Source: a virus. Taken from it: a stretch of DNA of 64,000 nt. A model generated the notes under the pieces. It had not been told where the DNA came from and did no database searches. It saw nothing but the letters and a program-made list of their open reading frames with translations. The stretch spans positions 1-64,000 of IMG/VR virus record IMGVR_UViG_3300031414_000009; one strand, 5' to 3'. Position 1 is the first letter of the stretch. The number at the start of each line of letters is the position of its first letter. The translations under genes and the position numbers were made by a program. Positions 1-64,000 of this stretch are shown here, in pieces.

Positions 1-2000
1 CATTCAGCGATTGCGTTAGCCAGCGCGTACAGGAAGTGTGCGTTGAAAGTGATACGGTTAGCGTAACCAGTGATGGTTGCGTTAGGTACCAGCTCCATGA
101 TGATCTTCTCACGCTCTTCCAGAGACAGCGCTTCGTTACCGTTGTAGCTCGCCATCGCATTAGCCCATTTCTGAGCAATGGTGCTGCCGTTCTTACCGGT
201 CTGGTTCAGAACTGCCAGGTGGTCGATGTTACGCAGGTCAACCAGCTGATCGTTGTCCGGATAGTGACCCAGGTGTACGCGGGTTACTTCGTTTGCAACA
301 ATCTTGTTGTTCTCACCGAAGTGGCGAGAGAACGCATTGCCGGTCAGTGCATCAGCAGCACGACGGATGTACGAACGAGCAGCTTCACCTTCAGGACCTT
401 TGTCCGCACACGCCAGCAGCGCAGCTTCCATCCAGGTCAGGTCGCCAGCTTCTTCGATATCCATGCTGTACAGCAGGTTATCTTCCACAGTGTGGTTCAG
501 GAAGTCAGGCAGGTTGAAGGATTTATCCTGAGTATCGATCTTAGCACGCTGGCCAGGTACGAACTCATGCTCGTAGCCCAGAGCACCGATGTCGTGAATA
601 TCTTCGACGCCGCGCTTAGGCTGGAACGCATTGATCCAGTTGTAGTTAGAACCCAGAACAGTGGAGGTCGCCAGAGTCAGCAGCATTTCGCCGACGTTGA
701 TGACTTTGCCCATTGGACGGTTACGCGTGATGACCATGCGTGGGAACCATACTACTTTCGCATTCTGCGGAATGCCGTAGCTTGCGTAGGTCTGCTGACC
801 GTTGTTGTCCATGCGAGGTGGTGCGTACACCAGATCGATAAACGCGGCCAGTGCAGTTACCGGACGGGTAGCTACGTTCTGAGTCAGGTTGGCAGTCGCT
901 TTGTTGCCAGAGCGAATGGTAGTTTGCAGCACTACGTCAGAACGGATTGGCAGACCAGCTGCGGTTTCCATTGCGCGAGCACCCCAGACAGCCTGAGCAT
1001 GCAGAGTCTGTGCGATCTTCTCGAAACGACCATCACCCAGAGGTTTAACCAGGCTCAGGAATTTCTGAGAACCGAAGCGCACGTCAGCGGCGGTGTTCAG
1101 TGCACCCAGTGCGAAGAACAGCAGGTTACGAACGTACTTAGCGTTTTCCGGATCTTTCAGGTCCAGAGACTTAGGTACGACGTTAACGCCGGCAGACAGT
1201 ACTGCTTCTTTGGTGTTCAGCACGCGCTGGACGTGGCTGGTGATCAGCTGCGCTACCGCATCGTTGAAGATATCGCCGGTTACAGATGCGATCTGGATGC
1301 TGTAGTTGCCCATGTTGTAGCTGCGACGCTCCAGCGGCTCTGCGCTTTCCATCAGCAGGGTGAATAGCAGTGGGATACGACGACCGTCTTTCTGTGCGTG
1401 CATTACAACACCCAGGGCGTTGCATGGCAGACCCAGAGTTGCCGCTTCCAGAGTCAGGAACATCGGCTTACCGTATGCGCCTGATTTAGAGCTGGCCGGA
1501 TCGTTGTCGATGATGTTCTCAGCGATCTTCTTGAACTCGTTGACGTCTACCGCGCCAGAGTTCAGACCCAGCGTACGATCCATGTTGCTGTAAGAGTCAT
1601 CCAGACCGTAAGTTCCGAAGTTCTGTGACATGTTCTTTTCCTCTTTATATGTGTTCTGAGTGTTTTGTGATGCTACGGGTGCCACGCGAGCGGGCTGGAT
1701 TGTTTCGCGGTGTTGACGCGCTGGTTCAGCATGCGGAGTGTGATGTTCCGCACGGTCTACCAACACACCTTCCACTGGTTGGGGTTCTTTCGGTTGCTGT
1801 TGTGCAGCAGCCTTCTGCTGATTGAGATTAGTAGCCGTTTTGACTACAGTCTCCGCCAGATGCGTTTCGCTATCTTTAGCTACCGCATCAAGAAAAGCTG
1901 AACCTAAGCTGCCAACGTGTCCGGTGTCATCAGACTTAATTGGCTCTTCAACTTTCGGCTTTTCAGATTGGTCTTTATCTTTATCGTGGACAAGTGCCAT
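1..2000 (-). CDS. chmA: Chimallin (phage nuclear shell protein), 3' end truncated by window edge; second in-frame start at 1631
   Basis: Manual translation is open from ATG 2000 to position 1 (absent from ORF track because no stop in window). Motifs GLPIRSDVVL, DIGALGY, VHLGHY..DLRNIDHLAVLN and TGYANRITFNAHFLYAL match my recollection of 201phi2-1 gp105 (GNPIRADIVV, DIGALGW, DLDNLAALN, TGKAERCTYNAKFIEAL). Syntenic with DNA polymerase. Confidence 0.9.
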   Translation of the reverse strand, partial: MALVHDKDKDQSEKPKVEEPIKSDDTGHVGSLGSAFLDAVAKDSETHLAETVVKTATNLNQQKAAAQQQPKEPQPVEGVLVDRAEHHTPHAEPARQHRETIQPARVAPVASQNTQNTYKEEKNMSQNFGTYGLDDSYSNMDRTLGLNSGAVDVNEFKKIAENIIDNDPASSKSGAYGKPMFLTLEAATLGLPCNALGVVMHAQKDGRRIPLLFTLLMESAEPLERRSYNMGNYSIQIASVTGDIFNDAVAQLITSHVQRVLNTKEAVLSAGVNVVPKSLDLKDPENAKYVRNLLFFALGALNTAADVRFGSQKFLSLVKPLGDGRFEKIAQTLHAQAVWGARAMETAAGLPIRSDVVLQTTIRSGNKATANLTQNVATRPVTALAAFIDLVYAPPRMDNNGQQTYASYGIPQNAKVVWFPRMVITRNRPMGKVINVGEMLLTLATSTVLGSNYNWINAFQPKRGVEDIHDIGALGYEHEFVPGQRAKIDTQDKSFNLPDFLNHTVEDNLLYSMDIEEAGDLTWMEAALLACADKGPEGEAARSYIRRAADALTGNAFSRHFGENNKIVANEVTRVHLGHYPDNDQLVDLRNIDHLAVLNQTGKNGSTIAQKWANAMASYNGNEALSLEEREKIIMELVPNATITGYANRITFNAHFLYALANAIAE

Positions 2001-2055
2001 CTTTTCATTCCTTAAACATTGCAATGTTTTCGGTTAGTCCTATACCAACCACTAA

Positions 2056-2075
2056 GGTAATATATACTTGAAAAA
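2056..2075 (-). promoter_or_regulatory. Early-type phage promoter upstream of chimallin
   Basis: Minus strand reads TTTTTCAAGTATATATTACC, containing the phiKZ early motif TATATTAC; motif recurs across the window. Confidence 0.7.
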
Positions 2076-2269
2076 TCTTTGGAACTACCCCATAGGGCAT
2101 TGTGCCCGGTTAGGGGCACCCGCAGATTTCTCTACATAGTATATGTCAAAATCTGGAGAACTTTTTTAGAATGACTTATATAACCCTAGAAGAGTCTGAC
2201 CTTGCGGGTCAGTAAGCTCTCTATATTATAGAGCAGTCAGTGTAAAAAATTACCTAAGGTGGAGGTTTC

Positions 2270-3361
2270 ATGTATACGTTGTTCGAAACGCCAAACCCCA
2301 GAAAAGCTCCACGCTACTTCTATATGGGGTTTGAAGCCGTACGCCGTCGTTGGAAAGAGAATGTCGTCAGACTGCAAGGTCATTGGAGAACCAGTGGCTA
2401 TGCGGTGAAATCGGAACACATTCTTTCTAAGTTGGTTGGCAGTTTCTCCATACCTTTGTACGACGATGTAAGAAAATACCGAGATGCCATTATTGACATG
2501 TCACCTCAGCTTTGCATGGGTGTTGGTATTGCTGCACCAACTAACGGCACAATCAGTGTAGAGAACCCAGGGTGGTTCTACGGACTGCGCGACAAAGAAT
2601 ATCTGCTTTCCGTAGCGGATGACTTTGATGCATATAACGCGGCCTACAATTGGTCTGAGCAACAGCCTCTTAAAGTGTTACGTCACACCTTAACTGATCT
2701 TAATATGGCACTGCCCAACGGGGACGTACCTGACGTTGCGGATGGTTATGTCATTATAAGTATCAACATCCCGTTACTCGCGGTAATGTACTGGGGTTGG
2801 TGTAAGTCGCAGGTTGAAAAGGAAGCTGGCACAGCTGAACGTATCCAACAGTTTATTGGTCAACACGTTCTTCCTTCTCTCTTGCCCTCACAGACGAACG
2901 TGGCATTCTTTAACCGTATCATGGCGACACTGAACAATGTTCCGGTGACCCCAGAGAAGCGAGCGAATAGCATTGCCATTGCGACCAACTACACTAACAT
3001 CGATCGGATCATCGATACTATCCTGAGTGACATGCGAACTAACCACATGACGTTCCATGAGATCTTTGGTTGTATTCCTACGATCACAGACGAGTCTATG
3101 CTCTCCTTTATACAGACACCGGATACTGTTATCTCCAGACAGAACCAGTGGGCGTTAGAGGCAGCATACATTCCCTATACGTCTTTTGCACTCAATCTTT
3201 CTGCTCTCTTTAACAACACGCAGAACCAGATGGAGCGTAATTACACTTGGCGTTTGGTGAACCGTGTGGTGAACGACAGGCTGTTAGATGCAGCACCCCG
3301 TCGCATACGCAACGATTTGCGCTTTGACTTCGACACGCAAGTTGCGGTGTGGACAAAATAG
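2270..3361 (+). CDS. Conserved chimallivirus protein between DNA polymerase and chimallin (phiKZ gp52-like position)
   Basis: 363 aa ORF with GGAGG SD; synteny only. Confidence 0.75.
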   Translation: MYTLFETPNPRKAPRYFYMGFEAVRRRWKENVVRLQGHWRTSGYAVKSEHILSKLVGSFSIPLYDDVRKYRDAIIDMSPQLCMGVGIAAPTNGTISVENPGWFYGLRDKEYLLSVADDFDAYNAAYNWSEQQPLKVLRHTLTDLNMALPNGDVPDVADGYVIISINIPLLAVMYWGWCKSQVEKEAGTAERIQQFIGQHVLPSLLPSQTNVAFFNRIMATLNNVPVTPEKRANSIAIATNYTNIDRIIDTILSDMRTNHMTFHEIFGCIPTITDESMLSFIQTPDTVISRQNQWALEAAYIPYTSFALNLSALFNNTQNQMERNYTWRLVNRVVNDRLLDAAPRRIRNDLRFDFDTQVAVWTK

Positions 3362-3367
3362 ATATCT

Positions 3368-3410
3368 GCCCTCTCTACTCCCGCAAAGGAGTAGAGAGGG
3401 CTTTATGTCG
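3368..3410. terminator. Bidirectional intrinsic terminator between convergent genes
   Basis: GCCCTCTCTACTCC/GGAGTAGAGAGGGC 14-bp hairpin then TTTATG. Confidence 0.8.
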
Positions 3411-3411
3411 C

Positions 3412-5538
3412 TTAATGGCGATCAGATATCAAATTACTAATGCGGTCGTCAACGTTAATATAGTAACCTAATGATTCCAATACCAGGTAGTACGCCTCCA
3501 TCGTGTTATAGATGATTTTACGCACGTCGATGATACGGGTGATCTCAGGTGGTACACCAGATGACATGACGATGTTTGCTGGCAGCATGATCGTTGTCAT
3601 TGATGTCTTGTCGTAGCGAGCTGCCCAGGTTTTCAGACGCTCGGCCAGGTCCTTATCTTCGATACCTTCAATCCATCCATTGAAGCCAGTTTTGTTATTG
3701 GCTGCTACTGATGCTTTGATGGCGAAGAACGGAGGTGGATCAGAATGGCCGTATTTATCGGCAAATACCTGCTCCCACAACTCGTAATACGCATACGGTG
3801 AACTTTCTGGTTTGGTATAGAACTCAGGAGCTTTAACCTGTGCTGTGGTTAAGTAACGAGTCTCACCGTTCAGAATACTGTTCTGGATCTCACGCTCACG
3901 ATCGGCAACATCTTTGAGGATCTGCTGCAAATCGATCTGCTCACCGCGAAGGATGGTATCCATGATATCACGGATAAGCTGGGTAGCGCCATTCATGATC
4001 TCGTCTGGCACTTTGGAGTTCTTAAGCGTTACGCCTTTGACTTCCAGCTCAGGTTCAGTATACACGTTGCCTTCACGCGCTGACATGTATGCAAAGTAGT
4101 GCTTAGCACGCGGTGTCAATGCGAATACAGGGAACATATATTCGTTCTTCATGGAGACCTTGTGGATCTTCTCCGTAACAATACCCATGTTACCAGAGAT
4201 AACTGCCAGGTAATGCTTAACCAGCTGGGAACTGAAATACACCACGATACTTGCGATATCGTTAGATGTTTCAGTGAAGTCCAACTGACCGCGATACCAG
4301 ATTGCCCAGTCCTGTACAGTAAAGATGGTTGAGTCAGTATCTGACACGACCGCAGTACGACGAACAGACGACGGGAAGTCTGCAAGTGAGGCAGGAACGT
4401 TGTCAGTTACCATGAAAGCAGCGTAGTAGGTTGCATACGAAGCAATAGCATCCATTACACCCTTAGCGATAGAAGCAACTTTCTGTAAACGTTCGCCGTC
4501 TTCTTTAACCACGTCCCAAATAGTCGAGCCATTCAAGATGCTACCACAGTAAAGACCAACCAATGCAAACTGGTCGTCATCCAGCGCTTTAATAACAGCC
4601 ACCGGATCTTCTACTGGCTCAGTGCGCTTAGTAATCAGACGCGTTAACATCTCACGCATGAACGCCGGGTTGAACTCTTTCAGGTTCCACAGGTCGCCCA
4701 TATAACAGAACGCAGCCCGTTGAATTGGTGACAAGCGACTAACCAGTTCAGCAACTTGTGCAAACTTGTCATCAGCGCGCCAATACAAATCGGTAGAGCG
4801 CTTAATGGTGGCCAGGGTTTCTTCAACAGAGGGATAATGAAGATTGAACTCATCCATTGCACGCTGGATCTTCACGTAGTCTGAGTTAGAGACAATCGAG
4901 ATGATATTGCTCAGCGTGATATCCAGGTTGTAGTAATGACGGTTGCCGGTAATGAAGCGCTCGTTAGAGGCGTTAGCGGTACCCGATGCAGAACGACACA
5001 CTGAAGTCAGAGTTGAGTGTGAGGACTTATTGTAAAGTGGGGTAGATGCCGATGCGTGAGCACCTGACAAACTGTTGTTCTTTACCTTATAAGTCGTTTG
5101 CAGAATGTTGAAGAAAGTTTTACCTGCTTTGTCACCCGCCATATCAGCAAGGAACATCTTCTTCTTAACATCCTTACGTTTGGCCAAGTTCAATAAGATA
5201 TATTCGGCCAGCAGTGAACGCTTCTCAGCGGGGTTAAAGTAAACTGCCATAGTTGGAGACATGATGCAATTGCGCTCACTCACGGTACGCAGATAACCCG
5301 ATACGGTACCTGTATACACATCGCGGTTGCCTTCTGTCTCTTTAGCCAGGTACAGAACACGAGGATCTTTAAACTCATGGCTACCACCAGGACTAATTGC
5401 CGCTTTGACTTTCTCATAGCACTCTTCGTACGGTAATCCTTTCTTAATAGAAAGATACGAAGCTGCGTCGTGCAAGTAGTGCTTAACCATATCAAGGTCA
5501 CGACCGTATGACTCTTGTGGTTGTGTAAATAACTGCAT
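3412..5538 (-). CDS. Family B DNA polymerase, phiKZ gp50-like subunit of split polymerase
   Basis: K..NSLSG (motif B-like), VSDTDSTIF (motif C), KHYFA, ELEVKGV; start MQLF at 5538 with GAGG SD. Confidence 0.85.
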   Translation of the reverse strand: MQLFTQPQESYGRDLDMVKHYLHDAASYLSIKKGLPYEECYEKVKAAISPGGSHEFKDPRVLYLAKETEGNRDVYTGTVSGYLRTVSERNCIMSPTMAVYFNPAEKRSLLAEYILLNLAKRKDVKKKMFLADMAGDKAGKTFFNILQTTYKVKNNSLSGAHASASTPLYNKSSHSTLTSVCRSASGTANASNERFITGNRHYYNLDITLSNIISIVSNSDYVKIQRAMDEFNLHYPSVEETLATIKRSTDLYWRADDKFAQVAELVSRLSPIQRAAFCYMGDLWNLKEFNPAFMREMLTRLITKRTEPVEDPVAVIKALDDDQFALVGLYCGSILNGSTIWDVVKEDGERLQKVASIAKGVMDAIASYATYYAAFMVTDNVPASLADFPSSVRRTAVVSDTDSTIFTVQDWAIWYRGQLDFTETSNDIASIVVYFSSQLVKHYLAVISGNMGIVTEKIHKVSMKNEYMFPVFALTPRAKHYFAYMSAREGNVYTEPELEVKGVTLKNSKVPDEIMNGATQLIRDIMDTILRGEQIDLQQILKDVADREREIQNSILNGETRYLTTAQVKAPEFYTKPESSPYAYYELWEQVFADKYGHSDPPPFFAIKASVAANNKTGFNGWIEGIEDKDLAERLKTWAARYDKTSMTTIMLPANIVMSSGVPPEITRIIDVRKIIYNTMEAYYLVLESLGYYINVDDRISNLISDRH

Positions 5539-5563
5539 TTTATTTTCCTCACTGTTTACTACG

Positions 5564-5586
5564 CATACCATCAGCAAGGAAAGTAA
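5564..5586 (-). promoter_or_regulatory. Class II (middle/late-like) promoter TTAC-N15-TATG for DNA polymerase
   Basis: TTAC tttccttgctgatgg TATG; same spacing at five other intergenic sites. Confidence 0.5.
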
Positions 5587-5598
5587 AAAAAGAAAAGA

Positions 5599-5710
5599 GG
5601 CATAAAAAGACGGTCCCCGAAGGGACCGTCGAAACGCGCTATTTAAGGAATGTGTACAGCCTAAGGTCCCCCGTTACCCGTAGCGCCCCTGACACAGACT
5701 GTAACACATA
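5599..5710 (-). ncRNA. Candidate ~110-nt structured RNA with own promoter and terminator
   Basis: TTAC-N16-TATG at 5707-5730; 12-bp stem TGTGT(T)ACAGTCT/AGGCTGTACACA; terminator GACGGTCCC-TTCG-GGGACCGTC-TTTTTATGCC. Confidence 0.5.
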
Positions 5711-5716
5711 TAATAG

Positions 5717-6136
5717 TTAATTTACAGTAACAACTTTTGCCACTTTATTACCGGTGGTAGCAATTGCTGCTGTAATCGCGTTGATGACGTCCTGGTTACA
5801 GTTCTCGACGTAGAACGCCATGGTGTTATTATCGATAACGGTGATCGAGGCTGGGATAATGTACGGTAAGCCTACGAAGTCTACCGATCCATTGGCCAGT
5901 CTAACCTTTAACCAGTTGTAGTCATCGGCACTAGCTGGGGTACCAGCAGGCAGTGTACCGTAAACATTGGCGTGAATAGCGTACGGATCAAATCCCGCTT
6001 GTTTAACCGAGTCTGCATCAACGATACCCAGGATTTTGCAACCGCTGTAATCTGTGCGGATGATGTTCTGGGTTTGTTGGTACAGAGAGAAGTTCACGGT
6101 GTCGCGGATATTTGCTTTGCCTAACACATCCATCAT
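5717..6136 (-). CDS. Conserved jumbo-phage protein adjacent to DNA polymerase
   Basis: 139 aa ORF, GGAG SD, synteny. Confidence 0.75.
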   Translation of the reverse strand: MMDVLGKANIRDTVNFSLYQQTQNIIRTDYSGCKILGIVDADSVKQAGFDPYAIHANVYGTLPAGTPASADDYNWLKVRLANGSVDFVGLPYIIPASITVIDNNTMAFYVENCNQDVINAITAAIATTGNKVAKVVTVN

Positions 6137-6434
6137 TAATCTCCAAAATTAAGAAATAGTCATAAGGATTCGTCGAATCCCCGTGCAAATGGATATTGGC
6201 AAATGGCATTGTTAACTTAAGGAGGAATTCATTCAGGATGGATTCCAATGTGTCCATGATGAACTCATCGAAAATATCGCAACCCTCTGACTCATCCGAG
6301 TTCAACAGTTCCTTGCATGCTCTCGCAATGTAACCAATGGCTAAGTGTGGGTCGGGTGGCTCTTCCGAATAAACACGTTGGAGTGTCAACGGAATTAAGT
6401 CATCAAGTCTCTGATTTCCAAAAATGAATAACAT
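6018..6434 (-). CDS. Hypothetical protein, paralog array member 8
   Basis: ORF; C-terminal tail overlaps next gene. Confidence 0.6.
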   Translation of the reverse strand: MLFIFGNQRLDDLIPLTLQRVYSEEPPDPHLAIGYIARACKELLNSDESEGCDIFDEFIMDTLESILNEFLLKLTMPFANIHLHGDSTNPYDYFLILEINDGCVRQSKYPRHRELLSVPTNPEHHPHRLQRLQNPGYR

Positions 6435-6440
6435 GGATAT

Positions 6441-6854
6441 TTACCCCAATCGGATAAACAGCATCTGGTCCTTATACACATAACCGATAATTGGGCGCTG
6501 CACATTAGCCCGCATGTACGCCGTTCTTACGTTAATGTCAATCTGGGTCGTAAGCTGTATTAACAGTTCCTCGAAAAGCATCCGGTCATCTTGACTACCA
6601 GCATAGCTCTGGTTGACGTAGTGGCAAGGTGCTCCGCAAGGACGTCGTTCTTGTTGCGCCGTATACGCATTGATTGCGTACTCAACGAGTTCTTCGGCGC
6701 TGTACATTATTTGTACAAATCCGATGTTCCTGTTCAACGCGATCGTGTGCACATTCTCGAGACCAACAATCATAAACTCAGGTTGGCTATTCTCTTGAAT
6801 GGTGGCCAGGGTCTCTGGTAGACCCCGGTAACTATACCCACCACTATAATTCAT
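6441..6854 (-). CDS. Hypothetical protein, paralog array member 7
   Basis: ORF with GGAGG SD, ATGA coupling. Confidence 0.7.
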   Translation of the reverse strand: MNYSGGYSYRGLPETLATIQENSQPEFMIVGLENVHTIALNRNIGFVQIMYSAEELVEYAINAYTAQQERRPCGAPCHYVNQSYAGSQDDRMLFEELLIQLTTQIDINVRTAYMRANVQRPIIGYVYKDQMLFIRLG

Positions 6855-7306
6855 ATCAATGCCTCCACCACTGACAAGAACAGATACAAGTCGGTACCGA
6901 CTATCTGTACTCTATCAGCACGTATTAGTTCATATCTACGTGGATCAATCGTTTTTGTTAACACACCATGCAGTACATCGGCAAGGTAACTCATGTTAGT
7001 TACTAACCCGGCGAACAAACCATCGTGGTCTTGTCCGGGAGCGAACTCTGAACGGTCGTCAGCCTCTAACCACTGACGAACCCGGTTCTCTATGACACCT
7101 GTGCCGCATCCATACATACGATCAAGGGCCATTGCTAAACATGCGTGTGCTAATGACAATTCATCCAACTCATAGTTGTTTGCAACTGTTCGGAAAAGAT
7201 CACTATTGCCACCCATTTCAAACACACACAGAAGGGGCGTAGTAGTGCGTCTCCCCAGTCCGTCATGGTGTGGATACAATAGGCTTTCCTCTGAATTCCC
7301 GTGCAT
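6851..7306 (-). CDS. Hypothetical protein, paralog array member 6
   Basis: Start MHGN at 7306 after GAGG. Confidence 0.65.
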   Translation of the reverse strand: MHGNSEESLLYPHHDGLGRRTTTPLLCVFEMGGNSDLFRTVANNYELDELSLAHACLAMALDRMYGCGTGVIENRVRQWLEADDRSEFAPGQDHDGLFAGLVTNMSYLADVLHGVLTKTIDPRRYELIRADRVQIVGTDLYLFLSVVEALI

Positions 7307-7682
7307 AATCGTAGCCTCGTATATAAACGTCGTCACCTTCGAACCATACTTCTTCTACGCAGGCAAACGACGACTCATTAGGTAGGGTTACGTACCTAGA
7401 GAGCCAGGCTACGTACATATTAAATTGGCTTTGTATAAATTCAGATACTTGTTTTACGTTCACTTCCTTAGGGCGACTGTAATCCGATTCGAGTATCTCG
7501 GTAGCATTACACTCTATTATTTCAAGCCACTGGTCTCGCGTTTCTTCATACTTGATGGAGTAAAATCCATCGAACGCAAAGTGGATGATTTGCTCAAAAC
7601 TGAAGTACCGGGCAAGTTCGTCAAAATGCGGACCTGAACCCAGAAACCTCAAACTATAGATCATTAAAAATCCTGGGTTCAT
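7263..7682 (-). CDS. Hypothetical protein, paralog array member 5
   Basis: ORF with GGAG SD. Confidence 0.7.
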   Translation of the reverse strand: MNPGFLMIYSLRFLGSGPHFDELARYFSFEQIIHFAFDGFYSIKYEETRDQWLEIIECNATEILESDYSRPKEVNVKQVSEFIQSQFNMYVAWLSRYVTLPNESSFACVEEVWFEGDDVYIRGYDYAREFRGKPIVSTP

Positions 7683-7685
7683 TTG

Positions 7686-8048
7686 CTACTCCACAAAGAC
7701 CATTACAGTCTTGTCTGGCATCACCAATATTTCGACTACTCGTTCGTTTCCATTGGGACTCATAACACCCTGGCAGACAGGCCAACAGTTATTGGATATC
7801 TGCAACACCATCCCGTATAAATGTTGGACCATACGGTTAGTGAGTTCTTCAACAACAAAAGGTCGAAACGAATTACGTAGCATAGTTGATATATCGACGA
7901 TTTCCTCGCCGCGTATCCTGGCGCTATTAAGTAATACCGCCAACTCTACAAATTCCTCAACGTAGCTATCGGGGAACTCAGTATTTAAGAGCTGGCAAGT
8001 GTGGTCGATACAGCTGGTCAAGTCTAAACAGTAAGCTTTCTTGTGCAC
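7686..8048 (-). CDS. Hypothetical protein, paralog array member 4
   Basis: GTG start at 8048 after AAGGA. Confidence 0.65.
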   Translation of the reverse strand: MHKKAYCLDLTSCIDHTCQLLNTEFPDSYVEEFVELAVLLNSARIRGEEIVDISTMLRNSFRPFVVEELTNRMVQHLYGMVLQISNNCWPVCQGVMSPNGNERVVEILVMPDKTVMVFVE

Positions 8049-8484
8049 TGAGTATATCCTTGATGTAAGTCCGGTCGTAACGCAAGATAACGCTTTCACC
8101 GAAGAAGCTAATGGAACTGATTGTCCAACCGCCGTCATACACAAAACTACCCAAAATGCGAGAATACTGATACTCAACGCACTCTACGAGTTCCAGTACA
8201 ATCAATACAAGGTGGTCGCACAATGCAGAAAGAGCTGTCTCGTAAGACGCCCCCATTGAACCTGCCAAATGACAGATAGCATCGTTTTGGTCGCGTGGTA
8301 CTCTCATGCGTAGCCAACAACGCAGATCATCTTCTGCATCTGGATACGACTGTGCATGATCCCACATACCGATAGCCAGCGCTATTAACCACCCGTGGTC
8401 AAATCCCACCGGCAAATTAACCTGCTCTAGCTTACTTTCCATCAAGGCAGTGTCTAGCACCACAATAACCGGTTTCTGCTGCAT
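7978..8484 (-). CDS. Hypothetical protein, paralog array member 3
   Basis: ORF with GAGG SD. Confidence 0.7.
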   Translation of the reverse strand: MQQKPVIVVLDTALMESKLEQVNLPVGFDHGWLIALAIGMWDHAQSYPDAEDDLRCWLRMRVPRDQNDAICHLAGSMGASYETALSALCDHLVLIVLELVECVEYQYSRILGSFVYDGGWTISSISFFGESVILRYDRTYIKDILSAQESLLFRLDQLYRPHLPALKY

Positions 8485-8485
8485 A

Positions 8486-8848
8486 CTACCTCTCGATAAT
8501 TAAAATCGTTGTTTCATTGTCGACAAACTTCCAATAGTAGTCGGTCTGAAAAATGGTTGTATTTGCCACTCTTTCAATCTGCTCTTTTACTCTGGCGCAT
8601 AATTTAGAAAAGAGGTCTTCAACGACCAGAGGCGGTACGCCGAAGACCATCAATTCTTCTTTTACTCGGAGCTGTGCGGTTCCACGAAAAGGTGAGTATC
8701 CCAATACTTGATTCATCGTTGCTGTCGTGATGACGGCATCAGGTATTGCTATACTTGCTGGTATCCCAGCATTGCCAAGCGTCTTATAAAAGTTATCCAC
8801 TAGAGTTTGAACGTCATAAACAATGGCTCTACGACGATCTAGCTCCAC
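8486..8848 (-). CDS. Hypothetical protein, paralog array member 2
   Basis: GTG start after GAGGAG. Confidence 0.7.
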   Translation of the reverse strand: MELDRRRAIVYDVQTLVDNFYKTLGNAGIPASIAIPDAVITTATMNQVLGYSPFRGTAQLRVKEELMVFGVPPLVVEDLFSKLCARVKEQIERVANTTIFQTDYYWKFVDNETTILIIER

Positions 8849-8851
8849 GGG

Positions 8852-9298
8852 TTACTCCTCTTCAGGCATCTCCGTGCCAGTCAAGCGATACCATTCCATC
8901 ACACGATAATCCATGCCCTTATTAAGCAGAAGATCACCAGCGCATTCTGTTACAGACCAAACAAACCAGGTATAACCGATGTAGTTAACGATAGGTTGTT
9001 TGACGAATACGTAATAGATGTCATCTAACACCGCAGCCCGGAACTCGTCAATCTGCTCACCCTGAAACCAAGGTAAACGATCGACTAAGTAATCTTTGGC
9101 TTGTGTGGAATCGGCAGCCCAGTGCATGAGCGTATTCAGGTAATCGTCGGTAGCCAATGCACCCCATTTCTCGCACTCCTCACGAGTGAGTGGTGTAAGA
9201 TGTTTGTATTGGCACCAATGCAACTGCTTAATGTAAAACGTTGCTGTTAGTCGAGTCAAGTCAATCAACAAACTCGACACGTTATTATCATCACCCAC
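8852..9298 (-). CDS. Hypothetical protein, paralog array member 1
   Basis: GTG start after GAGGA. Confidence 0.7.
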   Translation of the reverse strand: MGDDNNVSSLLIDLTRLTATFYIKQLHWCQYKHLTPLTREECEKWGALATDDYLNTLMHWAADSTQAKDYLVDRLPWFQGEQIDEFRAAVLDDIYYVFVKQPIVNYIGYTWFVWSVTECAGDLLLNKGMDYRVMEWYRLTGTEMPEEE

Positions 9299-9339
9299 GA
9301 CGCTATCCTCAAGTTTAAAATGCTAAAAACCCTCTTACT

Positions 9340-9362
9340 CATAAATTTGGGGTTAACAGTAA
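9340..9362 (-). promoter_or_regulatory. Class II promoter TTAC-N15-TATG for the 9-gene operon
   Basis: TTAC tgttaaccccaaatt TATG. Confidence 0.5.
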
Positions 9363-9370
9363 ATAAATAC

Positions 9371-9402
9371 CGGCATAAAAGCTCCTGAAATTAATCAGGA
9401 GC
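9371..9402 (-). terminator. Intrinsic terminator
   Basis: GCTCCTGA..TCAGGAGC-TTTTATGCC. Confidence 0.75.
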
Positions 9403-9408
9403 GATTTT

Positions 9409-9915
9409 CTATGCCACCCGGTGGTTATGGTAAGGTACGGGTTCCGCAGCCTTGGAGATCGTTTTATCGTATTCCACGAGCAAAAGGTCATATGGCCCCA
9501 CAGCAAGCTCTTGGAATATTTTAATAATCTCACGGGGAGATCCTTTCGCCGCACCAGCACCGATCATTGGTATAGTGAGTACCTGACCGTTAGCTTCAAG
9601 ACTGTGAGCTAATGCTGCATCTACAGCTTCGTAGATTCTACCTAGCTGTGCAGATACGTCATAGTGCGAATACGTGTATTGGGTATATAGGTTGTAGCCT
9701 ATTCCCCATTCGAAATCACACAGTGAGAATGTGCCTAGCTTATTCTTATCTCCACGTTTTGTGGCCATGTCTGCTTCATACAGAGCAGGTAGTCTTCGCT
9801 TAACCTGTTGTGCAATCCCTAAGCCCATCTTACAAAAACAATTACAACCATGGGCGAAGTTAGTTCGATACTGTTGGGCAACGCTTATCGCATCACCGCG
9901 AGTAACGTAGAGCAT
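9409..9915 (-). CDS. Macrodomain (ADP-ribose binding/hydrolase) protein
   Basis: GD...HGCNCFCKMGLGIA, NLYTQ, PMIGAG motifs typical of phage macrodomains. Confidence 0.85.
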   Translation of the reverse strand: MLYVTRGDAISVAQQYRTNFAHGCNCFCKMGLGIAQQVKRRLPALYEADMATKRGDKNKLGTFSLCDFEWGIGYNLYTQYTYSHYDVSAQLGRIYEAVDAALAHSLEANGQVLTIPMIGAGAAKGSPREIIKIFQELAVGPYDLLLVEYDKTISKAAEPVPYHNHRVA

Positions 9916-10145
9916 TAACTGAGTCCTATGCCGTTTGCCCTATTACAAACAATGTCGCACTTAGGATCGTATTCCTCACGGGGGAACTGACCATGCCACT
10001 CACCTGGGACTTGCTCACCGTCCACAATGTTGTCTCGACAACGGGAACATAAGAACGTTCCTGGAGGCAACGCCACTGCATCAGGACTAGCTAAATCCGT
10101 GTCGTCTACGCATCCACAATTATCGCAACAAAATAACATGATCAT
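9915..10145 (-). CDS. Small zinc-finger protein
   Basis: CDNC...CSRC; GGAGG SD. Confidence 0.65.
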   Translation of the reverse strand: MIMLFCCDNCGCVDDTDLASPDAVALPPGTFLCSRCRDNIVDGEQVPGEWHGQFPREEYDPKCDIVCNRANGIGLS

Positions 10146-10225
10146 ATCCTCCGATTAAGTACGCTGTGTCGTAATATAGTACAAAATGAAAAAGGAATAT
10201 AAGAGGGGACCGAAGTCCCCTCTAT

Positions 10226-10663
10226 TTAGTCTGCCAACAGTTTTTCAACTTGTTGACCAAAGCCTACGGTGGAGAAGGTCTGACCGTCGAAGTTTACAAC
10301 ACTGTATTCTGGGCGAACTAACTGCGCAACCAGTTTGGATGCACTGGTATAGTCAACTGGAGTGTAAGCCGTATTTTGCTTGCCTTCCATACAGAACTTC
10401 TTAAAGGCGATCTCTTGCCCATTGACGACATACGACTTGTAGACGTCTTGTGCAAAATCACAACGTGCTGGTTGGTTTGCTGGGTAATAATAGAAAGCTA
10501 AGCCACGGTCATTCTTTTCACTGACGACCGTGGTTAGTTCTAATTGTGCGCCAGAATTATCGCTGGTAACGCCGACGGTGCCGGTATCGATTGTTTTCCA
10601 CTCATTGGCATAAGCGGTAGCGGACAGAGACAGAACAACCAGAGCAATCAGTGACTTCTTCAT
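10226..10663 (-). CDS. Exported protein with signal peptide
   Basis: MKKSLIALVVLSLSATAYA; one Cys pair. Confidence 0.75.
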   Translation of the reverse strand: MKKSLIALVVLSLSATAYANEWKTIDTGTVGVTSDNSGAQLELTTVVSEKNDRGLAFYYYPANQPARCDFAQDVYKSYVVNGQEIAFKKFCMEGKQNTAYTPVDYTSASKLVAQLVRPEYSVVNFDGQTFSTVGFGQQVEKLLAD

Positions 10664-10681
10664 TTTACTTCCTTATTAGAG

Positions 10682-10981
10682 TTAATTTAACGCGTCACCC
10701 AGACGGGCGCGCAGTACGTTTATGGAACGTTCAATATCGGGGGCTGTGGCTATATTAAAGCAAATGTTCTTCACGGTAGGGTGTGCAGCTTCATTACCTT
10801 TGCGAATAGCCAAATTCCGTAAGGTTTGTTCGTCTGCATCATTTAGGATAGCCAAACTCATGATGTTGAGTATGTCCCCGATCGTGTTCACTACATCCAC
10901 TGTTTCATCCCGGCCCATCCGGGGCTTTTTAGCCCCGGTAGGACTGGCAGTGCGTTTCTTCTTACTGCCCTTCTTCGACAT
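10682..10981 (-). CDS. Hypothetical protein, basic N-terminus
   Basis: ORF from MSKKG. Confidence 0.65.
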   Translation of the reverse strand: MSKKGSKKKRTASPTGAKKPRMGRDETVDVVNTIGDILNIMSLAILNDADEQTLRNLAIRKGNEAAHPTVKNICFNIATAPDIERSINVLRARLGDALN

Positions 10982-11591
10982 GGCGTTTACCCAACATCTC
11001 ATCGAAAACTTTGTTCAGTTCCAGATGGCGATTGTCACGGATGCCTTTGTATTTAACCGTGATGGTCATGGCATCAGTACCTTTGGCAACCAGGAACTGT
11101 GACGAATACTGCTCACCCAGCTCAGCGATCTTATCCATCATGTCTGCGAAGTGATACAGATGTGACGGCTCAGCCTGATCAACCAACAGATAGGTCAGCT
11201 TGATATCTTTACGCAGTGAAGGCATGAAGGTCTTCGACGCATACTCATGTACAATGTTCACACGAGCAAGAACCGCATTACCTTCAAAGTCGGCCACCGT
11301 GGAGACCACACCTAACACCTGCCACTTAGCGGCGGTGAAGCCGGTGAACGCCTGCTCATTAGGGATCATCAGCAGACGCGGTGTGAAGTTATACATCTGA
11401 CGCCAGAACTCAGACAGGTCGAACTCAGGCTTATCGTGCAGAACGGTGTAGCGCTCAACCTTAGCGTGCTCGATCTGAATCAGCGCTTCGCCGCCAGCTG
11501 CTTCAACGATCTCTACCGCAGTCGCATCTTCCAGCAGAACTTTCAGAGAGATTGGGGTAAGGCTATTCAGAACAACGTCAACTACTTTCAT
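10962..11591 (-). CDS. Hypothetical protein
   Basis: 209 aa ORF, biased codon usage. Confidence 0.75.
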   Translation of the reverse strand: MKVVDVVLNSLTPISLKVLLEDATAVEIVEAAGGEALIQIEHAKVERYTVLHDKPEFDLSEFWRQMYNFTPRLLMIPNEQAFTGFTAAKWQVLGVVSTVADFEGNAVLARVNIVHEYASKTFMPSLRKDIKLTYLLVDQAEPSHLYHFADMMDKIAELGEQYSSQFLVAKGTDAMTITVKYKGIRDNRHLELNKVFDEMLGKRHVEEGQ

Positions 11592-12088
11592 TTAATGCTC
11601 CCTATTTGCCGGCATTCATCCAGCAGGATATCGAAATTAATGGGTTCGTGGGTTTTAGTAATAGCTGCTGTCTTTGGCGCAAACGAATCCGTACCAAAGA
11701 CTAGACCGCTTTTAACATGAACATTGGGGCGGTATGTAAATATCCACCTATCTCCAATGGTAATATATATCCCACGTTTTAATGGAACGTTCCTGGCGCG
11801 GTTGGCACCAAAGCCCAGCTGACCGTCCTGGTACCATACGAGTTCGTCATTATGGCACTCGGCGTATTTACGCAGGCACATCTTAATCAGACCATCGCGT
11901 CGCCACTTATCGGCGTAGTCACCTAACCCAAACAAAACCACCGAGTTCTTAAAAGCAGCAATAACAACATCACCGTATACGTGGTATTCTCGAGTTAGGG
12001 TTACAATGGCACCGCTAGATGTTTCCGCCGAAATCTCCCTCAGAGACCCGCACGGTATCATTGACAGGGACACTGAGCTTTTCGCCAT
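11588..12088 (-). CDS. Hypothetical protein
   Basis: ORF. Confidence 0.65.
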   Translation of the reverse strand: MAKSSVSLSMIPCGSLREISAETSSGAIVTLTREYHVYGDVVIAAFKNSVVLFGLGDYADKWRRDGLIKMCLRKYAECHNDELVWYQDGQLGFGANRARNVPLKRGIYITIGDRWIFTYRPNVHVKSGLVFGTDSFAPKTAAITKTHEPINFDILLDECRQIGSIK

Positions 12089-12686
12089 TTTCGTCTTTTT
12101 CCATTTTGATCAACATGTTGTACGCCAGAAATGCGCGGGTCAACATCGCCTCGCGCTGGTAGCCGTTGCCAGGCAAGTAAGCCGTAGCCGCACGGCGGAT
12201 GTGCTCACACAGTGGTGTACCTTCACCCCACCATTTATAGGCTTCGATGCTTGCCTCTAATTCTTCATCAGTGAAGTGGTGTTTGGGGGAGAGCTGCATT
12301 ACCACACTGAGATCGTTCAGGTAACCCAGCACACCATGATCGGTATAGAGATGGTCCGGGATATCCATCAGTCCCGTACCAAGACTGATTACTTTCGAAT
12401 AGGTAAGTGCTCTCACTACTTCGCTTTTCATCAGGGTGAACTGAAGAACGCTATCGAATTTCAGGACTACAATGTCGCCAATCCAACTGTCCTGAACATC
12501 GACGTCGATATCGCGATCAACCAAACCCATCGCTGACAGCAACCCGTTAAGGTATTCGCGCACCGGAGTTACACGAATATAACTCTCTGGCAGTTCGTAG
12601 CTCAATTCTTTCGATTCGTTAATGATGCCTTGAACTAACTCAGCCATTTTGCGCTGGATCTTTAAGTAATCTTCGTTGGTTTCCAT
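12015..12686 (-). CDS. Hypothetical protein
   Basis: ORF with AAGGA SD. Confidence 0.7.
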   Translation of the reverse strand: METNEDYLKIQRKMAELVQGIINESKELSYELPESYIRVTPVREYLNGLLSAMGLVDRDIDVDVQDSWIGDIVVLKFDSVLQFTLMKSEVVRALTYSKVISLGTGLMDIPDHLYTDHGVLGYLNDLSVVMQLSPKHHFTDEELEASIEAYKWWGEGTPLCEHIRRAATAYLPGNGYQREAMLTRAFLAYNMLIKMEKDENGEKLSVPVNDTVRVSEGDFGGNI

Positions 12687-12708
12687 TTTGGTTCCTTAAT
12701 TGAGAAAG

Positions 12709-12820
12709 GGCATAAGGGGTACCCAATTAAGGGTACCCCTAGCGGCAGCGTAAGTAATGGAGGTGAGGGTCAGCGCGTGAGGTCGCTTTACTGCAATTGA
12801 GGGATTACAGTTTTCTCCAT
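12709..12820 (-). ncRNA. Candidate sRNA/leader with three CCUCA motifs
   Basis: TTAC-N16-TATG promoter at 12818-12841; multibranch fold; terminator GGGGTACCC..GGGTACCCC-TTATGCC. Confidence 0.55.
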
Positions 12821-12857
12821 ATAATACAGGCATTTATGTAATTTTTTACAAACTGGG

Positions 12858-13280
12858 TTAACTGGTAGTTGCTGCTATGCCGGTGCAATGGAGAAATCTC
12901 CGCCACAGACTGTAGTTGATTTTATCGTGATCCATCAACCAGTTCATGGTAGAGATTAAATCTGAGGTTTCATCCCAGACAACATAGTCTCTCCGCATGC
13001 AGAAACCTTCCTCTAACAGTCCAGCCAGTCTTCGTATTGCGATGAGATCGGTCATATACTCAGGTACGAGCAAACGACGAATCGCTTTTGTAATACGACG
13101 TTTTGCGGCGAGATTCCAAAAGGGTGTGGCACCACGAATCATGCTGAAGGCTTCAGTAAACTCCCCTACACTGATTCGTGTTAAGACCAATTCCGCTTCG
13201 TCGTCGCACAAGCGAGTGTCGGCCATTAAAATCTGATACGTGGCATTGCGAATACCTTGCACCTCTGAGTCACGTAACAT
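12858..13280 (-). CDS. Hypothetical protein
   Basis: ORF with AAGGAG SD. Confidence 0.7.
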   Translation of the reverse strand: MLRDSEVQGIRNATYQILMADTRLCDDEAELVLTRISVGEFTEAFSMIRGATPFWNLAAKRRITKAIRRLLVPEYMTDLIAIRRLAGLLEEGFCMRRDYVVWDETSDLISTMNWLMDHDKINYSLWRRFLHCTGIAATTS

Positions 13281-13295
13281 GGCACACTCCTTGTT

Positions 13296-13982
13296 TTATT
13301 CGCTAAGGATAGCTTCGATTAACTCACGACGTGGTGTAACCACGCGCATAAATAAAGCACCGGGGTCGTCTTCGTCCTGAGCACTGACCGTGTAGCCAAT
13401 AAACTCATCGGTTGCTTTGCACACTACCGCATCTTCGATGCCATCGATTTCGAGAAATGCTTCGCTATCGTAAAGCGACTCAACCTGCAACAGTTCAATA
13501 TGGGACTGTTGCAAACGCGCCAACAGACCACCTGTTTTATCAACCAGTACCTCAGCGCGTAAAAGTGGTGTCTTACCACCTGCAACAAGTTCGTGATAGA
13601 TATTGAAGGCATCAGACTCGTTCTCTAACCCTATTTCAATATTTAATGTGACCGGTTGGGATGACAACATACTTGAGGTCATCGCGGTATGCGAACTAGG
13701 TCTGCTAACGGTGGCCTGGAATACTAAAGCATACCCATTTTCAAACTCGTTTCTGTAACTAACCCGGTGGATAGGTTGTGCTACACCAAAGGACATCTCT
13801 CCCACACACTCGCCATCCTTAAAGATAGCGGCGTACTCAGGGCGACTTTGGTCCTGAATCACGCGGTAGCCAGATAACGACCCAACGATGGTTTTAACCT
13901 GGGTGTCGATCTGCGGGGATTCCATAAAACCAGAACTGAAACCAAATGGTCCACCCATAGCTATAGCTGTAATGTCTTGCAT
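13296..13982 (-). CDS. Hypothetical protein
   Basis: Start MQDI at 13982 after GAGG. Confidence 0.7.
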   Translation of the reverse strand: MQDITAIAMGGPFGFSSGFMESPQIDTQVKTIVGSLSGYRVIQDQSRPEYAAIFKDGECVGEMSFGVAQPIHRVSYRNEFENGYALVFQATVSRPSSHTAMTSSMLSSQPVTLNIEIGLENESDAFNIYHELVAGGKTPLLRAEVLVDKTGGLLARLQQSHIELLQVESLYDSEAFLEIDGIEDAVVCKATDEFIGYTVSAQDEDDPGALFMRVVTPRRELIEAILSE

Positions 13983-13992
13983 TTCTAACCTC

Positions 13993-14382
13993 TTAAATTG
14001 TTGGTTTCCATACCGGAACTTTACGCATACACTCAAAATCGTTTCTGTGGCGATAATAAGCAGTAAGTCTTGCCACAAGGCACGCAGTGTATTTAACCAC
14101 GTCCAATAACTTATCTCGAGACATTGCGGTGACGATGTCTTTTGCTAATAAGTCAATAGGCTTACCCTCGTCCATACCTGGACCACCGATAATGTCGGGG
14201 AGATCCCCTTCGACCTTTCCTGCGGCTAATAACCTAGCTTTGCAGTAGCTACCCACGACCTCTAACTTGTCAAGGCAAACGCCTATCGTTGATTCGTCGG
14301 GTATGCCGATTAGATCTATTTTTTCGCAATGCTTAACAAGCGAGCGAGCAGCATTGAATGAATTTACGTCAAGATAGTTCAC
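13993..14382 (-). CDS. Hypothetical protein
   Basis: ORF. Confidence 0.6.
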   Translation of the reverse strand: MNYLDVNSFNAARSLVKHCEKIDLIGIPDESTIGVCLDKLEVVGSYCKARLLAAGKVEGDLPDIIGGPGMDEGKPIDLLAKDIVTAMSRDKLLDVVKYTACLVARLTAYYRHRNDFECMRKVPVWKPTI

Positions 14383-14735
14383 GATTGGGCCTCAAGCACA
14401 CTGAGGGCAGTAGATAACCGTATAGTCATAATTCCGGCTAGCTGTTGTGCCCGCAATTGATGTTTAACTGATTTCGTGGCTTCCAGTAAATGTTTCTTAA
14501 ACTCTTCAGCGAGTAAATCCAACGGAAAGTCACGCAGCCCGGCGAAGTAAGCAACCTCTGCCATATTTTGAGCTGTTGCAATCTTACAATTGGGAATCTG
14601 TACCCCAGCACTAGCTTGAACCACTGAAACCAGACAGGCACGAAGTAGTTCCGGCGTGTAGTTCATTTGGGCATCGGCAATGCGGAGTCGAATTATTAGT
14701 TTGTCAGCAATAACGACGGTTCTGTAATCACTCAA
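14379..14735 (-). CDS. Hypothetical protein
   Basis: TTG start after AAGGAG. Confidence 0.65.
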   Translation of the reverse strand: MSDYRTVVIADKLIIRLRIADAQMNYTPELLRACLVSVVQASAGVQIPNCKIATAQNMAEVAYFAGLRDFPLDLLAEEFKKHLLEATKSVKHQLRAQQLAGIMTIRLSTALSVLEAQS

Positions 14736-14739
14736 AATT

Positions 14740-14961
14740 ATGACTCCTTTTAGCGGTGGCTTACGGCCACCTAAATGGAATGGGTTGCCTTTAAACGTCC
14801 AGACATACCGTTAGTCAACAAGTGACTAACTAAAAGGATAGATACTACGTATCTAATTAGTTTATAGTAAAATTCTCCCTTTGTTTGGCGTTTGTTTTGT
14901 CGCTCTACCCTTTCGAGTAGAGCGTGTCGCAATTAAGCATAGAATCATGCTAGGCCAGTAA
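14740..14961 (-). promoter_or_regulatory. Class II promoter plus ~200-nt multi-hairpin leader
   Basis: TTAC-N16-TATG at 14938-14961; four inverted repeats downstream. Confidence 0.45.
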
Positions 14962-14965
14962 AGAA

Positions 14966-16027
14966 TTACTTTGTACTCGCAAAGCGTTTCATCACAGCCT
15001 GAGCACGATTATCCGTTACCGCAAACTTACCTAATGTCCGTAACACAGACACGAGTTCCATTTGCGAATAGTGTTTGAGAGAATCGCCATAATAGTCGAA
15101 TACACCTCCGTCACGAATACCCGCTTTCCGCATTGCTACAGCAGCCGGGTTTTTGTTGGTATGTCGACGCACCACTGATATAAAATCAGCAATTGCCATG
15201 CGACTACCGTCAAGGTACTTGGACACGTAGTGTGCTGACTTCAATACATCACGAGACTTATTGTCGCACACGGTCATCAACGCGATTACATCGCGGATTG
15301 TCATCGTATCTACCATCTCGATGGGTAGCGTTGACTTATATTTAAGCCAATCGTAGATGACGTTCATGTTACCTATCAGTGACATTGAGCTAGGCGCGCG
15401 CGCCCACGCACGCACCTTAGCGTATGCTTCAGTTCCAACCATTTGCTCCAACGACAGACCGGTGTGTTGTTCTAAGAACACATCGCCTGAGTCAAAGCGC
15501 CCGTTGATAACGAATTCCATGAATGAGGATAACTCAATCAAGTATCCGTTGGCAGACATCACTAGCTTGGACAAGACCACCAGAACATCGTTACTGTAGG
15601 TCGTAGGAATGATGATGATATCAGAATTCAATCCTACCTTCGCTAGTGCCTTGTTCATCGTTGCGTGCTCTTCCTGGTTCTTGGGGACAGGCCAGAAGAG
15701 GATGTCGGGTTCGGAAACCCCAACCTGTAGCTCAACATTGACGCCGGCGGGTTTACGATCAACGATTTCGATGATGTCGATTTCTGGCTCAGTCGGGTCA
15801 TCAACTTCAGACCAATCAGTGTACTGACCAATATCGATTTGCGGGAACAGCTCTTCCCCTACTGTTACATCCACCCAATCACTCTGAGTTGAGTCGGATG
15901 CATTGCCCGGCTTTGCCTTAGGCGTAGTTGTTTCGTCATCGATCATGGTGACAGCGTACATTGCTAATGACGCTAGTGTCGTTGCAATCGCAACCCCGAT
16001 CGTTGAAACCACAAGTTGTCTATTCAC
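14966..16027 (-). CDS. Hypothetical membrane-anchored protein
   Basis: N-terminal hydrophobic helix, acidic linker. Confidence 0.7.
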   Translation of the reverse strand: MNRQLVVSTIGVAIATTLASLAMYAVTMIDDETTTPKAKPGNASDSTQSDWVDVTVGEELFPQIDIGQYTDWSEVDDPTEPEIDIIEIVDRKPAGVNVELQVGVSEPDILFWPVPKNQEEHATMNKALAKVGLNSDIIIIPTTYSNDVLVVLSKLVMSANGYLIELSSFMEFVINGRFDSGDVFLEQHTGLSLEQMVGTEAYAKVRAWARAPSSMSLIGNMNVIYDWLKYKSTLPIEMVDTMTIRDVIALMTVCDNKSRDVLKSAHYVSKYLDGSRMAIADFISVVRRHTNKNPAAVAMRKAGIRDGGVFDYYGDSLKHYSQMELVSVLRTLGKFAVTDNRAQAVMKRFASTK

Positions 16028-16386
16028 ACTTCACCTCCTAAGGTGTATGGGATTTTATACGCCTTGCATACTGCGATCAGGTACTCCACCAGTAAGTGGC
16101 GGTGACAGAACTTGCCGGCCTTGCAGTAGCAGGCAATAGCAATCTTATCCTTAGATAGCAGTGCAAGCCACTCGTCCTTGTTTTTCAAAAAGGACTGGCG
16201 CATGAGTTCATGATAAACTTCTGTATAAGCGGCTTCGGATATCACACCAGACTTAACATCCATTACGATGCTCCAAGTAGGCGCAAACGCAGGAAGGCCA
16301 TCTTTTACAGTCGTGTTGATTAACTCAATACCCAGCTCCTTGCACTTTCTCCACTGTGCAATCTGAACTGTGTATATCGTTACCAT
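16024..16386 (-). CDS. DUF488-family protein
   Basis: IYT, FAPTW, Y..LM, ACYCKAGKFCHRHLL. Confidence 0.75.
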   Translation of the reverse strand: MVTIYTVQIAQWRKCKELGIELINTTVKDGLPAFAPTWSIVMDVKSGVISEAAYTEVYHELMRQSFLKNKDEWLALLSKDKIAIACYCKAGKFCHRHLLVEYLIAVCKAYKIPYTLGGEV

Positions 16387-16535
16387 TCTGAGTTGTCGGG
16401 TTCGTCTGGGTCAGTGAATGGACGCGTGAAATCGCTGGCACCTTCTACTTGCTGCTCGATCCACGCCATACGTTCGTCGAAGTCCGGTAGACGCTCGTTC
16501 AGTTCCTGGTGATACTGTTCGGCTTCTCGACACAT
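16380..16535 (-). CDS. Small acidic protein (51 aa)
   Basis: MCREAEQY...; GAGG SD; overlaps next start. Confidence 0.55.
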   Translation of the reverse strand: MCREAEQYHQELNERLPDFDERMAWIEQQVEGASDFTRPFTDPDEPDNSEW

Positions 16536-16583
16536 TTTACTATACCTCTGTTAAATAAGTAATTTTTTACTTTATTGGTTTAT

Positions 16584-16775
16584 GATTTGAGAGAAATGCT
16601 CTCGATGGTTGACACAACACGCATGCAGCAGCAGACGCTAGCAGCAATGCAGATGTTGACCAGTTGTAGGGGGCGGCTCCTGTGATCATTGCCTGATGAC
16701 AGGCGCTTGAGATATCGGGAAGCCGCCACCACACGAAGACAATTGGGGAGCACCTTCGGGTGTTCCTCTTATGCC
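16584..16775 (+). ncRNA. Candidate structured RNA with tRNA-like acceptor stem + ACCA
   Basis: Three hairpins with G-U pairs valid only on + strand; GGCGGCT/AGCCGCC-ACCA; UUCG terminator + TTATGCC. Confidence 0.55.
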
Positions 16776-16825
16776 CTCACTCTAATAATGTGTATCTGTA
16801 ATTACACTGACCCTGAGGAGGGCGT

Positions 16826-17386
16826 ATGCGAGTACTGTGGTACTTAAGTTGGATACCATTAGCCATAATGGCTGTGGTCACGGGGTTGCTTGCTTACCCC
16901 TTCGTTCCCATTGCAGTTCTGTTCCGTAAAAGGGAGAGGTTGCCGTGGATATTCTGGTGGCTGGAAACGTACGACAACCCGATCTACGGGGAACCGTCGC
17001 ATATCCGGCGCTGGGAAAACTTTGTAGCCGCACATCCAAAGATAGGACCCTATGTACAGCGGGTCGCGTGGCTCTGGCGCAACAAAGCATATAACTTTGA
17101 CTATTGGATCTGTGGGCGGGAATTCAGTGGTCCGTTCCGATTGTGGGGTAATCCGGGCGTAGAGTCAGGTTCACCAGTGGTGAGCGAAGGCTATGTGTTC
17201 ATACTCACTCCCAAGACCTGGTGTCTCTTTGCATTCTTGCCGATCGTTAAGGTAGGCGACTACCAGTACTACCTCAGGCTGTACTTAGGGTGGAAAACTA
17301 AGAAACTTGGTTCTCACCCAGAAGCCCATGAACGGGGTATGTTGGCAAGCCACGTCAATCCGTTCAGGCGGATAAAAATAAAATAG
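16826..17386 (+). CDS. Conserved phage membrane protein
   Basis: Hydrophobic N-terminus, WLWRNKAYNF, RLYLGWK; GAGGAGG SD. Confidence 0.75.
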   Translation: MRVLWYLSWIPLAIMAVVTGLLAYPFVPIAVLFRKRERLPWIFWWLETYDNPIYGEPSHIRRWENFVAAHPKIGPYVQRVAWLWRNKAYNFDYWICGREFSGPFRLWGNPGVESGSPVVSEGYVFILTPKTWCLFAFLPIVKVGDYQYYLRLYLGWKTKKLGSHPEAHERGMLASHVNPFRRIKIK

Positions 17387-17395
17387 CGCATAGTT

Positions 17396-17430
17396 ACCCT
17401 CTACCCCGCAAAGGGTAGAGGGTTTATGCC
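17396..17430. terminator. Bidirectional terminator
   Basis: ACCCTCTACCC/GGGTAGAGGGT-TTATGCC. Confidence 0.75.
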
Positions 17431-17431
17431 G

Positions 17432-18301
17432 TTAGAGCTGTGCTGCACTCAATGATTTCAACAGCAACTCATAATCGCTGTGCTCTTCAAATGCGTCCAG
17501 GATATCCAGAAGTTCGGTCGGGAACCGTTGGAGTCCTTCACTATACCCGCAGGCCAAGGTAAGGATGTTATTGCGTTTCTCTTCGCAATCAGCGTATTGG
17601 TCTACATTCCACAACACAATGCTTGCCGCATTAATGGCCGTGTAAACATCATGACCGAAGTTATGGTCCCGACCATGCAGGTCAATCAACCCTGCAATAT
17701 TTGTCGATGTAAGGCCCTTAGAGGCCGTTATCTTTTTAGCCAGGGCAAACATTCGATCGTTAGCTTTGCAGAGCGTACGGGACGACTCAAGCTGTCGTGG
17801 CGTAGTAAACACGTTGAAATGCCGCCGGTCATCACCACGGGTGAACCGAGGGTATGTGCCGCCATCAAGTGGTCGACAAACAGTACCTTTGACAACACGC
17901 GGTTTAGCGGTATCGGTCATGTTATCGGCGGTTACGCGACGAGTAATGAACGTGTTCATTTTCTCCAGTAACTCAGTCCAACCGTTCTTGAAGTTGTCCG
18001 CAATTTCACACGACGGGAACATCACGCTATCCAACGTACCGTCATAGTTAGCAACTACCCAGTTCCCAGCTAACAGGATAGAGCGCGCGCAGGTTTGACA
18101 GTGACGGTAGTGCTCAGCCTCCGGTTCGTCGGGTAGTTGAGTATAGAAATAATGAAGGATAGCTTTTGTATCCAGTGGGACGGTGCAGTAAGGCAACTGA
18201 ACGCCTTCCTCATCAGTATCCCACATCGCCATCTGCCCGTGCATGATAATAGCGTGAAGTTCGTCTGGACCCACGTTCTCAATTTTAGTTTGTTCTGACA
18301 T
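17432..18301 (-). CDS. Hypothetical protein with H-x-x-H-CxxC motif
   Basis: HYRHCQTC. Confidence 0.7.
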   Translation of the reverse strand: MSEQTKIENVGPDELHAIIMHGQMAMWDTDEEGVQLPYCTVPLDTKAILHYFYTQLPDEPEAEHYRHCQTCARSILLAGNWVVANYDGTLDSVMFPSCEIADNFKNGWTELLEKMNTFITRRVTADNMTDTAKPRVVKGTVCRPLDGGTYPRFTRGDDRRHFNVFTTPRQLESSRTLCKANDRMFALAKKITASKGLTSTNIAGLIDLHGRDHNFGHDVYTAINAASIVLWNVDQYADCEEKRNNILTLACGYSEGLQRFPTELLDILDAFEEHSDYELLLKSLSAAQL

Positions 18302-18350
18302 TTTGATTCCTTAGGGGCAAAAGATGGGAGACCGAAGTCTCCCTGGGTTT

Positions 18351-19421
18351 TTATTTAAATGAAACCGAACGCTCGAGACTGTGGTCAAAAGTAATACCAC
18401 GATACTTATCACGAGTAACGCGCAGCGCGTCGATGGAGAGAACCACGTCAGCTTCCATGGTGTGTGGAATATGGTGCGGCTCCATCATGAAGCAGTGCGG
18501 CTGGCAGGCCAGAATGCCAATTGCGACCTTATTGTCAATAACCGCCTGAGTGCGTTGGTTACGGATCATGCTACGATCGCTTGAGGCATTGTAGAAGATG
18601 AAATCGGGTGACTCATTGTCAACCCATTCCAGCGAACGATCCAGCCAGGCAGTAATGTCCTGAAGACGATACTGTCCCGCGTTAAACGCGATCAGCACCA
18701 GCGTGCCTGGCACCAGACCGAATTCGTCTGGAATCAGTTTCTTCAGTTCTTCGGTAGCGAAGACGGCCACTGGTTTAGGACGCTCAATCAGCTCCAGCTC
18801 AGCCGGAACTTCCTGCACCTCCGCAGCTTCAGTGAAGTTCGTTTCAGCAGTATCTGCTACCTGGTACTGTTGTTCGCCACTGCGACCTTTCAGCACGTCA
18901 ACCAGCGTAGTTCCCTGCGCCTCGAGTTCACTGTCCAACAGAGTAATCGGATCTTCTGACTTCTCTTTGGCAGTAAGTTCAACGCCAAAGTCCGCAGCGA
19001 CTTCTGCCAATGCATCAGACGGCCAGAGAGACTCATCTTTAAGCGGCTGCACGCGACCATACGCCTGCTCCAAAGACACGGCGCTGGATGTCGGGGTAGA
19101 CAGAGCAATGGTGCGAGTTTCGAAAGGTACATCGTTGACCTTGCGTTTCAACTCCTCCCATTTCTGCTGACCACCGAATGCTTCAATCTGTTCAGCTGAA
19201 GGTTCGTCGTCCGGCAGTCGCAATTTACCCGCTTCGGCGTCAGCCTGGAACCGAGCAAAGCCTTCGGGATCGATGCTATAGCCTTCTGGCAGCGTGCCCG
19301 CTTCCGGCACCTTACCCTTTTCAGCTGCCGGGATTGTTAAAGATTCGTTAGTATTCGCACTAACGTCAACCACGGTTGTTGACACGTTTGGTGTCTTCTT
19401 GCCTTTATTTTTCTTCGCCAT
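18351..19421 (-). CDS. Hypothetical protein, acidic, possible degenerate RecA-like C-terminal domain
   Basis: GLVPGTLVLIA, ADVVLSI. Confidence 0.65.
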   Translation of the reverse strand: MAKKNKGKKTPNVSTTVVDVSANTNESLTIPAAEKGKVPEAGTLPEGYSIDPEGFARFQADAEAGKLRLPDDEPSAEQIEAFGGQQKWEELKRKVNDVPFETRTIALSTPTSSAVSLEQAYGRVQPLKDESLWPSDALAEVAADFGVELTAKEKSEDPITLLDSELEAQGTTLVDVLKGRSGEQQYQVADTAETNFTEAAEVQEVPAELELIERPKPVAVFATEELKKLIPDEFGLVPGTLVLIAFNAGQYRLQDITAWLDRSLEWVDNESPDFIFYNASSDRSMIRNQRTQAVIDNKVAIGILACQPHCFMMEPHHIPHTMEADVVLSIDALRVTRDKYRGITFDHSLERSVSFK

Positions 19422-19620
19422 TTAAAACCTCACACGATTCTGTATGTGTGCCGAACGTGGACATAACTTCGACCATGTGCAGCGTAACTGTTGGTAATGC
19501 TTTATCGGTGGTGACCTCTGAAAGCTGATAGCCGTCACCGACTAAACCCAAAGATACCAAAGTTCTACGTTCCCCAGGGAAGGGAGAGAAGCTAAACTGT
19601 GCTACTTGTTCACCCACCAT
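19405..19620 (-). CDS. Hypothetical protein
   Basis: Fills gap between coupled genes. Confidence 0.5.
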   Translation of the reverse strand: MVGEQVAQFSFSPFPGERRTLVSLGLVGDGYQLSEVTTDKALPTVTLHMVEVMSTFGTHTESCEVLNGEEK

Positions 19621-20659
19621 AATGTCCTACCTTATCAACGATCCACTCTGGTGAAATGGATACTACTTCGTAATCATCGTTATCCGGATCTTTATATTCG
19701 AAGTTCAGGTCGGCGCTGCGCCAGAACGTCGTGCCCGGATGTAACACCAACCCACTCCCACAAAATGCCATGCCCGCTTCAGCGTAGTAGATTTCGGTCA
19801 TGGATGGGTGTCGTTCGCTAAGGAGATCGTAATAATCTTCATTAGGTGGAGACCAGGCCGTGTCGAAGTCCAGATAAACCATCTTAGTGTCTTCATCGAC
19901 GTTAACATGGAACTGGAATCCTGGCCACTTAGTCCCGTACTTAGACACGTAACTACCGTAGCTGGAGTGACGACTGCCTAACCGCCCTAACCGAAGTGGG
20001 TTATCCGGATCAGGCGCACGCATGTGGCCATTGAACCCGTTTATCTCAGGTAAGACATCAGGCGGGATAACCTCCAACATAGAGTGATAGCCATCGGGGT
20101 CCGTGGGTTCCTTTACACGCACCGGGATTTCCTCATCTTTCCGGTAGTAGTAATTTAACCAGCCGAAATAGCGATCGTTAATGGTGTTAGTTTGATCTGT
20201 TCGTGTAAACATATCGGCACAGTAATCGAAATAGACTTCTTTGAAAAGATCGGCACTCTGTTTCCAGGACTCCGAAGCAGTTACGCACTCCACGAGTGTG
20301 TCGATGGTATCAAAGAAACGACGACTGTTGGCAAAGGCAACCAATCGAGTTAATTTGTCAGTATCAAATACCCCGGTTAATTCCAAGGCAAGATCTGACG
20401 CCTCGTCGTCGATAGGCTTATTGAAGTCTACACGAGCACCGCCGTATTTAGTCATCCAGCTAAAAGGTTCGTGACCGTAGCACTCTCCACGAACGCGAAT
20501 AACCCCTGAGAAGACTAGAAGGAATAGCGCCCTGGCTGAGTGCACGCCGTGTGCCAACAGTTCGCTGAACCCGGATGAATCCATGGCCTGGATAACGCTC
20601 TCTCTTGTAGCACCTTTCGCCGGATCGAAGTAGATCCTGTTTGCTACCCAGTTTGGCAT
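19610..20659 (-). CDS. DUF1281/YubB ferredoxin-like domain protein
   Basis: MPNWVANRI, YGTKW, FDTAWSPP, YYAEAGMAFCG. Confidence 0.8.
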   Translation of the reverse strand: MPNWVANRIYFDPAKGATRESVIQAMDSSGFSELLAHGVHSARALFLLVFSGVIRVRGECYGHEPFSWMTKYGGARVDFNKPIDDEASDLALELTGVFDTDKLTRLVAFANSRRFFDTIDTLVECVTASESWKQSADLFKEVYFDYCADMFTRTDQTNTINDRYFGWLNYYYRKDEEIPVRVKEPTDPDGYHSMLEVIPPDVLPEINGFNGHMRAPDPDNPLRLGRLGSRHSSYGSYVSKYGTKWPGFQFHVNVDEDTKMVYLDFDTAWSPPNEDYYDLLSERHPSMTEIYYAEAGMAFCGSGLVLHPGTTFWRSADLNFEYKDPDNDDYEVVSISPEWIVDKVGHYGG

Positions 20660-20669
20660 TACTGTCCCC

Positions 20670-21011
20670 CTACGCGCCTGACGTGCGCTCCAGAATGTGG
20701 GTATGCAGGAGATCAACTAGATCCTCTGCTTCTTCTAACAGCGCACAACGAATGAAAATCCTATCGATCTTCGGATGGTTGGTAATGTCAAATTCAACCA
20801 CAGGTTGTTTGCCGCGCATGGTCAGACGATTATAAGCCCGAATACCGTTGACCATTGAGAACTTAACCAATGCTGTTCTGCCTGGTCCTTGAATCACCAT
20901 CACTGGATTTGAGTGACGACTGATCATCAACTCGTACTCTGAACCTAGAGCAGTGAATGGTAAATTAGATCCGCCCAATACTGCCCCAGGCGTAATTGCA
21001 TTTACGTCCAT
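20670..21011 (-). CDS. Hypothetical protein
   Basis: ORF with AAGGA SD. Confidence 0.65.
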   Translation of the reverse strand: MDVNAITPGAVLGGSNLPFTALGSEYELMISRHSNPVMVIQGPGRTALVKFSMVNGIRAYNRLTMRGKQPVVEFDITNHPKIDRIFIRCALLEEAEDLVDLLHTHILERTSGA

Positions 21012-21021
21012 AACTACGTCC

Positions 21022-21741
21022 TTACTTTTTCAAAGACAGCAACCAGTCACACATGTGCTCACGCATAGCACGATGTCCGTAGCCAGGCTCAGTGAAGGTC
21101 TCTGTATGACCTGGATACGTGAGTATCTGTTTGCCATTTTTATAGCTAACCTCGATGCTGCAACGTTTGATGATTTCCCACACCCAGAATTCATTTTTGT
21201 ATGGGTTGAAGTCACGGTCGGGATGCTGGTAACTAACGTAGATCTCCCTGCCTTCGGAATCACGTTCCCAGCGACAATCGGTGAAGCGACACATTTCAGC
21301 GAGTCGCTCTATCTTACGCTGTTCTCGCCCACGTCCCTTGGTGACACGCACTCCACTGTTAAGGCGTTCCTCTTGCTCTGCCAGGAGATCGGAGATCACC
21401 AATGCCAACTGAGGCTCGATTTGAAGTCGAGCTTTCAGTGGTTTATAGCCACGTTTAGTTTTGTGCCAAATGCCGATGGGTCGAGCAACACACTCAGCTT
21501 CACGATCGGTGTCCAGTGAGAAACCGACCGTAACCAATTTCTCATACGTCGCCTGTTGTTCGATCTCAATGACGGAGACTTGCAGAGTGGCAGATAAATA
21601 TTCATACCCTGGCGGTAAACCGGTCGGTAACTCACCCTTTGCGTCACGAGTAAACATAATCGGTTTTCTACTCGGTCCTAGCGTCATCTTACCGTAGGCA
21701 AGAATAGACTGCTTGGTTTCAATATTCGTCAACATTTTCAT
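21022..21741 (-). CDS. Hypothetical early protein
   Basis: ORF downstream of early promoter. Confidence 0.7.
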   Translation of the reverse strand: MKMLTNIETKQSILAYGKMTLGPSRKPIMFTRDAKGELPTGLPPGYEYLSATLQVSVIEIEQQATYEKLVTVGFSLDTDREAECVARPIGIWHKTKRGYKPLKARLQIEPQLALVISDLLAEQEERLNSGVRVTKGRGREQRKIERLAEMCRFTDCRWERDSEGREIYVSYQHPDRDFNPYKNEFWVWEIIKRCSIEVSYKNGKQILTYPGHTETFTEPGYGHRAMREHMCDWLLSLKK

Positions 21742-21771
21742 TCCTTATTTCAGTAGTCGTTCGTTACATTA

Positions 21772-21790
21772 GGGTAATGTATATTTAAAA
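21772..21790 (-). promoter_or_regulatory. Early-type promoter
   Basis: TTTTAAATATACATTACCC. Confidence 0.65.
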
Positions 21791-21844
21791 ACAGAAAGAA
21801 AAAGAGGAGTCATAAAACCCCCACCTTTCGGCAGGGGTTGTGTA

Positions 21845-22465
21845 TTACGATCTGTCGTTCAGGAGTTCTGAGATGACATGTGGTGTGATGGCCACGGCAT
21901 ACGGGTGAATATCCATCTGATGGCGATACGCAATCAGGGTCATGCGCTCACACTTATGTACCCAACTTTCTGAGTGGAAGTGGCAGAGCATGTTCAACAG
22001 TGAATAGTGATCGAGTTCTGCCAATCCGGTTTCATTGGTATAGTCGTCCAGCTCTTCACCCACCGCCATCAACCGGAAGTCTTTCGGGTAGAACTGAAGA
22101 AGCTCATTGACACTATCCCGGAAGAATGGGTATGGAATCAGCGGCACGTTAGGGTCGCCTTTCACCAGCCAGGTCAGGAAGCTATGTTCAATGCGTGCAA
22201 ACACCTGATCATACTCGTTAGAGCCTTCCCAACACGCTGTAACCAGACCGTGCTCGATCAGCCACTTACTTACGCCACCGATAAAGGTAGGGATCTCAGA
22301 TGCAGCGTATGCTACGTCTTTGTCGAAGTACCATTCCACAGTACCATCGCCAGTGCGAAGAACCCACCCAATGATGGTCCCTTCGAACATATCTGACTCG
22401 ATGGGTAAGGCCAGACCTTTATTGAGATCTGGGTTATACACGAGCTTGATGTAATTCTTTGTCAT
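21845..22465 (-). CDS. Hypothetical protein
   Basis: ORF. Confidence 0.7.
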   Translation of the reverse strand: MTKNYIKLVYNPDLNKGLALPIESDMFEGTIIGWVLRTGDGTVEWYFDKDVAYAASEIPTFIGGVSKWLIEHGLVTACWEGSNEYDQVFARIEHSFLTWLVKGDPNVPLIPYPFFRDSVNELLQFYPKDFRLMAVGEELDDYTNETGLAELDHYSLLNMLCHFHSESWVHKCERMTLIAYRHQMDIHPYAVAITPHVISELLNDRS

Positions 22466-23118
22466 TTTGCTTCCTTAACGATAACGATTTTCTTGAAGTT
22501 AGCTTCCGCACTTTTGAACTTAACGCGCGCGGCAACGTATTCAGCATATGTCGCTGCATCAGAGCGACTGTCAGGTCGAATGCCGATTACTTCAGCGACC
22601 TTCATTGCGATTTCGGCTGAAGCAGGTGACATATCGCCCAATGCCTGAGTAACGTAATAGCGCACAGGCATCACTTCGGTCGGCTCACTGTTGGCGTATA
22701 CATGATCGATGTATTCGGCCAATGCAGCGATGATGCCGTTTGGTGAGTTGGTTACACCGTAGCACATCAGTAGCTTTAGTTTCTCTTCGACAGTGAGAAG
22801 CGAGACTACCGCAATGCGCAGAAACATGATCGGGTCTTTATGCGAGCCGATTGTAATGTTACTGTTATGTAACACTGCCATGGCCACGGTGACGTTATCG
22901 CCTTGATAGACGTCAGCTTTCCACACGAACTCGCCGTCGTATCTGAGTTCTCCCCGCATAACCGCCTCATCGAAAAGGTCCCAATCGAACCCGTTGATGA
23001 TTCGCACGACATTCGCTAACCGAACGCGCATTCCGCGAGATTCAGCAACAACCTTATCGACAAGCTCTTTACGTGCTGTCGTTAATTTGTTGTCAATGCT
23101 AGTAGTTCCGTTGGCCAT
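22462..23118 (-). CDS. Hypothetical protein, winged-helix-like N-terminus (paralog of 26848-27474)
   Basis: G.RVR...WD.F...V.RG....G..VW shared. Confidence 0.65.
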   Translation of the reverse strand: MANGTTSIDNKLTTARKELVDKVVAESRGMRVRLANVVRIINGFDWDLFDEAVMRGELRYDGEFVWKADVYQGDNVTVAMAVLHNSNITIGSHKDPIMFLRIAVVSLLTVEEKLKLLMCYGVTNSPNGIIAALAEYIDHVYANSEPTEVMPVRYYVTQALGDMSPASAEIAMKVAEVIGIRPDSRSDAATYAEYVAARVKFKSAEANFKKIVIVKEAK

Positions 23119-23848
23119 TTTGCTCTCCCAGTGCCTGGTAAAGTTTAGTGAGTGCACCATGATGATTTTGGATCTCACTCATGATATCCGATTTAGACAT
23201 GCCTTTGAGTCGACCCTTTTCATTGATGTACTTATGAAACTCGTTACTCAGCGCACCAACTACATCTGGGCAGAAAGGCGCGAACTTCTTACCGACCAAC
23301 TCATCGATTCTCACGTCCCATGGGCGGGTTGGGTTTTCGGCTAAGACGTAATCACCCAACATCTTAGCTACCTCTGCCGTGTTACCTTTACGGGCACGCA
23401 ATAACCAATGCGCTCGTGAGTTAACGTCCATCGCTGCAAAGAATGGGTTTCTTAATGCCTGGATAAAATTAAGATGGTATGGAATTAGCGACGTGCGGAT
23501 AGTCTCCATCTTGGAATCGTCGGACAACAACTCAACAATACGCGGGTAGCTTTTAAAGGCGCTTGGCGAATGCTGTTTTGGGTAGATGGCGAATGGAGAC
23601 AGTTCTTCACGACCTTCCCGATCGGACGCCGCTAACGCAATCAACGGACCATTGAACATTTTACCTTTATCAGAAGTGCCCGTAACTTCAGCGATAGCTG
23701 TGGCGAATTGGAACATGTGCATTGGCACACCCAGCGCATAAAGTGCCACAACAAAGGCTTCCTCAGGAAGCAGGGCTTCGAGGAACTTACCACCCGCGAA
23801 CGGATCGAATTTAGGGACGGTGTTTTCAGGACCATTGTTATAAACCAT
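23099..23848 (-). CDS. Hypothetical protein
   Basis: ORF with AAGGA SD. Confidence 0.7.
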   Translation of the reverse strand: MVYNNGPENTVPKFDPFAGGKFLEALLPEEAFVVALYALGVPMHMFQFATAIAEVTGTSDKGKMFNGPLIALAASDREGREELSPFAIYPKQHSPSAFKSYPRIVELLSDDSKMETIRTSLIPYHLNFIQALRNPFFAAMDVNSRAHWLLRARKGNTAEVAKMLGDYVLAENPTRPWDVRIDELVGKKFAPFCPDVVGALSNEFHKYINEKGRLKGMSKSDIMSEIQNHHGALTKLYQALGEQNGQRNY

Positions 23849-23906
23849 GATTTTATTCCTTATTAAAGTAGCTAACAGTGATGGGGGTCTAAGGACCCCC
23901 TGGTTT

Positions 23907-24293
23907 TTATGCCCGAACGAGTGTCAGCAGCAGCATGTTCTCTGCCAACCAACCGTCTGGCGATTCATTAAACTCAGACTCTACTGCCTCACGGAAACGA
24001 TCCCACTGGTGCAACACCGCAGAGCCAGCTTTCTCTTCACTAATGGAGCGCTCGAGATCAGCGAACAGCACAGCGACTTGTTCTTCGTCCAAAGACAGAC
24101 ACTGTCCCTGCTCCAGTTCTTCGATCAAGCTGGTCAGATCGTTATCTGCGTCTTCGTCTAACCACGCGGCATCCACACGGGCGTATGCACGATCAATTTC
24201 GATCTCTTCAACCTCGATTGGGTTGGTGGTATCGAATTGACTACGCATTTCTTCGGTCGGTGCAACAGCGGAAATTGAAATTACGGTTTTCAT
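23907..24293 (-). CDS. Acidic hypothetical protein
   Basis: ORF, very D/E rich. Confidence 0.7.
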   Translation of the reverse strand: MKTVISISAVAPTEEMRSQFDTTNPIEVEEIEIDRAYARVDAAWLDEDADNDLTSLIEELEQGQCLSLDEEQVAVLFADLERSISEEKAGSAVLHQWDRFREAVESEFNESPDGWLAENMLLLTLVRA

Positions 24294-24532
24294 GGTTGTT
24301 CCTTATTGAAGTGGGGGAGATCTTGACCGGACGCTTCGACCATTTCTCTTAATACATCGAGTTCGGCTTGCATCTGGTCGATGGTAAAATCACGAAACGC
24401 TAATTCAGCAGCGATCTTACTTTTGCTGTCCAGACGTTCGCTGGTCATTGCCATTACGTGACGCATGTAATAACCGCCAACGCTGTCCAGTTCTTCGATG
24501 TCACGAGTTTCGTAGTTGTTAGTCGCGGTCAC
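24290..24532 (-). CDS. Conserved small phage protein
   Basis: YMRHVMAMTSERLDSKSKIAAELAFRD motif. Confidence 0.7.
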   Translation of the reverse strand: MTATNNYETRDIEELDSVGGYYMRHVMAMTSERLDSKSKIAAELAFRDFTIDQMQAELDVLREMVEASGQDLPHFNKEQP

Positions 24533-24836
24533 GGCGTGCCTTCCTTAATTTGTAGTCGGGTTGTGACATTCTTTCGATTGTCGTTTCGGGGGATTCGATG
24601 CTATACTCTATCTGATTGTTGGTCATCGTAAAAGTATAACGAAGGTCTATTGCTTCTGCTATCAACATGGCTGCATCCAGGGACCCTTTTATACAGGCCA
24701 CTCTGGAAACAACGGCCGCTGATAAACCGCAAAGGTTAGCGATGTCAGATTGCTTATGTCGTACACTCATCGCCTCCAACGCAACAGCGATGTTACTTTG
24801 AAGATGGTGTGAGAACCGTTTGGTGCACTTATACAA
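24519..24836 (-). CDS. XRE-like HTH protein
   Basis: QSDIANLCGLSAAVVSRV...SLDAAMLIAEAIDL. Confidence 0.65.
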   Translation of the reverse strand: MYKCTKRFSHHLQSNIAVALEAMSVRHKQSDIANLCGLSAAVVSRVACIKGSLDAAMLIAEAIDLRYTFTMTNNQIEYSIESPETTIERMSQPDYKLRKARRDRD

Positions 24837-24845
24837 AATGTCCTC

Positions 24846-25589
24846 CTAGAGCCGACGAACGTGAATACCTTTGACCCGACTCTCTTTAGCTAACGCTTTA
24901 CCAATACGGACAGCTTTAGCCTTACTAACCCCACGCGGATCAAAGTCGAAGTCTCGCAATTTACGAGTGTAGTGCTCTTCGAATTCGCCGAAGTGATAAT
25001 GGGTGTTTGGCCAAACCCCAGTAGGTTCTACTGGGAGAGTTAGTGCTTTTAACGGAAGACGGTAGGCCAATTTAACCCGATAGTCGTATCTTCTGTTAAT
25101 GCGCCACTCGGACGTATCGCCTTCGCGTTTCCACTTTTTGCGGTTTTCAACAACGTATACCGGTGGTTCAATGTCGTAACGCGCGTAGAACACCTCTAAC
25201 AATAACTGTGCATACCAGAGTTGCCCTTGGAAGTAACCAGAGTTGTCCTCTTTTGAGCTGATTGTGTCACCCATGTCACTGTTGTTATAACGAGCTTCAT
25301 TTAACAACCACTCCTCAGTTGGGTGTCGCGGGTAGCCTTGTGGAAACATAGTGTCGTAATCTACGCCATCGACACGGAGCCACATATGTAGACAGTGTGA
25401 CCGCCATTCCACACGTTTGGGATCGTAGTCATAACCGTGAATAAGAATATTACCCACGGCCATTGTCGCCATCCCACAGAAACCATTGTTGATTCTGTAG
25501 ATAGCTTTCTTACGATCCCGAGTACCGGTGATAACCTGGAATACGTCAACAAAGTCGTTGAGGAGTTGGCCTACTAATTTATCAGCCAC
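24846..25589 (-). CDS. Papain/transglutaminase-like Cys-His-Asp protein (paralog A)
   Basis: NGFCGMA...HMWLRVDGVDYDT. Confidence 0.6.
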   Translation of the reverse strand: MADKLVGQLLNDFVDVFQVITGTRDRKKAIYRINNGFCGMATMAVGNILIHGYDYDPKRVEWRSHCLHMWLRVDGVDYDTMFPQGYPRHPTEEWLLNEARYNNSDMGDTISSKEDNSGYFQGQLWYAQLLLEVFYARYDIEPPVYVVENRKKWKREGDTSEWRINRRYDYRVKLAYRLPLKALTLPVEPTGVWPNTHYHFGEFEEHYTRKLRDFDFDPRGVSKAKAVRIGKALAKESRVKGIHVRRL

Positions 25590-26445
25590 CGATCAGGTCC
25601 CCTTTGGTTGTGACTTTAAGATCGCCTGTCGCTACATTGAAGATAACGTTACGGCCAACAATCAATAAGTCGTAAGTGTCATTCTCAAATGAGAGCATCC
25701 CTTCGCGCACGTCGTCGTCCATGCTACGATGGTAATTTGCCAACAGGTACCAGGCACGCGGATTACTGCCGTATGCTACACACCACTCATTCAATGCGTT
25801 ATAGCAGTCAGCCGAACTGTTGCTTGGTTCAAAGAGGACATCCCGCGCTGTGTCGGTGTCCGACAACATTTCCAGGAAGCCACGGTAGAGTATCTCGTGG
25901 TCATCGCCATCGAAGATGTCCTCACCGCCGATGATGGCTTCCATGCTGTCCGCTTCATTGTTGTCTGGTAGTGACGGAGAGGTAAGCGCATCCGTATCGC
26001 CAGGACCCCAGGCGGCCAGCAGTGAGAAAGTATCGTAGAGACCAGAGTCGTCGCCTTCGAACACCGCCTCGACACGGAGCCAGTTGGTGACAACTGTATT
26101 TTCCTCTAACCAGAACTTGGCATTGTTCAGATCGTCGAGAGTGATCTTACCTTCTGGGTCCTTAGTGATCAACACACCTTCCGCAATAAAACGGAGGGGT
26201 GGGTTAGTCTTCCGCGCTTCCGCCAACAGTAGTTTCTTGAACGCATACTCAGGTTCACGCCCAAGGTTCTGTTCAGTGACAACGCCACCGCTAATTGTGA
26301 AGTGGTTACGGATACCACAGTCGTCGCAATACCAGGCCGTGCTAAAGGCTTCACGATCGGCTAGGTGGTCAATCGTACCGACGTCACCGCCACACTTAGC
26401 ACAACAGAGGATGGTGCTCGAAGCTACGCGTGTTTTAATGCTCAT
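25582..26445 (-). CDS. Zinc-ribbon domain hypothetical protein
   Basis: CAKC...WYCDDC. Confidence 0.7.
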   Translation of the reverse strand: MSIKTRVASSTILCCAKCGGDVGTIDHLADREAFSTAWYCDDCGIRNHFTISGGVVTEQNLGREPEYAFKKLLLAEARKTNPPLRFIAEGVLITKDPEGKITLDDLNNAKFWLEENTVVTNWLRVEAVFEGDDSGLYDTFSLLAAWGPGDTDALTSPSLPDNNEADSMEAIIGGEDIFDGDDHEILYRGFLEMLSDTDTARDVLFEPSNSSADCYNALNEWCVAYGSNPRAWYLLANYHRSMDDDVREGMLSFENDTYDLLIVGRNVIFNVATGDLKVTTKGDLIGG

Positions 26446-26454
26446 TCTGGCTCC

Positions 26455-26802
26455 TTATTTAAACGTCCAGTTGTTATTACCCTGGTTGGTGTAGACCTGT
26501 GCGTCCAGCATATTCGGACATTCGAAGAAATCGATTTTCACAGAGTCGCCGTAATTTAACTTAACGGGGTAGGGAAGCTTCCCGGTCATTGGGTGAACAC
26601 CCACACGACAGTGATCGCGGTTCATTGTAACTTTCTCGATAACGAGGTTGTCAGTTGTGCTGACAATAGTGACTTCGTTCCATTCGTTGTAAGAACCAGA
26701 GCGGACTTCGGCACTTAGCTTATAGGCTGGACCACTGTCTGCAATTGCGGCAGCGGTGAGTAAAACGGATGTAGCAGCGATTACTTTAAGGAACTTTTTC
26801 AT
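26455..26802 (-). CDS. Exported protein with signal peptide
   Basis: MKKFLKVIAATSVLLTAAAIA; Cys pair. Confidence 0.75.
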   Translation of the reverse strand: MKKFLKVIAATSVLLTAAAIADSGPAYKLSAEVRSGSYNEWNEVTIVSTTDNLVIEKVTMNRDHCRVGVHPMTGKLPYPVKLNYGDSVKIDFFECPNMLDAQVYTNQGNNNWTFK

Positions 26803-26847
26803 TTTACCCTCCTAAGGGCATAAGTGGGAACCGAAGTCCCCACCTGG

Positions 26848-27474
26848 TTATTTTAAGGTTTCGAGTTCATCACATAACTGTTCGCGTTGTACGCCGATGG
26901 TTTTAAGCGTTTTCTTAATATGGTCGCTTCTTCCATTACGGAAAGCCACCACCGCGAAGTTGACGATTGACTGGTAGTCGGTATTGATGTCGGCCACACT
27001 CATACCAAACAACTTGGTCAGGTTGAGTGTGACTGTTTCCAACGGGTTAGCGTCGGGTTGGTCAGTCCTAATCGCAATCGCTGTCGCTAAAGCATGGCAG
27101 ACTTCAACTTTATTCAGACCAGCGTACCGCCCGAATGCCATCAGCGCGATACGTGGGTCCATCATGTGGCCTGGTCCCTGGTAGTGGAAAAACGAATCCA
27201 CCGTCTTCTCGATGGGTGTCGCAGTCCAGCGACTAACCAAATCGTTCCACATGAACTCCGATGCCACCAGCGGTGTGTTATGATGTTCCGGTAGCCAGAC
27301 CAAACCATCGCAGGTAATAATGTCACCCTTACTTACATGTCGATGAAAATCATCCCACGCCTTCGAGTGTGTGAGTGTGTTACGGGCAAAGACATCAAAG
27401 CGAACTCTACCGCCAGTGTACTTAGATGCGTGTTGCAGTGATTCTAAAACCATGATGCGTAGTGATCCCGACAT
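26848..27474 (-). CDS. Hypothetical protein, winged-helix-like N-terminus
   Basis: Similar to 22462-23118. Confidence 0.65.
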   Translation of the reverse strand: MSGSLRIMVLESLQHASKYTGGRVRFDVFARNTLTHSKAWDDFHRHVSKGDIITCDGLVWLPEHHNTPLVASEFMWNDLVSRWTATPIEKTVDSFFHYQGPGHMMDPRIALMAFGRYAGLNKVEVCHALATAIAIRTDQPDANPLETVTLNLTKLFGMSVADINTDYQSIVNFAVVAFRNGRSDHIKKTLKTIGVQREQLCDELETLK

Positions 27475-27483
27475 CTGTTATCC

Positions 27484-27849
27484 TTAGCTGTGAAGCGATT
27501 GGGTGTATTGTTTGGCATAACGAACACGCTGAGTCAGTCCTTTGCGCAGGCAGTAACCTATCGGTTCTTCTACTTCGGTGTGGGTTGCTGAGACACCGTT
27601 TTCACGGGTCATCAGTATGCGGTAGTCGAGATCGATTGCATCAGCAATGGTCATGGCGGTGTCCAAGGTATAGCCAGTTTCATGGCCGTTCTTAATTCTG
27701 CTCAAGAGGCTTACACTGCAACCTATCTCTCTTGATAACGAAGCAAGGGTTTTTCTGTTCTTCATGTGCATGGCCAGAATATAGCTCAGGCTGATAACTA
27801 ATAACTGTTTTGCATTCAGAACGGAACTGTGTGAATAGCGTTTAGACAT
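27484..27849 (-). CDS. XRE-family HTH protein
   Basis: TLASLSREIGCSVSLLSRIKNG...TLDTAMTIADAIDL. Confidence 0.75.
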   Translation of the reverse strand: MSKRYSHSSVLNAKQLLVISLSYILAMHMKNRKTLASLSREIGCSVSLLSRIKNGHETGYTLDTAMTIADAIDLDYRILMTRENGVSATHTEVEEPIGYCLRKGLTQRVRYAKQYTQSLHS

Positions 27850-27902
27850 GGGATACTCCTTTTAGAAATAAGATGGGGTAGTTTCCTACCCCTTGGTTTG
27901 AA

Positions 27903-29774
27903 TTACAGGTACTTCTTGATGTCAACGAAAGCAGCAGCCGGTGTCGTCAAAACAACCTGACGAATAAAGCCATCGGTTTCGGGGATACTGATTGTGGTAC
28001 GGCGCGTGTTGCCAAAGAAGCTTACACTTACCGATACACCAGACACCCAAGTATCCACAAGACCTTCTACTGGGATACTGTGGCCAACCGCAGAAAGAAT
28101 GGCATCGATCGCAGACACGCTGTCTTCGGTCAACGGTTTCCAGGCATGACTATCGAGCAGGTAGATATCACCCGGATTGGTCAGCACAGCTTTAGCCAGG
28201 TGAGCGGCAGTATTGCCGAGGAAACGTACTTTGCGTGAGGTATGCTTGAATGGGATCTCCACTTCACTGTAGAAGCTGTTAGCAACAGGTGAGCATGCGA
28301 TATGACTCTGGTAACTGTCGTAACCACGAGGAGACCCATGGTTAGTCAACGGCGACGCATAGCCGTAGCCCTGCTGTGGCGCTTCATTAGTCCAACCACC
28401 CAAATGTGGATGCTGCGTAACGCCATAACCCTGTGCACGAGCCATGCTACCAAAACCGCTAGTGCGCGCTGAAATATCTTCATTAGCGGCACTGGCATCT
28501 GGCGACATATACACAGGACGAGACATGGACATGGCTAACTGTTCCAGATTAGGAACAATGCCCGTCAGTGGTGTGTATACCAGCGTGAGGGCGTTAGGGC
28601 CAGATGACACCAGGTCGCCAATGTGATACAGATCGTCAGGATTCAGTTCGGTGGTACCGTACGCACTTTCACGATATTGACATACGGCGAAAACACCATC
28701 AGTTTCAGTGGTCGTGACCCGGATACTAATGGGGAAGCCGGACGTAGACATCAGTGTAGTCTGGTGCACAACGCGACGTTTGGCTAAACGGGCCACCTTA
28801 AGGTCACGTTGTTTCAGTGCGACCAGATGAGAATCCTCAATCCACACACGTCCTTCCACTAACGCAGCCAACTCAGCAATCGCAATGATCGTATTGCCAA
28901 TAGGCACGTATTTATAGTGCTCGCTGCCACTGCCATCCTGTTGGATATTGCGGCTACCGTACGGTGGTACAAAGCCAGCTAACAGGTACCCGATCTCTTC
29001 ACTAGCCCCATCTTCAGCATCTGCTGGGCGTGACACCAGTTCCAGCTTAGGATACGTTACGTACCCCTCTGGTTTAACGTCCCCACTGTAGACCACGGAA
29101 ACTAACAGCTTACGGCTATCACCCCCAAGTGTAGTGCAGACATCGGCAGTCGGCGAGAACGGTTCAAACTGCCCCGCTTCACTCAGGTGCGCCAGCTTGT
29201 AAAGGCACTTCTTAGTTTCTTCATCAGCGAAGGTCCATGTAGTGTTGAGCGTCGTATCGAGCAGCGGTGCATTCATGGCAATAATGGTGTCGCCGCTAAC
29301 GAATGCCGGATTAGACAATCCCCCGTTGGATACAATGTACGGTACGCCCAACCGAGTAACTACCTCCACTTCAATCCATGCATTTTTGTTGTCTTCTGGG
29401 ATGCACTTAGCGATAACCCCAGATTCGCCATTGTGAGTGACATGATACAGCGAGCTTTCGTCCACGTCGTGGTCGAGCTTGCGTTTAGCCAGGTAGGACA
29501 TTACTGCATCACGGATAGTGTGGATGGTGGTCTTAGCCAAAGTAACTTCGGGGCAGAACCGGATATCGAATTCATCTGAAAGGTCAGCAATTTTAACAAA
29601 GGTGACTTTAGGGTCCATGGCAGGCAAACCGGCTTTGCTAGGCATCGCAAAGGTCGGCTTAACAACGAAGATACCATCGGTACGAAGGATCACTGGCCAG
29701 GCTTCCTCACGGTTAGAGGTATGCAGACGCAGGACACCACGATAGTACGCTTCTTTTACACGAGTAAGTAACAT
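27903..29774 (-). CDS. Large hypothetical protein
   Basis: 623 aa ORF with AAGGA SD. Confidence 0.75.
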   Translation of the reverse strand: MLLTRVKEAYYRGVLRLHTSNREEAWPVILRTDGIFVVKPTFAMPSKAGLPAMDPKVTFVKIADLSDEFDIRFCPEVTLAKTTIHTIRDAVMSYLAKRKLDHDVDESSLYHVTHNGESGVIAKCIPEDNKNAWIEVEVVTRLGVPYIVSNGGLSNPAFVSGDTIIAMNAPLLDTTLNTTWTFADEETKKCLYKLAHLSEAGQFEPFSPTADVCTTLGGDSRKLLVSVVYSGDVKPEGYVTYPKLELVSRPADAEDGASEEIGYLLAGFVPPYGSRNIQQDGSGSEHYKYVPIGNTIIAIAELAALVEGRVWIEDSHLVALKQRDLKVARLAKRRVVHQTTLMSTSGFPISIRVTTTETDGVFAVCQYRESAYGTTELNPDDLYHIGDLVSSGPNALTLVYTPLTGIVPNLEQLAMSMSRPVYMSPDASAANEDISARTSGFGSMARAQGYGVTQHPHLGGWTNEAPQQGYGYASPLTNHGSPRGYDSYQSHIACSPVANSFYSEVEIPFKHTSRKVRFLGNTAAHLAKAVLTNPGDIYLLDSHAWKPLTEDSVSAIDAILSAVGHSIPVEGLVDTWVSGVSVSVSFFGNTRRTTISIPETDGFIRQVVLTTPAAAFVDIKKYL

Positions 29775-29883
29775 ATTCTAATTCCTTTAATTAAGAGTTG
29801 GGATTCATGGATTAGCATGAAGATGGTGTTTCCCCACTAGTACCAAAAAACACCATCGCGATACTTCTACGACCGGTGTTTAC

Positions 29884-30171
29884 TTAGTGGAACTTCTTAC
29901 GTCCACACACGCTGGTGTAGGTCTGTTTGGTGCACACTTCGTTTTCTTCTTTAGACTGACCCATCAGCAGCTGTTCTACAGCCATGCGGATAGCGCCGCT
30001 AGAAGACAGATCCATACGACCAGCGGTAACGACACCACGAGCTGGGTAATCAGAAGCAGTTACATCCACTTCGACACCCGCTTCAGTAGCGAAACGTTTG
30101 GCAGCTTCAGGGGTAGCAAACAGAACGTCGTTGCCAGAGGTCCAGGTATTTTTGTTGATAGAGTTAAACAT
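29884..30171 (-). CDS. Small early protein
   Basis: Start MFNS; directly after early promoter. Confidence 0.7.
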   Translation of the reverse strand: MFNSINKNTWTSGNDVLFATPEAAKRFATEAGVEVDVTASDYPARGVVTAGRMDLSSSGAIRMAVEQLLMGQSKEENEVCTKQTYTSVCGRKKFH

Positions 30172-30229
30172 AATCGAATTTCCTTTTTGCAGGTGAATTA
30201 TGAGCATGATTGCTCGTTATTATCAATTC

Positions 30230-30250
30230 GATTATATATATCTGAAAATT
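30230..30250 (-). promoter_or_regulatory. Early-type promoter
   Basis: AATTTTCAGATATATATAATC. Confidence 0.6.
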
Positions 30251-30726
30251 TACTGATCCGAGGCAAATGCTTTTAAAGCGAGCATTAACTCGTAGGTAAA
30301 GTGATCCACTGGAAGATCGCGATAACACCGATCGAACGTTTCAAAGTCGTCTGCGTTCTCTGGTAAGAAGACCTCATCCTGAACGTCATTGGCGATACAC
30401 CATCCTAACCGGTGCATGTCATCGACACCACCCAAATTCATAGTGTCGTAAAACCTACCCTCATGGTGAATGACGCAGTGTAGTGGATACTCGCCGAACT
30501 CGTTGTTCCCACAGCTTGCAACCAGACACAGGTAGGTGTGTTTAACTTCAGGCATAACCGTTTGAATCGCCTTAGCGACTTGGTAACAAATACCACTGCC
30601 TGCAATCATTACGCCATCACTTCTTTCCCGTGCTTGGTTAATCCAATCCACCGGGTTAGTTCGTTCCGGGTAGTACTTAACGTAGAAGTCAATAACAAAT
30701 TCAAGTGCACGAGTGACAGTTAACAT
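30250..30726 (-). CDS. Papain/transglutaminase-like Cys-His-Asp protein (paralog B)
   Basis: SGICYQVA...HCVIHHEGRFYDT. Confidence 0.6.
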   Translation of the reverse strand: MLTVTRALEFVIDFYVKYYPERTNPVDWINQARERSDGVMIAGSGICYQVAKAIQTVMPEVKHTYLCLVASCGNNEFGEYPLHCVIHHEGRFYDTMNLGGVDDMHRLGWCIANDVQDEVFLPENADDFETFDRCYRDLPVDHFTYELMLALKAFASDQ

Positions 30727-30747
30727 TCTGGTTCCTTTTATAAGTAA

Positions 30748-30786
30748 CGGCATAAAACGAAACTCCTACCCAAAGGCAGAGTTTCA
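30748..30786 (-). terminator. Terminator between leader region and paralog B
   Basis: GAAACTCTGCC..GGTAGGAGTTTC-GTTTTATGCC. Confidence 0.6.
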
Positions 30787-30870
30787 ATTTCGCGCTTTTT
30801 TAAATCAAGTAATGTAATGTAATGAATAGTTGAAGAGAGTAGTCGTAGCTACTCTCTCTAAGGGATAGGT

Positions 30871-30921
30871 TTATATACTAGATACTACTCTTTCTATATA
30901 GTATATATTTATGCTTCGCAT
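30871..30921 (-). CDS. Candidate 16-aa leader peptide MRSINIYYIERVVSSI
   Basis: TAAGGAGG SD; class II promoter at 30960-30984. Confidence 0.4.
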   Translation of the reverse strand: MRSINIYYIERVVSSI

Positions 30922-31046
30922 AGCCCCCTCCTTATTCCTCCCCCATCTCTGGAATTGGACATATAATAAGTACACTTCAGGTAATTAAAAACTAAAAAAG
31001 AAAGAGGGATAAAGAGGAGGGACAGAAGTCCCTCCTTACTATGTTG

Positions 31047-32030
31047 TTACCCGTTAAACTTAGACTTAGTTAAGCTAGCAAGTAACTCCCGCATTGGCGT
31101 GATATCGTTGAAAGGTACGTTCACACTGAATGCCACACTGCCCTGGTTAGGATTATCGACCAGATCAAAGACAGAACGGAAAGTGATCAATCGGGTGTAT
31201 TTATTAAACCGCTGAGTAACCTCCCACCCTTCATAGTCTTTAGCTGTGTATGTACCAGACATATCCCAACCCAGCTGGTCTACAGTAGCAGATAGCAGAG
31301 CAGCACGTACCGCAGCAATGTTATCTTTGTTGATGCCCTGGACGTCAGTATTCATTGCCACCACCTGACGAACCAGCTCCATAAGACCCATACCTTCACC
31401 AACAACCAAAGCAAACCTACCGGCAGTCAAATGGATCAGCGCGTAATTGGATGCGCGATTACGGCCAATTTGGTCGGAGTTTAAGTTAATGGTGTCAGTT
31501 GGCTCTAAGCGTCCGTGTGTAACCAGGGTTTGGTCAGGGTGCTTCTTACTCAACTGGTCCGTTACATTGCCCATCTTAATACGACGGAAATCATCTAATT
31601 CAACCAAGATAGGTGCCCAGGCTTTGTCAATCTCTGGCGAGGCTGTGGCAACAATATTGCCAATAGAGTCGATGACAAGCGGAGTGTGTTGTAGTGCACC
31701 TTGCTTCACCAGAAGGTGGATGCAGTGGTTACTAAAGAATATGCCGTTTAACAGCGCCACCTTGGCCCTGATGCGGATATAATCTTTGGTAAGCCTGTAC
31801 AATTCCTTCCCGCCCCAGTGCGGTGGTGGGATGATTAGATCAATACCTCCAACCGCGACCATGAAATAGGTTGGGACCATGTTCTTAGAACGCAGTCGGA
31901 AACGTACAACCGGACAAGTGTGATGAACCCCAAAGCTGTCGAAGTCGTAATGTTCAACGTTCTCTGGAGTAATGTCAAATGGGCGGTTAGAGACTTCATC
32001 TCCGGCAGAATAAAGAGTGATGGTGGTCAT
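31047..32030 (-). CDS. Hypothetical protein
   Basis: 327 aa ORF. Confidence 0.7.
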   Translation of the reverse strand: MTTITLYSAGDEVSNRPFDITPENVEHYDFDSFGVHHTCPVVRFRLRSKNMVPTYFMVAVGGIDLIIPPPHWGGKELYRLTKDYIRIRAKVALLNGIFFSNHCIHLLVKQGALQHTPLVIDSIGNIVATASPEIDKAWAPILVELDDFRRIKMGNVTDQLSKKHPDQTLVTHGRLEPTDTINLNSDQIGRNRASNYALIHLTAGRFALVVGEGMGLMELVRQVVAMNTDVQGINKDNIAAVRAALLSATVDQLGWDMSGTYTAKDYEGWEVTQRFNKYTRLITFRSVFDLVDNPNQGSVAFSVNVPFNDITPMRELLASLTKSKFNG

Positions 32031-32039
32031 TGCGTTTCC

Positions 32040-32393
32040 TTATGGTTTAAATATTGAGTTACGGTAATCTTCGATGAATTTATCACCAGTCACCATATTG
32101 ATAACTGCCATACCGGGGTCTTCGGTGAGGTTATCCCTTCCCACGAAACGACTGTATGTTTCTGGTGCATTGACAACCGACCAGCCATAACGATAGTTGT
32201 GTTTGATAAACGAGAGTGCGCGTTTGTTGTATGTATATACAGGACGCAGTTCCCACAATCCATCCAGATAGCGAACTGTCTTATGTTCGCCTTTAGGATA
32301 TACCGTATACTCCTTTGGATAGCCCATCAGCGCGTCAATGGCATGCATGTAAGCTAATCGTACCAGGTACTCGAATCTCTCGTTAAAGCGCAT
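32040..32393 (-). CDS. Hypothetical protein
   Basis: ORF. Confidence 0.65.
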   Translation of the reverse strand: MRFNERFEYLVRLAYMHAIDALMGYPKEYTVYPKGEHKTVRYLDGLWELRPVYTYNKRALSFIKHNYRYGWSVVNAPETYSRFVGRDNLTEDPGMAVINMVTGDKFIEDYRNSIFKP

Positions 32394-32402
32394 TTGATGT
32401 CC

Positions 32403-32693
32403 CTAATATAAGTTCTCACTTTGGAGACCGAAGTCCAATAGAGGTTCGTCCCGCCAAAGCCCCAATTGCCCTGCCTCTTTAGCTACCACTGCGGCTTCTT
32501 CCCTGTTCAACCATTGTCGTTGATTACAGATGAATCCCTCTTCCATGGGTTCAGTGATATCGCTATCGACAATACCAGCTGCATCCATCTGTGCTCGCAT
32601 GATATCGTCAAAGTGACGGACGCCAACATAGATGACGCCCTTCCACCGTACCGCAGCAGCAACTACTACTCTGCACCTCGGTTTACTTGACAA
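32403..32693 (-). CDS. Conserved small phage protein
   Basis: VVAAA..G.RH...EGF......REEA...GQ...L.SENLY pattern. Confidence 0.7.
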   Translation of the reverse strand: MSSKPRCRVVVAAAVRWKGVIYVGVRHFDDIMRAQMDAAGIVDSDITEPMEEGFICNQRQWLNREEAAVVAKEAGQLGLWRDEPLLDFGLQSENLY

Positions 32694-33840
32694 ACTTTTT
32701 CAACTCCTCATTCAGTTTGGACATCAGTGCTACATCGTTAGTGATTGCAGCGTTAGCGCTGTTGATTGAAATCTGAGCAACGGAGATCTGCGCCTGGTTC
32801 ATGGCAATACGACCCAGACATTCACCCAGCTGTTTCTGGATTTCAGCCAGAGGTAATGCCCCATCCTCCGCAACAGTGTACGGTCCGTCTTTGAACTGTG
32901 CCAGTAACTCTTCGTTACTCAGACCGGACGTATTGTCACGAGTCGGAATGTCATCAGGAGTATGCTCGTGTGACTCCGGTGCAGTCTCCTGAGCGAGTGT
33001 TTCCTTCCTGACAGCAAACTCTACCATGTTTGGTGCAGTAGGCTTAGAACTCGCTACAGAGGCCGGACGGGACGGTATTGCTTTGGCTGGCTCAGGAGCC
33101 AGTTTGATCTTACCCTTTAATGCTGACAACTGATCTGCCAGTGCATTGTTGGGTAACGCACTTTTATCTTCCCAGGTAAAATGCTCTTTACCGAGATATT
33201 GGTTATGCACCAACACCATAACACCAGGAGAGCGACGAGGTAGTCCCGCAGCATCCACGTAGCTGTAGTTAATGGAGGTCTTATGCAGAAGCTCGACCAG
33301 GTATTTCTGTTGCTCCGGCTCAAGGTAATCAAAGCGTGGGCAGACACGAGTCAGTTCACTAATGGTCGCACCGAAGTTACGACTGTCCACAGTGCCCATG
33401 ATCTCTACCGCTTCAACGTGCAGCGATGGATCTACTTTGGTTAGTTCGTCTTTGTACTTATTGACATTTAAAACCTGTGGCTTCTCACGGTTATTTTGAA
33501 TGGTCGGAACACGCTCGTCTTTCTTCTCCTCTGGAGATTCTTTGGTGCGTGGATCAAACACCACATCACTAGTGTAGAAGTCATGCTTGTTTGAATCCGC
33601 TGGGATTTCTTCAAGGTTAGTGATGAGAATGAAGTTGTCATCTTCACCACTACGGAACTGTAGTACTGTTCCTGTTTGACGGGTATACTCCATCAGATCA
33701 TCAAAGTCACTTGCTGATAGTAGCGAAATGCGCTGAGTGGTTTCACGCAGATGTGAGAACGACACACCGAATTTAGAGTTGCGCAGGATAGATTTCAGTT
33801 CACGGTTTGCAGAGTACAGGGTGGTAGCTAATTTACGCAT
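32683..33840 (-). CDS. Hypothetical protein, two helical (wHTH-like) domains and C-terminal coiled coil
   Basis: Start MRKL after AAGGA. Confidence 0.7.
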   Translation of the reverse strand: MRKLATTLYSANRELKSILRNSKFGVSFSHLRETTQRISLLSASDFDDLMEYTRQTGTVLQFRSGEDDNFILITNLEEIPADSNKHDFYTSDVVFDPRTKESPEEKKDERVPTIQNNREKPQVLNVNKYKDELTKVDPSLHVEAVEIMGTVDSRNFGATISELTRVCPRFDYLEPEQQKYLVELLHKTSINYSYVDAAGLPRRSPGVMVLVHNQYLGKEHFTWEDKSALPNNALADQLSALKGKIKLAPEPAKAIPSRPASVASSKPTAPNMVEFAVRKETLAQETAPESHEHTPDDIPTRDNTSGLSNEELLAQFKDGPYTVAEDGALPLAEIQKQLGECLGRIAMNQAQISVAQISINSANAAITNDVALMSKLNEELKKFVK

Positions 33841-33903
33841 TGGGTATTCCTTTTTAAAATAAGATAAGAGAAAGAATGGGTGGGTGTTACCCACCCGATT
33901 GAC

Positions 33904-34080
33904 TTACGCTACTGGAGTATCGCCGACAACAGCATCCGCTACTGTTGCTGCCGTTTCTTCACTGGTGACGTAACGCAGACCCCAGTATACGATCCCGGCA
34001 ATCACTGCAACGCCTACAGCCACCGCTGCAACCTGTGCCACTTTCTTACCAGTAGATTCATTAGTTTGAGTAGTTTCCAT
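33904..34080 (-). CDS. Small single-TM early protein
   Basis: VAQVAAVAVGVAVIAGIVYWGL. Confidence 0.7.
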   Translation of the reverse strand: METTQTNESTGKKVAQVAAVAVGVAVIAGIVYWGLRYVTSEETAATVADAVVGDTPVA

Positions 34081-34146
34081 TTTTAATTCCTTATGTCGAG
34101 TGAGATAGTTATTTGCCAAAAATGATTATTGCCACTTTGCACTGGA

Positions 34147-34166
34147 GTATTATGTATTTAAAAATT
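34147..34166 (-). promoter_or_regulatory. Early-type promoter
   Basis: AATTTTTAAATACATAATAC. Confidence 0.55.
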
Positions 34167-34222
34167 TGTTGAGACGGCATAAAAGCTAGGGCCTAAACCC
34201 TAGCTTGTTTTATGTCCCGATT

Positions 34223-35005
34223 TTATTTATACGCAGCAAGAGCCATCTGGCAGATATGACTACGCACGCAGTCTTCTTCCAGGAACTCAACCTTACCGAC
34301 GTACTCGTTGCTATCGAAGCGATTCAACGCATCGCCCAGACCAGATGTCACGTTACCTGGCAGGTCGCACTGCTCTACGTCACCGTTTACAACAACTGTG
34401 CAGTTCTCACCAACGCGAGTAAGGAACAGTTTCATCTGGTTGCTGGTAACGTTCTGCGCTTCATCGAGTATAACGAAGGCATCTTTGAACGTACAGCCAC
34501 GCATGTATGCAAATGGTGCGATAACGACTTTACCGATTTCCGGACGCAGGCAATATTCAAGGAAGCTTGCCCCCAGTCTTTCCAACAGCACTTCGTACAC
34601 CGGCTTAAAGAACGGTGCGAACTTCTCGCTTACATCTCCCGGTAAGAAGCCCAACTCTTCATCGGTTGTCAACACAGGACGCGTGACGACGATGCGGGCA
34701 ACTTCTTTGTTCAACAGTGCATCAGCTGCTTTGGTTGCAGCAATGTACGTTTTACCGGACCCGGCTGGTCCATATCCAAAGATCAGATCCTTTGTATCCA
34801 GCGCAAGGATGTAGTGTCCCTGTGCTTCGTTTTTGGCTTCTAAAGGACGCGTGTTACGCCCAACAGCCATGCCTATCTGCTCTACAGGTTGGTTGTTATC
34901 AAACTGCTGAACATTGCGACGACGACTACCATTCCGCTTGCCACTCTGCTTATCTGCGCGGCGCGCTTCGTGCTTAACCTGGTTAGCAAATTTCTGTCGA
35001 CCCAT
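34223..35005 (-). CDS. phoH: PhoH-family ATPase
   Basis: GPAGSGKT, LGFLPG, YMRG.TF, ILDEAQN, GD..Q.DL. Confidence 0.95.
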   Translation of the reverse strand: MGRQKFANQVKHEARRADKQSGKRNGSRRRNVQQFDNNQPVEQIGMAVGRNTRPLEAKNEAQGHYILALDTKDLIFGYGPAGSGKTYIAATKAADALLNKEVARIVVTRPVLTTDEELGFLPGDVSEKFAPFFKPVYEVLLERLGASFLEYCLRPEIGKVVIAPFAYMRGCTFKDAFVILDEAQNVTSNQMKLFLTRVGENCTVVVNGDVEQCDLPGNVTSGLGDALNRFDSNEYVGKVEFLEEDCVRSHICQMALAAYK

Positions 35006-35181
35006 AGGTAGGTTCCTTACTGGATGTACCTTAACTATCGAAGCCTAAGGCATCGGGAGTGTTGTTCGAGAGCAAGTAGTAAAACATGTTTTCGAACGAC
35101 GAGTTTCGGGACAGTAAAAAGATGACCTAAAGTTATCTCTAAGTCATCACCTTGTTCGTCATTTACGAACATCGCACATCA

Positions 35182-36915
35182 TTAGTTAAGACCGACGATC
35201 TTAATTGCTTCCGTGATCTCACCCAGCGGTACGGAGACAGCGTTGTACGACTTAGGGCTTGTCTGTGAGAGCATTAAGATAGATGGGTAGACACGCATAC
35301 CAGTCGGAACAGGACGAGCTTCTAACCAATGTGACCCCGCCCATTCCGCTATCGCGTCGTCATGTCCCTGTGCGGTATTGACGATATAGACGCCTGCACG
35401 AACTTCGATAAACTGAACGCGCTTTTCATCAGAACGAATCTTTACGTTTTCAGTAGGCAGGTACTGGCGAATGTGCGCGGCGCTCATCGGGTATGCCTTA
35501 AGATAATAATCGGTTAACTCTTTCCAGTTGGATACCTCACCGATAATTTCACTGTAGGTCGCGACGTACTGCATTGCTGCTAGCGTAGCCTGCTTAGGGT
35601 AGCCTTGGGAGGCCACACCAGTTAAGACTCTCAGGATCTCTTCTGGGAGCTTCAGCTGGGTAGTCGGGTCCGTCTTAGTCTGGACCATTGCCTCAATCAA
35701 CCGCAGGCGTTTTTCTTCAGCCCATTGCTGAGCATCCACCGGGAAGAAATGCTTCACCCCATCGTTTTCGTAAATGACTGGGTTAGCCAGCGGTGTCAGG
35801 ACGTGGGACTGCTTACCTAACCATTTAATGGTCGTGCCAGTTTCCATCCAGAACGTAGCATATGGGTTAGGTGTGAGCGTGTACTCAACCATACCCAACT
35901 CGAATCCATCCTCTGTGCGACGCCGAGTCACACGGATATCGCGATATGCTTCACCCTTGGCATTCCATTCAGATTCGACGAACGCCTGGATAGGAACAAT
36001 CGCTAATCCATTAGCCAGTCGAGTCAGGTTACGTCTGTAGGCAGCCACGTCGCCGACTTGTCGTGCGCTAACCGGGATGCTAGCCATATGTGAACCAACT
36101 TCAGCGTAGGTGCTGGCGTATTGACTAGCACTGATTCCTTTACCGCTTAAAAACGCGAGCAGTGCTTCCACGTCTGTGCGCGCGTGGCGCTTCAGGATAC
36201 CGTCGTGCATCGCCAACCGAATTTCGCAATCCATAGACCAATTCGACTGCATGTTCTCAGTTACAAACTTTGGTGAGGTCAGTAACATATCGAGATGCCA
36301 CAGTTTAATGGCTAGGTCGTGCAGTGATGCAATGCGAGTAAAGTCGTCGTGCGTTTTGACATCCTGGTTCCACGGTTGGTTCATTAACCAGACGTTTTCA
36401 GGAAGATCGTGTTTAGCGTCCCAGCGAGGACGATCGTCTACCAGTGTAAAGTTACCTTCACCGAATATTTCAGTCAGGTGCTCTACTTTATCGCCAGCTT
36501 TGGCCGGGTCTAAGATGATAACAAAGTCGGGTCTCCATGACAGCTCGGCGAACGCCACTTCAGATAAAGCAGCCGCGTCCGGGTGGAAGCCACGATGCGT
36601 GCAAATGCCGACACTAGAGCCATGTTTCTTCAATCGTTCCACAGTCTGGTTGAAACGATCGTTACCTTCACGCACACGACGTTCGGTCATGAACAACCCT
36701 TCAGCCAGCACCACGTCTAAGCCACCGTTAGTGTTAGCTGTGGTCAGATAAACGCCCTCAGGGGGTAATGGGTAGCCTTTTTCGGCAACGCGGCGACGCA
36801 GGGACAGGAATGTGTCATTCAGAGTGTCGTCCCAATCCAGAGCGACAAAGTCCAACATGCGAGGACTGGTAAAGGTTAAATCTTTAACGAAAGATGGTTC
36901 TTCGATATTGTACAC
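35182..36915 (-). CDS. HAD-superfamily 5'(3')-nucleotidase-like domain fused to unknown domains
   Basis: ALDWDDTL, THRG, K, LVDD, NQPWN; GTG start after GAAGGA. Confidence 0.7.
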   Translation of the reverse strand: MYNIEEPSFVKDLTFTSPRMLDFVALDWDDTLNDTFLSLRRRVAEKGYPLPPEGVYLTTANTNGGLDVVLAEGLFMTERRVREGNDRFNQTVERLKKHGSSVGICTHRGFHPDAAALSEVAFAELSWRPDFVIILDPAKAGDKVEHLTEIFGEGNFTLVDDRPRWDAKHDLPENVWLMNQPWNQDVKTHDDFTRIASLHDLAIKLWHLDMLLTSPKFVTENMQSNWSMDCEIRLAMHDGILKRHARTDVEALLAFLSGKGISASQYASTYAEVGSHMASIPVSARQVGDVAAYRRNLTRLANGLAIVPIQAFVESEWNAKGEAYRDIRVTRRRTEDGFELGMVEYTLTPNPYATFWMETGTTIKWLGKQSHVLTPLANPVIYENDGVKHFFPVDAQQWAEEKRLRLIEAMVQTKTDPTTQLKLPEEILRVLTGVASQGYPKQATLAAMQYVATYSEIIGEVSNWKELTDYYLKAYPMSAAHIRQYLPTENVKIRSDEKRVQFIEVRAGVYIVNTAQGHDDAIAEWAGSHWLEARPVPTGMRVYPSILMLSQTSPKSYNAVSVPLGEITEAIKIVGLN

Positions 36916-36916
36916 G

Positions 36917-37552
36917 TTACAGTCCTTCTGGAATAAAGTTGATAGAGTGAAGTTCCTGAACCCACTCAGGTCGCGAGCTATCGGTGTCACCACCAAACTT
37001 CAGAACGATGCGGTCATTTTCCTGTAGCCAGTACTTATTGTTCAACCACAGCAATACGTTCTCGTCGTTGATAATAACGCGATCGATGATGTTGTAGTTA
37101 ACGCGAATAGGCTCACTGATTGATACGGTGTTTGGATCAATGTCTAACTTACCGAGCGGAGAGAGTATTCTCCCCAGCTTATTAACCAAAGAGATGACGC
37201 CGATTGTGCCAACCAGTTCAACAGTCTTTGGTATAAGTCGGAATTTAACACGGATGCGGGAATCTTTCTTACTGAAGAGTATCGCACAACGATCATACGA
37301 GATCTGTTGGCCGAATTCAGATCCAACCAACTTGAACGGTTTCTGGGGCTTGAACACCAAACCGTGCCGGTTGTTATTCGACGTCGTGTAGAGACCAACG
37401 ATCAACGCGAGTCTCAGTGCAGCGATCTCTTCCGTAGACAGAGTAACCTCAACATCCTGTATCTTCACTCTGAAGAACGCTTCTACTACAAGTCCATGTT
37501 CCTGTGCATAGTCGAGCATATGCAAATAAGCAGGCTTAGCTAAATCTACCAT
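36917..37552 (-). CDS. Hypothetical protein
   Basis: ORF. Confidence 0.7.
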   Translation of the reverse strand: MVDLAKPAYLHMLDYAQEHGLVVEAFFRVKIQDVEVTLSTEEIAALRLALIVGLYTTSNNNRHGLVFKPQKPFKLVGSEFGQQISYDRCAILFSKKDSRIRVKFRLIPKTVELVGTIGVISLVNKLGRILSPLGKLDIDPNTVSISEPIRVNYNIIDRVIINDENVLLWLNNKYWLQENDRIVLKFGGDTDSSRPEWVQELHSINFIPEGL

Positions 37553-37569
37553 TTAATAAGCACCTTCGT

Positions 37570-38151
37570 TTATTTATAGACGCCGGAAATGTGATGTTTC
37601 CGACAGACAGAAACGTAGCGATCGTTGCCGCCAATAACGACCTGTTCACCACTACGCGATACATTACCTTCATCGTCGATGCGCAGCACCATAGTTGCTT
37701 TGCGACCACAATGACAGATGGTTTTGATTTCTTCGAGTTTGTCAGCAATAGCTAACAGACGATGACTGCCCGGGAACAACTCACCCTGGAAGTCAGTACG
37801 CAGGCCATAACACATGACTGGGATATCAAGCATGTCGACGATGTCGGACAACTGATCTACTTGGTCGCGTGTGAGGAACTGAGCTTCATCTACCATCACA
37901 CATGCAACCCGACGTGTGTCGTTAGCATGAACTACCTGCTGGAATAGGTTAGAGTGCGGCAACACGGTCAGTGCATCGTGGGTCAGTCCAATGCGTGATA
38001 CAGCCTCAGGCTTCACTGTCTCACGAGTATCGATTGCTGGCTTGAAGATGATGACGCGCATTCCGCGTTCTTCGTAGTTGTAAGCAGCCTGAATAAGTGC
38101 GGTGGTTTTCCCGCTGTTCATTTGACCATATTTAAAGTAAAGGCTAGACAT
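37570..38151 (-). CDS. tdk: Thymidine kinase
   Basis: [32 protein letters not shown]. Confidence 0.95.
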
Positions 38152-38231
38152 AAGCTATTCTCTTTGGTGGTTTTCTAAAAGATTCAACGGCATAATAAAA
38201 ATTTACCAGGGGGTTAGCCCTGGTAAACTTG

Positions 38232-38708
38232 TTAGTCGCACGGCTTCCAGTATTCGTCCGTAAAATACAACTCCGAGGGGAGTTTCTTATCCGTGAGTAG
38301 TTTCTGCACCTGAACACGAACACGTTCCAGTTGAGCCATGCCCTCATCATCCTTACCTTCGACATAAAGGATAGACATATGGGGAGCATAGTTATCAAAG
38401 CTGTAGCTAAAGCCGGCTTCAATTAACTCAAAGTGACGTTTCATGATTTTATCAGATGAGAGTAATAACACTACCGCTTTGCCAAGCACCGCCACACCCA
38501 TCACGTTAGCATGATAAATTTCAGGTGGTATCTCAACATCGTCTGTGGTCTTGTTATTACGTTCATCGTACATCAGGGTACAGTGGAGCTTCTCAATTGG
38601 GATAAGTGACAAACCTTTCGGTAAGTCAAGATCACGAATCGCTTTCAGCACGTTGTTGTGCGGATTGATAATCGGTTTAAGTGCCGAATATCCGATCTTC
38701 GTACCCAT
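38232..38708 (-). CDS. 2H phosphoesterase, T4 57B / Acb1-like
   Basis: LHCTLMY and PHMSILY HxT/HxS motifs, ~160 aa. Confidence 0.75.
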   Translation of the reverse strand: MGTKIGYSALKPIINPHNNVLKAIRDLDLPKGLSLIPIEKLHCTLMYDERNNKTTDDVEIPPEIYHANVMGVAVLGKAVVLLLSSDKIMKRHFELIEAGFSYSFDNYAPHMSILYVEGKDDEGMAQLERVRVQVQKLLTDKKLPSELYFTDEYWKPCD

Positions 38709-38737
38709 TGTCATTCCTCTGCAATAAAAGCATAGAA

Positions 38738-38935
38738 TTAGCGACGCTTGCAGCAATACTGACAAGACGACAGAAACAGGTACACCATGATCGGCAACCA
38801 GCCCGTTGCCAACACAACACGTTTAATGGTAATCCAACCATCGTCATTATTGTATTTCTGCTTTGCGCAGTGTTTCTCTAACTTACGGTCGATAAGTAAA
38901 GCCACCAAAAGGTATATAGCTAATCCATAGTACAT
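38738..38935 (-). CDS. Small membrane protein
   Basis: Two hydrophobic segments. Confidence 0.55.
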   Translation of the reverse strand: MYYGLAIYLLVALLIDRKLEKHCAKQKYNNDDGWITIKRVVLATGWLPIMVYLFLSSCQYCCKRR

Positions 38936-38994
38936 ACGACCACCAAAAAAAAAAAGAACAGCGAGGAGTAGGGAGCCTTTTGGCTCCCTACGGG

Positions 38995-39342
38995 TTAGAT
39001 GGCTTCGGTGATATCTCCGCCACCCGTCAGCTCGCGATAAGCGCGAGCAATCTCGATACCATCTTCAGTCACCTGGAAGTTAGCACGAGACAGACCGTGG
39101 TCAGAGAGTACTTCCGTGCGTGAAACCAACGGTTTAAACAGACCGAGTCCCAGCCAGGTCACGATCAGTACTTTATTGTCGGTGTAGTCAGGGATATCCT
39201 GACCCATATCGATTTTAAAGTCCGCAATGAACTTGCCATCCGCACGGGTAACTTTTACCTGCATCGCATCTTGCCCGCTGTCGCCAATGACAGTGTCACG
39301 AGTAATAACGATGTCGGCAATTTGTTTAACGTGTTCGGTCAT
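38995..39342 (-). CDS. Hypothetical protein
   Basis: ORF with AAGGA SD. Confidence 0.7.
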   Translation of the reverse strand: MTEHVKQIADIVITRDTVIGDSGQDAMQVKVTRADGKFIADFKIDMGQDIPDYTDNKVLIVTWLGLGLFKPLVSRTEVLSDHGLSRANFQVTEDGIEIARAYRELTGGGDITEAI

Positions 39343-39351
39343 AATGATTCC

Positions 39352-39960
39352 TTATTCAATATAGCCAGTGTAACCGGCGAGTTTGACATTAACAAAGTTT
39401 ACCTTAGTGTCGTATATAACAGTAAGGTGTTTATTGGTGCCGTTTTCCATAGTGGCGATCGCGTTCCAGTGATTGGGGCTAACCTCTTCAATGAGATTGA
39501 CCTTCACACAACCTGGAGCATCAACGCCGTCAGCTTTCTTGGTTAACCCAGTTACAGTCTGACAGGCTGTGTCCGCAATACCCGCTTTGTCTACCTTCAG
39601 TTGATTATAGCTCAGCAAAACGACACTGAAAACTAACGCTGCCATTGAGACATGGAAGACCTGGTGATGTCGCCCAGTCAGGTTGTCACGCTTCCACGCA
39701 TAGACTGGTATAAACAAGAACCATATCCAGTGCGGTGGTGTGTGTCCTGCCTTACGGAGCACCATGCGATCCATCATGAACAAAACAATAGCCAACCCGG
39801 TTGAACCTAGGGTCAACAGAGTATCTATGGCTAACCCGAACGAGGGAAGTATTGTGTGAATTGTCCCTAAGGCAATCAACACGTAAATATATTCCTTTGT
39901 CACGTACGGTTTTCTGAGCGATTTGTGCAGATGATCGCCGTCAAAGTCAGCGCCTAACAT
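39352..39960 (-). CDS. Membrane protein with C-terminal periplasmic domain
   Basis: 3-4 TM segments, W..F.PVY.W.R, Cys pair. Confidence 0.7.
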   Translation of the reverse strand: MLGADFDGDHLHKSLRKPYVTKEYIYVLIALGTIHTILPSFGLAIDTLLTLGSTGLAIVLFMMDRMVLRKAGHTPPHWIWFLFIPVYAWKRDNLTGRHHQVFHVSMAALVFSVVLLSYNQLKVDKAGIADTACQTVTGLTKKADGVDAPGCVKVNLIEEVSPNHWNAIATMENGTNKHLTVIYDTKVNFVNVKLAGYTGYIE

Positions 39961-40027
39961 ATATTCTGGTTCCTTTATTTTAAAATACTAACCGGCATAA
40001 AACCCTCCTCGAAAGGAGGGCTGGTAT

Positions 40028-40420
40028 TTAAAGTACGGCGCTAACGTCTTCACCACGCCCAAGGACTAGGTGTCGAACGCGCTTTGATTCGAACTCACGA
40101 ATGTCGCGAAGATCCGAATTGAACGTCGCCATATTTGTGGCAACTTGTTCATCTGAAAGCCCTTCCGCTTTCTGACGTTCAGCGTATTCACCCATCGCCA
40201 CCGTAGCAGGATACACAACTTTTACGTTGAGTTTAGCTGCCACGATTTCTTTGAGTACGCTCAGCTTGAGAGGTGCGCAGATATACTGCACGCCTTCGGG
40301 TGCTTCCGCTACACTGTCGATCTGGAATTCGTCTTTCCATTCCACAGTGCTTGGGTCTTCAGCCTGTTCTGTCCATGCCTTTAGCCCAACACCCGGATAA
40401 CCTAATACGATTTCAGCCAT
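40028..40420 (-). CDS. Degenerate P-loop kinase-like protein
   Basis: IVLGYPGVGLK, VVYP. Confidence 0.55.
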   Translation of the reverse strand: MAEIVLGYPGVGLKAWTEQAEDPSTVEWKDEFQIDSVAEAPEGVQYICAPLKLSVLKEIVAAKLNVKVVYPATVAMGEYAERQKAEGLSDEQVATNMATFNSDLRDIREFESKRVRHLVLGRGEDVSAVL

Positions 40421-40641
40421 CACGAAGTCCCGATCGTTGCTCGGCTCTGATACTGAACCAACCACTCGCCTATCTTACCAAGGTAACGTGACTCGTCACT
40501 GGGTAATGAAAGAATGGCTGTTTCATCATTGCCGAACTTGAGTGTTAAATCAGTGGCGTCCTTGGTCTTGTCGTATGTGGCATCTGCCGATACAAGGTCT
40601 CTTAACGCCAGGCGAGTATGTCGCCGTCCCGACTTATCCAT
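40420..40641 (-). CDS. Hypothetical protein
   Basis: ORF, ATGA coupling. Confidence 0.6.
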   Translation of the reverse strand: MDKSGRRHTRLALRDLVSADATYDKTKDATDLTLKFGNDETAILSLPSDESRYLGKIGEWLVQYQSRATIGTS

Positions 40642-40654
40642 TGACGCCCCCTAA

Positions 40655-40837
40655 TTAGATTTTGCAGCCATCGCCACAGTCGTTATCGCCGGCTGCTACT
40701 TCGATCGCTTCACCGCCGCCAGAACGCATCTGATCGACTTTGGCTTCCGATGCTTCGAAATCCAGATTACCCAGCGCGGCATCCATATCGAAAGAACCGT
40801 CCGAAGCTTTAGCCAGGATATCGTCTACCTTACTCAT
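40655..40837 (-). CDS. 60-aa acidic protein ending in NrdA-like tail DCGDGCKI
   Basis: AAGGA SD; terminal Cys pair. Confidence 0.7.
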   Translation of the reverse strand: MSKVDDILAKASDGSFDMDAALGNLDFEASEAKVDQMRSGGGEAIEVAAGDNDCGDGCKI

Positions 40838-41168
40838 CTTTATTTTCCTTACAGTTGGGATTGCTAATCAGCATACCATTGGCATCTTTGAACGTAACGT
40901 CGATCGAACCGTCCAACAAGCCTTGTAGTGTAGTTAATACCTCCTGCGCTCTGCTGTGCGCAAAGAAGTTATCGCTACTGATATAGTACATGATCTCACG
41001 CACTTGTTGATTCGTGGCCTTCTTACCTAATTCAGTGGCCAAAGCACGCATGGTGCGATTCTTCGGTTTCTTGCAATTAGGTTCGTCGAGTTCACGCATC
41101 TGAGTGGAGATAGCTAAGAGCGCAGTGGATAACTCATGTCCCATCTGGGGTAGCGGGAGTTGTTCCAT
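40830..41168 (-). CDS. Hypothetical protein
   Basis: Start MEQL after AAGGA. Confidence 0.65.
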   Translation of the reverse strand: MEQLPLPQMGHELSTALLAISTQMRELDEPNCKKPKNRTMRALATELGKKATNQQVREIMYYISSDNFFAHSRAQEVLTTLQGLLDGSIDVTFKDANGMLISNPNCKENKDE

Positions 41169-41466
41169 TTTGTTCCTTATAAAAGTAATCGAGTGAAAGG
41201 CCAAAGGCGTTATTGATAAAACGACTACCGGCTTTTGGGTCGGGTGGGTTCTCGTTACTACAGAAGAACAAATCCACTTCCAACCCCTTAGACTCGTCTA
41301 TAATCAACTTTACTCTGCGATCTAGCCGATGTACTACCTCAGCCAGAAAGTTCTTCAGAGTCCGACTGACGTCGTCTAAGGGGGTGTCGTATTGTGGATA
41401 CGAACACACCCCAACGAGTTTGTCTTCTAGGTCAGAATCGAAGAACGATAAGACTATAAAAGACAT
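41134..41466 (-). CDS. Hypothetical protein
   Basis: ORF. Confidence 0.65.
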   Translation of the reverse strand: MSFIVLSFFDSDLEDKLVGVCSYPQYDTPLDDVSRTLKNFLAEVVHRLDRRVKLIIDESKGLEVDLFFCSNENPPDPKAGSRFINNAFGLSLDYFYKEQNGTTPATPDGT

Positions 41467-41476
41467 TTATCGTTCC

Positions 41477-42391
41477 TTAGTTTTCCACCGCAGTTTTGCT
41501 CAGGCGAGCTTGCGCATGGTTGTAAGTATTATCGCGACCGAAGTCAATCACGCGGATGCTGGATTGCGCGATTATCGGGTACATAGTAACGACGATCGCT
41601 ATAAAATAGTACCCGGCTTCAGCGTTATGACGTACTTCAACGGTGTGGGTATAACCGAAGTTTTCATCACGCAGTAAACCCGCATATGCTTCGACTAACT
41701 CTTTACTCTCATGACGTAACGCAACGGCCACACCGTGCCGATGGTGCTTAACCAAGACCGGCATAACGTCAGATGGCACTGCCCAAGACTGAGGTGTCTG
41801 CTCAGCGGTGAGATCAATGTCGCTTTCGTCTTCAATGGGCAGCTCTAAGAAACCCATGAAGTAGAGGCGAAGTTTGTACAGTACGTCGTACAACAACTTA
41901 GTCTTCTCAGGCTTACCCGCTGTAAATGTACAGTGACCCCCCTGGAACCCGATGCAGATGGTCGGTTCCGGCGGTAGACGCTCGCCATTTACCTCCCTTG
42001 GGTTTTCCAACGCTAGGCGATAGCAGCCAGTTAGGTTAAAACCAAATTCGCTCGGTGTACGCACATTCCAGTCGTATTCGCTTGGGGCGTTGACAACCAT
42101 CAACACATACCCGGTCTTAGAGACACGCAGGTTGTTGATGTTGGGGAACTGCATAAACGGTACAAACTGCATCGCGTCGAAATCATTGCTAATGGCGACG
42201 GTTGGCGCTTCGGTGGGTATTGTGGTAAGTTCCTCAACGTGCACGTAGAACTCTACACCCAGGGAGTCTTCCACAGTGACAACACCCGGTTCGTTACCTG
42301 GACCGAGATAAAGTACTGATTTAGTGCAAATGCCACCATCCGGATCGTTCCACAGATACCAGCTATTTCTTACCAGTTCGATCTCTTTCAT
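41477..42391 (-). CDS. Hypothetical protein
   Basis: 304 aa ORF. Confidence 0.7.
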   Translation of the reverse strand: MKEIELVRNSWYLWNDPDGGICTKSVLYLGPGNEPGVVTVEDSLGVEFYVHVEELTTIPTEAPTVAISNDFDAMQFVPFMQFPNINNLRVSKTGYVLMVVNAPSEYDWNVRTPSEFGFNLTGCYRLALENPREVNGERLPPEPTICIGFQGGHCTFTAGKPEKTKLLYDVLYKLRLYFMGFLELPIEDESDIDLTAEQTPQSWAVPSDVMPVLVKHHRHGVAVALRHESKELVEAYAGLLRDENFGYTHTVEVRHNAEAGYYFIAIVVTMYPIIAQSSIRVIDFGRDNTYNHAQARLSKTAVEN

Positions 42392-42888
42392 TTCGGTTTC
42401 CTTTGTTTCTTAAAGTTAGAGGCCATGGCCGCCAGCTCTGCAAATGTGAAGATGGCAAACTGATGTTCTTTAGCATCGGTCGCTTTACAGAACAACTTCA
42501 CTGCATCTTCCAGAGTGTCAGTTAAATGTAACGCCGAGAAACCATGTTCCTCAACGGTGAGGTGTTGTGAACGACAACGTAACACGCCCGGTCCGTTTAT
42601 GAGACGAGCTTCAGAAAGGAAGCCGGCTTCCTTGTCGATAAAGTAATCGCGCAGTATGCCGTGTTCGTCCACTACCCCTGTCAACCAACGGCTATCGTGA
42701 TTGATGTTATCTGAAACACCGCCAGCGCGATAGTCCAGGAAGTTGGCAAAGACCGGACTAGTTGGGATCAACACACCAAACTGAGTCACTAAGTTTTGTA
42801 CCGGGATGTGCGTGTACATCGCATTAGGACGAACCTCACCACACACGAAAGCAATGCGGTCGTCTCTGACCATATAAACGTTTGACAT
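42388..42888 (-). CDS. Hypothetical protein
   Basis: ORF. Confidence 0.7.
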   Translation of the reverse strand: MSNVYMVRDDRIAFVCGEVRPNAMYTHIPVQNLVTQFGVLIPTSPVFANFLDYRAGGVSDNINHDSRWLTGVVDEHGILRDYFIDKEAGFLSEARLINGPGVLRCRSQHLTVEEHGFSALHLTDTLEDAVKLFCKATDAKEHQFAIFTFAELAAMASNFKKQRKPK

Positions 42889-42889
42889 C

Positions 42890-43411
42890 TTAACCTGCCT
42901 TAATTGCTTTCAGTTTGTTTGCGTTAATAACGTCTACACCATATCCAGACAGCGCATCGTATCGGTTGGCAAACTCAACAGCTTGCTTAGGCGTTTTACC
43001 GGCGAGCATAGCAGATGATGCAAACGTAGCCCCAGTGCCAACGGTGTAGTAGTCAATAAACTCATCGGACACAGCGATCAGTCCTTCGATGATGCTGATG
43101 AAGAGTTTACGCGTCAGTATCAAGGTAGGCTTTTTCACGCGCTTGTTAATCGCCAACGCCATCTCTGTGAAACCTTCGTCCGTTAACTGACCGCCCCCGC
43201 TAAAGTGATGAGCTACCGCACGAAAGAGCTTTTCCAGATCTTCGGTGTGGTTCTTACTGAGGTCGATCCCCGTAGATCCATATGCGAATGTTCCGCACGG
43301 CGAGAGTTTGATCTTGGGACCATCTGCGAAATGCGTACCGCCATCGTCGCCCTTGATGAGTAATTGGCGATCTGCTGCAATGCATTTAGAGTTAACAACA
43401 ATCGTTGTCAT
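42890..43411 (-). CDS. HslV/proteasome-beta-like Ntn hydrolase (paralog 1)
   Basis: N-terminal TTIV, AADRQ, KI, VGTGATFA, D..SG. Confidence 0.7.
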   Translation of the reverse strand: MTTIVVNSKCIAADRQLLIKGDDGGTHFADGPKIKLSPCGTFAYGSTGIDLSKNHTEDLEKLFRAVAHHFSGGGQLTDEGFTEMALAINKRVKKPTLILTRKLFISIIEGLIAVSDEFIDYYTVGTGATFASSAMLAGKTPKQAVEFANRYDALSGYGVDVINANKLKAIKAG

Positions 43412-43473
43412 TGTTTCGATTCCTTATCCAACAAAATAGAATGAGAGTGGGTTTTCACCCACTCTCTTATGCC

Positions 43474-43794
43474 TTAGTAGCCGTTAGACTTCATGTTACG
43501 ATCTGGGCTACCGCGACCGGTACGCTCAGGAGTACGCGCAGTTGCCTTGACCGCAGTGCGACCAATCAGCAGGCCGCCTTCAACCTGAAACGTGATGGAA
43601 TCGCCAACAGACAGACGACTCTCACCATCCAGATACTCGACCTTCACCGGGATCTGGCAATGGTCCTGACCGGAGATAAAGACGCCTTTCTTATTGATGG
43701 AAACCACTTCAGCTTTCGCGGTGGTAACAGAACCAGCTTTGCCTTCTTCAACATCCAGGAGCTGTTTGAATTTGTTATCGATAATCAGTTGCAT
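43474..43794 (-). CDS. Small S1/OB-fold protein
   Basis: AEVVSINKKGVFI...LSVGDSITFQV. Confidence 0.6.
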   Translation of the reverse strand: MQLIIDNKFKQLLDVEEGKAGSVTTAKAEVVSINKKGVFISGQDHCQIPVKVEYLDGESRLSVGDSITFQVEGGLLIGRTAVKATARTPERTGRGSPDRNMKSNGY

Positions 43795-43822
43795 CTTTTC
43801 ATTCCTATTGGTAAATGGAGTC

Positions 43823-46187
<2,365 letters not shown>

Positions 46188-46255
46188 TGCGTTTCCTTAT
46201 ATGGGTTAATCAGAGTATTTCTCGTGCGTGTAATTTACTACGTCATATGCACTAG

Positions 46256-46276
46256 GATAATGTATACTTCAAAGTT
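46256..46276 (-). promoter_or_regulatory. Early-type promoter
   Basis: AACTTTGAAGTATACATTATC. Confidence 0.6.
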
Positions 46277-46333
46277 TATTGAACAAAAAAGAAAAGGATA
46301 GAAAAGAGGAGACCCGAAGGTCTCCTCTGTATG

Positions 46334-46867
46334 TTACGCGTTATCCATAAAGTGGCGTGTGATTTTAGCCATAGCGTTAACAAAATTAGCATCGCTCAGA
46401 TATGTCTCAGTGAAGTCCACCGGTCCGTTTTCCAGATGCACCGCAGACATCACATCAACCTCGAGTTCTTTACAGCGAACTACAACTGTAACTTGCGTCA
46501 GCTTGCCATCGATGCGGTCGAGCATAAGACCACCGATCACGCCATTGTTGGTTTCGAAGTATTCCCAGTGATCTTCGGACATCCATGGTTTGTTGCTGTA
46601 CATGCGGGCCAGGTCGCGACGCAGTTCTTCACGCTGTGCGTCGGTCAGATCCAGTTCACTGTTGTGCGACTGTACATAGATGATGCGATCCAGATGTTCA
46701 ACGTCCAGCTGCTCCAGAGGTTTGGAATCGGTGATTACAGTTTTTGATTTCTCTACGCCAGTGTCAGTGGCACTGACTACAACGTGACCAAGGTTTGCGG
46801 TTGGGAACTCAGGCACGATAGATACGGTGGTGGTGTTGCTCAGAATGAAAGTAGTTAATGCGATCAT
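46334..46867 (-). CDS. Hypothetical early protein
   Basis: Monocistronic, early promoter and terminator. Confidence 0.75.
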   Translation of the reverse strand: MIALTTFILSNTTTVSIVPEFPTANLGHVVVSATDTGVEKSKTVITDSKPLEQLDVEHLDRIIYVQSHNSELDLTDAQREELRRDLARMYSNKPWMSEDHWEYFETNNGVIGGLMLDRIDGKLTQVTVVVRCKELEVDVMSAVHLENGPVDFTETYLSDANFVNAMAKITRHFMDNA

Positions 46868-46925
46868 TGTTTTGCTTCCTTATAAAGAGTAAGTTGAGTG
46901 AACAGTGCTGTTACTATTCACTCGA

Positions 46926-46946
46926 GTACTATATATCTGAAAATTT
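46926..46946 (-). promoter_or_regulatory. Early-type promoter
   Basis: AAATTTTCAGATATATAGTAC. Confidence 0.6.
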
Positions 46947-46959
46947 GCTGAAACGGTGG

Positions 46960-47451
46960 TTAACGATCGCGCACGCGCATTAACGCATCGCCCAACATAT
47001 TCAGCCCACGCCAACACGTCTGGTCCATATGGTCTGGATGATCGATATCCATACCGATGCCCCAAAGCGTATCTGTGGGAGATGCTTCCACCAAGACACG
47101 TTTACCGGTAGCTTTCAGTTGTGCCATCAACTCGGGATTCTGTTCGAACTTAGCAGACAATACGTCGCACATTGTAGCAAAGCGTTCACCAGCCCATACC
47201 TGGTCATTATAAGGCGAGACCTCACGACCAAGCATCTTGCAGACAAATGGCGCATTGCGTTTGATCGGTTCAACGGCAGCAATCTTGGCAGCGGTTTTGT
47301 AGTCTTTGAAGTGCATGGCTTTCAACCACATAAACGCCTGCTCAGAGCAGAAGAAATCGACGCCTGCCATACTAAAGTTACAGAGGTAGAAGTTGCTGTA
47401 GATATCGTCCCCATAATAGAAGAAGACGAAATCATCAGTTGTCTTTATCAT
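46960..47451 (-). CDS. NADAR (YbiA/DUF1768) family protein
   Basis: SNFY, SEQAFM..KA..F.D, AKF.QN, LVEASP.D..WGIG, G.N.LG..LM.VR. Confidence 0.92.
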   Translation of the reverse strand: MIKTTDDFVFFYYGDDIYSNFYLCNFSMAGVDFFCSEQAFMWLKAMHFKDYKTAAKIAAVEPIKRNAPFVCKMLGREVSPYNDQVWAGERFATMCDVLSAKFEQNPELMAQLKATGKRVLVEASPTDTLWGIGMDIDHPDHMDQTCWRGLNMLGDALMRVRDR

Positions 47452-47702
47452 ACCGCACCACCGCTCTGCTTGTACACGTCACCATCGCCTGGGACTAGCA
47501 GTGACGGAACGGAGGCAATGGCAGTCCAGTCCACTTCGCGTTTATCTAATTCCATACTACGAATCAGGTCTTTGCATTTGAAAGCAATGCTCTGATATTT
47601 GCGACGCCCTTTTGGGATTACCCGCGTTGGGTTTTTACGGTGGAGTTTCTTCTTCTCCTGACGTGTCATTTTAACGCCCGGCTTTAATTCTGATTTTGCC
47701 AT
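47448..47702 (-). CDS. Small basic protein
   Basis: K/R-rich ORF. Confidence 0.6.
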   Translation of the reverse strand: MAKSELKPGVKMTRQEKKKLHRKNPTRVIPKGRRKYQSIAFKCKDLIRSMELDKREVDWTAIASVPSLLVPGDGDVYKQSGGAV

Positions 47703-48196
47703 CTTAACATCCTCTTTAACTTTTCAGAAAAGGTGGGTTGCTCTTTCTCCACAGGTTTGAAGAACTCGAAGAATTCAGCAACCGTGTGGCATGCCTGAGC
47801 AGCGAGTATGCAATTGGTTAAAATAGCGTGCTCATCGCTCTTGAGTGGGTTAAGTCCAGGTAAGTCATACGGATGACGCTTGCCCGCTTCAATGTTCTCA
47901 GGCGTCCATACAGGCGACACCAGAACCCCTGGGTGTTTGTGCCCAGCTACGTCATTGACAAGCCAGGTACCGTCGTAGGTTACGATCAGTGCACGATGTG
48001 TCATACCACCGTAATACTTATCGCCCCGCTCAAGATAACCATCTAACAGTTGGTCGATGTGTTCCTTGAAACAATACACACCCACCATGATAATCTTACT
48101 ACCTGCCCAATAAGCATCCGGTCCGTTTTTGCTATACGCAAAACACAATTGGGTTGCGCTATCCGGCACACCAGACGAAGAAAGCATTACTCTCAT
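47684..48196 (-). CDS. Hypothetical protein
   Basis: ORF. Confidence 0.65.
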   Translation of the reverse strand: MRVMLSSSGVPDSATQLCFAYSKNGPDAYWAGSKIIMVGVYCFKEHIDQLLDGYLERGDKYYGGMTHRALIVTYDGTWLVNDVAGHKHPGVLVSPVWTPENIEAGKRHPYDLPGLNPLKSDEHAILTNCILAAQACHTVAEFFEFFKPVEKEQPTFSEKLKRMLRWQNQN

Positions 48197-48642
48197 TGTA
48201 AACTCCCATTGAAAACGTATTCCAACTTGCCACGTCTGTATGCGCCCTTAACAACTTCGTTCAGGTCATATCCGTAGCGGTTGACGAAGATACGGCTGTA
48301 GTGACCCAGCAGTTCTTCTGAGACCGTCACTAACGGCTTGTCGCATTCGAGTGCATCCATCGCATGCTCTAATAACCTCAGACCCAAGCCCGTGTTCTGA
48401 CACTGCGGGTTCACACGAACACAGCGCAGTTTGGTTTCCTCTGCTTTTTTGGCCAAAACAAAACCGACCAAGTCCCCGCCAACAAAAGCCCCTATTGCTA
48501 GGTTGCTCTCGTTGGCGGGGTCGGATAGGACTTTGTTGCGATACCAGTTGTCAATGTTCGGGTAATACTGATCGAGGGTTAGCAGTGAAGGGGTGAGGAG
48601 CCGAAGCTCCTCCAATGTTTTAAGTTTTCTTATTTCTACCAT
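48193..48642 (-). CDS. GNAT acetyltransferase
   Basis: VRVNPQCQNTGLGLRLL acetyl-CoA motif A. Confidence 0.85.
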   Translation of the reverse strand: MVEIRKLKTLEELRLLTPSLLTLDQYYPNIDNWYRNKVLSDPANESNLAIGAFVGGDLVGFVLAKKAEETKLRCVRVNPQCQNTGLGLRLLEHAMDALECDKPLVTVSEELLGHYSRIFVNRYGYDLNEVVKGAYRRGKLEYVFNGSLQ

Positions 48643-49003
48643 TGTCTAACCAGAATATAAACCTTAACCAAAGCCGACCCCACCAATACTTATTGAGTTT
48701 GGTAAACATCTGGACCGACTCACCCATTTCTTTAAACACTTCCGAGTTGGAGAACACATCCACTTGTCCATATGGAGTGTGTAATGCCACATACCACCCG
48801 TGAGGATCGCCGGGCTTATCCTTGATCTCTTTGAGTTCCCAGTCTGGATAGTTGCGTGCTACTTCATCGTGCATTGCACCTGGGTCATACAGGTAATCAA
48901 TGCGAAGGGAATCCTTAACGTGGTCAGGTACGTTATCGTGCCACCAATCCGGGGCAGCGGGGTTTTCATCCAACCACGCCTTTGCTTTGATTAAACTATC
49001 CAT
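48620..49003 (-). CDS. Hypothetical protein
   Basis: ORF. Confidence 0.65.
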   Translation of the reverse strand: MDSLIKAKAWLDENPAAPDWWHDNVPDHVKDSLRIDYLYDPGAMHDEVARNYPDWELKEIKDKPGDPHGWYVALHTPYGQVDVFSNSEVFKEMGESVQMFTKLNKYWWGRLWLRFIFWLDNGRNKKT

Positions 49004-49012
49004 TCTGGTTCC

Positions 49013-49657
49013 TTAGCATTTAAATGTGTTGTTGTACCACGTACCGACCCTAGCTGCATAGCTAAGCAGGCAACCGTAGAACACGCGAAGCATTGGACGG
49101 CGATATAACTTAGTCATCATCTTCGGTTCTCTGGCATTCGTGTCGTAGATCCTTAAGTACCCACCACACGTATCCGAAAGCGCTAGGGCAGCGCACACGG
49201 TACCGATTTCGTCAGTCTTGAAGAACCGGGTAATGACCTCCACTGGAGCACGCCCAGATCCAATGCATACCAATTCATCTCGCTTGTGATTTTTAACTAT
49301 AAAAGGAGGACCTTCTGTTGAGCGACGGAAATTAACCTCGTAACAATGGTTAGCAGTCAATACCAGCATGACACAATCCAACCCGATAGCCGCCTTTGTA
49401 TTGCGGAGTATTTTGTACGAGTCTAATGCTTCTTTCCCGCCCTTCATCAATATATCGGTTGCTATGGTAATAGCCTCAGAAGCCCCGGCACCAGCAACCG
49501 CCAAAATGACTTCCTTGTCCCAAACCGCAAGTTTGTTTTCTAACTTGTAACTGGGATATGATGTTATCTTCACGATGTTCTCGTGTTGAGAAACCCCACG
49601 AGATACTGTTCGGGAGTCGGCATAGAAAACACCACCACGTTGAACAATGACCGTCAT
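49013..49657 (-). CDS. HslV/proteasome-beta-like Ntn hydrolase (paralog 2)
   Basis: N-terminal TVIV, YADSR, KI, AGAG, IGSG, TCGG. Confidence 0.7.
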   Translation of the reverse strand: MTVIVQRGGVFYADSRTVSRGVSQHENIVKITSYPSYKLENKLAVWDKEVILAVAGAGASEAITIATDILMKGGKEALDSYKILRNTKAAIGLDCVMLVLTANHCYEVNFRRSTEGPPFIVKNHKRDELVCIGSGRAPVEVITRFFKTDEIGTVCAALALSDTCGGYLRIYDTNAREPKMMTKLYRRPMLRVFYGCLLSYAARVGTWYNNTFKC

Positions 49658-49659
49658 CG

Positions 49660-49992
49660 CTACTCCTTAATTAACACCAGAACCTCGCCATCCATATCTG
49701 CCAGTCCTGCGGCATACAGCAACGCATCTTCCACCTCCAGACCGTTAGACTCGCCTTCCAGCAACAACTCAATGGTGCGTCGGGCTAACCAGCTAGGTAG
49801 AGTATATGTGGTGTTGCCTTTGAGCAGGGCTATGGCATTCACTTTGTCATATGGGTCTTCAAAGTGAACCATGAACGAGTGTGACGGTGTGGTGTACTTC
49901 CGGTCCACAACACGAGTGGCTTTATACAACAATGCCGTGTCCCAAACCGTAAACTGGCGCTTAGTTACTTGGATTGGATTTGCGTTGTTCAT
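49660..49992 (-). CDS. Hypothetical protein
   Basis: Start MNNA, ATGA coupling. Confidence 0.6.
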   Translation of the reverse strand: MNNANPIQVTKRQFTVWDTALLYKATRVVDRKYTTPSHSFMVHFEDPYDKVNAIALLKGNTTYTLPSWLARRTIELLLEGESNGLEVEDALLYAAGLADMDGEVLVLIKE

Positions 49993-50270
49993 AAGACCCC
50001 CGGATGTGGATTTGTGATAACCCATTGTTTACAGCGTTCCATGACAGCTTCCACGTCATCGCGATCCACGCCAGCATCCAACAGACCGGTTTCGATGTCC
50101 GGTAAGGTTTGGAAATCCCAACGACCGTCCAGTCGAGCTGCCGTAATAAAGTCTATCCAGTCTATTCGCAATTTTCTTTTTACGATGATCTCGTTTAAAG
50201 AAACATCAAGCGGTAGACCGTGGGTCGCCTTGAGTTGAAACAGTTTGTCGCCCGGAAATAAATTAGACAT
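49989..50270 (-). CDS. Stand-alone AlaRS helical-domain-like protein
   Basis: GDKLFQLKATHGLPLDV...IDWIDF resembles AlaRS G..AFKLYDTYGFPLDLT...VD..GF. Confidence 0.6.
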   Translation of the reverse strand: MSNLFPGDKLFQLKATHGLPLDVSLNEIIVKRKLRIDWIDFITAARLDGRWDFQTLPDIETGLLDAGVDRDDVEAVMERCKQWVITNPHPGVL

Positions 50271-50338
50271 ATCGGTTCCCTAATAACAATGTGGCGTAAT
50301 AAAACCAGGTACGGAAACCCGTACCTGGCTGTATGCTG

Positions 50339-50938
50339 TTACTTACTACTGGACGACCGTGAGAAGCTCACAGGTTCATTCAGTCCGGTTTCAAAAGCCT
50401 TACGTGAGCGTGAATCACTTACGACCTTACAGACGTCTTTCAGATCGATCTTCGGATATCCGGCAAAGCGCAGGAAAGCACCGCCGATGACGTAGTTCAG
50501 GCGTTTCTGATAATCACGGCAAGATTCGATCTTGCGAGACTGTGAGATCTGGAACTCTTTACGACCGCCGTTAATAATGTCTTGCACCTTGGCATACACA
50601 GAAGAATCGAGCGTCGGGTTTTGCTCTTTAATCCACTGCATAGTCGCCTTAGAGCCTTCAGCACCGTAGCGGCCTGACATTGCTGCCGCCAGAGAGTCCT
50701 GGAAGTCCTTAGCATAAACGTTAACGATCCCAGCCTGTTCCTGGATGTTCGTGGTCACTGAGGAAAGCACGTTCTCACTGTCGCTGTTCAACGCTTCGAT
50801 ATTTGCTTCCATCGTTGCGCCGGTGTTAGATGCAGAGATATAACTAACCACCACACCCACTACACCAACTGCCAGGAGCAGAACCAAAGCAATAGCAATC
50901 AATGCGCCCAGACCCAAACCTTTCTTTTTATCAGTCAT
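50339..50938 (-). CDS. LemA-like membrane-anchored coiled-coil protein
   Basis: N-terminal TM, helical body, Y...L....G.FLRFAGYP. Confidence 0.55.
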   Translation of the reverse strand: MTDKKKGLGLGALIAIALVLLLAVGVVGVVVSYISASNTGATMEANIEALNSDSENVLSSVTTNIQEQAGIVNVYAKDFQDSLAAAMSGRYGAEGSKATMQWIKEQNPTLDSSVYAKVQDIINGGRKEFQISQSRKIESCRDYQKRLNYVIGGAFLRFAGYPKIDLKDVCKVVSDSRSRKAFETGLNEPVSFSRSSSSK

Positions 50939-50949
50939 CTTACTTTCCT

Positions 50950-52011
50950 TTAAGCGAAATCATTTCGTTTCATATACAGACTCACCCAGATACTTGCGGC
51001 GAGGTTAATTACTACAAAGATCAGCACGCCCCACCAACTAGGCTGGTAGCTGTCTTCCAGGTATGCAAAGGTCTGTGCAGGCAACCGCTCGTACTTTCCT
51101 TTTATTAACGCATACTGCTTGGTAACGAGTTCAAGGTTCAGTGTGTGTCCAGCCGCTAAGGTAGCCAACTCCGACAACAGTATCTGATTACCCTGTCCGT
51201 CACCATACGTCATTGCACGGAACCATTTGATTTTACCATCCGGTTCTACGCCATACACCAGAACCGTGTCGTTCTTACGAACACCTTTCCAATGTTCGTT
51301 GATTACCTCGAAGTAGTCATCGTCTTTCGGCGTTACCAACATCGTGATATTCAACTGTTTCGCCTTACCATCTACCTTAAGGGCATCATCGAGATAATCC
51401 TTAATAATCGACACATCCAATGCAGTTTCGTTGACAATGCGATTGAAGCGATAGTAGTCGTATACGCGAGGATAGTCAGGTAATGTAACGCCCTTATATT
51501 TCTCCCGCACCGTGGATGACGTTTTGAATCGATCTTCGTCAACCATCAGATAACTACGCACGCTTTCTTCCGCAGAGGCCGCTTCACCAATCTTCACTGC
51601 TAACCAGCGAGGAGGTGGTGTTAGTCCACGTCTGTCAATGCGATCGATGGTGCTATTGCCTACCGTGGTATTAACATTCCAATCCACATCGTAGGCGTGA
51701 TCTTTACAATAGATAGGATGGCATGTGCGGTGCTTTCCTGATCCACTACATGTTTCACCGCACTTGTGTTCGTGTTCGCAGGTGACGTGTTCCGAGTACT
51801 TCTTTGTCACCACTCCGTTCAGAACATCGAAGTCCGTCATCGCGTGGTACTTACCAATGGACAAGAACCCGACACAGAGAACTGTAGTGAAAAGACAAGC
51901 GAGTAACTGATAGCCCCACTCTTTTAGAGTTATCTCGTGTGGCCATAAGACCTTAGTAAAGATCGCAACGAGTACGCTCGGCGCTGCGATAAGAAACCAA
52001 TAAATGCCCAT
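50950..52011 (-). CDS. Membrane protein with Cys/His-rich loop and TPM-like domain
   Basis: 2 N-terminal TM + 1 C-terminal TM; CEHEHKC...C...C...C; HWKGVRKNDTVLVY. Confidence 0.65.
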   Translation of the reverse strand: MGIYWFLIAAPSVLVAIFTKVLWPHEITLKEWGYQLLACLFTTVLCVGFLSIGKYHAMTDFDVLNGVVTKKYSEHVTCEHEHKCGETCSGSGKHRTCHPIYCKDHAYDVDWNVNTTVGNSTIDRIDRRGLTPPPRWLAVKIGEAASAEESVRSYLMVDEDRFKTSSTVREKYKGVTLPDYPRVYDYYRFNRIVNETALDVSIIKDYLDDALKVDGKAKQLNITMLVTPKDDDYFEVINEHWKGVRKNDTVLVYGVEPDGKIKWFRAMTYGDGQGNQILLSELATLAAGHTLNLELVTKQYALIKGKYERLPAQTFAYLEDSYQPSWWGVLIFVVINLAASIWVSLYMKRNDFA

Positions 52012-52052
52012 AGCGCTTTTCCGAAGAAGGGGCGACTAGCGCCCCTGTAGTA

Positions 52053-52529
52053 TTATCCCGCCAGATAGACAACCACGTTATCGCTGGCTACGCCAGAAAT
52101 TGCACGAAACGTTTTGTCGTAGGAGAACAACCCAAAGTAACGAGAGGCTTCATCAATGATGATTGTATCGAACTGATTGCAATCACCGATAATAGGTGAT
52201 TTACCGCGACGTTCCTGCTCGCTGTAAAACGCACCACTCCAGATAAAGGGTTTGGGTACACCACTGAGTTCCTGCTCCCAGCGTTGTTCGAAAGACTCCC
52301 GCAAGGTCCGATCGGGGAAAACAATGAGCGTCTTCCCGTTGTCTTTCAGAGCCAGATTACGCACGGTGTGAGTCATACCAGTCTGTCTTGTACCCCGAAA
52401 GCCGATCGTTCTGAACTCAGCAATCGCCCTGTAGCGTGGACTGTTGATACACATGGCTCGTTCAGAGTCTAATGCGACCACACCCTTTAACAGTTCTTCC
52501 ACCACTGCGTTATAGTTTACGCGGGTCAT
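52053..52529 (-). CDS. Small P-loop NTPase-like protein
   Basis: RQTGMT (degenerate Walker A), IIIDEA (Walker B). Confidence 0.6.
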   Translation of the reverse strand: MTRVNYNAVVEELLKGVVALDSERAMCINSPRYRAIAEFRTIGFRGTRQTGMTHTVRNLALKDNGKTLIVFPDRTLRESFEQRWEQELSGVPKPFIWSGAFYSEQERRGKSPIIGDCNQFDTIIIDEASRYFGLFSYDKTFRAISGVASDNVVVYLAG

Positions 52530-52556
52530 AGAAACTTCCTCTCTTTAGTTAGTTGT

Positions 52557-53057
52557 TTAATCGATGCGCACCGGAGTGCCACTTTTGTACAGCTTAGTGC
52601 GAGTGAGGGTATAACTACTCTCATCGATGGTGATTTGAACGTCGTTGATAAAACGACTCATTGACGGCACATAATCGCCGTTATCCAACACCAGTCGCTC
52701 GGTGTTTAAAACGCGACCGATTGCGTGAGACGCAATACTAATTGCACTTACGACTTTCAGCGGAATTTGTTCGATCAGACGATCATCATTGATCTGTGTG
52801 TCTTCCAGTTCCAGCTTATCCACTTCAACAACATCACGAAGCTCTTTAATGGCCTGCAATATTGTTTCGTGATTTTCCAGCGCAGCTGGGAGCAGATCTT
52901 CGCCGCGCACCTTCACTACTAATAACAGTTTGGTTACACGACGGTCTACAACAATACCGCTTAGTCCCAGTGAGCTATACGGGTATGCTGCTTCGACGTT
53001 GATATGTTGCTGGTCTTGCAGCTGTGCAGCCGTGAATGGGTGTTTACGTTCAGACAT
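52557..53057 (-). CDS. Hypothetical protein
   Basis: ORF. Confidence 0.7.
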   Translation of the reverse strand: MSERKHPFTAAQLQDQQHINVEAAYPYSSLGLSGIVVDRRVTKLLLVVKVRGEDLLPAALENHETILQAIKELRDVVEVDKLELEDTQINDDRLIEQIPLKVVSAISIASHAIGRVLNTERLVLDNGDYVPSMSRFINDVQITIDESSYTLTRTKLYKSGTPVRID

Positions 53058-53737
53058 TATGCGTCCTTCATTAAAGTGGGGCCAGAGGACAATAAAAGCT
53101 GAAGCATCGAACGCTCCTCAGTGCGATGGAACTCACCGAAGTACGTGTCTGTTGCAAACACCAGCTTATCAACGTGTGGTGCGCGCTTCAGGTTCTTGTT
53201 GCCGTTGAACGCATCTACATCAACCAAACGACGTGGTATGCCATACTGGTCGTTGACATACAGGTTAACGTACGAAGCGTTCGAAATAAAGACGCCATCC
53301 GGTCCGGTCGGAATGTATTTTTCTTCCGAAAGATGATAGTTGTCAGCAATGAGCGCAAGCTTAGCGATACCCGTGACATCGATCAGTGCCTTGCTCAGCA
53401 GGCGCATCAGTTCGACGCGCTCAACTACAAAGAGTTGGTCAACGTGTGGTCCCAGGATGAAGTTAACTGTCTGGTATGGGACGTTTTCGCCTTCGGTGTC
53501 CACAGCGTTTCCGCTGGCGACAAAGCGTTGGGTGGTTTGCGGTGGCCATGCATTGTCGGTATCTTTAAACACAAATGGCTTAGCGAGCGAGCCGTTATAG
53601 TTAGTAAGTCCGTCTTTAGACCAAGCCACCCCAGTGGCAAACATCATCAGACCGTATGCTTCACGCAGATCAAGGTGGATGTTAGTGGTGTCATCGAGTT
53701 GAACACTTAAACTTTCGGTAACAGAGGATACTTTCAT
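53057..53737 (-). CDS. Hypothetical protein
   Basis: ORF. Confidence 0.7.
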   Translation of the reverse strand: MKVSSVTESLSVQLDDTTNIHLDLREAYGLMMFATGVAWSKDGLTNYNGSLAKPFVFKDTDNAWPPQTTQRFVASGNAVDTEGENVPYQTVNFILGPHVDQLFVVERVELMRLLSKALIDVTGIAKLALIADNYHLSEEKYIPTGPDGVFISNASYVNLYVNDQYGIPRRLVDVDAFNGNKNLKRAPHVDKLVFATDTYFGEFHRTEERSMLQLLLSSGPTLMKDA

Positions 53738-53796
53738 TTTATTTCCTTTAAATTAATGATTCGGCTTCTTTATCAAAGCAATGGGTGGCGGTGTAA

Positions 53797-54876
53797 TTAA
53801 TCATTTACTGATGCGTAAACAGGTACCACACGAACTACACCATAAAGTCCAGCGACTTTAGCTTCCTCAGTCAGACGCGCAATGTCTGGATCGCGGTCGT
53901 CGCGGCAACCGAAACGATTGTACGCGTCGAACGCTTCGTTAGTGAACTCGACTTCTTTACCGTCACAGACAAATTTGCCAGTTACGATAAAACGATCGTC
54001 AGTTTCTTCGGCGTCTTCAACGATCAGTTTGATGGTGTCAGTGCGGTAGTCGACGACCAATTTGACGTCACGCGTTACACCCTGGCGAACTGCCGCTGCT
54101 TTAGCAGTCTCTTCAGTGATATAACCATGTTCGTCCAACAGGGAAGCCAACGCCTTGTCACGAAGACCCATGTGTGTCTGTTCACCAACGAACTCCGCAC
54201 GGAACGGTACGCGCGCCCACTCCAGGTTATCGGGCAGCGTTACTTTCATACCCTCGATGCGGGCGTTGTTACGAATCATCTTATCGGCGAAGTTGGTAAC
54301 GATCCCGCCGTTTTTGACGTTGTCGTAAGAACCAGAGTGATGCGTCCAGATTTCCATACCGAAGTGTCCGTAGTCATCGGAAAGAGCACCGTCTGTATCG
54401 CGCAACCCAGCACAGCCCAGGATACGAATGCCCGGAGCAGAGAGCATTGCGTTCCAACGGTCGGCTGACAGCTTGGTGTCTACCCAAACAGATTTCGGCA
54501 GGGTAACAGATGGACCCATGGCGATGGCCTCGCCCACACCGCACAGGTCAGTGACGTCTGCGCCTTCACGGGTGCGTACATCAACCGAGTGGTGCACTAC
54601 ATTAGCACCCTGCGTTGCCCGGAAAGCGGTGGTGTTCTGATATGCCGGACAAGCTGCACCAGATAACACAAGCGGACTACCGTTGCGACGGATGACCGCC
54701 ATCTTCTCACTGGCAATCTCATACTGCACGTTCTCGAGAATACATTGGTCGTCCAACTCGGTTAATGTTACCGCGTTTTCATCTTCGTCGCCGTGCGCGA
54801 CAACGACCGGTGTTGTGCCTGGAACACCAGCGGCCTTTAAGCCGTTCAGCAGCGTCAGTAATTGATCGATGTTCAT
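53797..54876 (-). CDS. Multi-domain hypothetical protein
   Basis: 359 aa ORF. Confidence 0.7.
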   Translation of the reverse strand: MNIDQLLTLLNGLKAAGVPGTTPVVVAHGDEDENAVTLTELDDQCILENVQYEIASEKMAVIRRNGSPLVLSGAACPAYQNTTAFRATQGANVVHHSVDVRTREGADVTDLCGVGEAIAMGPSVTLPKSVWVDTKLSADRWNAMLSAPGIRILGCAGLRDTDGALSDDYGHFGMEIWTHHSGSYDNVKNGGIVTNFADKMIRNNARIEGMKVTLPDNLEWARVPFRAEFVGEQTHMGLRDKALASLLDEHGYITEETAKAAAVRQGVTRDVKLVVDYRTDTIKLIVEDAEETDDRFIVTGKFVCDGKEVEFTNEAFDAYNRFGCRDDRDPDIARLTEEAKVAGLYGVVRVVPVYASVND

Positions 54877-54885
54877 TTTCTTTCC

Positions 54886-55335
54886 TTATTGGAGTAATGT
54901 AGCGTTGAAGATTTTATACAGCTGACCGAGTTCGACAACCAAGGCATTAAGAACTTTATCCTTATCGCCGTTTCGGTGTGTTGCTGTTTCAATTGCCCGA
55001 AGAACGGCTAACAGAGACTGCGCGTTTCCTATGCAGGTTTCCTGAAATTCCACCGGTACGGGTTCCATCCCTTCAGCCTTTTCTTGACTAATGGCGTCAG
55101 TATCAAAAAGCCAAACTGCAAACGCATCGAACTGACAAGACACTTTAGCATAGCGAGATCGAGTAGCGAGGTCTTGTAGCACGCCAGACATCAGCCGCTT
55201 CTTATCCAACTCAATGGCATAGAAGCAGGCACGATCCAATAAAAGAGGATAGGTCACGTACAGATTAAAGATTTCAGGGTAAGCTTCTTTTAACGTCATC
55301 GGAATAACCTCGACATCATACAAAGGTCCGGGCAA
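54886..55335 (-). CDS. Hypothetical protein
   Basis: ORF, start uncertain. Confidence 0.55.
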   Translation of the reverse strand: MPGPLYDVEVIPMTLKEAYPEIFNLYVTYPLLLDRACFYAIELDKKRLMSGVLQDLATRSRYAKVSCQFDAFAVWLFDTDAISQEKAEGMEPVPVEFQETCIGNAQSLLAVLRAIETATHRNGDKDKVLNALVVELGQLYKIFNATLLQ

Positions 55336-55354
55336 ACAACCCGGACCTGAGTAG

Positions 55355-56068
55355 TTAATTGGAGTCGTTAGAGTCGTTGAGTGCTTTGCTCATTAACTGA
55401 TCCACCGCTTCTTTGTCCACCTGACCAGATTCAGCATAGGTCTGATTCATCAGAGAACGGATAAGGTGATGCATCGCGCGCACGTTACGTTTTAAGGCAC
55501 CAGGCTCTTCGCCGGCGTAGCTCTTATCATACCCCAGGTTAGCTGTGGCCTTTTCCAGTCGTTCACAGAACTCAGCGATGGCGACTAAACTACGCTCTGG
55601 CACTGGAACAGTTGGACCGTCTGGGTGGTGGGAAATAGAACGAACTTCGTAAATCGTGTTGTTCACTTCCGGCTCGCTCAATCTGGCCATGTAGGTATCC
55701 AGAGAGCACGGCTTCCAAAAGGTCCATTGGCCGTTGTGGGTGCGACTGCGAATCTGGTAGATTTGTCCGGACTGGAATGTGCTACTACCAGATACGGGAA
55801 GGTTTAGATCGATCAGATGCAGTCGGGTGCCATCAGCGTTAAGCTTCTCAACGATCTTACGCATCCAGGCTTCATCCATCTCACCCGTACAATTACCGCC
55901 CAAGGTGAGATCGCGGTCAGTGCAGTCGACTGAAACCAGCGTGTTGTTTGGATCATACCCGAGCTTCTTCAGTCCATACCAAAGCACGCGACCCATAAAC
56001 GTCTTTCCGCTATGCGGTCGAGTACTGCGGATATCTACAGTAATCAGTTTCTTGTTTTCACGATTCAT
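55355..56068 (-). CDS. Hypothetical protein with N-terminal P-loop-like motif
   Basis: HSGKT. Confidence 0.65.
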   Translation of the reverse strand: MNRENKKLITVDIRSTRPHSGKTFMGRVLWYGLKKLGYDPNNTLVSVDCTDRDLTLGGNCTGEMDEAWMRKIVEKLNADGTRLHLIDLNLPVSGSSTFQSGQIYQIRSRTHNGQWTFWKPCSLDTYMARLSEPEVNNTIYEVRSISHHPDGPTVPVPERSLVAIAEFCERLEKATANLGYDKSYAGEEPGALKRNVRAMHHLIRSLMNQTYAESGQVDKEAVDQLMSKALNDSNDSN

Positions 56069-56101
56069 TTCGCTACCTTATTTTAAGTTGAAGTGAGGCG
56101 A

Positions 56102-56338
56102 CTAAGCCCCTAATGCATTACGTTGAATGGCGGCAACGTCAGCAACGACGTCGTCTGAAACTGCCAGCTTATCGCATACGTCACGAACAAACGGTTCCTT
56201 GCAACGCTTTTTAACCATAGCTGCGCACTTGCGCAGCTTAGAGTTAGACTTACGATGGTTAGCCTGGCAGATGCGAAGTGTGAGAACCAAGTCAATCAGT
56301 TCGTTAATTTCCCGAATAGACTGTTTGATGTCTGACAT
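56102..56338 (-). CDS. Hypothetical protein
   Basis: ORF. Confidence 0.6.
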   Translation of the reverse strand: MSDIKQSIREINELIDLVLTLRICQANHRKSNSKLRKCAAMVKKRCKEPFVRDVCDKLAVSDDVVADVAAIQRNALGA

Positions 56339-56365
56339 TCTATTACCTACCTTTGTTAAATAAAA

Positions 56366-56878
56366 CTACTCTGCTTCGGCTATAGGGCTACGCACGAAGA
56401 AGATGTTTGGGTTGTTGCGCAGTTCAGTATAGATTACTGACGCTGGTCCCATAACGCGATTGGGTTTAGTGCGAATATGGGAATCGCCCAACAGGACCGC
56501 ACAGCGACCCTTTTCCGCATACTCGCGAATTACGCTCAGCATTTGCTTTTCTCGAACAGCGAAACTGTAGGAGCAATCGACATATAACCCGTCTTTGTCT
56601 TTACGATCAAGCTGATGGATTTTGTCGTCCCATACATCAATACCAATGCACGGGATACCAAACTTCAATGCGAGTTCGTAGCTACCCGGACCGATAGCGT
56701 AGTTGCGCTCTTTAATAGCGCGACGCAGTTTATCGGGTGTGTCGAGGATATTGTTGCCGGCTTCTTCCGACAGAATAAAGTCGAAAGGTGCAGCACGATT
56801 ATCCATGCGAATCAGCTGCTCAACACGCTCGCGTTCTGCTTTGGTGTGCAGTTCACCGTAGATGATGACCTGTTTCAT
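56366..56878 (-). CDS. EreA/ChaN/TraB-superfamily protein
   Basis: IYGELH, ILSE, IGID, REKQM, LLGDSH. Confidence 0.6.
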   Translation of the reverse strand: MKQVIIYGELHTKAERERVEQLIRMDNRAAPFDFILSEEAGNNILDTPDKLRRAIKERNYAIGPGSYELALKFGIPCIGIDVWDDKIHQLDRKDKDGLYVDCSYSFAVREKQMLSVIREYAEKGRCAVLLGDSHIRTKPNRVMGPASVIYTELRNNPNIFFVRSPIAEAE

Positions 56879-57522
56879 TCGATACTCCATTTCGCCGGAG
56901 AACATTTAAATTCATGCTCAAGGCCATACTGGTCTTCAAGGCTGGCTTTACCGGTCTGATATCCTACACGAACCTCTTCACACAGCTCCAGCCAGTAGTC
57001 TTCATCTGGACAGTTTTCCCAACGATGATACAATGGACTTTCAGTGTCGACCAGATCAGACATGAGCAGTGGAAACTCACGCGGTTTACGCAAACCGGCC
57101 TCATAGTGCTCGACGATGCGTTTAAATTCGTCAGCCAGTTCATCGGGCAGGCTCAGTGTGTGGCCTGAGGATTCTGGTAACGTGCCCCCATCTGTCCTGT
57201 AGTGTTGAAGAATCAACGTAGTTGCCACCGGGAACATACACCCGAAGCCAAAGATCAACTGACCTTTATACAACACCAGTGAGATGTCCGGCATGTAGAA
57301 CAACCCAGTGAACTTCAGAAGCTGTTCGTCGTAAGCCTTTGGATCTTTCGGACCATCGCTGTAGCAGCTATTGCAACCGCCCGCACTTTCGATTTTACCA
57401 TTGACATCGAAGTTGATATATCCCAAACCCAACTCATCGCGAATCTGTGTCCAGCCTTTCTTAAAGGTAGCTTTATCTACACGCATACCTTCCGGCCAAC
57501 TTACATTTGCAACATCAGTCAT
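56875..57522 (-). CDS. Hypothetical protein
   Basis: Start MTDV. Confidence 0.65.
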   Translation of the reverse strand: MTDVANVSWPEGMRVDKATFKKGWTQIRDELGLGYINFDVNGKIESAGGCNSCYSDGPKDPKAYDEQLLKFTGLFYMPDISLVLYKGQLIFGFGCMFPVATTLILQHYRTDGGTLPESSGHTLSLPDELADEFKRIVEHYEAGLRKPREFPLLMSDLVDTESPLYHRWENCPDEDYWLELCEEVRVGYQTGKASLEDQYGLEHEFKCSPAKWSIE

Positions 57523-57523
57523 T

Positions 57524-57952
57524 TTACGCTCCGTTAAAGATACCGCGAGTGTGGTCACGTTCGTCGTCAACCGAGATCACACCGTTTGCACAAAGGACAC
57601 CCTGAATGTAGCCTAACCAACGATGCTTTTTGGTAAGTGGCATTGTTTCGTCAGTGTCCAATTTGATAAGCATTTCGATCAGGTGCGCTGGACGCTGGTA
57701 GTTGTCCTTGGGTTTGATTAGCTCACCCTCAGTTACGATAGCACTGTAATAACGCTCGATTAACTCAGGGTAGAACAACCGACCTTCGAACGTACGCCAC
57801 ACCCAGTCGAGACCATGCGCAGTTCGACGTTCATGTGGACCCCATACGTCTACCATGGTAAACATATCGAAGCCTTCAGCATGGTCCGGAATGAACGGCT
57901 CGTTCTCGGCTAATGTGCGCTCGTGTTTCCATTTTTTAAAGGTGGTCCCCAT
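57524..57952 (-). CDS. Conserved phage protein
   Basis: K.HRWLGYIQGVL...G...VD.ER..TR motif. Confidence 0.7.
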   Translation of the reverse strand: MGTTFKKWKHERTLAENEPFIPDHAEGFDMFTMVDVWGPHERRTAHGLDWVWRTFEGRLFYPELIERYYSAIVTEGELIKPKDNYQRPAHLIEMLIKLDTDETMPLTKKHRWLGYIQGVLCANGVISVDDERDHTRGIFNGA

Positions 57953-59082
57953 TAGTCAATCTCCATACGGTAAAAGAGTTCGCAGCTATAACGATCTTTG
58001 AACTCTTTGAAGAACTGCGCTGGCCAATCGAACTTCTGGGCCTTGCTACGCCGATTCAATAGGAACAGGTCGCTCTTACTGAGAATCTGGGATAACTCAC
58101 GACCCTCCATGCCAGCGTACTTCTCGACCATTGCATCGATAGTCGCTAACCAGAGACGGTAGTCGGTAGCAACCTTAGTCGCGGCAAGCTCAGCCTGCTC
58201 TAGTACTGGGCTACCGGCAAAGCGTTGCGCTAAATACGCCAACGCATCGTCGATGTTCTCACCCAGTACCAGCTTGGCAATCGAACGCTCGCTTAAGTTA
58301 CCCACTAAGTGATGGCGCTTGATGTACCAGTCAGTTTTGAGTTTGAACATCTGACCATCGACTTGCAGCACCCAGCCTTCAAAGTTCTCACGAGTGCGTT
58401 GTGCTTCCATCAACTCGTCAAAGTCTTTGAATACATCGAAGTCCTTCAGCCGGATGTAACCGGTTTCTACTTGCAGGTTGAAGTCGGAGTTCTCTTCCCA
58501 CTCGTAGATGTCTTTGTACTCACCAGTGACGTTATCACGAATGGCCAGCAGAACCAGATGGTCTTCATCGTATTCCAGCAGATGCTGATGGTCAGGCCCC
58601 AGCTTCTTATAGACGCGTTCAAAGATAACGGTGACGTTACCGTAATGCTCACGGATGTGCCGAACTACAGGAATGGCGCGATTGTAAAATGGATCTTTAA
58701 CTAAAGCGCGCTTAGTGGCAACCAGCAGCCCATCGTTGTAAATGGTGGCCGCGACCATCGACCCGTCGCTTTTGTGCTCAATGCAATAACCCTGATGTCG
58801 CTTGGGGAACATAGCTCGAACTAAAGGCAACTGAGACTCTGCTTTCTCACCCACGTTAAAGAACTTGTGGAATGGACGCAAAATAATCTCGTTCGTTTCG
58901 GTGTCGATTAAAACACCACGAATCTCACGACGCAGGTGGCTGTCAAAGGTATCGCGCTCAGCGATGTTATAGCAGAGACTTGCCAGCTTAGTGCCGGGGT
59001 GGCGACAAACCGCAAACTCTGGCCGACCGACCATAGCGCCTAAAAGCGGCTCTGCGCTATAAAGGTAGGAATACTCGTACAT
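57952..59082 (-). CDS. RNA ligase 1 (T4 Rnl1/RnlA-like)
   Basis: REIRG, RPFHKFFNVGE, KSDGS, EGWV, FKLKTDWY. Confidence 0.88.
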   Translation of the reverse strand: MYEYSYLYSAEPLLGAMVGRPEFAVCRHPGTKLASLCYNIAERDTFDSHLRREIRGVLIDTETNEIILRPFHKFFNVGEKAESQLPLVRAMFPKRHQGYCIEHKSDGSMVAATIYNDGLLVATKRALVKDPFYNRAIPVVRHIREHYGNVTVIFERVYKKLGPDHQHLLEYDEDHLVLLAIRDNVTGEYKDIYEWEENSDFNLQVETGYIRLKDFDVFKDFDELMEAQRTRENFEGWVLQVDGQMFKLKTDWYIKRHHLVGNLSERSIAKLVLGENIDDALAYLAQRFAGSPVLEQAELAATKVATDYRLWLATIDAMVEKYAGMEGRELSQILSKSDLFLLNRRSKAQKFDWPAQFFKEFKDRYSCELFYRMEID

Positions 59083-59091
59083 GGGCTTTCC

Positions 59092-59583
59092 TTATACAGA
59101 AGTGGGCTTAGGCGTGGAGTTGTGCAAACGATAGTGGTACGTCATCTTCGCCAGGTCATCGTCACTGAGCGGTGAAGTGTTACCATCGATTGCCCATACA
59201 CCGTCGACCTTTTCCAACGTGTGGCGGTGTACGCCATGGTCTGGGTCGTGTGAGGAATAGGCGGTGTTAAATGCATCTGCCAACACAACGGCTACGTGTT
59301 CTGGCACGAGGTTAATATACGTAGCGAGGTTGAGGAATGCGTTATTGAACTCGAGTGACTTAGCCCACTCGGCTACTTTGTTATCCGCATCGATCCAGCG
59401 CCCACAATGTTCAAATTCTTCACGCCCACCACTTAAGATCTCTGTCTCGTTGCAGAGCGCCGCTTCAAACCCCAGACCAGGGATGTAGATGGGGTGTTCA
59501 CCTTCGTCTGACATTAACATGGTCATGGTGGGCAGGGTGTCAATAGGTACAGCCAGCCAAAATACAAGATTAGTTTTGTTCAT
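59092..59583 (-). CDS. Hypothetical early protein
   Basis: ORF after early promoter. Confidence 0.7.
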   Translation of the reverse strand: MNKTNLVFWLAVPIDTLPTMTMLMSDEGEHPIYIPGLGFEAALCNETEILSGGREEFEHCGRWIDADNKVAEWAKSLEFNNAFLNLATYINLVPEHVAVVLADAFNTAYSSHDPDHGVHRHTLEKVDGVWAIDGNTSPLSDDDLAKMTYHYRLHNSTPKPTSV

Positions 59584-59621
59584 TTTGTTTCCTTAATCGA
59601 TTGGTGGGTAAATTTCACTTA

Positions 59622-59639
59622 GGTAATGTATATCTAAAA
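59622..59639 (-). promoter_or_regulatory. Early-type promoter
   Basis: TTTTAGATATACATTACC. Confidence 0.65.
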
Positions 59640-59704
59640 CCCAGATGAGTCCAAAAAAGAAAGACGGAATAAGCGGGGAGCAAAAAGCTCCCCGTTTTAT
59701 GTTA

Positions 59705-59860
59705 TTACATCACCGCTACTGCGATGGTGGCTACAATCAATACCCAACCGGACACCGCAAACTCACCCAGTAACCCCGGATAGTGTCCAGCAATACCAAA
59801 ACAGACAACGGCTGCTCCGCCCAACACAACGGTGGCTATGTTACGAAGGTGTTTTACCAT
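59705..59860 (-). CDS. Small two-TM membrane protein (51 aa)
   Basis: MVKHLRNIATVVLGGAAVVCFG...; TGATG coupling to thyA. Confidence 0.55.
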   Translation of the reverse strand: MVKHLRNIATVVLGGAAVVCFGIAGHYPGLLGEFAVSGWVLIVATIAVAVM

Positions 59861-61083
59861 CACTTGCTCACCGGGATATTAACACGCGGGTATGGGTCGT
59901 AACCTTCCAGCGTGAAGTCTTCAAAGCGGAAGTCTTTCGGGTCAGTCACCACACGACCATGGGTGTTAATGATCAGCTTCGGCAATGGACGAGGTTCGCG
60001 ATCAATAAACTCTGGGATCTTATCCAGCTGGTTATTATAGATGTGGACGTCACCACCGATCCAAATCAGATCTTCGACTTCATAGTTCAGGATGTGTGCG
60101 AACATGTGACACAGCAACGCATAGCCCGCAATGTTAAATGGCGTACCCAGTAAGATATCCTGAGAACGACAGTACACAGAAAGAGACAGCGCACGAGTAG
60201 GTACGTTCATGCGGTTAAGCAGAGGAGTGTAGTCCTTGTCTTCATTCCACATCGCCGGTAGCTCTACACCACTCCGTGCCGCATAAGACGCCTTACGCTC
60301 TTCATAACTAAGCTCACGAGTATAAGCCTGTAGTAAGGTGTGACACCATGCTAACGCTGCATTGCCAACCAGCACGTTTTCCTGAGGAGACAAGTTCATC
60401 TCATCTGGTAATTCACTGGCATTCCAGTTGTTCACGATGTGACGACGGGAATCGGGACGAGCCTTCAGCAGATACAGCAGTTCTGCAATTTGGTCACGGG
60501 CCGCATCGCTGTAGTCCATCAACTGGCTTAAGCGAGCGAGATCGATCTTACCGTCAAACTCAGCACGACGGATTTTATCTTCCAGCACACGGCGATTGAT
60601 GAAACCTTTGTTCCACTGACGCATTTGCTTGCCATAGACCGGCCCCAGATCGCCAATACGCAGACCGTCTTTCAGAACCATGTTGACGTCACCGCCTACC
60701 TGCTCACCCTGCAACCACAACAGCGCTTTAGTAGGCATACGGTGATGTGACATATCCAGGAGATGTGGTGGAACGAAGCTCTTTAGTTTCTCAACATCAA
60801 CCTGTGCCCAAGTGATGTCTTCGATAGCCACTGCCCATTCATTCCATATCTTGACATTCTTAGCACGCAGAGTTTCGTTGTTGGTATCCCCATTTAAGAA
60901 CCAGAGGTTTTCTTCAACGATTGGACGGAACGGTGTGCTCTTAACACCAACCATTGGGAAACCTTCACGCAGATTAAAGCGCATGGTGCGATGAAATACA
61001 GACACGGTGCCTGTGCCGGTACGATCGCCTTTGTTGATACCGTTGTCGCGCACGTCCTTAACTAAATCGATATACTGTTGCAT
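59860..61083 (-). CDS. thyA: Thymidylate synthase with insertions
   Basis: DRTGTGT, LGPVYG.Q.R, DSRR, LAWCH, RSQDILLGTPFN, GDVHIY. Confidence 0.95.
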   Translation of the reverse strand: MQQYIDLVKDVRDNGINKGDRTGTGTVSVFHRTMRFNLREGFPMVGVKSTPFRPIVEENLWFLNGDTNNETLRAKNVKIWNEWAVAIEDITWAQVDVEKLKSFVPPHLLDMSHHRMPTKALLWLQGEQVGGDVNMVLKDGLRIGDLGPVYGKQMRQWNKGFINRRVLEDKIRRAEFDGKIDLARLSQLMDYSDAARDQIAELLYLLKARPDSRRHIVNNWNASELPDEMNLSPQENVLVGNAALAWCHTLLQAYTRELSYEERKASYAARSGVELPAMWNEDKDYTPLLNRMNVPTRALSLSVYCRSQDILLGTPFNIAGYALLCHMFAHILNYEVEDLIWIGGDVHIYNNQLDKIPEFIDREPRPLPKLIINTHGRVVTDPKDFRFEDFTLEGYDPYPRVNIPVSK

Positions 61084-61652
61084 TAGAACCCCATAGTCTC
61101 TGCTGCTAAAAAGGAACACTCTGGATCTGCGTTACGAATGATCTTACATACCGCAGCCAGTTTATATTCGAAATCCTCGTACTCACTGGCCAAATGCTCG
61201 CGTGTCCAAGGTTCGCCGGCATCCCGGCTAAGCGAATACCCGCCATCGATGTCTTCACGATAGCGTGTACCCATAGTAAAATGTGCATCGTAATGAATGC
61301 CTTCTACCGGGTCGCATAACCACACATGAAAGGGGTCACCCAGTAAAATAAGATCTACACCCATCAGTTCCAACTGCCCACGCACCAGAGCTGCGAAGGT
61401 GTGACACAATCCACAGTTAACTAAGTCTGTAATGTCAGCGACTGTTGCTTTAACAGCCATAAACGGTAACAGCTTCGACCGTAGGGGTGACAACACAGAA
61501 CGCAGTTCATTGATCGTTCGTGTGATCAATTGGTTGCGTGGGGTTAGAGTCGGTGTCAGGTACGACTCACCTTCCTCGAGAAATGGATACGGTAGTTTCG
61601 CATGCGCATTAAACAAGTCAGTTGTTGTGATGGGTGTAGTAAACATTATCAA
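61083..61652 (-). CDS. Papain/transglutaminase-like Cys-His-Asp protein (paralog C)
   Basis: NCGLCHTFA...HVWL...EGIHYDA. Confidence 0.6.
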   Translation of the reverse strand: MIMFTTPITTTDLFNAHAKLPYPFLEEGESYLTPTLTPRNQLITRTINELRSVLSPLRSKLLPFMAVKATVADITDLVNCGLCHTFAALVRGQLELMGVDLILLGDPFHVWLCDPVEGIHYDAHFTMGTRYREDIDGGYSLSRDAGEPWTREHLASEYEDFEYKLAAVCKIIRNADPECSFLAAETMGF

Positions 61653-62350
61653 GAACCTTCTTGAATCTTCAAAAGCGTTAAGGGCTGGTCTTTCTTATAT
61701 GCCCCCGTCGCAATGTACATGTGGTTATGGTAGAACTCGACTTCATCGGTGTGGTTGTGCCCGTGTACAAATAGGTCTGCACCGGTTGTGGCCTTACCAC
61801 CACCTTTCTTTCGAGCCAGGTAATAATCACGATCCCACGTACAGGCAAAGGTATCGACCTTCTTGCCATATTCGTAATGATCGTGTGGGTAGGTGGCGTG
61901 TACGACCACCACCTTTTGGTCCTTGCAGTTGACCTCAATGATAAACGGGAAATCTGCCGTCTTCATTAATTTGCCAACTACGTGGTCACGTACTTCACCG
62001 ACGTCAAGATCTAAGATCCACGTACCGCCGTTATACAGCCAGAGACCTACAGCGTTCTCTTCTAGCTGTTCAATAGCGGACGTAGCCAGATCTTCGTGAT
62101 TACCGCGCGTCATGACAAACCAAGGCTCGTCGATCAGCGCGATCATTCTCACGGAGTCAGGGCCACGATCAATAATGTCACCTACAGAAATAAGAAGGTC
62201 TTGTTCGCGATCGAACTCGACGTCATCCAATTGCTGCATCAGCTTTTCGTATTGACCGTGGACATCACCCACGACGATGATGTTTCGGTACTTTGACCCG
62301 TCGATCCTTTTATAGACCTCTTCGGGTTGTTTGACTACCAGTCGAGTCAT
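61649..62350 (-). CDS. Ser/Thr protein phosphatase (lambda NinI/PphA-like metallophosphoesterase)
   Basis: GDVHG, GDIIDRG, RGNHE, HGH. Confidence 0.92.
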   Translation of the reverse strand: MTRLVVKQPEEVYKRIDGSKYRNIIVVGDVHGQYEKLMQQLDDVEFDREQDLLISVGDIIDRGPDSVRMIALIDEPWFVMTRGNHEDLATSAIEQLEENAVGLWLYNGGTWILDLDVGEVRDHVVGKLMKTADFPFIIEVNCKDQKVVVVHATYPHDHYEYGKKVDTFACTWDRDYYLARKKGGGKATTGADLFVHGHNHTDEVEFYHNHMYIATGAYKKDQPLTLLKIQEGS

Positions 62351-63087
62351 TAATGCACCTGTAAGTGTGCGCTCCCTGGAAGGTCGTCGGTAGGTTTACC
62401 TTCGAACCAGAATCGACCAGCCAAACTCAAGCCACTTACCTTAACGTCAGCCGTAGCTACGTCGATAAGTAACTTAGTGAGTGAAGGCAATACGAGTTCA
62501 TTACCAGGCAACATGGCTGGGGTGAAGCCGAGGAACGTCTTGTACTGGTTATAGGTGTCCACAACAATCTGGATACCTGGTTCAAGATTCGTCATTCCAC
62601 GGTGATAGAGACACGGCCAATCGCTATCATCGAACACAGCCACGTTCATGATACCGTATGATTCAACCATGCCAGTGATTACGTCTTGTGCGCTGGTATG
62701 CAGAGCAAAACGTTTCCAGAATTCCAACAACTCGCCGTGCGCGCCAACCATTGCCTGTTCGTCAGTGGTCAGCTCACGGTCTTCATTGGCAGTGACGATC
62801 GCAATGAAGTCGTCTTTGCTCTCCGGGAAATAGTCCGGGTTGGCCAAGATATTTTCTACCTGCTGTAGAATAGGCGAGAGCAACGTGTACGTCAGCGTAC
62901 GACGACGTGCAAAAGATGTTGCGGCCTGGATATTCTCTGTTGAGGTGCTGATACCCAGACGGTCAGCGATATTCAGTGCCTCCTGAATCTGCACCGCGTC
63001 ACCCAATTCAGCTTCACCCAGAATAATCTGGCAGAGATTGGCAACGACCAGGTCTTCGTAATTAAAACCAATGGTTAACTTATCCAT
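62350..63087 (-). CDS. Hypothetical protein
   Basis: ORF. Confidence 0.7.
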   Translation of the reverse strand: MDKLTIGFNYEDLVVANLCQIILGEAELGDAVQIQEALNIADRLGISTSTENIQAATSFARRRTLTYTLLSPILQQVENILANPDYFPESKDDFIAIVTANEDRELTTDEQAMVGAHGELLEFWKRFALHTSAQDVITGMVESYGIMNVAVFDDSDWPCLYHRGMTNLEPGIQIVVDTYNQYKTFLGFTPAMLPGNELVLPSLTKLLIDVATADVKVSGLSLAGRFWFEGKPTDDLPGSAHLQVH

Positions 63088-63353
63088 TATGCTTCCTTAT
63101 TGATTACAGTGATAAAATCGCCATCCGGTAAAGTGAAGGGCTTCAGGGTTTCGCTGTCGAAGTACTTTGGCTCGACGCCAGACATGGATGGTTCACCGTG
63201 CCCTCCACCGCCAGAGATACCAGACGGTGTCACCAACAGCACTCGATCGCAATGCTTCGCTCTGAAGGGCATCTCCACAGCCACTGCGTTACCCTCAGGG
63301 TCAACCCAATTACCTAACGGCCAATAGAAGAACTGCCATTTAACGTCCATCAT
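63087..63353 (-). CDS. Hypothetical protein
   Basis: ORF. Confidence 0.6.
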   Translation of the reverse strand: MMDVKWQFFYWPLGNWVDPEGNAVAVEMPFRAKHCDRVLLVTPSGISGGGGHGEPSMSGVEPKYFDSETLKPFTLPDGDFITVINKEA

Positions 63354-63943
63354 TCAGGCTCGCTATTCAAATGGTTTGCAATAGCGATGAACTTTTTGGC
63401 CTCCGCCTCGCTGGTACCAATAAACCGAGTACTGCAATCCTCAGTAAACCAGATCTGCTCCACCGTTTCTTCTTCCGGTAGAGCCATTACGTACCATCCG
63501 ACTTGTTTAGCGCTAGTCAGAGTATGGCGGGTTCTGGTATCGATATTAGCTTTAAACGCCGGAATGATGCGCAGTGTGCAGGGAGTGTCGTGCCCAAAGC
63601 CGTCCATAACGATTTTATCTAACGTGCCATGGTAACGAATACGTAGACTTAGCAACGCCGCAGTCAATTCATACGCTTGCACCGCAACGATCGCCGACAT
63701 CGGGGTGTTACAGTACATCTCAGTCCAGTTTACCAGCAGGGGACCTTGACTTACATTAAAACCAACAAAGGCGGAGCGAGACTTTGCCATCGCGAGATAA
63801 AACTCACGATAGTGCTCTAAGCTCCCAACCGGAATTTCCTTGACGGATTCGATGATGGCGGCGGCAAGCGCACCATCCTGAATAAATTCGCCATTGATAC
63901 TAAATGCGGGACAGATATTTTCCCGAGTCATTGGTCTAATCAA
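63350..63943 (-). CDS. Hypothetical protein
   Basis: ORF. Confidence 0.65.
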   Translation of the reverse strand: MIRPMTRENICPAFSINGEFIQDGALAAAIIESVKEIPVGSLEHYREFYLAMAKSRSAFVGFNVSQGPLLVNWTEMYCNTPMSAIVAVQAYELTAALLSLRIRYHGTLDKIVMDGFGHDTPCTLRIIPAFKANIDTRTRHTLTSAKQVGWYVMALPEEETVEQIWFTEDCSTRFIGTSEAEAKKFIAIANHLNSEPE

Positions 63944-64000
63944 AGTGCCTCCCGTTCTTTCAGGTATTCGGTGATACGTTTAGCAATGCTCAGTTGAAGT

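Follow-up and report, generated by a model that had tools for sequence, protein, structure and literature searches.

A probable small non-coding RNA with two conserved C-rich loops in a narrow clade of phiKZ-like jumbo phages

Small RNAs of phiKZ-like phages have only recently been seen in transcriptomes. To our knowledge, none of them has a known function and none has been defined by covariation. Chimalliviruses, the phiKZ-like and nucleus-forming jumbo phages, are transcribed by two phage RNA polymerases and have their own promoter and terminator signals. The late promoter of phiKZ is T(-3)ATG(+1), where the G is the start site (PMC4666361), and its intrinsic terminators follow the consensus BCCYCCCCHWWDGGGRRGGBYTTATKYYGT, a hairpin with TTATKYYGT behind it. 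Northern blots of phiKZ revealed short RNAs running from promoter to terminator, and such RNAs are reported from 201phi2-1 as well, with a ~71-nt RNA upstream of PHIKZ221, a 141-nt RNA upstream of PHIKZ302 and sRNA005 of 201phi2-1 as examples (bioRxiv 10.1101/2023.10.13.562163; PMC11512511).

Outside this phage group, the CsrB/RsmZ sponges repeat a short motif, A(N)GGA, in the hairpin loops of one non-coding RNA. Other bacterial small RNAs (sRNAs) use C-rich loops to pair with Shine-Dalgarno (SD) sequences, the enterobacterial CyaR being one of this type. The type also comprises 6C of M. tuberculosis (PMC6486639), RsaE/RoxS, IsrR (PMC9410917) and RNAIII of S. aureus; conserved loops on drifting stems are found in the sRNAs of the 6C/RsaE/IsrR type.

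The window analyzed here, a stretch of 64,000 nucleotides, opens a 166-kb viral record with a completeness of ~61%. Its DNA polymerase shares 74% identity with that of the nearest isolate, Erwinia phage pEa_SNUABM_54 (pEa54, 272 kb), and ~40% with the polymerases of PhiPA3, RP12, Ea35-70 and further phiKZ-like phages, identities that place the window phage among the chimalliviruses. Between two minus-strand genes of this phage lies a spacer (Table 1) that, judging from its sequence and that of its relatives, very probably contains a real non-coding RNA gene of ~105 bases. The DNA over this locus is near-identical in contigs from four sequencing runs, with one SNP at 12699. Neither flanking protein matched a Pfam or PHROG family. 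A cmscan of positions 11500-14000 on both strands against Rfam release 15 returned no match at E values up to 10, and ARAGORN predicted no tRNA or tmRNA in the window.

Table 1. Features of the locus and copies of the promoter-like motif in the window record and in pEa54.
Feature	Position	Strand	Details
Upstream gene	12858-13280	minus	140 aa; stop codon 12858..12860
Intergenic spacer	12687-12857		171 bases, between two minus-strand genes
Palindromic box	12838..12849	minus	GTAAAAAATTAC (GTAA-N4-TTAC); TTAC half, 12841-12838, is the promoter-like upstream element
Promoter-like motif	12841-12818	minus	TTAC 12841-12838, 16 bases, TATG 12821-12818
Promoter core	12818..12826	minus	TATTATATG; putative transcription start G12818
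P1, 5' arm	12820-12815	minus	AUGGAG; pairs with CUCCAU 12762-12757
Hairpin P2	12810-12791	minus	CUGUAAU/CCCUCA/AUUGCAG; 7-bp stem, loop CCCUCA 12803-12798
Hairpin P3	12787-12772	minus	(A)GCG/ACCUCACG/CGC(U); loop 12783-12776
Junction linker	12771-12763	minus	GACCCUCAC; holds third CCUCA, 12768-12764
P1, 3' arm	12757..12762	minus	CUCCAU; with the linker forms the 16S-like UCACCUCC
Spacer, junction to terminator	12741..12756	minus	UACUUACGCUGCCGCU; 16 nt, predicted mostly unpaired
Terminator	12709..12740	minus	10-bp hairpin AGGGGUACCC-UUAAUU-GGGUACCCCU (12740-12715), then UAUGCC
SD of downstream gene	12697-12693	minus	AAGGA; part of 12684..12697
Downstream gene	12015-12686	minus	223 aa; start codon ATG 12686-12684
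Motif copy, this element	12841-12818	minus	
Motif copy	5730	minus	precedes a G-rich, structured RNA (~85 nt) and then a terminator; unit lies immediately upstream of the gene for DNA polymerase
Motif copy	30984	minus	precedes a micro-ORF that has a very strong SD
TATTATATG copy, pEa54	197833		orthologue of the 30984 micro-ORF unit
TATTATATG copy, pEa54	upstream of DNA polymerase		copy conserved, its terminator covaries; also in L061
TATTATATG copy, pEa54	257706		hairpin terminator ~70 bases on

For the minus strand, RNAfold predicted the multibranch fold, a three-way junction, that a preliminary description of this DNA had proposed, and every feature listed there was found at its place on that strand within 12709-12849. 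The 72-nt core folds at -17.4 kcal/mol (z = -4.5; none of 200 shuffles equalled it) and the whole 171-nt spacer has a folding z of -5.3. P1, whose 5' arm AUGGAG is directly followed by AAAA, closes the junction; should transcription start at G12818, GGAG alone of this arm would lie within the RNA. Folded from that start, the three CCUC(A) sites had unpaired probabilities of 1.0, 0.95 and 0.88, and the P2 loop 0.83-1.0. Three CCTCA within 39 bases occur nowhere else on either strand of the 166-kb record, and a rough Poisson estimate gives such a cluster a chance of 0.1-0.2. The motif count alone is weak evidence, being only mildly improbable, and it is covariation and conservation in eight distinct homologues that argue strongly for the element.

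These homologues were found by several routes. A megablast of the locus against phages gave no match, and a sensitive blastn of positions 12400-13300 aligned the spacer alone, with 71% identity, to the syntenic spacer of pEa54, where the downstream protein is ~30% identical. A protein search with the downstream gene yielded 12 homologues (63-98% identity), in whose contigs the syntenic spacer measures 155-185 bases; the same protein had no relatives in IMG/VR. Exact 17-mer and 16-mer scans of IMG/VR returned 57 and 85 matches, among which L123 was the sole real one, nearly all the others being chance hits of A/T-rich or palindromic words. The 12 matches of a gapped pattern scan of metagenome contigs included two real ones, L162 (identical to L123) and L167 (identical to L156), and no new lineage. 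The final set, made up of the homologue contigs and one IMG/VR contig, holds 12 contigs or genomes that carry the element at the same position, with eight distinct sequences from about six lineages, always between the same two fast-evolving genes. Covariance models found one copy in the 166-kb record, one in pEa54 and none in four other chimalliviruses (Xoo-sp14, RP12, Ea35-70 and PhiPA3), a distribution that marks the element as a new RNA family restricted, as far as these sequences go, to a narrow chimallivirus clade.

Identity of the element to the window copy amounts to 97.9% in L149, 93.7% in L151, ~74% in the L152-L157 group and 72.4% in pEa54. In the same order, the values are 65, 62, ~55 and 54% for the upstream gene and 80, 70, ~64 and 52% for the downstream gene. 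With nucleotide identities of 72-98% for the element against 52-80% for the flanking genes, the spacer is better conserved than both of its neighbors and is thus under purifying selection of its own.

Covariation in relatives, which the preliminary description had named as a check, was found. In the model-guided alignment 93.4% of cells were paired, versus 38-51% when partners were slid by 1-3 columns, and eight pairs showed double changes, a number reached by none of 500 shuffles. (The MAFFT alignments misplace P3 of pEa54 and shift the terminator stem, P4, of the L152 clade.) P2 had compensatory double changes in five of its seven pairs, with 98.2% of cells paired, and its stem takes the forms CUGUAAU/AUUGCAG, CCACAAU/GUUGUGG and GUACAGU/GCUGAAC round an invariant loop. 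In P1, 91.7% of cells were paired in the homologues, one pair had a double change (A-U to G-C) and seven cells were G-U. Covariation support is weak for P1 as well as for P3, in the latter because the stem is short and nearly invariant; both stems are present in every single-sequence fold. Moreover, each of the eight sequences, folded singly from the G of (T/A)ATG, is predicted to adopt this architecture, and P1 then starts at +1. Judged by eye from alignments and folds, the terminator arms also vary by compensatory changes (GGGGUACCC/GGGUACCCC, GGGACACCC/GGGUGUCCC and GGGAUACCC/GGGUAUCCC); the formal count for P4, double changes in 2 of 10 pairs and 89.9% of cells paired, understates this covariation owing to a one-column misalignment of two sequences.

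The ~14 G-U cells exist on the minus strand only, which indicates an RNA of gene sense rather than a DNA cruciform. As for coding potential, a 45-aa ORF (12696-12833) and the mini-ORF MEKTVIPQLQ (10 codons) are not kept in relatives, which show frame-shifting indels, a lost ATG in L123 and ATG-TAG in pEa54; with its small ORFs thus destroyed, the element is non-coding. CRISPR-repeat mimicry and anticodon-loop mimicry were dropped as candidates, since the stem sequences are not conserved.

The P2 loop CCCUCA is identical in all 12 sequences, and the P3 loop reads nCCUCACn in seven of the eight distinct ones and UCCUCCACG in pEa54, where the stem GCG/CGC is replaced by CCG/CGG. Both loops had unpaired probabilities of 0.78-1.0 across homologues. 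The claim of a structured minus-strand RNA that shows C-rich motifs in two hairpin loops was therefore borne out, with covarying stems, an invariant CCCUCA and a nearly invariant CCUC(C)AC. Also invariant or nearly so are GAGAAA after the start and CCCUUAUG following the hairpin, and ACGCUGCC in the spacer before the terminator is kept in all lineages except pEa54.

The preliminary description had counted three displayed CCUCA, and of these the two in loops are conserved. The linker, pyrimidine-rich in all lineages, does not keep its copy, which becomes CCUCU, CCUUG or CUCUG in relatives (UAUCCUCUU in L123, UGAUCCUUGC in L152 and the further variant UUCUUCCUUGC), and in pEa54 the linker is absorbed into P1. 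The proposed match to the 16S rRNA 3' end, UCACCUCC, is not conserved either. This sequence, present in one copy per strand in the genome, gave rise together with the three CCUCA of the window copy to the idea that the RNA mimics the 16S 3' end and competes with ribosomes for SD sequences, an idea that we judge extremely unlikely. It is composed of the linker and the P1 3' arm (UUUCAC in the L152 clade, UUCCAC in pEa54), and relatives carry UCUUCCUCC (L123), UGCUUUCAC (L152 clade) or UGCUUCCAC (pEa54) in its place. Its CUCC is the paired P1 3' arm, and its CCUC site has an unpaired probability of 0.25. A search for a conserved and accessible CACCUCC(UUA) failed likewise, UCACCUCC being confined to the window lineage and paired in P1. 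With neither the third CCUCA nor UCACCUCC conserved, the RNA is best described as bivalent, not as trivalent or as a 16S mimic, and the interpretation given in the preliminary description is, overall, partly supported.

Upstream of the fold, the palindromic box retains its GTAA and TTAC half-sites in 12 of 12 homologues, whereas its center varies (AAAA, AAGT, TTTT or TTAT). GTAA-N4-TTAC occurs four times in the 166-kb record and three times in pEa54, always between genes, a pattern that would suit a dimeric DNA-binding protein. The promoter-like motif that had been noticed here, TTAC-N11/12-TATTATATG, turned out to recur: the 166 kb contain three copies of TTAC-N10-13-WATTATATG, each of them on the minus strand and at a gene end or between genes, where 30 shuffles gave none, and TATTATATG has three copies in pEa54, all on the gene strand, against none for the reversed control. 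A canonical terminator lies within ~70-110 bases at five of these six copies; at the remaining one, in the orthologous micro-ORF locus (30984 here, 197833 in pEa54), a hairpin follows. Nearly every copy precedes a short transcription unit, and the 5' module looks like a private, rare class of phage-specific promoter. By analogy with the late promoter of phiKZ, we infer that G12818 is the transcription start. TATG is present in seven of the eight distinct homologues, pEa54 having AATG (promoter copy TAATAATG), and an RNA starting at this G would measure 104-108 nt in all eight. In pEa54 the predicted RNA of ~104 nt would lie on the gene strand at about 214,420-214,530.

Other promoter assignments were considered and set aside. 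The early motif of this phage, TTTTCAGATATATA, which has at least 12 copies, all upstream of genes, differs from that of the element, which speaks against an early promoter of the virion RNA polymerase. A sigma-70 promoter does not fit the -35/-10 spacing on the minus strand. On the plus strand, TTGAGG-17-TATAAT (12797-12825) mirrors the conserved loop and the promoter core and is probably incidental.

No terminator is present between the stop codon of the upstream gene and the element, which must therefore also exist as the 3' UTR of the upstream mRNA. It could then be nothing but a structured 3' UTR of the upstream operon without a promoter of its own, serving as a stabilizer, a processing site or an RNA released by cleavage, with the conserved upstream box acting as an operator or another DNA or RNA signal. 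In keeping with this reading, the L152 clade has an overlap between the GTAA half-site and the stop codon of the upstream gene, and the exact TATG is missing in pEa54. Against it, the TTAC-N11/12-TATTATATG motif recurs in two phages, ahead of short transcription units, the first nucleotide of P1 is the G of (T/A)ATG in eight of eight sequences, and ~45 bases upstream of P1 are conserved yet lie outside the fold. We regard a 3' UTR without its own promoter as improbable.

At the other end, the terminator with TTATGCC is real but nothing special to this locus. The 3' hairpin is of the phiKZ type, with its 10-bp stem followed by TTATGCCCT (for the L152 clade, TTATGCCGT). Scanning the full record for hairpins found over 30 that are rich in G+C and run into a T-rich TTATGCC, many of them bidirectional (GGCATAAA-hairpin-TTTATGCC). 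Hence, the module at 12740-12709 is one instance of the generic terminator of this phage. Its loop, 6 nt of A/U, differs from the usual phiKZ tetraloop; the terminator is one component of the element and does not define it. The promoter and terminator motifs lie ~105 nt apart, and in small RNAs of this kind a terminator is expected within about 250 nt.

A short RNA with this layout might also be the by-product of a cis-acting leader or attenuator of the 223-aa gene, at which most transcription terminates and read-through is regulated. The downstream gene is the same in all homologues of the locus, and phiKZ offers a precedent with premature termination of more than 90% in 5' UTRs, the short RNAs of several such transcripts having been proposed to be by-products. 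The terminator loop CCUUAAUUG could form 9 bp with the ribosome-binding region of the downstream gene, CAAUUAAGG, in the window copy and, in most relatives, 5-7 bp, but this complementarity is lost in the L152 clade. Inspection of the folds and the alignment found no conserved antiterminator pairing with the 5' arm of the terminator. In addition, the terminator tail has a TATG of its own that could start the mRNA of the gene, and a plain attenuator does not need invariant loops. An attenuator seems quite unlikely to us.

The preferred reading is that of an independent, trans-acting sRNA of ~105 nt whose two C-rich loops recognize G-rich, SD-like sites, and we put its chance of being right at about even. 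Transcription would start at the G of TATTATATG from the rare phage-specific promoter class and stop at the phiKZ-type terminator (hairpin and UUAUGCC), to give an RNA whose 5' end is paired in P1 of the three-way junction and whose arms P2 and P3 display CCCUCA and CCUCAC as single strands. The two invariant loops share CCUCA, which points to sequence-specific recognition, and in trans they would form the recognition surface. The mode we favor is pairing with G-rich SD-like mRNA sequences (UGAGG/GAGG), as in 6C, RsaE/RoxS, IsrR and RNAIII, the sRNAs with several C-rich loops. The element shares with the 6C/RsaE/IsrR type at least two unpaired and conserved C-rich hairpin-loop motifs complementary to GAGG/UGAGG, and conserved loops with drifting stems. 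It is distinct in being encoded by a phage, one of Gram-negative Enterobacterales, and in using CCUCA rather than CCCC or UCCC, and it is not homologous to these sRNAs (no Rfam matches). If the loops do target SD-like sites, the element would provide a phage example of a C-rich-loop mechanism so far known from bacterial sRNAs.

Several findings count against such pairing, and the first two of them also favor a protein partner. The shared CCUCA offers 5 bp of pairing, short for contacts between an sRNA and an mRNA and typical of a protein site, and sites complementary to the loops are not enriched in phage mRNAs: the mean for 200 phage translation-initiation regions was -11.4 kcal/mol in RNAduplex, versus a background of -11.35 kcal/mol. 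Among the predicted targets in the phage, the top hit was the gene that starts at 19421, for which pEa54 has no orthologue. The RNA could be a decoy or platform on which an RNA-binding protein of the phage or its host, dimeric or with two domains, binds two CCUCA loops held by a rigid three-way junction. Such an RNA would titrate, recruit or localize the protein, by a logic like that of CsrB/RsmZ or of the hairpins bound by phage coat proteins. The same pentamer in two loops at a fixed geometry, and loops that stay invariant while stems drift, agree with this. Like CsrB/RsmZ, the element repeats a short motif in hairpin loops of one non-coding RNA; it differs from them in having CCUCA, not A(N)GGA, and contains no GGA loop. 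Its conserved motifs number two, versus 7-22 in real sponges, and the flanking proteins, with their lack of Pfam or PHROG matches, show no RNA-binding domain. We know of no CCUCA-binding protein. A protein decoy is, in our view, possible if on the unlikely side.

Returning to the reading as a trans-acting sRNA, the small RNAs of phiKZ and 201phi2-1 are the closest in kind. They come from the same phage group and share with the element a layout of a promoter, a short structured RNA and a terminator (hairpin and TTAT) just upstream of a gene. The element differs from them in its two invariant C-rich loops on a three-way junction and in being a predicted transcript. For homology, model R2 was run on PhiPA3, RP12, Ea35-70 and Xoo-sp14, and it found none in those four. 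On the strength of the alignments, the element would add a well-supported RNA family to the known kind of jumbo-phage small RNAs. Its boundaries are clear and its fold is supported, the two invariant loops mark the sites to mutate, and pEa_SNUABM_54 provides a cultured member, all of which makes the role of such RNAs directly testable. The rare TATTATATG motif, placed before short non-coding or micro-ORF units in both phages covered here, may also be useful when related jumbo phages are annotated for non-coding genes.

With respect to possible targets, the statement that most ribosome-binding sites of this phage are of the AAGGA type held true: among 200 crude gene calls, AGGA was found in 87, GAGG in 39 and UGAGG in eight. 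One elaboration of the preferred reading, which we hold with little confidence, is that the RNA acts as a bivalent anti-SD surrogate that would mask UGAGG/GAGG sites, in host mRNAs or in the DNA polymerase mRNA of the phage, and leave mRNAs with (U)AAGGA free. Were this true, the RNA would be a translational selectivity switch within a small regulon driven by the private TATTATATG promoter class. A candidate target is UGAGGAA, the SD of the DNA polymerase gene, which four lineages have kept but which would pair with the loops over only 5-6 bp.

A candidate second small transcription unit, preceded by the same promoter motif as the putative small RNA at 12709-12849, was located immediately in front of the DNA polymerase gene (coordinates of this and the following features are collected in the table). 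Its promoter motif, TTAC-N11-TATTATATG, is followed by a predicted RNA of ~85 nt, structured and G-rich, and by a terminator that runs into TTTTTATGCC. Promoter, RNA and terminator were all conserved in pEa54 and in two other compared sequences (L060 and L061), and the terminator covaries. The DNA polymerase itself probably starts at ATG 5535 rather than at the upstream TTG 5577. Its Shine-Dalgarno (SD) sequence, UGAGGAA, was also conserved in these three sequences and is complementary over 5-6 bp to the CCUCA loops of the putative small RNA.

We found a third copy of the TATTATATG promoter in the window, and its arrangement of promoter, strong SD and micro-ORF was conserved in pEa54 (record position 197833). 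Another copy in pEa54 precedes a candidate small RNA. In the record that contains the window, which is 61% complete, we saw no counterpart of it.

The palindrome GTAA-W4-TTAC was found exclusively in intergenic DNA at its sites in the record and in pEa54. A TAT(A/T/G)AT-like element lies 9-11 bases downstream at five of the seven sites, and a dimeric regulator may use the palindrome as its operator. At 16559, where all neighboring genes are on the other strand, a GTAATTTTTTAC box and TATGAT are followed after ~170 bases by the terminator GGGGAGCACC-TTCG-GGTGTTCCTC-TTATGCC. Together these elements make up a candidate small unit in antisense orientation, in which an ORF of 29 codons is possible.

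Features located in the window, the whole record and phage pEa54
Feature	Position	Strand	Remarks
Candidate small unit upstream of DNA polymerase gene	window 5599-5745	minus
Promoter motif of this unit	window 5730-5707	minus
Terminator of this unit	window 5630-5609
DNA polymerase SD	window 5536-5551	minus
Third TATTATATG promoter copy	window 30748-30984	minus	very strong SD (GGGGGAGGAAUAAGGAGGGGG), then micro-ORF
Candidate small RNA in pEa54	MW879341 257706	plus	TATTATATG, ~70 bases, hairpin and TTTTTTCTTATGCCGT
GTAA-W4-TTAC sites	window 2242, 12838, 16559; record 158899; pEa54 16522, 31325, 214400
Candidate antisense-oriented small unit	window 16559-16775	plus	box, TATGAT, canonical terminator
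(AAA)TTTTCAGATATATA(n)TAC examples	record 113721, 89801, 84721, 78921, 59639, 46943, 30248, 21791	minus
Bidirectional terminator examples	record 34183-34206, 124093-124116, 160045-160069
Sigma-70 consensus match	window 12797-12825	plus	TTGAGG-17-TATAAT
Terminator apex and ribosome-binding region, pairing segments	window 12722-12733 and 12694-12702	minus

Across the whole record, at least 12 genes, all of them on the minus strand, are preceded at a distance of 40-60 bases by the highly conserved, A/T-rich motif (AAA)TTTTCAGATATATA(n)TAC. This is presumably the phage's early promoter, used by the virion RNA polymerase. Many terminators of the record are symmetric and bidirectional (GGCATAAA-hairpin-TTTATGCC). 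TATG, the core of the phiKZ late promoter, is part of their tail, so one cassette may both close one unit and open the next.

Two further features were noted at the locus of the putative small RNA. The good sigma-70 consensus match (10/12) on the opposite strand is probably incidental, since reading the RNA's conserved loop and promoter core in reverse complement yields this match. In the window copy, the downstream gene has a ribosome-binding region (CAAUUAAGG) to which the terminator apex (CCUUAAUUG) is complementary over 9 bp. Among the relatives compared, this pairing was absent from the L152 clade of homologues and spanned 5-7 bp in most; the homologue L156 presented an apparent co-change (CCUUUA/UAAAGG).

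Follow-up and report, generated by a model that had tools for sequence, protein, structure and literature searches.

The locus considered here raises the question of which RNA, and with what role, is specified by an intergenic gap of a virus DNA where a chain of hairpins can be read on the plus strand and one of them, a perfect 7-bp stem, is followed by ACCA like the acceptor end of a tRNA. The DNA analysed (the window) is a stretch of 64,000 nt, positions 1 to 64,000 of the IMG/VR record IMGVR_UViG_3300031414_000009, and a first-pass annotation had taken the segment for a tRNA mimic, a minihelix decoy or an aberrant tmRNA-like RNA. The comparison with relatives leads elsewhere: a conserved, structured, non-coding small RNA gene very probably exists here and, more tentatively, its product can be read as a cis-antisense regulator of an early operon.

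The genomic context is that of a jumbo phage. The ORF 3-2024 on the minus strand matches the Phikzvirus chimallin family (PF25677, 7.8e-36), and the DNA polymerase shares 74% identity with its counterpart in Erwinia phage pEa_SNUABM_54 (272 kb) and about 40% with those of phiKZ-like phages; on these two matches the source phage is a chimallivirus, i.e., a nucleus-forming phiKZ-like jumbo phage, and a T4-like context, which was also considered, is rejected. The window is the start of a partial record (166 kb, 61% complete), and pEa_SNUABM_54 (MW879341), which carries a relative of the RNA, is an isolate grown on Erwinia amylovora. In nucleus-forming jumbo phages the gene programme is driven by two phage-encoded polymerases and, to our knowledge, the switch-off of their early genes is poorly understood; an RNA lying head-on to an early promoter in a cultivable Erwinia amylovora phage is a candidate for an RNA-based control of timing.

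The RNA would be about 185 nt long, extending roughly from 16588 to 16775 on the plus strand, and would begin with the hairpin P1, continue with the long irregular hairpins P2 and P3, and close with a terminator typical of the phage group. Its parts are the following:

16588-16593/16599-16604, plus strand: P1, 5'-proximal hairpin UGAGAG/CUCUCG with the loop AAAUG
16606-16614/16654-16662, plus strand: P2, long hairpin with the 9-bp base UGGUUGACA/UGUUGACCA
16666-16670, plus strand: conserved linker GUAGG between P2 and P3
16670-16730, plus strand: P3, long irregular hairpin that holds the next two elements
16672-16678/16721-16727, plus strand: 7-bp stem GGCGGCU/AGCCGCC within P3
16690-16705, plus strand: inner hairpin of P3, GCCUG/CAGGC
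16728-16731, plus strand: ACCA tail (A-CCA), not conserved and partly paired
16745-16768 and 16769-16775, plus strand: phiKZ-type intrinsic terminator, a 10-bp UUCG hairpin followed by TTATGCC
16597-16686, plus strand: 29-codon ORF overlapping the RNA

The hairpins described in the first-pass annotation, the 7-bp stem with its ACCA, the inner hairpin, and the UUCG hairpin with TTATGCC are all present where it had placed them. Its proposal of a structured plus-strand RNA with a terminator of its own is borne out by the fold, whose minimum free energy (MFE) is -82.2 kcal/mol against -59.1 +/- 4.1 kcal/mol in dinucleotide shuffles (z -5.64, with none of 200 shuffles as good), and by helices that covary in the relatives. 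Rfam matched no family above its gathering threshold, and lowering the cut-off to E<=10 brought up just two fragments at chance level; the RNA thus forms a new family, absent from Rfam and matching no described phage RNA.

The relatives were reached through the DUF7338 and DUF8224 neighbours in a large protein index and then through the contigs, with the addition of one IMG/VR contig and of a 46-nt nucleotide match that led to pEa_SNUABM_54. Apart from this match, nucleotide searches in phage and E. coli collections found nothing; pattern scans of viral and metagenome collections returned only the contig L002 or chance matches in AT-rich coding DNA, and a scan of viral contigs guided by the DUF8224 protein gave no match. 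Eight copies of the RNA (seven distinct) were collected in five lineages: the window with L002 and L026, L007 with L023, L008, pEa_SNUABM_54 (L014), and L025. The covariance model R1, built on two near-identical sequences (window and L002), detected L007 and L008 over their full length and was too narrow for pEa_SNUABM_54; the model R2 gave strong matches to L026 and L023 and weaker ones to L025 and pEa_SNUABM_54, the last only in part. The RNA is single-copy in each genome and always occupies the same gap, with the DUF8224 gene block on one side and the DUF488-N3a block on the other; no paralogue was found elsewhere in three phage records, where the weak matches were other terminators.

In the eight-sequence alignment, which holds few lineages and was fitted to the plus-strand model, standard pairs occupy 93.5% of 278 cells, against 72.1 +/- 1.9% in shuffles and 42-48% when the partners are slid, and both-sided changes affect 29 of the 46 pairs, against 14.9 +/- 2.3 in shuffles and at most 9 after sliding; the covariation by which the first-pass annotation had proposed to judge the structure is therefore found. 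The helices contribute in different ways. P1 is paired in 100% of the cells of the seven distinct sequences, with a loop of 4 to 7 nt and one compensatory change, in L025 (GAGUG/CACUC), and the base of P2 is paired in 90% of the cells, with both-sided changes in four of nine pairs, below an apex that is GCA-rich, variable, and wholly different from lineage to lineage. The outer helix of P3 is paired in 95.6% of the cells and shows compensatory changes in 10 of 13 pairs, the inner helix in seven of eight, and the stem of the terminator in seven of ten; the apical loop of P3 (AUGA/AUAA) differs in each lineage. The window, L002, L026, L007, L023, and L008 all carry the linker GUAGG.

The strand on which this structure operates can be read from the G-U pairs. 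In the alignment A6 (four sequences, 47 pairs), 168 of 175 cells are paired on the plus strand, 26 of them as G-U, and 142 of 175 on the minus strand, none as G-U, and none of the plus-strand mismatches is an A-C that would become G-U on the other strand. The asymmetry that the first-pass annotation had seen in favour of the plus strand thus holds over the same 47 pairs in several sequences, and because of it the fold is selected on the plus strand.

The 3' end is marked by the terminator hairpin followed by CTTATGCC, which fits the criterion of a stem-loop with TTAT and K-Y-Y-G-T (PMC10914365). In phiKZ more than 70% of the terminators mapped by ONT-cappable-seq are a stem-loop with TTAT in ...YTTATKYYGT (PMC10914365), and the same motif is found in 201phi2-1 (PMC11512511). 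In the 166-kb record TTATGCC occurs at 40 sites, where about 20 are expected, and 28 of the 40 directly follow a stable hairpin, compared with 20% of random positions; in keeping with the phiKZ motif, hairpin plus TTATGCC is the standard terminator of the chimallivirus group. A scan for classic terminators gave no match and a scan for sigma-70 promoters no full promoter, both of which are accounted for by a phage that uses its own signals and its own RNA polymerases. The genes upstream are all on the minus strand, which upholds the remark that no flanking gene needs a terminator in the gap; for the same reason plus-strand transcription must begin within the gap, and it would end at about 16772-16775. 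Other hairpins with (T)TTATGCC(GT) stand, for example, at 5605, 9378, 12715, 17424, 26823, 30755, 34182, 40000, and 43467 of the window, some terminators of this kind being bidirectional (124093/124121), and the motif could serve to delimit transcription units genome-wide.

The start of the RNA and the elements on the opposite strand involve the following features:

16557-16570, plus strand: A/T-rich quasi-palindrome AAGTAATTTTTTAC (GTAA-N4-TTAC), candidate upstream promoter element
16581-16586, plus strand: -10-like hexamer TATGAT, 2 nt before GAGAG
16805-16773, minus strand: early-type promoter, with the core AGATACACATTAT at 16797-16785 and GTGA at 16780-16777
16380-16535, minus strand: conserved 51-aa ORF, first of the early operon
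16024-16386, minus strand: DUF488-N3a gene (Pfam match PF22751, 3.1e-10), second of the early operon

On the plus strand the elements follow each other in the order AAGTAATTTTTTAC, about 10 nt, TATnnT, 2-3 nt, and GAG(A/U)G. The quasi-palindrome is identical in the window, L002, L023, and L008, and takes the form GTAATAAAATAC in pEa_SNUABM_54; the series TATnnT, 2-3 nt, GAG(A/U)G recurs in every lineage, with TATGAT, TATTCT, TATACT, or TATAGT as hexamer and TAATAG/AATAGT in pEa_SNUABM_54. Sites of the AAGTAATTTTTTAC type with at most two mismatches number four in the window against 0.46 expected. These elements suggest a plus-strand start at about 16588-16593, which would place P1 at the very 5' end of the transcript; from the candidate promoter to the terminator there are about 185 nt, with no conserved ORF between them.

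One further site of the AAGTAATTTTTTAC type, at 2255-2242 on the minus strand upstream of the chimallin leader, is the only one to agree in orientation and geometry. Here, at 2255-2075 (minus strand), AGGTAATTTTTTAC is followed after 11 nt by TATAAT, ATA, GAGAG..., and a 5' hairpin, and about 140 nt further on by a GUGCCC/GGGCAC hairpin with AAUGCC; this unit precedes the early promoter of chimallin and could be either a further small RNA or a second chimallin leader of greater length. The GTAA-N4-TTAC quasi-palindrome occurs in both orientations. A second class of promoter-like sequences (12841, 5730, 14961, and 30984, minus strand) is composed of an A-rich tract, TTAC, a spacer of 16-17 nt, and (TTA)TATG; it precedes short structured units and genes, e.g., that of DNA polymerase, and resembles the TAC(T)...TATG middle/late motifs of phiKZ.

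The opposite strand carries the element that the picture of a simple divergent gap had missed: the plus-strand RNA of the first-pass annotation stands, and just past its terminator, abutting it and pointing into the RNA gene, there is an early-type promoter motif. Its consensus, obtained by motif search, is ATTTTnAGATATATAnTACCnnnGTGnA; in the 166-kb record 21 sites, the one at 16805-16773 among them, score above 12, the 99.99th percentile being 7.0, and all of them are on the minus strand upstream of ORFs, chimallin included. Further members of the family are found, for example, at 2069, 11772, 21786, 30243, 34159, 46269, 46938, and 59635 of the window, all on the minus strand. The motif resembles the T-rich, AT-rich early promoter of phiKZ (PMC8244752); this likeness, together with the position before chimallin, is the ground on which the promoter is called early-type by analogy.

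The motif faces the RNA gene in the window, L002, L007/L023, and pEa_SNUABM_54, with matrix scores of 12.0 in the window, 16.7 in L002, 11.9 in L007, and 24.3 in pEa_SNUABM_54. The copy of the window is a weak match, with a score of 12.0, three mismatches in the core and no T-rich tract, and that of L008 scores 0.2 with the ungapped matrix. In pEa_SNUABM_54 the 17-mer TTTCAGATATATATTAC, with at most two mismatches, is present at 15 sites on one strand only (none in the control), and a perfect match occurs just once, in the copy that faces the RNA gene. In this phage the promoter is placed at 211205-211221 of MW879341, the RNA on the strand complementary to about 211231-211430, and the gene beyond it is 00249. 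The conservation of CCCUCAC past the terminator is explained by the same promoter, since this heptamer is the complement of its start region (GTGAGGG); a long-range helix between GUAGG and CCCUCAC was considered and dropped, as neither side varies.

The other early-type promoters are 23-81 nt from their ORF, while the one facing the RNA is about 250 nt from the 51-aa ORF (16535), and the additional length of the leader is exactly the RNA gene read backwards. The position of the promoter beyond the terminator, on the opposite strand, therefore suggests that the RNA is fully antisense to the unusually long leader, about 245 nt, of an early operon. The first ORF of this operon is called as a gene (51-61 aa) beside DUF488-N3a in L023, L025, and L026; its sequence differs by about 27% between L002 and the window, a level consistent with coding DNA. 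The DUF488-N3a gene adjoins the RNA locus in all the relatives with enough flank (L023, L025, and L026).

On this arrangement is built the reading of the RNA as a cis-antisense small RNA controlling the early operon, to which a probability close to, though somewhat short of, even is assigned, and in which it is from the sequence that one deduces whether either strand is transcribed, where and when transcription starts, and what it regulates. The early promoter, firing into the RNA gene from just past its terminator, would produce a leader to which the RNA is perfectly complementary from about +1 to about +190, and the operon, encoding the 51-aa protein, the DUF488-N3a protein, and others, would be controlled in cis. 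This could proceed through an RNA-leader duplex, with subsequent cleavage or destabilisation, and/or through the collision of the converging polymerases, and the folded stem-loops would provide the RNA with stability and with loops for contact. The helices are kept while the loops and the primary sequence drift, which fits a cis-antisense RNA, whose complementarity to the target is automatic. The complementarity does not reach the ribosome-binding site of the 51-aa gene, from which the RNA stays about 45 nt away, so any effect on this gene must be indirect.

RNAs of this kind are known in phages. Cis-antisense RNAs facing converging promoters include sar of P22 against ant, OOP of lambda against cII, and C4 of P1/P7; they are 70-80 nt long, and most of them mask a ribosome-binding site or work at a defined site together with RNase III. 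The present RNA is like them small, strongly folded, ended by a terminator, and encoded against the leader or the beginning of the coding region in a regulated operon, with promoters less than 250 nt apart; unlike them it would measure about 185 nt and stay short of the ribosome-binding site, and the polymerases, provided by the host for sar, OOP, and C4, would here be multisubunit enzymes encoded by the phage. Within the same virus group, ONT-cappable-seq has revealed 11 sRNAs in 201phi2-1 and, in phiKZ, an sRNA upstream of gp182 and four antisense RNAs (PMC11512511, PMC10914365). With these sRNAs the RNA described here, predicted from sequence, shares the virus group, the terminator motif, a predicted distance from start to terminator below 250 nt, and a structure conserved across related phages; in contrast, it matches none of them in sequence or model, belongs to an Erwinia/enterobacterial clade rather than to Pseudomonas phages, and is antisense to the leader of an early operon, whereas an sRNA of the phiKZ group lies in the 5' UTR of a tail gene. 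RNAs of this kind have precedents both in phiKZ-like phages, with their short-unit sRNAs and antisense RNAs, and, more generally, in the cis-antisense RNAs of phages.

Part of the conservation is not needed for pure antisense pairing. The first 5 bp of P3 (of the type GGCGG/CCGCC) and GUAGG are nearly invariant while neighbouring stem positions covary, which hints at a sequence-specific partner, and upstream of the terminator most lineages carry an A-rich single-stranded segment (AAGACA-like). A structured RNA acting in trans, as a protein scaffold or decoy or as a base-pairing sRNA whose antisense position is incidental, would account for these traits, and 201phi2-1 and phiKZ make sRNAs that presumably act in trans; however, no extended complementarity was found elsewhere in the 166-kb record, where the best antisense match is 13 nt (E 0.37), the loops are not conserved, and no known RNA family matches, so that such a role is considered rather unlikely. 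Constant synteny over no more than five lineages does not discriminate between an antisense and a trans role.

The gene that follows the RNA in the window offers a different target for control in cis:

16826-17386, plus strand: DUF7338 membrane-protein gene (186 aa, PF24027), downstream of the RNA

The RNA could be the 5' leader or attenuator of DUF7338, acting through a regulated read-through of the terminator; the two are co-oriented, with the RNA immediately before the gene, no obvious separate plus-strand promoter is found in the 50 nt between them, and 8 of the 11 sRNAs of 201phi2-1 derive from premature termination in 5' UTRs (PMC11512511). The gene is present in the window, L002, L026, L007, and L008, but it is absent from pEa_SNUABM_54, L023, and L025, in which the RNA and the terminator are conserved (in pEa_SNUABM_54 and L023 together with the block past the terminator) and no plus-strand ORF follows; in L023 (3440-3530) a Shine-Dalgarno sequence and a 24-codon remnant of DUF7338 are left between the same flanks. 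No alternative antiterminator pairing is evident either, and a leader function is quite improbable; as the sole role it is refuted by the genomes lacking DUF7338. Since the RNA persists in three lineages without this gene, it is a gene standing on its own and not merely the leader of DUF7338, although, under the cis-antisense reading, read-through of the terminator may also make it the 5' leader of DUF7338 where the latter is present. DUF7338 itself has 534 homologues in T4-like phages, beside tRNA clusters, with about 47% identity to hundreds of these copies, and behaves as a presence/absence cassette in the jumbo-phage clade; it looks like an accessory gene exchanged horizontally between unrelated phage groups.

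That the functional fold should be the minus-strand early leader, i.e., a structured 5' UTR, with a silent plus strand, is very improbable. A consensus early promoter does point through the region, and in pEa_SNUABM_54 the two strands fold alike (z -4.5 and -4.75); against this, the 26 G-U cells of the plus strand become A-C mismatches on the minus strand, with no reverse case, the z of the minus strand in the window is just -2.92, and a terminator oriented on the plus strand would be purposeless without plus-strand transcription.

The tRNA-like reading, with P3 as a mimic of the tRNA acceptor, cut by RNase P at 16671/16672, ending with the CCA at 16731, and serving as a decoy, as an aminoacylatable RNA, or as a tmRNA-like RNA, is highly improbable. 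A stacked helix of 11-12 bp precedes RCCA in the window, L002, L026, and L023, and a precedent exists in phages P1/P7, where the precursor of the C4 antisense RNA is a CCA-dependent substrate of RNase P. The tail, however, is not conserved: behind the conserved ...CGCC strand it is A-CCA in the window and G-CCA in L002, L026, and L023, but G-UCA in L007, C-UUU in L008, G-CCU in pEa_SNUABM_54, and U-CUA in L025. With six tail variants among the relatives, ACCA fails as the defining feature that the first-pass annotation had made of it, and a lack of conservation of ACCA was one of the outcomes that this annotation had itself named as refuting its model. The ACCA end is a local accident of one lineage.

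Its CC is moreover predicted to pair with the GG of the GUAGG linker (columns 99/179 and 100/178, GC in most sequences). The nucleotides flanking the 7-bp stem likewise pair as GG/CC in the window, GGUG/CACC in L023, AGGUG/CACUU in L007, and AGGA/UCCU in L008, and the stem is extended at its base in the MFE folds of every lineage, from which the "acceptor stem" is to be seen, as the folds predict it, as the middle of a longer rod. ARAGORN, run on the window and on the entire 166-kb record, found no tRNA or tmRNA gene, and Rfam gave no tRNA match even at E<=10 and no tmRNA match; neither a T-loop, nor a cloverleaf, nor a tag ORF was found by the two programs, in accordance with the absence of D and T arms that had already been remarked. 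A tRNA-like processing would also discard P1 and P2 as a 5' leader, together with the terminator, and these parts are all conserved in structure. The mimic, decoy, and tmRNA-like interpretations of the first-pass annotation are consequently abandoned.

With tRNAs, the T4 RNAs rnaC and rnaD, and tmRNA, the locus has in common a GC-rich 7-bp helix with RCCA in some lineages and, with rnaC and rnaD, a stable appearance; it differs from them in having no cloverleaf, T-loop, or tag ORF and in the unconserved CCA. A kinship with rnaC/rnaD was considered and rejected, as the models R1 and R2 find nothing in the tRNA regions of T4 (L004) or S16 (L003), the phage is not T4-like, and the 166-kb record has no tRNA gene or cluster. 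A perfect 7-bp stem with ACCA in one genome, which turned out to be no tRNA feature once the relatives were compared, calls for caution. A double use of the gene, in which the antisense RNA of the lineages with RCCA would also yield, through the host RNase P, an acceptor mimic of about 60 nt engaging host proteins that handle or target tRNAs, so that the gene is at once antisense and tRNA-end decoy, has a very slight probability.

The idea that the 29-codon ORF encodes a micro-protein is scarcely credible, since the frame is open in the window, L002, and L026, all of the window's own lineage, but the start codon and the open frame are missing in L007, L008, and L023, and 7 of the 29 residues differ between the window and L002 through base changes (G-U to A-U and A-U to G-U) that preserve the pairing of P2. 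The ORF reported in the first-pass annotation is thus present and not conserved; six-frame translation found no ORF common to four lineages in any frame, and the RNA appears to be non-coding.

A further observation concerns the apex of P2, in the region overlapped by this ORF: the 18 nt at 16635-16652 (plus strand) are perfectly identical to 35569-35586 on the minus strand (E 3.8e-4 within the record), in the sense strand of a 604-aa gene (35182-36996). The match has the same sense as the mRNA of this gene, so the small RNA cannot pair there. The apex is not conserved in the other lineages; the identity could be a low-complexity coincidence or the trace of a recombination.
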